DNA from: an uncultured virus (IMG/VR IMGVR_UViG_3300034066_002051)
Lineage: Duplodnaviria; Heunggongvirae; Uroviricota; Caudoviricetes
Virus record (IMG/VR): IMGVR_UViG_3300034066_002051
DNA length: 20,000 nucleotides
Reading direction: 5' to 3' (one strand)
The notes below the pieces were generated by a model. It was not told the origin of the DNA. It saw only the letters and a program-made list of their open reading frames with translations, and searched no databases. The position numbers and the translations under genes are program-made. Positions 1 through 20,000 of the stretch are shown piece by piece (the stretch's first letter is position 1; each line of letters opens with the position of its first letter).

Positions 1-248
1 TGATAAGTTAGTTTGTAAGTCCACATAAAGTTACAAACCGACTCTTTCACCCAAAGAGTGCATGGATGGTTTTTAAACCCGCGGACTTTATAGAACTCTC
101 CATCTTTCTTCCGAGCAGGATTCAATCCATGATGGGCAAGAGCAACGCTCATCATTTGAAGATGCTCGATGATCATCTTGTTGACATGCTTATCGCAATG
201 GTACTCCGCTGCAGTCTTAGGATCGTGATCAAGGAAGAAGATGTTCAT
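1..248 (-). CDS. Pyrimidine-dimer DNA glycosylase / endonuclease V-like family protein (partial, runs off the window edge)
   Basis: Not in ORF track. ATG at 248 translates MNIFFLDHDPKTAAEYHCDKHVNKMIIEHLQMMS...KNHPCTLWVKES..NFMW with no stop. MNIF..D...A..HCDKH..KM..E..Q and HP...W...S..N..W match the Pyr_excise-like family common in phages. Confidence 0.8.
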   Translation of the reverse strand, partial: MNIFFLDHDPKTAAEYHCDKHVNKMIIEHLQMMSVALAHHGLNPARKKDGEFYKVRGFKNHPCTLWVKESVCNFMWTYKLTY

Positions 249-270
249 GACAAAAAAAATCCCTAGAGCA

Positions 271-300
271 ATCATACTCCAAGGACGGGGGTCGTGTCAA
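271..300 (-). promoter_or_regulatory. Sigma70-type (early) promoter
   Basis: Minus strand TTGACA (300-295), 18-nt spacer, TATGAT (276-271), 22 nt before the ATG at 248. Confidence 0.65.
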
Positions 301-307
301 GAGAAGT

Positions 308-493
308 TTACACGTCGTAAATTTTGCATTCAGGCGCTCCTGGATGTTTTTGGCAATAAGTCTCTAATGATGTAGATGCCGATAATGTGATTACCTCATC
401 GTCAATAATGAGGGTAGCTTTAGCATCACCGGTAAAACTAATGCTCCCACCGGGTTTAATTTTTAAACTATCTGAAAAAGTAATATCTTCCAT
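308..493 (-). CDS. cp12: CP12-like protein (C-terminal CP12 motif, atypical N-terminus)
   Basis: C-terminus LETYCQKHPGAPECKIYDV matches the CP12 C-x8-C..YD signature. Confidence 0.75.
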   Translation of the reverse strand: MEDITFSDSLKIKPGGSISFTGDAKATLIIDDEVITLSASTSLETYCQKHPGAPECKIYDV

Positions 494-508
494 ATGGTTA
501 CCTTAAAC

Positions 509-537
509 AAAAAAGCATTTGTCAGGATTTTCTGACA
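509..537 (-). terminator. Putative intrinsic terminator after tRNA-Val
   Basis: Minus strand TGTCAG-AAAATC-CTGACA, then AATGC and TTTTTT; the U-tract is offset from the stem. Confidence 0.4.
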
Positions 538-609
538 TGGGCGATACTGGATTCGAACCAGTGACCATCTCCGTGTAAAGGAGGCACTCTACCGCTGAGT
601 TAATCGCCC
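538..609 (-). tRNA. trnV: tRNA-Val(UAC)
   Basis: GGGCGATTAACTCAGCGGTAGAGTGCCTCC-TTTACAC-GGAGATGGTCACTGGTTCGAATCCAGTATCGCCCA; cloverleaf, no encoded CCA. Confidence 0.95.
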
Positions 610-752
610 TTGGAAACGCAGATCTTTAACCAATTAACTAGGTTATTATACCCTAAATGGTCAAAATCTGGGCAATCTATTGAATGTGCTTCTAGATAAA
701 ACTCTAGAGCCTCGATTACCATTTCATAATCTTGACGTGAAAGAAGAGCCAT
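600..752 (-). CDS. Small hypothetical protein (50 aa)
   Basis: Not in ORF track. MALLSRQDYEMVIEALEFYLEAHSIDCPDFDHLGYNNLVNWLKICVSKGD; packed 3 nt after the upstream stop; last 10 nt overlap the tRNA-Val 5' end. Confidence 0.6.
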   Translation of the reverse strand: MALLSRQDYEMVIEALEFYLEAHSIDCPDFDHLGYNNLVNWLKICVSKGD

Positions 753-755
753 TTG

Positions 756-863
756 TCAATCCTCGCATTCATCTTCGTAGGTAGATGGCTCTTCAAAAAG
801 TTCCCGTATCTTGAGTCGATGGGCCATCTCCATCAACTCTCTAAACTCATCCTCGGTAATCAA
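756..863 (-). CDS. Small acidic hypothetical protein (35 aa, TTG start)
   Basis: Not in ORF track. MITEDEFRELMEMAHRLKIRELFEEPSTYEDECED; start overlaps the upstream stop (TTGA). ELFEEPSTYED resembles small cyanophage ORFs as I recall them. Confidence 0.6.
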   Translation of the reverse strand: MITEDEFRELMEMAHRLKIRELFEEPSTYEDECED

Positions 864-1168
864 TCGTTCTTCAGCCATGGTGGAGCTTTAAACCATTTTG
901 CCAAGGTGTCTGGATCTTGTGGTCCGATGAGATGGTTAGAAGGATCAGGATCGCCAAGATCTAAATCGTTCATAAACTCATCAAGAGAGTCCTTCTCAGG
1001 AACTCCATTGATTGATACTCTACGGGCCTTATTGAGTATCGAAGCTGCTGAGCGATTATGATCTGCCCACTTCTGCGCCCATTGCATCTCTTCAAAAGAG
1101 ACCTCTTTGTGTAAGGCGATTTTTTCGGCAATTGCCTCTAGCCTCAGTCGGGTTTCTGTAGAAAGCAT
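860..1168 (-). CDS. Conserved cyanophage-type hypothetical protein (102 aa)
   Basis: MLST..RLRLEAI.EKI and LDLGDPDPSNH motifs typical of a T4-like cyanophage hypothetical family; preceded by the GGTTAAAGAT motif. Confidence 0.8.
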   Translation of the reverse strand: MLSTETRLRLEAIAEKIALHKEVSFEEMQWAQKWADHNRSAASILNKARRVSINGVPEKDSLDEFMNDLDLGDPDPSNHLIGPQDPDTLAKWFKAPPWLKND

Positions 1169-1201
1169 AATTTTCTTTCAATAAGGATCTTTAACCTTAA
1201 A

Positions 1202-1284
1202 TGTCTGAGAGAGGACTTGAACCTCCACGTCGCAAGGACACAGGTACCTAAAACCTGGGCGTCTACCAATTCCGCCACTCAGAC
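1202..1284 (-). tRNA. trnL: tRNA-Leu(UAG)
   Basis: GTCTGAGTGGCGGAATTGGTAGACGCC-CAGGT-TTTAGGT-ACCTG, long variable arm, GGAGGTTCAAGTCCTCTCTCAGACA. Confidence 0.95.
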
Positions 1285-1285
1285 C

Positions 1286-1361
1286 TGGTGCGGATTGCGT
1301 GGATCGAACACGCCTAAGGCGAATTATGAGTTCGCTGCATTCACCAGATTGCTAAATCCGC
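1286..1361 (-). tRNA. tRNA with CAU anticodon, probably Ile2 (lysidine type); Met not excluded
   Basis: GCGGATTTAGCAATCTGGTGAATGCA-GCGAA-CTCATAA-TTCGC...GTTCGATCCACGCAATCCGCACCA with encoded CCA. Lacks the initiator GGG/CCC anticodon stem. Confidence 0.9.
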
Positions 1362-1366
1362 AAGTG

Positions 1367-1476
1367 ACCCCCTTGTTTGAGCATCATTCGGCGTCCCGAG
1401 ATAGGCTTAGGGGGTGTTGCTTGATGGAGTAAGCGTAATATACCTCAAGGATATAGCAGAGGCTTACCCTCTATCA
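1367..1476 (-). ncRNA. Two structured RNA elements between tRNAs (1367-1415 and 1422-1476)
   Basis: Element 1: ACCCCCT/AGGGGGT closing stem, inner AGC/GCT, ATC/GAT and TCGG-GACG-CCGA. Element 2: TGATAGAGGGTAAGC/GCTTACTCCATCA enclosing TATATC-CTTGA-GGTATA. Confidence 0.5.
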
Positions 1477-1479
1477 CTT

Positions 1480-1551
1480 TCCCCTGGCTGGGAATCGAAC
1501 CCAGTATCTATGTGTGTTGTCCACCCGTCCTTACCAATAGACTAACAGGAG
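1480..1551 (-). ncRNA. tRNA-like element with intact D and T arms and degenerate anticodon arm (nominal AAC)
   Basis: CTCCTGT-TA-GTCT-ATTGGTAA-GGAC-G-GGTGG-ACAACAC-ACATA-GATA-CTGGG-TTCGATT-CCCAG-CCAGGGG-A. Only 3 of 5 anticodon-stem pairs form and position 33 is C, not U. Confidence 0.7.
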
Positions 1552-1555
1552 AAGG

Positions 1556-1653
1556 GGCTCCATGAGTACCCATAGAGCCACTAGGCACTTAGTTTTTCAC
1601 TATATTAGAGGATAGTGAATACGTGATAGAATCGGATGTTTCCAACCCTATCA
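1556..1653 (-). ncRNA. Three tandem hairpins (1556-1579, 1596-1619, 1624-1653)
   Basis: TGATAGGGTTGGA-AACA-TCCGATTCTATCA (13 bp, 3 G-U); TTCACTAT-8 nt-ATAGTGAA; GGCTCTATGG-GTAC-TCATGGAGCC (10 bp, 2 G-U). Mismatches read as G-U only on the minus strand. Confidence 0.5.
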
Positions 1654-1654
1654 A

Positions 1655-1726
1655 CTCCACAACCTGGATTCGAACCAGGGACCAAGTGATTAACAGTCAC
1701 CGACTCTACCGCTGAGCTATTGTGGA
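1655..1726 (-). tRNA. trnN: tRNA-Asn(GUU)
   Basis: TCCACAATAGCTCAGCGGTAGAGTC-GGTGA-CTGTTAA-TCACT-TGGTCCCTGGTTCGAATCCAGGTTGTGGAG. Confidence 0.95.
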
Positions 1727-1749
1727 ATATATGGGCCTATAGTGCCCAA

Positions 1750-1821
1750 TAGGACTGCGGAGAATTGAACTCCGTTCACACCGTTATAAGCAGTGGGCCT
1801 TAACCAATAGGCGACAGTCCC
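1750..1821 (-). tRNA. trnI: tRNA-Ile(UAU)
   Basis: GGGACTGTCGCCTATTGGTTAAGGCC-CACTG-CTTATAA-CGGTG-TGAACGGAGTTCAATTCTCCGCAGTCCTA. Confidence 0.93.
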
Positions 1822-1825
1822 AAGA

Positions 1826-1990
1826 TCAATCGGAATTGGAATCCCGATGTATAACCATTATACCATAGATCGGAACAAATATCAAGAGGAAACTTAAGAC
1901 ACCCGTAATTCCAACCCTATACGTATGAAGCATCTCGTGAATCCACGGGGATAACTGCGCCAGTGGAGTCTTTGACAATAAAAATAGCAT
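1826..1990 (-). CDS. Small membrane protein (start uncertain: ATG 1990 or TTG 2008)
   Basis: Hydrophobic segment GITGVLSFLLIFVPIYGIMVIH; extended -10 TGGTATAAT at 2031-2023 upstream. Confidence 0.55.
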   Translation of the reverse strand: MLFLLSKTPLAQLSPWIHEMLHTYRVGITGVLSFLLIFVPIYGIMVIHRDSNSD

Positions 1991-2074
1991 AGTGACCTGG
2001 GAAATCAACTGATACGCACTGTATTATACCAGTTTTCCAAGTTTTTTGATATATAAACCCTATCCTTTTCCCTC

Positions 2075-2491
2075 TCATTTAGTATTATGCATCGACGGAA
2101 CAGAGGGGAACATGGACTCAAGAACGTTTACTTGACCGGCAATAATCCCAACGACTAAAAGAACACCGGCGAATATCCAACGAAATTTAGATAACTCATC
2201 AAATCTTGTTTTTAGGTTACTTATTTCTGTTTCTGTATGAGAAATATCTGTTTGATGTTTGATTTTAATTTCATCCAAAAGTTTCATGATTGCTGTGTCA
2301 GATTGGATGGTTTGATCTAGACGTTCCTCATGACGGACAAGAATCTTGGCTACATTCTGATTTGCTTCCGAAATCTTATCTACTGCCGCTTCGAGTTTTG
2401 AAAGCATTTCTCTGGACAGTTCCTCGTATACATCAAGTTTTTCTTCTAATACGGCCAGTCTTACGTCTGAGCCACGGAACGGACTTGCCAT
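2075..2491 (-). CDS. Coiled-coil protein with a C-terminal transmembrane helix
   Basis: Heptad-rich LAVLEEKLDVYEELSREML.KLE.AV.KISE, then RWIFAGVLLVVGIIAG; preceded by GTTTAAAGAT. Confidence 0.8.
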   Translation of the reverse strand: MASPFRGSDVRLAVLEEKLDVYEELSREMLSKLEAAVDKISEANQNVAKILVRHEERLDQTIQSDTAIMKLLDEIKIKHQTDISHTETEISNLKTRFDELSKFRWIFAGVLLVVGIIAGQVNVLESMFPSVPSMHNTK

Positions 2492-2555
2492 TTGAGTATC
2501 TCTTGATACAACTATTCTCGAATATATCTTTAAACAAACAACCTTTTATGTTTAA

Positions 2556-2639
2556 CGGAGAGGGTGGGATTCGAACCCACGGTGCTCATCACACGGCAGT
2601 TTTCAAGACTGCTGCCATCAACCACTCGGCCACCTCTCC
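2556..2639 (-). tRNA. trnS: tRNA-Ser(UGA)
   Basis: GGAGAGGTGGCCGAGTGGTTGATGGCA-GCAGT-CTTGAAA-ACTGC, long variable arm, GTGGGTTCGAATCCCACCCTCTCCG. Confidence 0.95.
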
Positions 2640-2641
2640 AG

Positions 2642-2665
2642 AAAAACCTACTCAATTAGTAGGTC
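2642..2665 (-). terminator. Intrinsic terminator of the SLH-hli-smORF unit
   Basis: Minus strand GACCTACT-AATTG-AGTAGGTT followed by T-run. Confidence 0.6.
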
Positions 2666-2742
2666 TTAGCCAATTCATTCACGGAGTGAAAAAGGAGCAC
2701 CAGGAAACTGATGCTCGTTATAGTGAAGATAACTTCACCCAT
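2656..2742 (-). CDS. Small hydrophobic peptide (28 aa) coupled to hli
   Basis: Not in ORF track. MGEVIFTITSISFLVLLFHSVNELAKTY; ATG overlaps the hli stop (TGATG). Confidence 0.6.
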   Translation of the reverse strand: MGEVIFTITSISFLVLLFHSVNELAKTY

Positions 2743-2960
2743 CACCAAATGCCAGGAATGATCTGCCCGGTTAAGGCATAGGCGCCAAATGCTGCAACGA
2801 TACCAAGCATGGCAAATCGGCCATTAAGCATCTCTGCACGTTCGTTATGAGTCTGGTAAGTTTCTTTTTCCATTTGTTCTGTAATGATAGGATCGATGTA
2901 CATTTCAGGTTCTTTGGCAAACATATTCTGTTGGCCAAATTCATTCGTGGTAACGGTCAT
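2742..2960 (-). CDS. hli: High-light-inducible protein
   Basis: AEMLNGRFAMLG chlorophyll-binding motif and TGQIIPGIW C-terminus typical of phage/multicopy Hli. Confidence 0.97.
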   Translation of the reverse strand: MTVTTNEFGQQNMFAKEPEMYIDPIITEQMEKETYQTHNERAEMLNGRFAMLGIVAAFGAYALTGQIIPGIW

Positions 2961-3817
2961 TAGAATTTGAAACCGAGACCAGTAGTGAATACAGGGGAAT
3001 AGGTACCATTGGTTGCACCGTAGCTATTAGAAGCATTGGTGGTAGGGAACTTGAGATCAGCAAAACCAACCAAGGAATTGGTCAGACGACCTTCGATGCC
3101 CAAGGCAAGAATTACTTGGCCTTTTTCACCAATAGCAGATTGGAAATTGGCTGCGGTATTATTCACAAAAGGAACTTGGTAACCGACACCGGTGTAGATA
3201 TTAGCGGCGCTTACGCCAGCTTTACGGGCGATACTCCAGTCATAAGAGAGAAGACCACCACCTGCTGCTCCAATCTCACCGGCAGGAGTGCCAACGAAAT
3301 TAGCATAAGGACGGACAGAAACAGCATTTTGGTTATTAAAGGTCTTTACAGCGTAACGACCTTGGACAGTACCACCAGAGATAGTACGGTTTTCAGTATA
3401 ACCATTGCCATCAATACCTTGCTTATTCAGAAGAACGCCAGCACCTAGGTAGTTGTTAACACCTTGGGCTTTTTGAGCAGCAATACGCTCAAGTTTAGTT
3501 ACACGAGTATCAACGCCAGCGAATTGGGCACGGAGAGCCTGAGCAAGTGCAGCATCTTTTGCATCTGCATATTCCTCGATGCGATCGAGACAAGCATTAG
3601 TCAGAGCAGCAAGTTGAGCACGAGTGGTAGGTTCGCCGGGCTGGAAAGTACCATTGGGGAATCCAACAGCGCAACCATACTTATCCTTGAGGTTCATGAT
3701 TGCCTGATACGCCCAGTTGGTCGGCTGGACATCGGGGAATTGACCTTGAGGAGCTGCAGTGGCAACACCAGGGGCGATTACGCCGAGTGCACCGATAGCT
3801 GAGACGAGTTTTTTCAT
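2960..3817 (-). CDS. SLH-domain outer-membrane beta-barrel (porin-like) protein
   Basis: Signal peptide; SLH domain FPDVQPTNWAYQAI..L..KYGC..GFPNGTF.....TRAQLAA as in cyanobacterial porins; coiled coil; amphipathic strands ending in GLGFKF. Confidence 0.85.
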   Translation of the reverse strand: MKKLVSAIGALGVIAPGVATAAPQGQFPDVQPTNWAYQAIMNLKDKYGCAVGFPNGTFQPGEPTTRAQLAALTNACLDRIEEYADAKDAALAQALRAQFAGVDTRVTKLERIAAQKAQGVNNYLGAGVLLNKQGIDGNGYTENRTISGGTVQGRYAVKTFNNQNAVSVRPYANFVGTPAGEIGAAGGGLLSYDWSIARKAGVSAANIYTGVGYQVPFVNNTAANFQSAIGEKGQVILALGIEGRLTNSLVGFADLKFPTTNASNSYGATNGTYSPVFTTGLGFKF

Positions 3818-3840
3818 ACTTTCTTAATAATTGTAAGAAC

Positions 3841-3871
3841 AAAAGAGAAGAGGGACTTATTGTCTCTTCTC
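3841..3871 (-). terminator. Putative intrinsic terminator after tRNA-Gly
   Basis: Minus strand GAGAAGAG-11 nt-CTCTTCTC-TTTTGTT. Confidence 0.55.
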
Positions 3872-3872
3872 A

Positions 3873-3944
3873 AGCGGGGTATCGGAATCGAACCGACGAC
3901 ATCTAACTTGGAAGGATAGCGTTCTACCGCTGAACTAACCCCGC
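3873..3944 (-). tRNA. trnG: tRNA-Gly(UCC)
   Basis: GCGGGGTTAGTTCAGCGGTAGAACG-CTATC-CTTCCAA-GTTAG-ATGTCGTCGGTTCGATTCCGATACCCCGCT. Confidence 0.93.
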
Positions 3945-3948
3945 GAGG

Positions 3949-4022
3949 CGTCTCAAGAGGGACTTGAACCCCCGACAAACTGCTTAGAAGGCAGATGCTC
4001 TATCCATCTGAGCTATTGAGAC
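3949..4022 (-). tRNA. trnR: tRNA-Arg(UCU)
   Basis: GTCTCAATAGCTCAGATGGATAGAGCA-TCTGC-CTTCTAA-GCAGT-TTGTCGGGGGTTCAAGTCCCTCTTGAGACG. Confidence 0.95.
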
Positions 4023-4034
4023 ATTGACCTCTAT

Positions 4035-4063
4035 ATTCTATCAGAAAATCCTCAGATGGTCAA
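4035..4063 (-). promoter_or_regulatory. Sigma70-type promoter for tRNA-Arg/Gly
   Basis: TTGACC (4063-4058), 17 nt, TAGAAT (4040-4035) with TGn extension. Confidence 0.7.
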
Positions 4064-4726
4064 TACCTTTTCATGGCCCACTCGGATTTTTGGATCAACC
4101 CATATGTCATAACCAGCATTTTTTGCATCGATGCAGAAGGAGACATCTTCTGAACATACATCTTCTAAATCTTCACCTATTTTTATAAGTTTTGGCGCAA
4201 ACCATGGATAGGAGATGGATTCAAACACGCCTCGTTTTATTAGCACCCAACCAAAACCAACATAATCAGCTTTAAATAGCGAATTACGTTTACTCATGGC
4301 ATCTTCGGAGATAAATTCAAAATATCCATGAGATTTGAAATATTCATCATCCATTTTTTCAACAATAGGAGTTAATCCTCCGGGTTGAATATACCAACCA
4401 GAGACTATATCTCTGTCCTGCTCAAGGAGTTTAAAAAAATCCGCTGAGGTGAATGCAATATCACTATCAATCCACATCATGTAGTCATATTCTATTGCCC
4501 CTCCAAATGGAACTTGGTACTTGCCACGGGTGACATTTGCACCCATTACTTTACACCTAGCGTAGTTAACCATGGAACTATAATCTTGGGAGATGATAGT
4601 ATTTATTCCAATTTGTCTACAATCTAATAGGAGTTGAGTAAATCGTACTAAAAACCTCCCAGAATAATGAGATCCTGGAAGGCAAAAAACAATAGTTTTA
4701 CCAAAGTAACGTCTATTTAGTTCCAT
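4052..4726 (-). CDS. GT-A fold glycosyltransferase (224 aa)
   Basis: DxD motif YMMWIDSD, GFGWVLIK.GVFE, SEDVSFC and RVGHEK. Start moved to ATG 4726 because the upstream ORF extension is tRNA-Pro. Confidence 0.85.
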   Translation of the reverse strand: MELNRRYFGKTIVFCLPGSHYSGRFLVRFTQLLLDCRQIGINTIISQDYSSMVNYARCKVMGANVTRGKYQVPFGGAIEYDYMMWIDSDIAFTSADFFKLLEQDRDIVSGWYIQPGGLTPIVEKMDDEYFKSHGYFEFISEDAMSKRNSLFKADYVGFGWVLIKRGVFESISYPWFAPKLIKIGEDLEDVCSEDVSFCIDAKNAGYDIWVDPKIRVGHEKVLTI

Positions 4727-4730
4727 AATA

Positions 4731-4804
4731 TCGGGATAGCAGGATTCGAACCCGCGACCTAATGCTCCCAAAGCATCCGCGCTACCAAGCTGCGCTATAT
4801 CCCG
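4731..4804 (-). tRNA. trnP: tRNA-Pro(UGG)
   Basis: CGGGATATAGCGCAGCTTGGTAGCGCG-GATGC-TTTGGGA-GCATT-AGGTCGCGGGTTCGAATCCTGCTATCCCGA. Confidence 0.95.
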
Positions 4805-4881
4805 TGGAGCCACAAGTCGGACTTGAACCGACGACCTACGGTTTACAAAACCGTTGCTCTATCCAGCTGAGCTATAGTGGC
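4805..4881 (-). tRNA. trnT: tRNA-Thr(UGU)
   Basis: GCCACTATAGCTCAGCTGGATAGAGCA-ACGGT-TTTGTAA-ACCGT...GTTCAAGTCCGACTTGTGGCTCCA; encoded CCA abuts tRNA-Pro with no spacer. Confidence 0.95.
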
Positions 4882-4914
4882 AGAAAGGGACGTTAAAGTC
4901 CCATATCTTTAACC

Positions 4915-5337
4915 TTAATTTTCGGTTGTTTCAACAAAAGCAGTCTTGAAACCTTCAACTGCTGCTTGGGCCACCGCAAAATCATCCTCTACTGTCGAGC
5001 CGGAAACACCTACACCACCAAGAATAACACCATCTGGAGTAGTTAGAGGGACCCCGCCAGGAAAAGTAATAAGACCATTGTTAGAATGTTCAATATTATA
5101 CAGACTACCACCCGGTTGAGATAGTTTTCCAATTTCTTGAGTCTCCATGTCAAAAAATGTTGCTGTGCGAGCTTTCTTAATAGAGATGTCCACGCTTCCC
5201 ACCCATGCCCCATCTTCACGGGCAAAGGCAACCAAATTCCCACCACGATCAACAACCGCGATGTTCATCTTAGTGCCAATTTCATTACTTTTTTTCAAAC
5301 CTGCATTTACTGCTTGGATTGCTGCTGCAAAATACAT
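4915..5337 (-). CDS. GlcG/HbpS family heme-binding protein (PduO C-terminal-like)
   Basis: [19 protein letters not shown]...S.DIS.KKARTA and FPGGVPL....[10 protein letters not shown].....D..VA. ATG 5337 preferred because extended -10 TGGTATAAT lies at 5369-5361. Confidence 0.9.
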
Positions 5338-5392
5338 AAAAATCTTTAGATTACTAAACAATTATACCAGGTAAATTCCATAATTATCTCTA

Positions 5393-5402
5393 GTTTAAAG
5401 AT
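5393..5402 (+). promoter_or_regulatory. G(G/T)TTAAAGAT motif, candidate phage late promoter (representative copy)
   Basis: Exact copies at 622, 1187, 2526, 4905, 11966 (minus) and 5393 (plus), each oriented towards the downstream gene. Confidence 0.6.
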
Positions 5403-5428
5403 ACAAGAGATATAGAGCATAAGTTGTT

Positions 5429-7093
5429 ATGGCTACAGCCACTTACAAAAAATTTGATGTAAAACACGGTATTAGCGTAAATGGCTTACCGTTTGTTGAC
5501 GGAAATAGAAATGTTACGGTAAATGATCTAACCGTACGTGGTGTATCGACTATTGTTGATACAAGAACTATTTCGTCTATTGACCCAGTTATCAGTCTAG
5601 GAAATGCCGGTCAAACTATCGCGGCAGAAGCCGTGGTAGGAGATAGAATTAAATTCCTTGCCGAAGCATTTAGTGATATTGCAATCGGAGACGCAATTAC
5701 TTATGACTCCGGTGATATTACTGGTCTCACAGCTGGAACTACTTACTATGTACTTAGCAAAGAAGTAGATCCAACCAGTTCAGATTATAGAACTATTACG
5801 ATCTCTGCATCTTTTGGAGGTCCTCAGGTAACAGGATTGTCCGAGTCTTCTGCAGGTGGAGACTTCTTTACCTTAAATCCTCTTAGAGACCTAGATCAAG
5901 ATTTAGGTGTTGAGTTTAATTATGTAAGTTCTACTGCAAAGAAAGGATTCTTTGGTTATCAAGACTCAACTGGTAATTTTACGTTCCTACTTGATGCAAC
6001 CTATTCCGGTTCTTCTTCTACTTCCGATTCCTCTTCCCCTATCTTTACAGGAACTAAGGGTGGCGTCGAAGTTAAGTATATCAAACTTCAACCAACTGCT
6101 GCGTTAACTGCGTCTACTCCGGCTATTGATATACTACAAACTTGGAATGATGTATCAACATCATTCTCGTTAATTGATGCGAATATCACTGATTCCGCCT
6201 CAGCTTCTTCATCTGAGTTAATCAATATATCAGTAGGTTCTTCATCTAAGTTTTTAGTCCGTAAGGATGGAGCTCTAGCGCTTAACACAGGTACTATTGA
6301 AGCTGCATTGACTGTTGCTGGAGTATCTGAAGATACAGTAATCTACGGATCGGCTACTTGGGCAAATGGTTCGATTACATATACTGGAATCGATCTTCAG
6401 ATTACAGAAACATCCTTTGCTGCAGGGTCCAAACTCCTAAATATTTCTGGAGGTGCAGGAAAGAACTTCTCTATTGATGCTCTAGGAGAAATTACAAGTA
6501 ATGTTTCCTTTACATCTGGAGCTCTTGAAACAGCTGTTAAGGTAGATGTAACCGACGTATTTTCAGCTGCTGATTCTCTCTTATTAGATCTTCAAGTTGG
6601 TTCTGTAAGTAAGTTTAGTGTAGATAAAGATGGCGATATAGTAGCCGCTGGAAGTTTAACTGTAGAAGGATCCGCCACCTTTAACGGAACTGCGAGTGTC
6701 GAAGACTCACTTACTTTAGAAGCAGCTCCTAATGGTCTCGGTACTTATGAGCAAAACGCACAGTTACAAACTTCCTTAGTAACTATTACTGCTGGATCCA
6801 GTGTGACTTCTACTATTAGTTCCTATTCTTCTACGTCTTTTGTAACTGGTAAGTATTTAGTTCAAATGAAGCAGGGATCTAATTACCATTCAGCAGAGGT
6901 CCTACTTCTTCACGCAGGTTCAACTGTCTATATGACAGAATATGCCTCGGTATATAGTTCCTCGATAGTTGGCCTTCTTGATGCTGCTGTGTCTGGGGGT
7001 AATGTTATCTTAACTCTTACCCCCACTTCCGAAACAGTGGCAAATAATGCCGAAATAGAAGTACGCGTTATGCGTACCACTATGGCGGAATAA
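5429..7093 (+). CDS. Tail-fibre-like virion structural protein (554 aa)
   Basis: Ser/Thr/Gly-rich beta composition; N-terminal KKFDVKHGISV; DLGVEFNY...KKGFFGY; three internal repeats (S.L.N/D...G....F.V...G); C-terminal KYLVQ.....YH..EVLL.H......TEYA domain seen in cyanophage fibres. Confidence 0.75.
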   Translation: MATATYKKFDVKHGISVNGLPFVDGNRNVTVNDLTVRGVSTIVDTRTISSIDPVISLGNAGQTIAAEAVVGDRIKFLAEAFSDIAIGDAITYDSGDITGLTAGTTYYVLSKEVDPTSSDYRTITISASFGGPQVTGLSESSAGGDFFTLNPLRDLDQDLGVEFNYVSSTAKKGFFGYQDSTGNFTFLLDATYSGSSSTSDSSSPIFTGTKGGVEVKYIKLQPTAALTASTPAIDILQTWNDVSTSFSLIDANITDSASASSSELINISVGSSSKFLVRKDGALALNTGTIEAALTVAGVSEDTVIYGSATWANGSITYTGIDLQITETSFAAGSKLLNISGGAGKNFSIDALGEITSNVSFTSGALETAVKVDVTDVFSAADSLLLDLQVGSVSKFSVDKDGDIVAAGSLTVEGSATFNGTASVEDSLTLEAAPNGLGTYEQNAQLQTSLVTITAGSSVTSTISSYSSTSFVTGKYLVQMKQGSNYHSAEVLLLHAGSTVYMTEYASVYSSSIVGLLDAAVSGGNVILTLTPTSETVANNAEIEVRVMRTTMAE

Positions 7094-7101
7094 AATAGGA
7101 C

Positions 7102-7245
7102 TTAACGTCCTTGACCTCTATATCTCTTCTTTGCGCCGTTACGACTAGTAGCGGCCAATTTTGTATTACGTGAACGTCCTTGGCGGGTGGACTTAGGAAC
7201 AGTTAGAATAAGTTTTTTGCCGTTTTTGATGGTGACTCTTGCCAT
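7102..7245 (-). CDS. Small highly basic protein (47 aa)
   Basis: Not in ORF track. MARVTIKNGKKLILTVPKSTRQGRSRNTKLAATSRNGAKKRYRGQGR; PK.TRQG...TK..ATSRN..KKRYRGQG is a motif I recall from T4-like cyanophages; TGaTATAAT at 7277-7269. Confidence 0.75.
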   Translation of the reverse strand: MARVTIKNGKKLILTVPKSTRQGRSRNTKLAATSRNGAKKRYRGQGR

Positions 7246-7274
7246 AGTATGCAATTAATTACCCATATATTATA

Positions 7275-7601
7275 TCATCGTTTGATCATTTTAATATCAT
7301 AGTTCTCTGGAGAGAAATATTTAACCACATAAGAAATTAAAGCGTCGGAAAGTATTTCGCCGCATGAGAACATATCAATTGCTGCGCAATTATCCTCTGG
7401 CCAAGTATGAATTGAGAAATGCGATGTGCTAAGTAGGGCCAGATATGTATATCCTCCAGGTTCGAATTTATGAGATGACTCGCCTACGACCTCTGCCATA
7501 CATTCATCTAACATGGGTCTGATGAAATCTATAAAACCGTCCATCTCGGTTAGTAATAGGGCATCGACGCCATAAATATTGAGTAAAAAATGCTTTCCCA
7601 T
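7275..7601 (-). CDS. speD: Pyruvoyl-dependent S-adenosylmethionine decarboxylase-like proenzyme (108 aa)
   Basis: MGKH.L, HKFEP.G.T, SH.SIHTWPE, A.D.F.CG. The cleavage site reads TSH rather than ESH. Confidence 0.85.
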   Translation of the reverse strand: MGKHFLLNIYGVDALLLTEMDGFIDFIRPMLDECMAEVVGESSHKFEPGGYTYLALLSTSHFSIHTWPEDNCAAIDMFSCGEILSDALISYVVKYFSPENYDIKMIKR

Positions 7602-7602
7602 G

Positions 7603-8433
7603 TTAAAAGTTAAAAAGGTATATATCTGAGTTACTAGCACCGGCGAGTAATCTAGATTCTTTAAACTCTGGAATTACTAGATGGTCCATTTCTTTAAAAT
7701 ATTGTTTATAATCTATATCTACTCTCCCTCTTAACTCATATGAGGCGGATATTAATACTTTCCTTTTTAAACTTGAGAGTTCATTAATAACTCTTATAAA
7801 TTGGTGGAATTTGGCTTCATTCCACATCCATCCGGCTCCAAAACGTCCATATTCTCTTGGAAGATGCGCGTATACTATAACATTATCATTTATCACTCCT
7901 TCTCTAAAGGAAAAAAAGTCCTCTTCCCTAAAAAGTAGGTTTTTCTCGCGACTTATACGCGAAGCGTTTATAAGTTGGTCGGTTTTAAGTTTTGTAGGAA
8001 AAAATATGCCATCATATCCCTTATCTCTATACCTATGAGTAAAATTAGACCCAACCCATAACAAATAGAGCTCAGCGCATCTCTCCCACGTACTTAATTT
8101 GTCCTCGTATTCATTAAATTGCTCTTTGAGTTTTACATATCGCCATTTGCCAATATCATCTCTAAATCTAGTTGTATATGCATGGGACAAGGTAGATGAA
8201 ACCGTAGATGTTTTTATCCACTGATGCATTTTTGCTATATAGGGTTCTTTTGTCACCCCAATTCCACCCTTAGATTGGTATAAAAGACTCCCTGTGGTTA
8301 AATTCACATCATAGATGTAGAAATCTAATATATCCGGTCTTTGAATTAAAAATTCATCAAGAAACTTGGGTTCTCGGCCTGGATACTTAAATGTGAACAG
8401 TTGATTTGTCAAGTTTTCTCCAGTTTTTTCCAT
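7603..8433 (-). CDS. Degenerate Dam-like (D12 class) methyltransferase-fold protein
   Basis: Collinear with Dam: FKYPG (KW.GGK), YIYDVNLTTGSL (Y.EPF.G.GSV), AELYLL...NF..RY (AA.F.YLN...FNG.YR), DF..F......IVYAHLPR (DF...VY.DPPY), KVLIS (KVM.SN). Confidence 0.6.
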   Translation of the reverse strand: MEKTGENLTNQLFTFKYPGREPKFLDEFLIQRPDILDFYIYDVNLTTGSLLYQSKGGIGVTKEPYIAKMHQWIKTSTVSSTLSHAYTTRFRDDIGKWRYVKLKEQFNEYEDKLSTWERCAELYLLWVGSNFTHRYRDKGYDGIFFPTKLKTDQLINASRISREKNLLFREEDFFSFREGVINDNVIVYAHLPREYGRFGAGWMWNEAKFHQFIRVINELSSLKRKVLISASYELRGRVDIDYKQYFKEMDHLVIPEFKESRLLAGASNSDIYLFNF

Positions 8434-8788
8434 TATAAAAACAAATTAGATCTTGTGAGTAAAATCTAATAGTCCCTGGAGGATTTATTACAAATTTTTT
8501 CTCTCCAAAGGTATCATTAAGCAGGTATTCGGTATATTGTTCAGTATTTTCTACGATTTTGATAGATTTTTCTAGGAAAGCGAGGACTTCTGTATTGGTA
8601 AATCTGAGGGTCTTGGCAGCGTATAAAACTTGCTCACCTAGATCAAGATCATATCCGCATCCATTAGATACATTGTTTTTAAATGAGTAATATGAATGTT
8701 TGTCAGGTGAATTAACCAATTCACGTAACTCGAGGACCTTTTTAGGCTTAATTTGAGCGTAAATATCAGATCGTACAACAACTTTCAT
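8387..8788 (-). CDS. Hypothetical protein (133 aa)
   Basis: ATGA-coupled to the upstream gene; C-terminal GTIRF....ICFYNG..W resembles a fibre-type repeat. Confidence 0.7.
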   Translation of the reverse strand: MKVVVRSDIYAQIKPKKVLELRELVNSPDKHSYYSFKNNVSNGCGYDLDLGEQVLYAAKTLRFTNTEVLAFLEKSIKIVENTEQYTEYLLNDTFGEKKFVINPPGTIRFYSQDLICFYNGKNWRKLDKSTVHI

Positions 8789-9456
8789 AAATCCTCGTCC
8801 ATTAAGTCAAAAAGAAACTTTCTAATGTAAAAATCAGCAAATTTTTCGGAGAAATAGGCCTTTAAGATCCCATGAGCTGGGTCATGATCTCCCATATGAA
8901 GGTCATATTTCTTATGAAGTCCTAACATGGAGTGGGTTGGTTCCATCTCCTCGAGTAGAAGCTTATATCTTACCAGATATTCTTCCGCGGTTGAGTAAAA
9001 ATTGTTATAAAAATCATATCCTTTCTTCTTAAACCAAAATTTTTGTGAAAAGTATTGCTTTAAATCATAAAACTTTGAGGTTTCAGCCTCTGTATCGGGC
9101 ATATCATCGAGATAATTGTCAATGTACTCTCTCAAATACTCATCAGTCTGGGCAAGAGGGTGGAAATCGATACCCCCAAAGTACTTTTTCCCACCAATTC
9201 GTAGATATTCGCATCCAAATATAGGCGCCTCGGACATTTCCCATGGATAAATGACCAAAGTCTCTGCATAAAACTTTTCTGGAACGGATAATTGGCATAA
9301 TCTTGCCCTTCTGATCCCATCTCCGTCCCAAGTCCTAGAGACTATAGTGGCATTACCCGATGTTTCCATAAAAGAAAGACCGGAGGGGAACTCATTGGTC
9401 ATCCTCCAGTCAGGGAATACATTAGTTATCGCTTGATTCAAAATCATCAGAGTCAT
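8785..9456 (-). CDS. Ferredoxin-dependent bilin reductase, PebA/PebS-like but divergent
   Basis: RRAR, IYP.....PIFG, IDFHPL, FYD..QYFS, YD....HDPAHG.L...F...FA..Y...FLF motifs of the FDBR family. Confidence 0.88.
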   Translation of the reverse strand: MTLMILNQAITNVFPDWRMTNEFPSGLSFMETSGNATIVSRTWDGDGIRRARLCQLSVPEKFYAETLVIYPWEMSEAPIFGCEYLRIGGKKYFGGIDFHPLAQTDEYLREYIDNYLDDMPDTEAETSKFYDLKQYFSQKFWFKKKGYDFYNNFYSTAEEYLVRYKLLLEEMEPTHSMLGLHKKYDLHMGDHDPAHGILKAYFSEKFADFYIRKFLFDLMDEDL

Positions 9457-9640
9457 TGTCCGATTCCCAGATGCTACGTTCTTTCTTACGTAGTTTCTTT
9501 AGACCTTTATAGAGTTTTTTGATCTCTTGATAGGCGTCTTCTGGGGACATTTTATCCGCGATTTCTAATCCGGCAATAAGAGCTACTTTATCGCCAAATC
9601 GAGCCAATGCACGTTCAAATGCGCTTAGATCTTCATACAT
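9422..9640 (-). CDS. Conserved cyanobacterial/cyanophage-type hypothetical protein (72 aa)
   Basis: L..F..KV..I.GLE...K.SPE.AYQ.IK.L.K.LKK motif; GGAG ribosome-binding site upstream. Confidence 0.8.
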   Translation of the reverse strand: MYEDLSAFERALARFGDKVALIAGLEIADKMSPEDAYQEIKKLYKGLKKLRKKERSIWESDNDSDDFESSDN

Positions 9641-9642
9641 AA

Positions 9643-9795
9643 TTACTCTCCAAGGAAAAAATCTTTAAGTGATTCGTGTTCTTGTCTTGATTTAATATTG
9701 AGAATCATGAGATCGTAACGAATTTCCTCAATTTTTTTCTCAATATCATCGATTCTTTTAGATAGATTACCAAGTAGGAATAATGTTTTAAACAT
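9643..9795 (-). CDS. Small coiled-coil hypothetical protein (50 aa)
   Basis: Not in ORF track. MFKTLFLLGNLSKRIDDIEKKIEEIRYDLMILNIKSRQEHESLKDFFLGE; AGGAGG upstream; fills the gap between neighbours. Confidence 0.65.
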   Translation of the reverse strand: MFKTLFLLGNLSKRIDDIEKKIEEIRYDLMILNIKSRQEHESLKDFFLGE

Positions 9796-9919
9796 TTCCC
9801 ATTACCTCCTTAAAATAGGCGTTATATGCCATGAATCTTCTTAATGAAGGTTGTATGCCGAGACTTTGACAGCACTCTAGGTAAGAATGCCACTCATACC
9901 AAGAGGTCGTTGGGTCCAT
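9788..9919 (-). CDS. Small CxxC-like hypothetical protein (43 aa)
   Basis: MDPTTSWYEWHSYLECCQSLGIQPSLRRFMAYNAYFKEVMGNV; start moved from 10039 to 9919. Confidence 0.65.
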   Translation of the reverse strand: MDPTTSWYEWHSYLECCQSLGIQPSLRRFMAYNAYFKEVMGNV

Positions 9920-10067
9920 TGCCGGGAGTTGGGTCGCCCTTACCTTGGAGAGATTTTGCGAAAAGTTCAGAATATCTCTCCAGAAAATCAGAGGAGAAAG
10001 AAGTAAGCCGATTATTACCGATTTTAGCATGCATTTCATTGAGTTCGATCCATTCTTCTTGGAGCAT
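9894..10067 (-). CDS. Small hypothetical protein (57 aa)
   Basis: Not in ORF track. MLQEEWIELNEMHAKIGNNRLTSFSSDFLERYSELFAKSLQGKGDPTPGNGPNDLLV; EW.EL and ELF.KSL.GKGD resemble a cyanophage small-ORF family. Confidence 0.65.
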   Translation of the reverse strand: MLQEEWIELNEMHAKIGNNRLTSFSSDFLERYSELFAKSLQGKGDPTPGNGPNDLLV

Positions 10068-10100
10068 AATGGCCTTTACAAGTTACCTTAATATTTTAAC

Positions 10101-10340
10101 CTAGGATTGTTCTGATTTGATTGCATTTAATACTTTCTTTGACTTTCTTTTCAACCAAAAGGTATCAAAGCGAAGACGTGGATAAAACTTTAACCAAAAC
10201 CAGAACCTAGAAACTTTTAATTTGGCAAGTTTGCCAAGAAGGATGATGTATGCTGCTACGTTTTTATCGACAATGATCATATATGCAACAACTCCAAATA
10301 CAATAAGAAGTCCGTAATAATAGTACATAGAGTGTTGCAT
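10101..10340 (-). CDS. Membrane hypothetical protein (79 aa)
   Basis: Hydrophobic N-half (VAYMIIVDKNVA), basic C-half; AGGAG ribosome-binding site. Confidence 0.75.
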   Translation of the reverse strand: MQHSMYYYYGLLIVFGVVAYMIIVDKNVAAYIILLGKLAKLKVSRFWFWLKFYPRLRFDTFWLKRKSKKVLNAIKSEQS

Positions 10341-10376
10341 AGATAATCTCCTATATTAGATAACTTAATCGATTTA

Positions 10377-10700
10377 TCAGAGTTTATGTTGATATTTCCA
10401 CATTTCTTCCCAGACTCCTAGGCAAGCATCGTGATACTCATGGTCATGAATCTCGTTTTTAAAGTTTGTATAATCCATCGAGGCGATATGGGACATGACA
10501 AACATAGAAATATTCAGTCGAGTGGTCCATGCTCTCCAGGCATAGTCACTAACCTGGACTTCAAACGGATCGCAGGAGAGATATTCACGAATCTCATCTA
10601 GATGGGATTTGTTTCTTGCTCGGACAAGCAATCCGTCTCCTTTCACATTGCTTTTATCTGCAACAACAGAAATAAATCCTTTAGGGGTGAATAACCACAT
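10377..10700 (-). CDS. Conserved hypothetical protein (107 aa)
   Basis: MWLFT..GF.S.V, LLVRAR, DY.WRA, DY.NFK motifs; start moved to ATG 10700, downstream of the terminator. Confidence 0.8.
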   Translation of the reverse strand: MWLFTPKGFISVVADKSNVKGDGLLVRARNKSHLDEIREYLSCDPFEVQVSDYAWRAWTTRLNISMFVMSHIASMDYTNFKNEIHDHEYHDACLGVWEEMWKYQHKL

Positions 10701-10707
10701 ATTAAAT

Positions 10708-10754
10708 AAAAAAAAGGTCCTAGGGACAGGGGAATAATCCCGAGTCTCTAGGAC
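10708..10754 (-). terminator. Intrinsic terminator after psbA
   Basis: GTCCTAGAGAC-TC-GGGA-TTAT-TCCC-CT-GTCCCTAGGAC-C-TTTTTTTT. Confidence 0.8.
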
Positions 10755-10755
10755 A

Positions 10756-10784
10756 ATGATATCAGATCTTCTGAGTAATGTCAA
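10756..10784 (-). promoter_or_regulatory. Sigma70-type promoter overlapping the psbA stop codon
   Basis: TTGACA (10784-10779), 17 nt, TATCAT (10761-10756) with TGn extension. Confidence 0.7.
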
Positions 10785-11863
10785 CCAATAACCGGAGCCT
10801 TGAGAGCCACGGGGGTGGTTTCTGCGGCCGCAAGATCGAGAGGGAAGTTGTGAGCATTGCGCTCGTGCATCACCTCAAAACCAAGACCAGCGCGGTTGAG
10901 GATATCTGCCCAGGTGTTAATTACGTGACCGTTATTATCAAGCAATGATTGGTTAAAGTTAAAACCATTCAAGTTGAAGGCCATCGTGCTAACTCCCAGA
11001 GCAGCGAACCAAATACCAACAACAGGCCAAGCAGCCAAGAAGAAATGAAGACTGCGAGAGTTGTTGAAGGATGCGTATTGGAAGATGAGACGTCCGAAGT
11101 AGCCGTGGGCTGCAACGATGTTGTAAGTCTCTTCTTCTTGTCCGAATTTGTATCCATAGTTTTGACTCTCTACTTCTGTGGTTTCACGAACGAGCGAACT
11201 AGTGACCAAAGATCCATGCATAGCAGAGAAAAGAGAACCACCAAATACACCAGCCACCCCAAGCATATGGAAGGGGTGCATGAGGATATTATGCTCCGCC
11301 TGGAAAACAAGCATGTAGTTAAATGTACCTGAAATGCCAAGAGGCATTCCATCAGAGAAGGAACCTTGTCCAAATGGATATACGAGGAACACTGCAGTAG
11401 CAGCAGCCACGGGTGCGCTGTAGGCAACACAAATCCAAGGACGCATACCAAGTCGGTAAGAAAGTTCCCATTCCCGACCCATGTAGCTAAATACGCCAAT
11501 GAGGAAGTGGAAAACCACCAGTTGATAGGGACCGCCATTGTAAAGCCATTCGTCTAGCGAAGCAGCTTCCCAAATAGGGTAGAAGTGAAGTCCGATTGCG
11601 TTCGAACTAGGAACAACAGCACCAGAAATGATGTTATTGCCATACATTAGCGAACCAGCAACAGGCTCACGGATGCCGTCAATATCTACCGGAGGCGCAG
11701 CAACAAAGGCAACAATAAAGCAAACAGTTGCAGCAAGGAGGGTAGGGATCATCAGAGTACCAAACCAACCGACATAGAGACGGTTGTTGGTGGATGTTAC
11801 CCACTCACAGAACTGTTCCCACTGATTGCCAACACGCTGTTGGGCAATTGAAGAAGCTGTCAT
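10781..11863 (-). CDS. psbA: Photosystem II D1 protein
   Basis: Full-length 360 aa: [44 protein letters not shown]; uninterrupted; Gln at the 130-equivalent position. Confidence 0.99.
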
Positions 11864-11924
11864 AGTATTAAAATTTCGATGTTCAAGTTAAATATTCGGA
11901 GGGAATTGACCTTCCGATGGGATC

Positions 11925-11953
11925 ATTATAACCCATCTATGTCAGGAAATCAA
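11925..11953 (-). promoter_or_regulatory. Sigma70-type psbA promoter
   Basis: TTGATT (11953-11948), 17 nt, TATAAT (11930-11925). Confidence 0.7.
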
Positions 11954-13074
11954 GACATAGTATCTATCTTTAAACCGACCTTGATGGTATCGGAGAGATC
12001 AAGCGCCTCGGAGATTATTGCATCCATATTCAAATAGCGATAAGTAGCCAACCTACCAACAAACTTAACTTTAGTCTGCTTAGCAATTTCCTCTTGGTAC
12101 TTAGAAAGAATCTCTAGATCATCTGAAAGTCTCTTTGGGTAATAGGGGATGTCGCCTTGCTCTGTTTCCTTACTAAACTCTGTGAATATCACTGACTGAT
12201 CATGAGATTCCCAAGGGGTGAAATGTTTATGCTCATGTACGCGGGTGAAAAGTTGGTAGGTAGATGGGTAGTTTATAACTGCGTTTCCTTGAAGGTCTCC
12301 TCTGCCATATTCTTTCTCCCAGAATACAGTTCTATAGCCCAGTTGTCCGTGGGAGTAGTCGAAGTATTTGTCAATAGGTCCGGTATAAATCACCAAGTCA
12401 TAGTTATCATTATCAGAAATATCCCAAGACCTCCCCAGCTCAAGAGTTATGTTCTCATGGGAGATGATATTTTGAACTATTTGGGTATATCCATGCTTTG
12501 GAATTGCTTGCCACTTTGAGTTGTAATAATTATCGTCATAATTAAACCTCACAGGGAGTCGCTTGAGGATCGAAGCTGGGAGAGACGTAGGGTTACATCC
12601 CCATTGCTTCTCAGTATATCCCTTGAAGAAGGCTTCATAGAGACCTTTACCGATCATGCTAAGAGCCTGTTCTTCAAAGTTAGTTGGTTGAGGGTAGTCT
12701 TTGCTAGCTAACTTTTGGATATATTTTTTAGCTTCCGCTGGATTAAAATTTGTCTGGAAGAACTGATTGATTGTATGGAGGTTGATTGGTAGGGAGTAAA
12801 CTCCAGAGTCTATAGAGGCTTTTACTCTATTGACATAAGGTACCCACTCCCCGTACTTATTTACATATTCCCATACCCTGGGGATATTTGTATTGAAGAT
12901 ATGGGGTCCGTAAGTATGGACCATGATATTGGTCTTTTCATCTCGCTCAGTGTGGCAGTTCCCAGCAATATGCTCCCTCTCGTCGATTATATGTACTTTA
13001 CAACCAAAACTAGCCAACTCACGAGCTACCACAGAGCCGGAGAACCCGGCCCCTACTACTAGGACTTTTGTCAT
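11950..13074 (-). CDS. glf: UDP-galactopyranose mutase
   Basis: VVGAGFSG FAD motif, HIAGNC, H.YGPHIF, KQWG, RLPVR, R..EHKHF, PYYP, GRLATYRYLNMD. Confidence 0.95.
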   Translation of the reverse strand: MTKVLVVGAGFSGSVVARELASFGCKVHIIDEREHIAGNCHTERDEKTNIMVHTYGPHIFNTNIPRVWEYVNKYGEWVPYVNRVKASIDSGVYSLPINLHTINQFFQTNFNPAEAKKYIQKLASKDYPQPTNFEEQALSMIGKGLYEAFFKGYTEKQWGCNPTSLPASILKRLPVRFNYDDNYYNSKWQAIPKHGYTQIVQNIISHENITLELGRSWDISDNDNYDLVIYTGPIDKYFDYSHGQLGYRTVFWEKEYGRGDLQGNAVINYPSTYQLFTRVHEHKHFTPWESHDQSVIFTEFSKETEQGDIPYYPKRLSDDLEILSKYQEEIAKQTKVKFVGRLATYRYLNMDAIISEALDLSDTIKVGLKIDTMS

Positions 13075-14363
13075 GACATAATTTTCTCCATGAGATTAGG
13101 GACAATGCTCGCTGATGAAAAATACTTCATCATAAAATCAGAAGACTTCTTGCGATATTCGGTATACTTGTTGTCATCTTCCCAAATTTCTTCGAGCATA
13201 TCTACAAACTTTTCTGGCTCAAGCACTTGAGGACCACCCTTGGCTAGAGCTCTACCATCATCATCAATAGAGATAAACGTGTCAGTCTGACTCAGTAGGG
13301 TGTTTGTATTAGGTATAGTGACATTATCTAAGAAATGGCGGTGGTAGATAGGAACTGAGAGTAGAGCAGCTTCGATACCCTGGTATTCGATAAATGTGTT
13401 TCCATAGCAGAGTTTATTATGCTCAAAAGTTCTTGGTTGAGTAGCAAAAGCTGACTCGGCAATTCTCTTCAGGCCACGATGATAGTCATAAGAACCAATT
13501 ACGTACATAAATTGAGGATCTTGGCCGACTTCATCGAGCCAATCCATAAGTTGACTATTTATTTTTGAGTTGGAGAATGGAGAAGGACCTTTGATAGGCT
13601 TGATAAAGTCAGTGGATTTGAACCAATCAAGCACTCCTTCATAGTTTTTAAGTTGAGTATAACCGGCGATCGAACGCTCAAAGCCGATCATCTCAGCGAT
13701 AAACCCTTTATCCGCGAGGAGTTTTTGCAGATTGAGGATCAGTGATCCACGTTTCCATGCGACTGCTCTACTGGCATGGATGACCCGTTTTTTGCGGGTA
13801 TCCTTCTCAAGATTGATCAAATGCTGGATGAATGGGACATGGAAAAAGATATCAATCTTCTCCATCGGAGGAATAATTGCATTTTGCTTCTCCATCCACT
13901 CAATAAACCCCGAGTTTGTTTTATTTAGTGAGTGCGCCATGACTTTATCGCACGATTCGATCGCGTTTTTAAAATCTGCGTTTCTTTTAAATGTATGAGC
14001 GTGGTGATCATGATTCACCATTACTTTTTTACGGTCGATTTTTTCAATAATCTCAGAAACATACCCATTTGTAACCGTATCGGGTTCTGATGTGTCTGGG
14101 ACAGAGAAAATAAGAATCACATCGTACCCAGAATTGACTTTATCAACAACTTCTTGCTTATCTTCGTACTTAAAAAACTTAACATCCATATCGGAGGAGG
14201 TATCAGACCTACCAACTTTGGTTTGTAGCGCAAAAATATCACATACTCCACCAACGGAATCATAATACCCCTTCATATGGCGGGAATAGTTACTAACTCC
14301 GCACCCCTCAAGGCCTCGGAGAAGGAGAATTGCTACTTTTGGTAGTTTCGGGGCATTAGACAT
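13071..14363 (-). CDS. agt: DNA alpha-glycosyltransferase, homologue of T4 alpha-glucosyltransferase (GT-B fold, 430 aa)
   Basis: RGLEGCGV, SVP.TS, HDH....RN, D....HS, R...WK, G.ERS and EY..IE match the T4 AGT motifs in order; ATG 14363 lies just after the terminator. Confidence 0.85.
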   Translation of the reverse strand: MSNAPKLPKVAILLLRGLEGCGVSNYSRHMKGYYDSVGGVCDIFALQTKVGRSDTSSDMDVKFFKYEDKQEVVDKVNSGYDVILIFSVPDTSEPDTVTNGYVSEIIEKIDRKKVMVNHDHHAHTFKRNADFKNAIESCDKVMAHSLNKTNSGFIEWMEKQNAIIPPMEKIDIFFHVPFIQHLINLEKDTRKKRVIHASRAVAWKRGSLILNLQKLLADKGFIAEMIGFERSIAGYTQLKNYEGVLDWFKSTDFIKPIKGPSPFSNSKINSQLMDWLDEVGQDPQFMYVIGSYDYHRGLKRIAESAFATQPRTFEHNKLCYGNTFIEYQGIEAALLSVPIYHRHFLDNVTIPNTNTLLSQTDTFISIDDDGRALAKGGPQVLEPEKFVDMLEEIWEDDNKYTEYRKKSSDFMMKYFSSASIVPNLMEKIMS

Positions 14364-14366
14364 AAT

Positions 14367-14402
14367 AAAAAAAAAGGTATAAGCTATTAACACTTATACC
14401 TT
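14367..14402 (-). terminator. Intrinsic terminator after the topoisomerase gene
   Basis: AAGGTATAAG-TGTTAATAG-CTTATACCTT followed by a T-run (9 T in total). Confidence 0.75.
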
Positions 14403-14415
14403 AACCAGTTACTTT

Positions 14416-16317
14416 TTATTTGCTAGGCTTAGGAATGTTCTTCATCCATTCCTTGAGGTCATTCTCAATGCTCTTAATCTTAGCATCTTCCCTCTCTTTC
14501 ATGAAAGAAGTCCAAGAATGCTTACCCCTAGATGGCATTCCCTTCTTAGTAGCCGATTCTTTCATCTTATCGAGTAGGATTTTGCGCTCTGCGCGCCCTT
14601 TACGGGTTAAAAGTTGTTGGGAGTGATTCCAATCTTCTTTAAATTGGTCCCATTCTGCCTTGATGTTGGTCTTTCCGGCCACTTGAGTGAAGAATTTACT
14701 CAACTCAGACCTCTTCATACCGATCCTTTTCCCCTCTTCTTTGATCCGATCCTTCGGACTCGGCATCTTCACCCTACGCGTGCCAGATTGAGTGGTGATT
14801 TTGGCTTTCTCAATACCAATTTCTTGCTTTTCAACCAACATACTCCGGCGTTTATCAGCAAATTCTTTGAAATCGCTGATCTGGGAGATGATATGCCCAT
14901 CCATTTTGGCTGAATTTGTCACGATCTCGGTCAGATTGGCAATTTTTGCCTCAAGATCGGCCTTCTCGCTCTCCAGTTCAAGGCGCTCTACCCCCACCAA
15001 TCGGCTGAGAGGCATGGAGAGGACCGCCTGGACCTGGATATCGCTCAACTTCCAGCGCTTTTTAAGCTTCCCGGCCGCGATCTCCTTGGTCTTCGAACCC
15101 CTAATGAGTTTAATTACCTCATCGATATCCGCCAAGATGGTTAAAAGGCCATCAAGGATGTGGACTCGGGAAGAAAGTTTGTCGCACTCAGCCACATACC
15201 TAGACTTTAGGGCTTCGCATCGTGCCCCGTACCACTCGGCAATGATATCCTTCACCCCGAAGATGGTAGGGAGGCCACTAGAGATGGCCGTGGCATTAAC
15301 GCCAATGCTATCTGCCAGGTTTGTAAAGGCAAGAAGTTGGGAGATTACGGTATTTGCTTCTACTCCGGTCTTTAGGATGACTTGGATTTCAATACCGTCA
15401 CGGGATGAGTGGTCTTGGGCATCGATGACACCCACGATTTTTTCTGATTCGACTGAGTCCTTGAGTTTTTCAAGGAAGCGTTCTGAGCTCCCGCTAGCCA
15501 AAGAGGTAATAATAATAGCATCTCGAGTAGACCGTTTTCCGTGTTGGACTTTTTTTACCTCCCAAGTACCATAAGTCTTGAGAGATCCGCTGCCCTTTTC
15601 AAAAGCATTAAACACTGCCTCATCGTTTAAAATCCGAGCGCCATTGGGCAGATCGGGTCCCTTGATGAAGGAGAATAGGCGCTTAGGAGTAATGCGTGGA
15701 TTTTTAATATATTCAATAGTGCCCTTGATCACCTCGGAAAGGTTATAAGGGACATGATGACAGGCGTAACCTGCTGCGATACCCTGCGCCCCGTTGATAA
15801 GAAGGGCCGGGATAACGGGGACAATCTCAATGACTTCTTTCGTCGAGCCGTCATAGTTATCTCGCCATTGGCAACTATACTTATCTATCTCGGTGATGTA
15901 AAGTCGTTGGGTGAGGGCGCTAGTCTTCACCTCAAGGTATCTTGCAGCTGCCGGAGCGTCTTCAGAAATGGATTGACCGACGCTCGGCCCGGATTGAATA
16001 CTACCTCCAACGTTGCCATGGATGTCAGTAAGAAGATACCGAAAAGAATCAGATTGACCCATATTAATAGCCGTACCAGCGCAGCCGCCTTGCGGGTGGT
16101 ACGAGCCGAGGACATGGCCCTCGAGCCTCGATACTTTCTTGTATTGGCCATCAGGACGAAGATTGAGATCTTTAAGGCCGAGGATAATTCGGCGTTGAGC
16201 GGACTTAAGTCCATCGGTGACAGAGGGTAGAGCCCGGTTGAAGATCGCCACGGAGTAGGTGAGATAACTACTCTGTAACTCTTCTTTTAGGGATACTGGG
16301 ATGATTTCTGTTGACAC
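14416..16317 (-). CDS. Type IIA topoisomerase subunit A (GyrA/ParC-like) lacking the beta-pinwheel CTD
   Basis: RALP...DGLK..QRRI, YHP.G, HGN.G, PAAARY (catalytic Tyr), LLING..GIA.G, GPD.P.G, HIL.GL....ID.VI..IR, Q..A.L.M.L.RL. Confidence 0.93.
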   Translation of the reverse strand: MSTEIIPVSLKEELQSSYLTYSVAIFNRALPSVTDGLKSAQRRIILGLKDLNLRPDGQYKKVSRLEGHVLGSYHPQGGCAGTAINMGQSDSFRYLLTDIHGNVGGSIQSGPSVGQSISEDAPAAARYLEVKTSALTQRLYITEIDKYSCQWRDNYDGSTKEVIEIVPVIPALLINGAQGIAAGYACHHVPYNLSEVIKGTIEYIKNPRITPKRLFSFIKGPDLPNGARILNDEAVFNAFEKGSGSLKTYGTWEVKKVQHGKRSTRDAIIITSLASGSSERFLEKLKDSVESEKIVGVIDAQDHSSRDGIEIQVILKTGVEANTVISQLLAFTNLADSIGVNATAISSGLPTIFGVKDIIAEWYGARCEALKSRYVAECDKLSSRVHILDGLLTILADIDEVIKLIRGSKTKEIAAGKLKKRWKLSDIQVQAVLSMPLSRLVGVERLELESEKADLEAKIANLTEIVTNSAKMDGHIISQISDFKEFADKRRSMLVEKQEIGIEKAKITTQSGTRRVKMPSPKDRIKEEGKRIGMKRSELSKFFTQVAGKTNIKAEWDQFKEDWNHSQQLLTRKGRAERKILLDKMKESATKKGMPSRGKHSWTSFMKEREDAKIKSIENDLKEWMKNIPKPSK

Positions 16318-16336
16318 AGTGATAACTCAAACGTTA

Positions 16337-16705
16337 CTATTTTACTCTGGTACCGAAAGGATTTTCCACTTCTTTTACATTTCTTGACAATAGAAAATAT
16401 CCGATCTCTTGATTGAAATACTCAAGGTAAGTTTCATGCCCATCAAGAAGGAAGTTATTGTAATAGTCTTTTACTATTTCAATTTCTTCTTGCTCATCTT
16501 GCATATCCACAGGATATATAGACTTTAGGCACAGAGTATCCTTATCATGGATTTCAAATATCTCCACGATTTGCCCAAGAACAGGATGTTCAAAGTTTAC
16601 GTTATATGTAGTAGAATCGACTCGTAGAACTTTGTTGATGATATCCGTTCTTTTTAGGAACTCAACCTCGACAAAGACCTCAGGCCATTGCCTTTCTTTT
16701 TTCAT
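16337..16705 (-). CDS. Acidic hypothetical protein (122 aa)
   Basis: Clean ORF, co-oriented with and 19 nt upstream of the topoisomerase gene. Confidence 0.7.
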   Translation of the reverse strand: MKKERQWPEVFVEVEFLKRTDIINKVLRVDSTTYNVNFEHPVLGQIVEIFEIHDKDTLCLKSIYPVDMQDEQEEIEIVKDYYNNFLLDGHETYLEYFNQEIGYFLLSRNVKEVENPFGTRVK

Positions 16706-16767
16706 TATTAACCGTTTAAGATTGGATAATGGCTATACTACCATAAACTGTTTGTTACATTAATCCC

Positions 16768-17034
16768 GTGGTTTTTCAAAAAGAGTCCAAGCCCAAGTCT
16801 ATTAAATATAGAACCATTCGAGTTCGTGAGGAGGTCGCTCTTCAACTCGATGAATGGAGAGATTTATTCGAAGATGCTTCAATGTCAGAAGTAATGTGGC
16901 GGATTTTTGCGTTGGCGCGTAGAGAACTCAGGCGCGTTAGGGATAAGAAACGCAAGGTGAGAGAAAGATTTATTACAGAGGGTAAAAAATCTGAATCAGT
17001 GGTTGACATAGGCCGTGATGGCGAGGTAGAATAA
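16768..17034 (+). CDS. Putative ribbon-helix-helix DNA-binding protein
   Basis: YRTIRVREEV...LDEW......SMSEV.WRI fits the RHH strand-helix-helix pattern; basic tail. Confidence 0.6.
   Translation: MVFQKESKPKSIKYRTIRVREEVALQLDEWRDLFEDASMSEVMWRIFALARRELRRVRDKKRKVRERFITEGKKSESVVDIGRDGEVE
17003..17032 (+). promoter_or_regulatory. Sigma70-type promoter
   Basis: TTGACA (17003-17008), 18 nt, TAGAAT (17027-17032), 25 nt before ATG 17058. Confidence 0.6.
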
Positions 17035-17057
17035 CCAGGTAATCAAGCCACGGAAAA

Positions 17058-17279
17058 ATGGCCCAACAAATCAAAAAACTCTTTCGCTCTAAGCCCTGGG
17101 TAGAATATCAAAATGATGTCTATCGCCAACAGGACCACGTGGGGTACTGTGGAGTTTGCGGAAAAAAGACTCATTATAAATCGGTCTATGCAGTAGAATA
17201 CTGCTGCAGTGAGGAATGCTCTCAAGAGATGTGGTATGAAATCTTTGTGAAGCTCCTCACTGACCGGAAACGTCGATGA
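17058..17279 (+). CDS. Treble-clef zinc-finger protein (CxxC-x15-CSxxC)
   Basis: CGVCGKKTHYKSVYAVEYCCSEEC; ATGA-coupled to the next gene. Confidence 0.7.
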   Translation: MAQQIKKLFRSKPWVEYQNDVYRQQDHVGYCGVCGKKTHYKSVYAVEYCCSEECSQEMWYEIFVKLLTDRKRR

Positions 17280-18508
17280 AAAAGGAAGAATTAGCTCATA
17301 TGCTGGAGTTGGCTCAAGATGAGTCTACTCCAGAAGAAGTTCTTACCGAGCTTTGGCATGGTACTACCTCGGTAAAAATTAGAAAAGCCGTAGCCTCAAA
17401 CCCTAATGCCTCTACTCTTGTTCTAAGAACTGCCTCTAGGCTGTACCTTGAGGAGGTACTTGAGAACCCAGGGTTTCAAATGATTCAGATGTTTGATTCT
17501 GATCCTTGGATAGGAAAAGTATATGAGGCCTACGAAGACCCACATGCTTTCTTTGTCAAGTATGGAAAGTATCAAAGTGTGGGGATTAATGGCGATCTCT
17601 ATAACAGAGCCATTCTTCTTAGCAAAAATCTAACCGCCGAGGCGTTGAATTGTTGCCTTGCATTTGGGTCTAAATCTGCTCTAGACAGAGTTCTTAAGAA
17701 CAAATCTGCATTTAATAACATCCAGCTTATTGCAAAAGAATCTATTCACTGTAAGCAGACTTATTGTTGCTTTGATCTTGAGAGCATCTTGATGCTCTAT
17801 AAGGTTAATGTTATAGGGAAAGAGGACCTGATGCATGTCCTGTCTACAACAGGAATAGCGTCTAGCTCGGCTAAAAAAAGAGTCTATGTAGACTTCTTTA
17901 ATAGGACCATTAAAGAGTTTCTTGAGGCAAAATCACAAGAAGATAAGGAGTATCTCATCAAGTTATTTGCTAGGCTTGTGATGGTTTCCCGTAGTCATAC
18001 CATGCATTGGGTCGATTACTGGAACATGATTAGTTCTGAGAAAATTGATTTTATCGCTAAAACTCTTAAAATAATACAAACAGTTGGTGGAGATAAGTAC
18101 CTCCTCTCAGATCACCGGAGGACCTTTATTAACGTCCTTTGCGGTTATGTTAGAAGTAAATTTAATTGCTCGGAGAGAACTCCCAGTGATTTTGAACAGA
18201 TCTATGAGTTTTTTAACAAATATGATCTGAAGGAGGTGGTTTATGAATTCGGTCCAGTAATGAATCTACGTGTTCAAGAATGGATGAAGGATATCAGTCA
18301 ATGTTCCTTTAACGCCAAGGAGTTTTTTATACGCTCAAAGTCATTTGGGACTTGGGCTACTGTATTAGACTCTGATGATAAATACCGTATCTTCAACGGG
18401 GTTAATAACAAGATCTATGATAAACATGGGATTAGTAGCAAACTTCTCTTTAATTCCTGCTCGGTGAGAAAGATCGTTTCTATTGACGGTTCAACTCATA
18501 TTTATTGA
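17276..18508 (+). CDS. Helical-repeat protein with N-terminal leucine-rich-variant/HEAT-like repeat (410 aa)
   Basis: AQDESTPEEVL.EL......IRKAVASNPNA...L......EEVLENP matches the LRV-type pattern. Confidence 0.75.
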   Translation: MKKEELAHMLELAQDESTPEEVLTELWHGTTSVKIRKAVASNPNASTLVLRTASRLYLEEVLENPGFQMIQMFDSDPWIGKVYEAYEDPHAFFVKYGKYQSVGINGDLYNRAILLSKNLTAEALNCCLAFGSKSALDRVLKNKSAFNNIQLIAKESIHCKQTYCCFDLESILMLYKVNVIGKEDLMHVLSTTGIASSSAKKRVYVDFFNRTIKEFLEAKSQEDKEYLIKLFARLVMVSRSHTMHWVDYWNMISSEKIDFIAKTLKIIQTVGGDKYLLSDHRRTFINVLCGYVRSKFNCSERTPSDFEQIYEFFNKYDLKEVVYEFGPVMNLRVQEWMKDISQCSFNAKEFFIRSKSFGTWATVLDSDDKYRIFNGVNNKIYDKHGISSKLLFNSCSVRKIVSIDGSTHIY

Positions 18509-19565
18509 GTAGTTCTTCAAGTTGGGAGTCGTAATGGCCTGATTGAATGGCGTAAAGTTTAGCCGAGTCTGTTGCATGCTCTTCATCGTACTTTATGGCG
18601 GTGGGGAGCATCTTTTTTGATATAAGCTTTTTGAGGCACGAGATCCCTTGCGGTACCGTTGCTAAAGCCCTTGTTTCAAGCCGTTTTATGAGGTTACTGC
18701 TCTCCTCATCGGAAAGGTGCACAAAACTGCCCGAAACTAGGCCTTTAAAATCAAAGTTAGTTAGTAACTCAGAATCACCCTGGAGTTGCTTTTCTTGGTA
18801 TAGTTTGATAGCTTTTTGATAGCAATTAAATACTGAGAGGGACTTCCTAGCCTCCAAAGCCTGACCTAGTTCCCGCTCGAGGTACATAAGCGCGCCGGCA
18901 ATAGCCCCGGCTCCTAACGTGGAAATATACCTCTTATCAAGTATCTGCTCTATTGTGAGCTTCTCTATGCGACAGAACTGATCCTCCCACTCCTCTAGCA
19001 CTTGGAGTTTCTTAGAGTCCTTGGCTGGCTCACGATTATTTTGATTCCACTTAAACCCATTTAATTGAGCAAACTCTAGGCGATTAGGATAGTCGGTTGG
19101 TAGCTTAACATTCTGCTTACTAACTTTTTTATTAGTAGGTTGCCCAACAACTCCCTCAACGAGGGACTTAATCGCATAGGGGGCGTAGGCATTACCCTGG
19201 AGAGCCTCGGCTACTTTAACGATTTGATTAATCCTGCTCTTTGAGAGTTTGATTTCAGTTATCTCCTGTTTGAGAGACTGGATTTCGAGTTGGGCTTTTA
19301 GATACATAGACTCCATCCTCGCCTCGGCCGCTCTCTGCTCTCTTCTTAGGTCGTATATATTAGCCTCAAGAATGCTCACCTTTTGAATAAAGGCTCCCAT
19401 GGCGATCTTGAGAGAATCGAAATATGTCCTCAGCTCGAGGTCAGTTAATTTTCTCCCATCAAGGGCCCTAAGCGTCGAGACCAGTTGATCCCGGCTTTCT
19501 GGGGATGTTATTTCAGTTAGTTTGTAAGTATCAGATAGCAAAATTAATTCGGAGTCTTTTGCCAT
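18480..19565 (-). CDS. Hypothetical protein with coiled coil (361 aa)
   Basis: Long ORF; heptads ILEANIYDLRREQR...LKQEITEIK; preceded by GTTTAAAGGT at 19594-19585. Confidence 0.8.
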   Translation of the reverse strand: MAKDSELILLSDTYKLTEITSPESRDQLVSTLRALDGRKLTDLELRTYFDSLKIAMGAFIQKVSILEANIYDLRREQRAAEARMESMYLKAQLEIQSLKQEITEIKLSKSRINQIVKVAEALQGNAYAPYAIKSLVEGVVGQPTNKKVSKQNVKLPTDYPNRLEFAQLNGFKWNQNNREPAKDSKKLQVLEEWEDQFCRIEKLTIEQILDKRYISTLGAGAIAGALMYLERELGQALEARKSLSVFNCYQKAIKLYQEKQLQGDSELLTNFDFKGLVSGSFVHLSDEESSNLIKRLETRALATVPQGISCLKKLISKKMLPTAIKYDEEHATDSAKLYAIQSGHYDSQLEELLNKYELNRQ

Positions 19566-19697
19566 ATGAGTTCTAATTCTTCAGACCTTTAAACTGTTAC
19601 AGGTTAGTTGGTAATAGTTTTGCAATTAAAAATTTTGCAATTGTCCACCTCACCAAAGGAAAAAAATTATTAAGCTGTCCATCGAAAAAGCCCTATA

Positions 19698-19985
19698 CCC
19701 CCCCTCACATTTTAAGCTAAAAAAGAATGTGAAGAGGGGGGGTCCCCCATCACACTTGCATTTATCGAGCAGGATTTCCCAGCGAAATACGACCTAGACA
19801 TAGCAAGGGATCTCACACTTGCCCCTAATAAAAATAGGCCATTTTTACCCCCCATCACACTTTTGTTAGCCATCCCCCCTTCACATTTTTTAGCAAAACG
19901 ATGCAGTTTTGTGCACTTTTTAGCCAAAATGTGAGGGGGCCCCCCATGTCAATAAAAGCCAACTTTTGTGACAATTTGTGTGACA
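19698..19985. repeat. Non-coding field of direct and inverted C-run-TCACA(C/T)TT repeats
   Basis: Forward copies near 19698, 19744, 19811, 19848, 19874; inverted copies near 19726 and 19926; further TGTGAC near 19967 and 19979; interspersed TTAGC(C)AA units. Confidence 0.7.
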
Positions 19986-20000
19986 ACAAAACCTAGCCAA

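Follow-up and report, generated by a model that had tools for sequence, protein, structure and literature searches.

A T4-type DNA glycosyltransferase gene overlapping a UDP-galactopyranose mutase gene in a freshwater cyanomyovirus: a candidate system for galactofuranosyl modification of phage DNA

Computational analysis of a 20,000-nucleotide stretch of DNA from an uncultured virus (IMG/VR record IMGVR_UViG_3300034066_002051; here termed the window) revealed that a gene for a GT-B enzyme of the T4 alpha-glucosyltransferase (AGT) family (GT72) is directly followed by glf, the gene for an intact UDP-galactopyranose mutase (UGM). The reading that best accommodates this arrangement is that Glf would feed a DNA glycosyltransferase, to which we assign a probability of about 0.45; the sugar, its ring form and the acceptor are those that we infer from sequence. 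This preference is based on the enzymes that occupy the same position in related viruses, on a thymidylate-synthase homolog carrying N177D, and on the fact that galE is common and glf rare among potential hosts. The window originates from a freshwater TIM5-like (Aurunvirus-like) cyanomyovirus that is found in lake metagenomes. In megablast comparisons with the 'phages' collection the whole window returned essentially psbA alone, and the AGT-glf region returned no match. The features relevant to the argument are the following.

4052..4813, minus strand: putative GT-A-like (GT2-like) glycosyltransferase (phrog_1574, E 2.4e-81; phrog_34859 'glycosyltransferase', E 3e-5)
10781..11863, minus strand: psbA (D1), downstream edge of the slot behind AGT (PF00124, E 1.4e-90; phrog_182)
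11925..11953, minus strand: promoter-like TTGATT-17-TATAAT, overlapping the glf stop ahead of psbA (a 10/12 consensus match only)
11950..13074, minus strand: glf, 374 aa, intact UDP-galactopyranose mutase (PF03275, PF13450, alignment to 3gf4)
13071..13074, minus strand: ATGA, AGT stop over glf start (direct reading of the letters)
13071..14363, minus strand: AGT homolog, 430 aa, GT-B DNA glycosyltransferase of the T4 alpha-glucosyltransferase (GT72) family
14364..14402, minus strand: terminator-like hairpin (14402-14374, 11-bp stem) with a T-run up to the AGT ATG
14416..16317, minus strand: DNA topoisomerase II subunit, upstream neighbour of AGT (PF00521, E 1.3e-95; synteny)

T4 AGT transfers glucose from UDP-glucose to 5-hydroxymethylcytosine (5hmC) in duplex DNA. 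The 430-aa protein is an enzyme of this family, as both profile and structure searches against T4 AGT, which had been proposed as a check in a preliminary description of this DNA, made evident. It matched phrog_2888 with E 2.1e-87 (residues 16-429 on profile positions 2-400 of 421), while the Pfam AGT profile (PF11440) scored 22.9 bits, under its cut-off of 25, and covered the N-terminal half only. When the PDB was searched by sequence, T4 AGT chains were the sole matches below E 0.1 (2.7e-11; next 0.25). A structure model built from a 64-sequence alignment (pLDDT 93.4) retrieved T4 AGT chains at Foldseek ranks 1-9 (E 6.6e-22 to 2.2e-19; best TM 0.80/0.87; TMq 0.74-0.80 and TMt 0.85-0.88 over these ranks), with PimB' at rank 10 eleven orders of magnitude behind (E 1.7e-10). 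The protein is 22-23% identical to T4 AGT and carries in order RGLEGCGV, SVPDTS, HDH(6)RN, R(3)WK, GFERS and EY(3)E, which match T4 AGT residue for residue and which we take to be the catalytic and UDP-binding motifs. Their core residues are invariant in an alignment of the window AGT, four TIM5-like sequences and T4 AGT, and the HMMER alignment to 1y6f shows the same motifs. The preliminary description had recognised this ordered set in the open reading frame; the order was confirmed, with spacings slightly longer than it had indicated.

Concerning the layout of the locus, the AGT frame (13071-14393, minus strand) is open from a GTG and yields 430 aa from the ATG at 14363, which is the likely start, since the upstream GTG falls within the hairpin and relatives in the databases are annotated with 430 aa. 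The second minus-strand frame (11950-13074) encodes 374 aa, and its start overlaps the AGT stop as previously described, the junction reading ...ATT ATG TCA TGA / ATG ACA AAA.... The pair had also been described as bounded by a terminator and promoter upstream and by the psbA promoter downstream. A hairpin with a T-run does separate the AGT ATG from the topoisomerase II stop at 14416, whereas the upstream promoter was not sustained, being a 9/12 match that overlaps the hairpin. TTGATT-17-TATAAT does stand ahead of the psbA start (11863) as a consensus match, at a level where promoter-like sites in the region do not exceed chance (11 found against 9.0 +/- 3.2 expected); terminator-like sites numbered 5 against 2.8 +/- 2.2. 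Independent lake-metagenome contigs reproduce the arrangement, one of 3764 nt (X17, spanning 11420-15186) bridging psbA, glf, AGT and topoisomerase II and another of 2566 nt (X4, spanning 11096-13661) crossing the AGT-glf junction. The T-run differs among samples, lacking one base (X20) or three bases (X17) at 14367. None of the sequencing runs listed for this sequence was of RNA, the RNA-Seq label of sample X20 probably standing for DNA.

The 374-aa product matched PF03275 over profile positions 1-203 of 203 (E 2.5e-71) and the N-terminal FAD-binding Rossmann motif PF13450 (E 7.2e-18), and scored 294.4 bits against the NCBIfam equivalog TIGR00031, 9 bits under the cut-off of 303.75. Its alignment to Klebsiella pneumoniae UGM (3gf4/2bi7) is gap-free (462 bits and an offset of 2 for 3gf4) with the FAD-binding motif kept, and the expected residue types occur at all positions that we take to form the active site of that enzyme (H60, N84, F151, F152, Y155, T156, W160, R174, Y185, R250, R280, Y314, R343 and Y349). 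The protein is thus an intact UDP-galactopyranose mutase, predicted to interconvert UDP-galactopyranose (UDP-Galp) and UDP-galactofuranose (UDP-Galf). Unlike the K. pneumoniae enzyme, it is viral and is paired with a DNA-type glycosyltransferase rather than with O-antigen or cell-wall Galf-transferases. Identity amounts to 37-49% with the Cyanobium glf loci compared, 61% with one Cyanobium protein and 40.5% with the Glf of Rhizobium phage RL38J1. In an Aeromonas phage, the genes next to glf fall into PHROG families without a known function.

The synteny of AGT and glf, for which a comparison across phage genomes had been suggested, was found in the window and in five further loci (AGT identity 98-100% and 87%), with the lake-metagenome contigs bridging the genes. 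Of 29 related viral loci, four have Glf between AGT and psbA, two have a GalE-like epimerase there and 17 have nothing; the S-TIM5 slot is likewise empty, and GIY-YIG, heme oxygenase and PurS are other occupants in relatives. The epimerase (L010/L040 and L011) is a 302/303-aa SDR protein that overlaps the AGT stop by 4 bp, matches PF01370 (E 5e-60) and has UDP-glucose 4-epimerase (4zrm, E 4e-51) as its best PDB match. No remnants of glf or SDR were detected by tblastn of the glf-less loci. Topoisomerase II precedes AGT in every TIM5-like locus reaching that far, and the most distant AGT homologs adjoin ThyX/Dam/DNA polymerase, or RNR. AGT homologs at 80, 78, 70 and 61% identity pair with Glf homologs at 70, 70, 67 and 60%, respectively, a pairing that rests on the identical size and source of their longest contigs, and the AGT-glf linkage seems to hold to an AGT identity as low as about 61%. 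These AGTs fall within one clade of 12 tips (support 1.0), while the sister relationship of the glf and epimerase clades has a support of only 0.55, and independent acquisition of a sugar enzyme by the slot is seen just twice. A scan of metagenome contigs and a second scan of viral contigs, both with the glf-clade alignment, produced one new locus only (L148, 98% identical) and did not recover the AGTs of 61-80% identity. We propose that the slot behaves as a swappable donor-tailoring position that is empty (S-TIM5-type) or occupied by a GalE-like epimerase or by Glf.

A dCMP hydroxymethylase or a TET/JBP dioxygenase had been envisaged as the source of the modified base; a candidate of the former type was encountered, the latter was not. 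The complete 159-kb sister genome (G001), 98% identical to the phage of the window, encodes a single thymidylate-synthase homolog with D177 (N177D), D169, C143 and N168. The window's own contig contained no such homolog, and it is about 46% complete, which explains why the gene is seen only in the sister genome. Aspartate at position 177 also occurs in T4 gp42 and in two 5-hydroxycytosine (5hoC) synthases, true thymidylate synthases having asparagine, and N177D is the signature of dCMP-type enzymes according to the available part of PMC13326640. At position 143 known hydroxymethylases have Asp/Glu and methylases Leu, and given the cysteine found here the product could be 5-methyl-dCMP. A 5hoC acceptor of the RB69/RL38J1 type was rejected, since the G001 and S-TIM5 homologs keep D169 where the RB69 and RL38J1 enzymes show asparagine. 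A methyltransferase-plus-TET route to 5hmC was likewise rejected, as Tet_JBP gave no match at E <= 1 in G000, G001 or S-TIM5.

In host-family genomes galE scored over the cut-off in 94 of 101, and glf was present in 39 of 301 (13%). Judged by gene content, UDP-Galp would be made by nearly all candidate hosts and UDP-Galf by few. Some hosts carrying their own glf, Galf glycans must exist in part of the family, and the same count weakened an argument by which hosts would be wholly unable to produce UDP-Galf.

Under the preferred reading, the N177D homolog would generate a C5-modified dCMP, most likely 5-hydroxymethyl-dCMP, that enters the phage DNA; Glf would convert host UDP-galactopyranose to UDP-galactofuranose; and the AGT homolog, as a retaining GT-B enzyme, would move galactofuranose onto the hydroxymethyl group in DNA. 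Such galactofuranosyl-hmC DNA would be left uncut by type II and CRISPR nucleases and unseen by type IV nucleases specific for glucosyl-hmC. Of the coupling put forward in the preliminary description, both gene identities stand, and the link between them has been made likelier by the slot epimerase, the N177D homolog and the host galE and glf counts; the donor, the base and the furanose form are what we infer.

It is conceivable, although in our estimation somewhat less likely than the preferred reading, that the AGT homolog modifies phage DNA with a host-derived pyranose (in T4, and presumably in S-TIM5, glucose) and that Glf is a separate auxiliary gene that came to lie in the variable island before psbA. 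It would then supply UDP-Galf to a different transferase (a host Galf-transferase or the GT-A-like protein encoded at 4052-4813) or remodel host-surface or virion glycans, for example in superinfection exclusion. All catalytic motifs shared with the glucose-using T4 AGT are kept, and the pocket may therefore still take a pyranose. The slot is variable in content and borders auxiliary metabolic genes (psbA, bilin reductase and speD in the window, with heme oxygenase or 6PGD in related phages), glf itself varies within the host family, and annotated glf genes occur in records of the 'phages' collection labelled Streptococcus suis and Lactobacillus phages. Overlaps of 4 bp are common, 25 being counted among 126 adjacent ORF pairs on the same strand of the sister genome, so that the AGT/glf overlap reflects compaction rather than specific coupling. 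The second putative glycosyltransferase is encoded about 7 kb from AGT-glf and is tied by the Atlas to Glycos_transf_2-like viral clusters, with no Pfam match; a homolog of 69% identity is nevertheless present in glf-less S-TIM5, and the protein therefore does not track glf; it is a possible alternative user of UDP-Galf that is not specific to glf-bearing phages. Several points oppose a separate role for Glf. No further NDP-sugar enzyme was found in the 159-kb sister genome, and Glf lies immediately behind the sole DNA-type glycosyltransferase; in another lineage exactly this position, overlap included, is taken by a different NDP-sugar enzyme; and the linkage appears to be retained in the divergent AGTs described above.

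A role unconnected with DNA, in which the AGT homolog and Glf together glycosylate a protein, lipid or small molecule, seems improbable. No full hmC pathway emerged from the searches, no dCTPase or dNMP kinase being recognised in G001 by Pfam or PHROGs and no TET being recognised, and identity to T4 AGT is low. Furthermore, next to its thymidylate-synthase homolog G001 has a gene for a Dcm-type C5 DNA methyltransferase, an enzyme that would be pointless if all cytosines were replaced and that implies the existence of unmodified cytosines. These points are opposed by the nine best structural matches, all T4 AGT and far ahead of other GT-B enzymes, by the constancy of replication and nucleotide-metabolism neighbours even for the most distant AGT homologs, and by the presence of the dCMP-type thymidylate-synthase homolog.

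UDP-Ara or UDP-GalNAc can be substrates of some UGM homologs, and a genuine coupling could in principle yield UDP-arabinofuranose or UDP-GalNAc-furanose and hence an arabinosyl- or HexNAc-type base. Phages with arabinofuranosylated cytosines exist (PMC13326640, available part), but this is highly improbable here, as Glf is far closer to K. pneumoniae UGM than to UNGM of Campylobacter (4mo2, 257 bits) and no genes for UDP-arabinose or UDP-xylose synthesis were found in the sister genome.

The coupling of Glf to a DNA glycosyltransferase has precedents, and the statement in the preliminary description that no galactofuranosylated DNA base had been described is dated. According to the available part of PMC13326640 (NAR 2026), alpha-arabinofuranose is attached to cytosine in DLP3 and RB69, where GT-B enzymes are predicted to install it, and the Glf of RL38J1 (Pootjesviridae) has been proposed to make UDP-Galf for DNA galactosylation. 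The idea is accordingly not wholly new, since pairs of a glycosyltransferase and an epimerase have been tested and a phage Glf has already been proposed to serve DNA galactosylation. The galactosyl/glucosyl-5-hydroxycytosine pathway of RL38J1 shares with our proposal the use of a phage Glf for cytosine glycosylation in DNA, but its 5hodCMP synthase has D169N where the TIM5-like enzyme keeps D169, its glf does not adjoin a glycosyltransferase, and its glycosyltransferases lie outside the AGT family. In the subclass II clusters of bioRxiv 10.1101/2023.12.21.572611, a DNA glycosyltransferase stands beside a donor-tailoring NDP-sugar enzyme, and activity on 5hmC depended on the co-expressed adjacent epimerase; the epimerase-bearing loci L010 and L011 fit this pattern directly. 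Those clusters, as far as the available text describes them, obtain 5hmC from a C5-methyltransferase and a TET-like 5mYOX, whereas a thymidylate-synthase homolog is the candidate here, and the partner here is a mutase, a word absent from that available text.

T4 AGT (GT72; 1xv5, 1y6f) resembles the window AGT in fold, in its ordered motifs and in its position among replication genes; the window AGT, however, is paired with Glf, T4 having no donor-tailoring enzyme, and its phage is a non-T4 cyanomyovirus whose family A polymerase is of the mitochondrial type. Another close counterpart is S-TIM5 gp011 'alpha-glucosyltransferase' (NC_019516), an ortholog of 54-55% identity within the same topoII-AGT-psbA synteny, in a phage whose N177D thymidylate-synthase homolog is 78% identical to that of the sister genome. 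S-TIM5 and three sequenced relatives differ in lacking glf and in being marine whereas the present phage is from lakes, and in S-TIM5 a gap of 222 bp separates AGT from psbA.

A more specific version of the preferred reading, which we advance tentatively, is that a fixed donor-swap slot exists directly behind GT72 in TIM5-like cyanophages, such that the hmC of sister phages would carry glucose, a 4-epimer or galactofuranose, with galactofuranosyl-hmC and a retuned pocket in the Glf lineage. The glf-clade AGTs possess a one-residue insertion (I325) directly before EY...E and are set apart from the glf-less clades by fixed differences at seven further positions, these eight columns being candidates only, as the filter favours conserved motif regions. 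Candidate retuning changes are I325, T124 in HDH...RN and H196 before R...WK. If the donor-swap proposal is correct, the Glf lineage would provide the first case of hexofuranosyl hydroxymethylcytosine and, 2-aminoadenine apart, the first hypermodified DNA shown in a cyanophage.

Should Glf indeed feed the AGT homolog, a mutase would join the donor-tailoring enzymes of phage DNA sugars, for which epimerases and arabinose pathways are known so far, and a galactofuranosyl-transferring DNA enzyme could serve as a 5hmC labelling tool. The TIM5-like viruses would then offer a natural three-state series (no partner, epimerase or mutase) in otherwise syntenic genomes, which could be used to ask how GT72 donor specificity shifts and how DNA glycans diversify under the pressure of modification-dependent nucleases. 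An unusual sugar coat on the phage DNA would probably represent an escape from host nucleases, and DNA sugar hypermodification would extend to cyanophages, which help control the primary producers of lakes.

The genes of the locus read on the minus strand as follows, from upstream to downstream:

14416-16317, minus strand, topoisomerase II, upstream neighbour of the AGT homolog
13071-14363, minus strand, ORF of 430 aa, homolog of the T4 alpha-glucosyltransferase (AGT)
11950-13074, minus strand, ORF of 374 aa, UDP-galactopyranose mutase gene (glf)
10781-11863, minus strand, psbA, downstream of glf

The two-gene arrangement of the preliminary description was confirmed, including the ATGA at 13071-13074 that is common to the AGT-homolog stop and the glf start. 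Four-bp overlaps of this type occur in 25 of the 126 same-strand ORF pairs (crude ORF call) of G001, a 159-kb IMG/VR genome rated complete, with an AGT at 98% identity, which was used in place of the part that the window's contig (74 kb, ~46% complete) lacks. The AGT start was assigned to ATG 14363 rather than GTG 14393 because a hairpin with an 11-bp stem, followed by a T-run (14402-14374), sits between the topoisomerase II stop and this ATG; the assignment also agrees with database relatives, which are annotated at 430 aa. The T-run at 14364-14373, between hairpin and AGT start, differs in length among lake samples, one or three bases being absent at 14367 in two runs. A promoter-like site (10/12 match) lies upstream of psbA, across the glf stop; since promoter-like matches in the region are no more frequent than in shuffled sequence (11 observed versus 9.0 +/- 3.2), such motifs are weak evidence.

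Based on sequence and a structure model, assignment of the predicted 430-aa product to the T4 AGT family can be regarded as settled. It matches PHROG 2888 ('alpha-glucosyltransferase') along its whole length (E 2e-87), its PDB sequence matches below E 0.1 are T4 AGT chains only (2.7e-11), and the T4 AGT motifs previously listed align residue for residue with T4 AGT, at an overall identity of only 22-23%. The Pfam AGT model scores 22.9 bits versus a threshold of 25, with only the N-terminal half of the model covered. The structure model reached a pLDDT of 93.4 when built from 64 homologs, versus 40 from 4 sequences, and the best nine Foldseek matches are all T4 AGT chains (E ~1e-21, TM 0.80/0.87), the first non-AGT fold being PimB' (1.7e-10).

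The 374-aa ORF is an intact predicted Glf: its match to the GLF domain spans the complete profile (E 2.5e-71), it has an FAD-binding N-terminus and it aligns without gaps to the Klebsiella pneumoniae mutase (462 bits), the residue types being all kept at what we take to be the active-site positions of that enzyme. The NCBIfam equivalog cut-off was missed by 9 bits. Against the compared Cyanobium glf loci this Glf shows 37-49% identity, and ~60% against homologs from many phyla, one Cyanobium among them.

The contig encodes a mitochondrial-type family A polymerase, a dCMP deaminase and Mu-like portal genes, and its gene order is that of cyanophage S-TIM5, with a DNA-level match in psbA only. 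The nearest cellular psbA genes are those of Cyanobium and lake picocyanobacteria (92%). The stretch is found again in lake-water metagenomes of many studies, and independent metagenome contigs span psbA-glf-AGT-topoisomerase II. Adjoining psbA is a pigment and polyamine island with an HbpS-like haem-degrading protein (4915-5361), an S-adenosylmethionine decarboxylase (7275-7640) and a ferredoxin-dependent bilin reductase (8785-9456). The window also encodes a 285-aa SLH-domain (S-layer homology) phage protein (2960-3817; PF00395, E 2.9e-9) with no PHROG match, while a G001 protein of 918 aa (L024 8978-11734) carries an ADP-ribosyltransferase exoenzyme domain at its C-terminus (PF03496, E 6e-12).

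The position between AGT and psbA was surveyed in 29 IMG/VR loci encoding AGT relatives.

Occupancy of the position behind AGT
Glf between AGT and psbA: 4/29 (AGT identity 87-100%)
SDR (GalE-like) epimerase, 302/303 aa: 2/29 (L010 7266-8174; L011 5150-6061; two other TIM5-like lineages)
Empty, psbA directly next: 17/29
GIY-YIG endonuclease and unknown ORFs: 1/29
Heme oxygenase/PurS region: 1/29
Contig ending at AGT: 2/29
Distant AGTs (34-41%) in other DNA-metabolism settings: 2/29

The agt-glf synteny of the window recurs in the four Glf-bearing loci, and one JGI metagenome contig provides an additional case; the position is likewise empty in S-TIM5. The epimerase best matches short UDP-glucose 4-epimerases (4zrm, E 4e-51) and, like glf, shares 4 bp of its start with the AGT stop; therefore two NDP-sugar-tailoring enzymes share, in different lineages, one coupled position behind one DNA-type glycosyltransferase. 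Candidate epimerase substrates are UDP-Glc, UDP-GlcNAc or UDP-GlcA, and galE is already present in host genomes. No further NDP-sugar enzymes were found in G001.

Homologs of AGT in a large protein database (80, 78, 70 and 61% identity) agree with Glf homologs (70, 70, 67 and 60%, respectively) in source and in longest-contig size (10862, 9795, 17692 and 36582 nt). The AGTs at 61-80% and the directly observed glf cases form one clade (12 tips, support 1.0), a pattern suggestive, though not proof, of joint inheritance of the two genes across considerable divergence; the AGTs paired with epimerases are sister to this clade with a support of only 0.55. Eight alignment columns (114, 124, 196, 273, 309, 312, 325 and 330) have one invariant state in the glf clade and a different invariant state in the glf-less clades, column 325 being a one-residue insertion immediately preceding the EY...E motif; these may serve as leads only.

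The most divergent TIM5-like AGT (L058 2432-6525; 41% identity) lies between genes for ThyX and a Dam methyltransferase, close to the mitochondrial-type polymerase and within a nucleotide-metabolism set unlike that of G001. Four loci (L046, L048, L049 and L051) possess a two-piece psbA with an ORF of 200-230 aa between the pieces, and in L048 a GIY-YIG endonuclease gene additionally separates AGT from psbA. This pattern looks like putative mobile intron or homing-endonuclease activity around this position. A Glf-like gene (phrog_9677, 31% identity) also occurs in T4-like Aeromonas phages (Aes508, L151 4953-8732), downstream of topoisomerase II and motA; its two neighbours, each of ~350 aa and assigned to PHROG families of unknown function, might be its transferases.

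Concerning the acceptor base, no thymidylate-synthase homolog was detected in the 74-kb contig, while G001 (L023 17151-17987) and S-TIM5 encode exactly one each. These were aligned with canonical synthases, Escherichia coli ThyA, T4 gp42 and the 5hoC synthases of RB69 and RL38J1, and read by the residue rules given in PMC13326640. Position 177 carries the Asp shared by the three dCMP-acting enzymes, where true synthases have Asn. The D169N change that marks 5-hydroxycytosine synthases is missing, Asp169 being kept, and a Cys fills position 143, where hydroxymethylases have Asp/Glu and methylases Leu. By these residues the homolog should act on dCMP, with position 143 fitting neither product class. 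The search for a dCMP hydroxymethylase or a TET/JBP dioxygenase elsewhere in the genome, as envisaged earlier, yielded the dCMP-type homolog of G001 and no Tet_JBP domain in the contig, G001 or S-TIM5. Neither a dCTPase nor a dNMP kinase was recognised in G001 using Pfam and PHROGs, and a Dcm-type C5 cytosine DNA methyltransferase (L023 15247-16461) lies ~700 bp from the homolog; the predicted presence of this methyltransferase argues against complete cytosine replacement, with which it would be hard to reconcile.

With regard to sugar supply, galE exceeded the cut-off in 94 of 101 sampled host-family genomes and glf in 39 of 301, so that UDP-galactopyranose is generally available and UDP-galactofuranose usually not, which fits a phage needing to supply the last step only. 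The alternative that Glf is an auxiliary gene, with AGT using a host pyranose instead, is kept alive by the Galf glycans that the 39 host glf genes show to exist in some hosts. The stretch downstream of AGT is rich in auxiliary genes, and a GT-A-like putative glycosyltransferase (4052-4813) has a homolog in S-TIM5, which is without glf.

Arabinofuranosyl-5-hydroxycytosine is described for RB69 and DLP3, and a phage Glf is proposed as the UDP-Galf source for galactose on 5-hydroxycytosine in RL38J1 (PMC13326640); the RL38J1 glf adjoins no glycosyltransferase, whereas that of the window overlaps AGT. In a 2023 preprint (bioRxiv 10.1101/2023.12.21.572611, available text), activity of phage DNA glycosyltransferases on 5hmC needs an adjacent epimerase; that text does not contain the word 'mutase', the partner seen here. 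A TIM5-like diversity paper names the gene 'DNA alpha-GT' and nothing further. The cyanophage AGT-glf pair was not found in the consulted portions of the literature on the S-TIM5 glucosyltransferase, galactofuranose in phage DNA, UDP-galactopyranose mutase in cyanophages and cyanophage hydroxymethylcytosine.

Based on these findings, the earlier proposal that Glf feeds the DNA glycosyltransferase stands as the best available interpretation, though unproven: we give slightly less than even odds (approximately 0.45) to the full chain, in which the thymidylate-synthase homolog would produce hydroxymethyl-dCMP, Glf UDP-Galf, and the AGT homolog would transfer the sugar to phage DNA. Compared with the systems described above, the proposed one would join a GT72 DNA glycosyltransferase to an exchangeable enzyme that tailors its donor, in this case a mutase, and would place both in cyanophages of a lineage for which no DNA modification is known.
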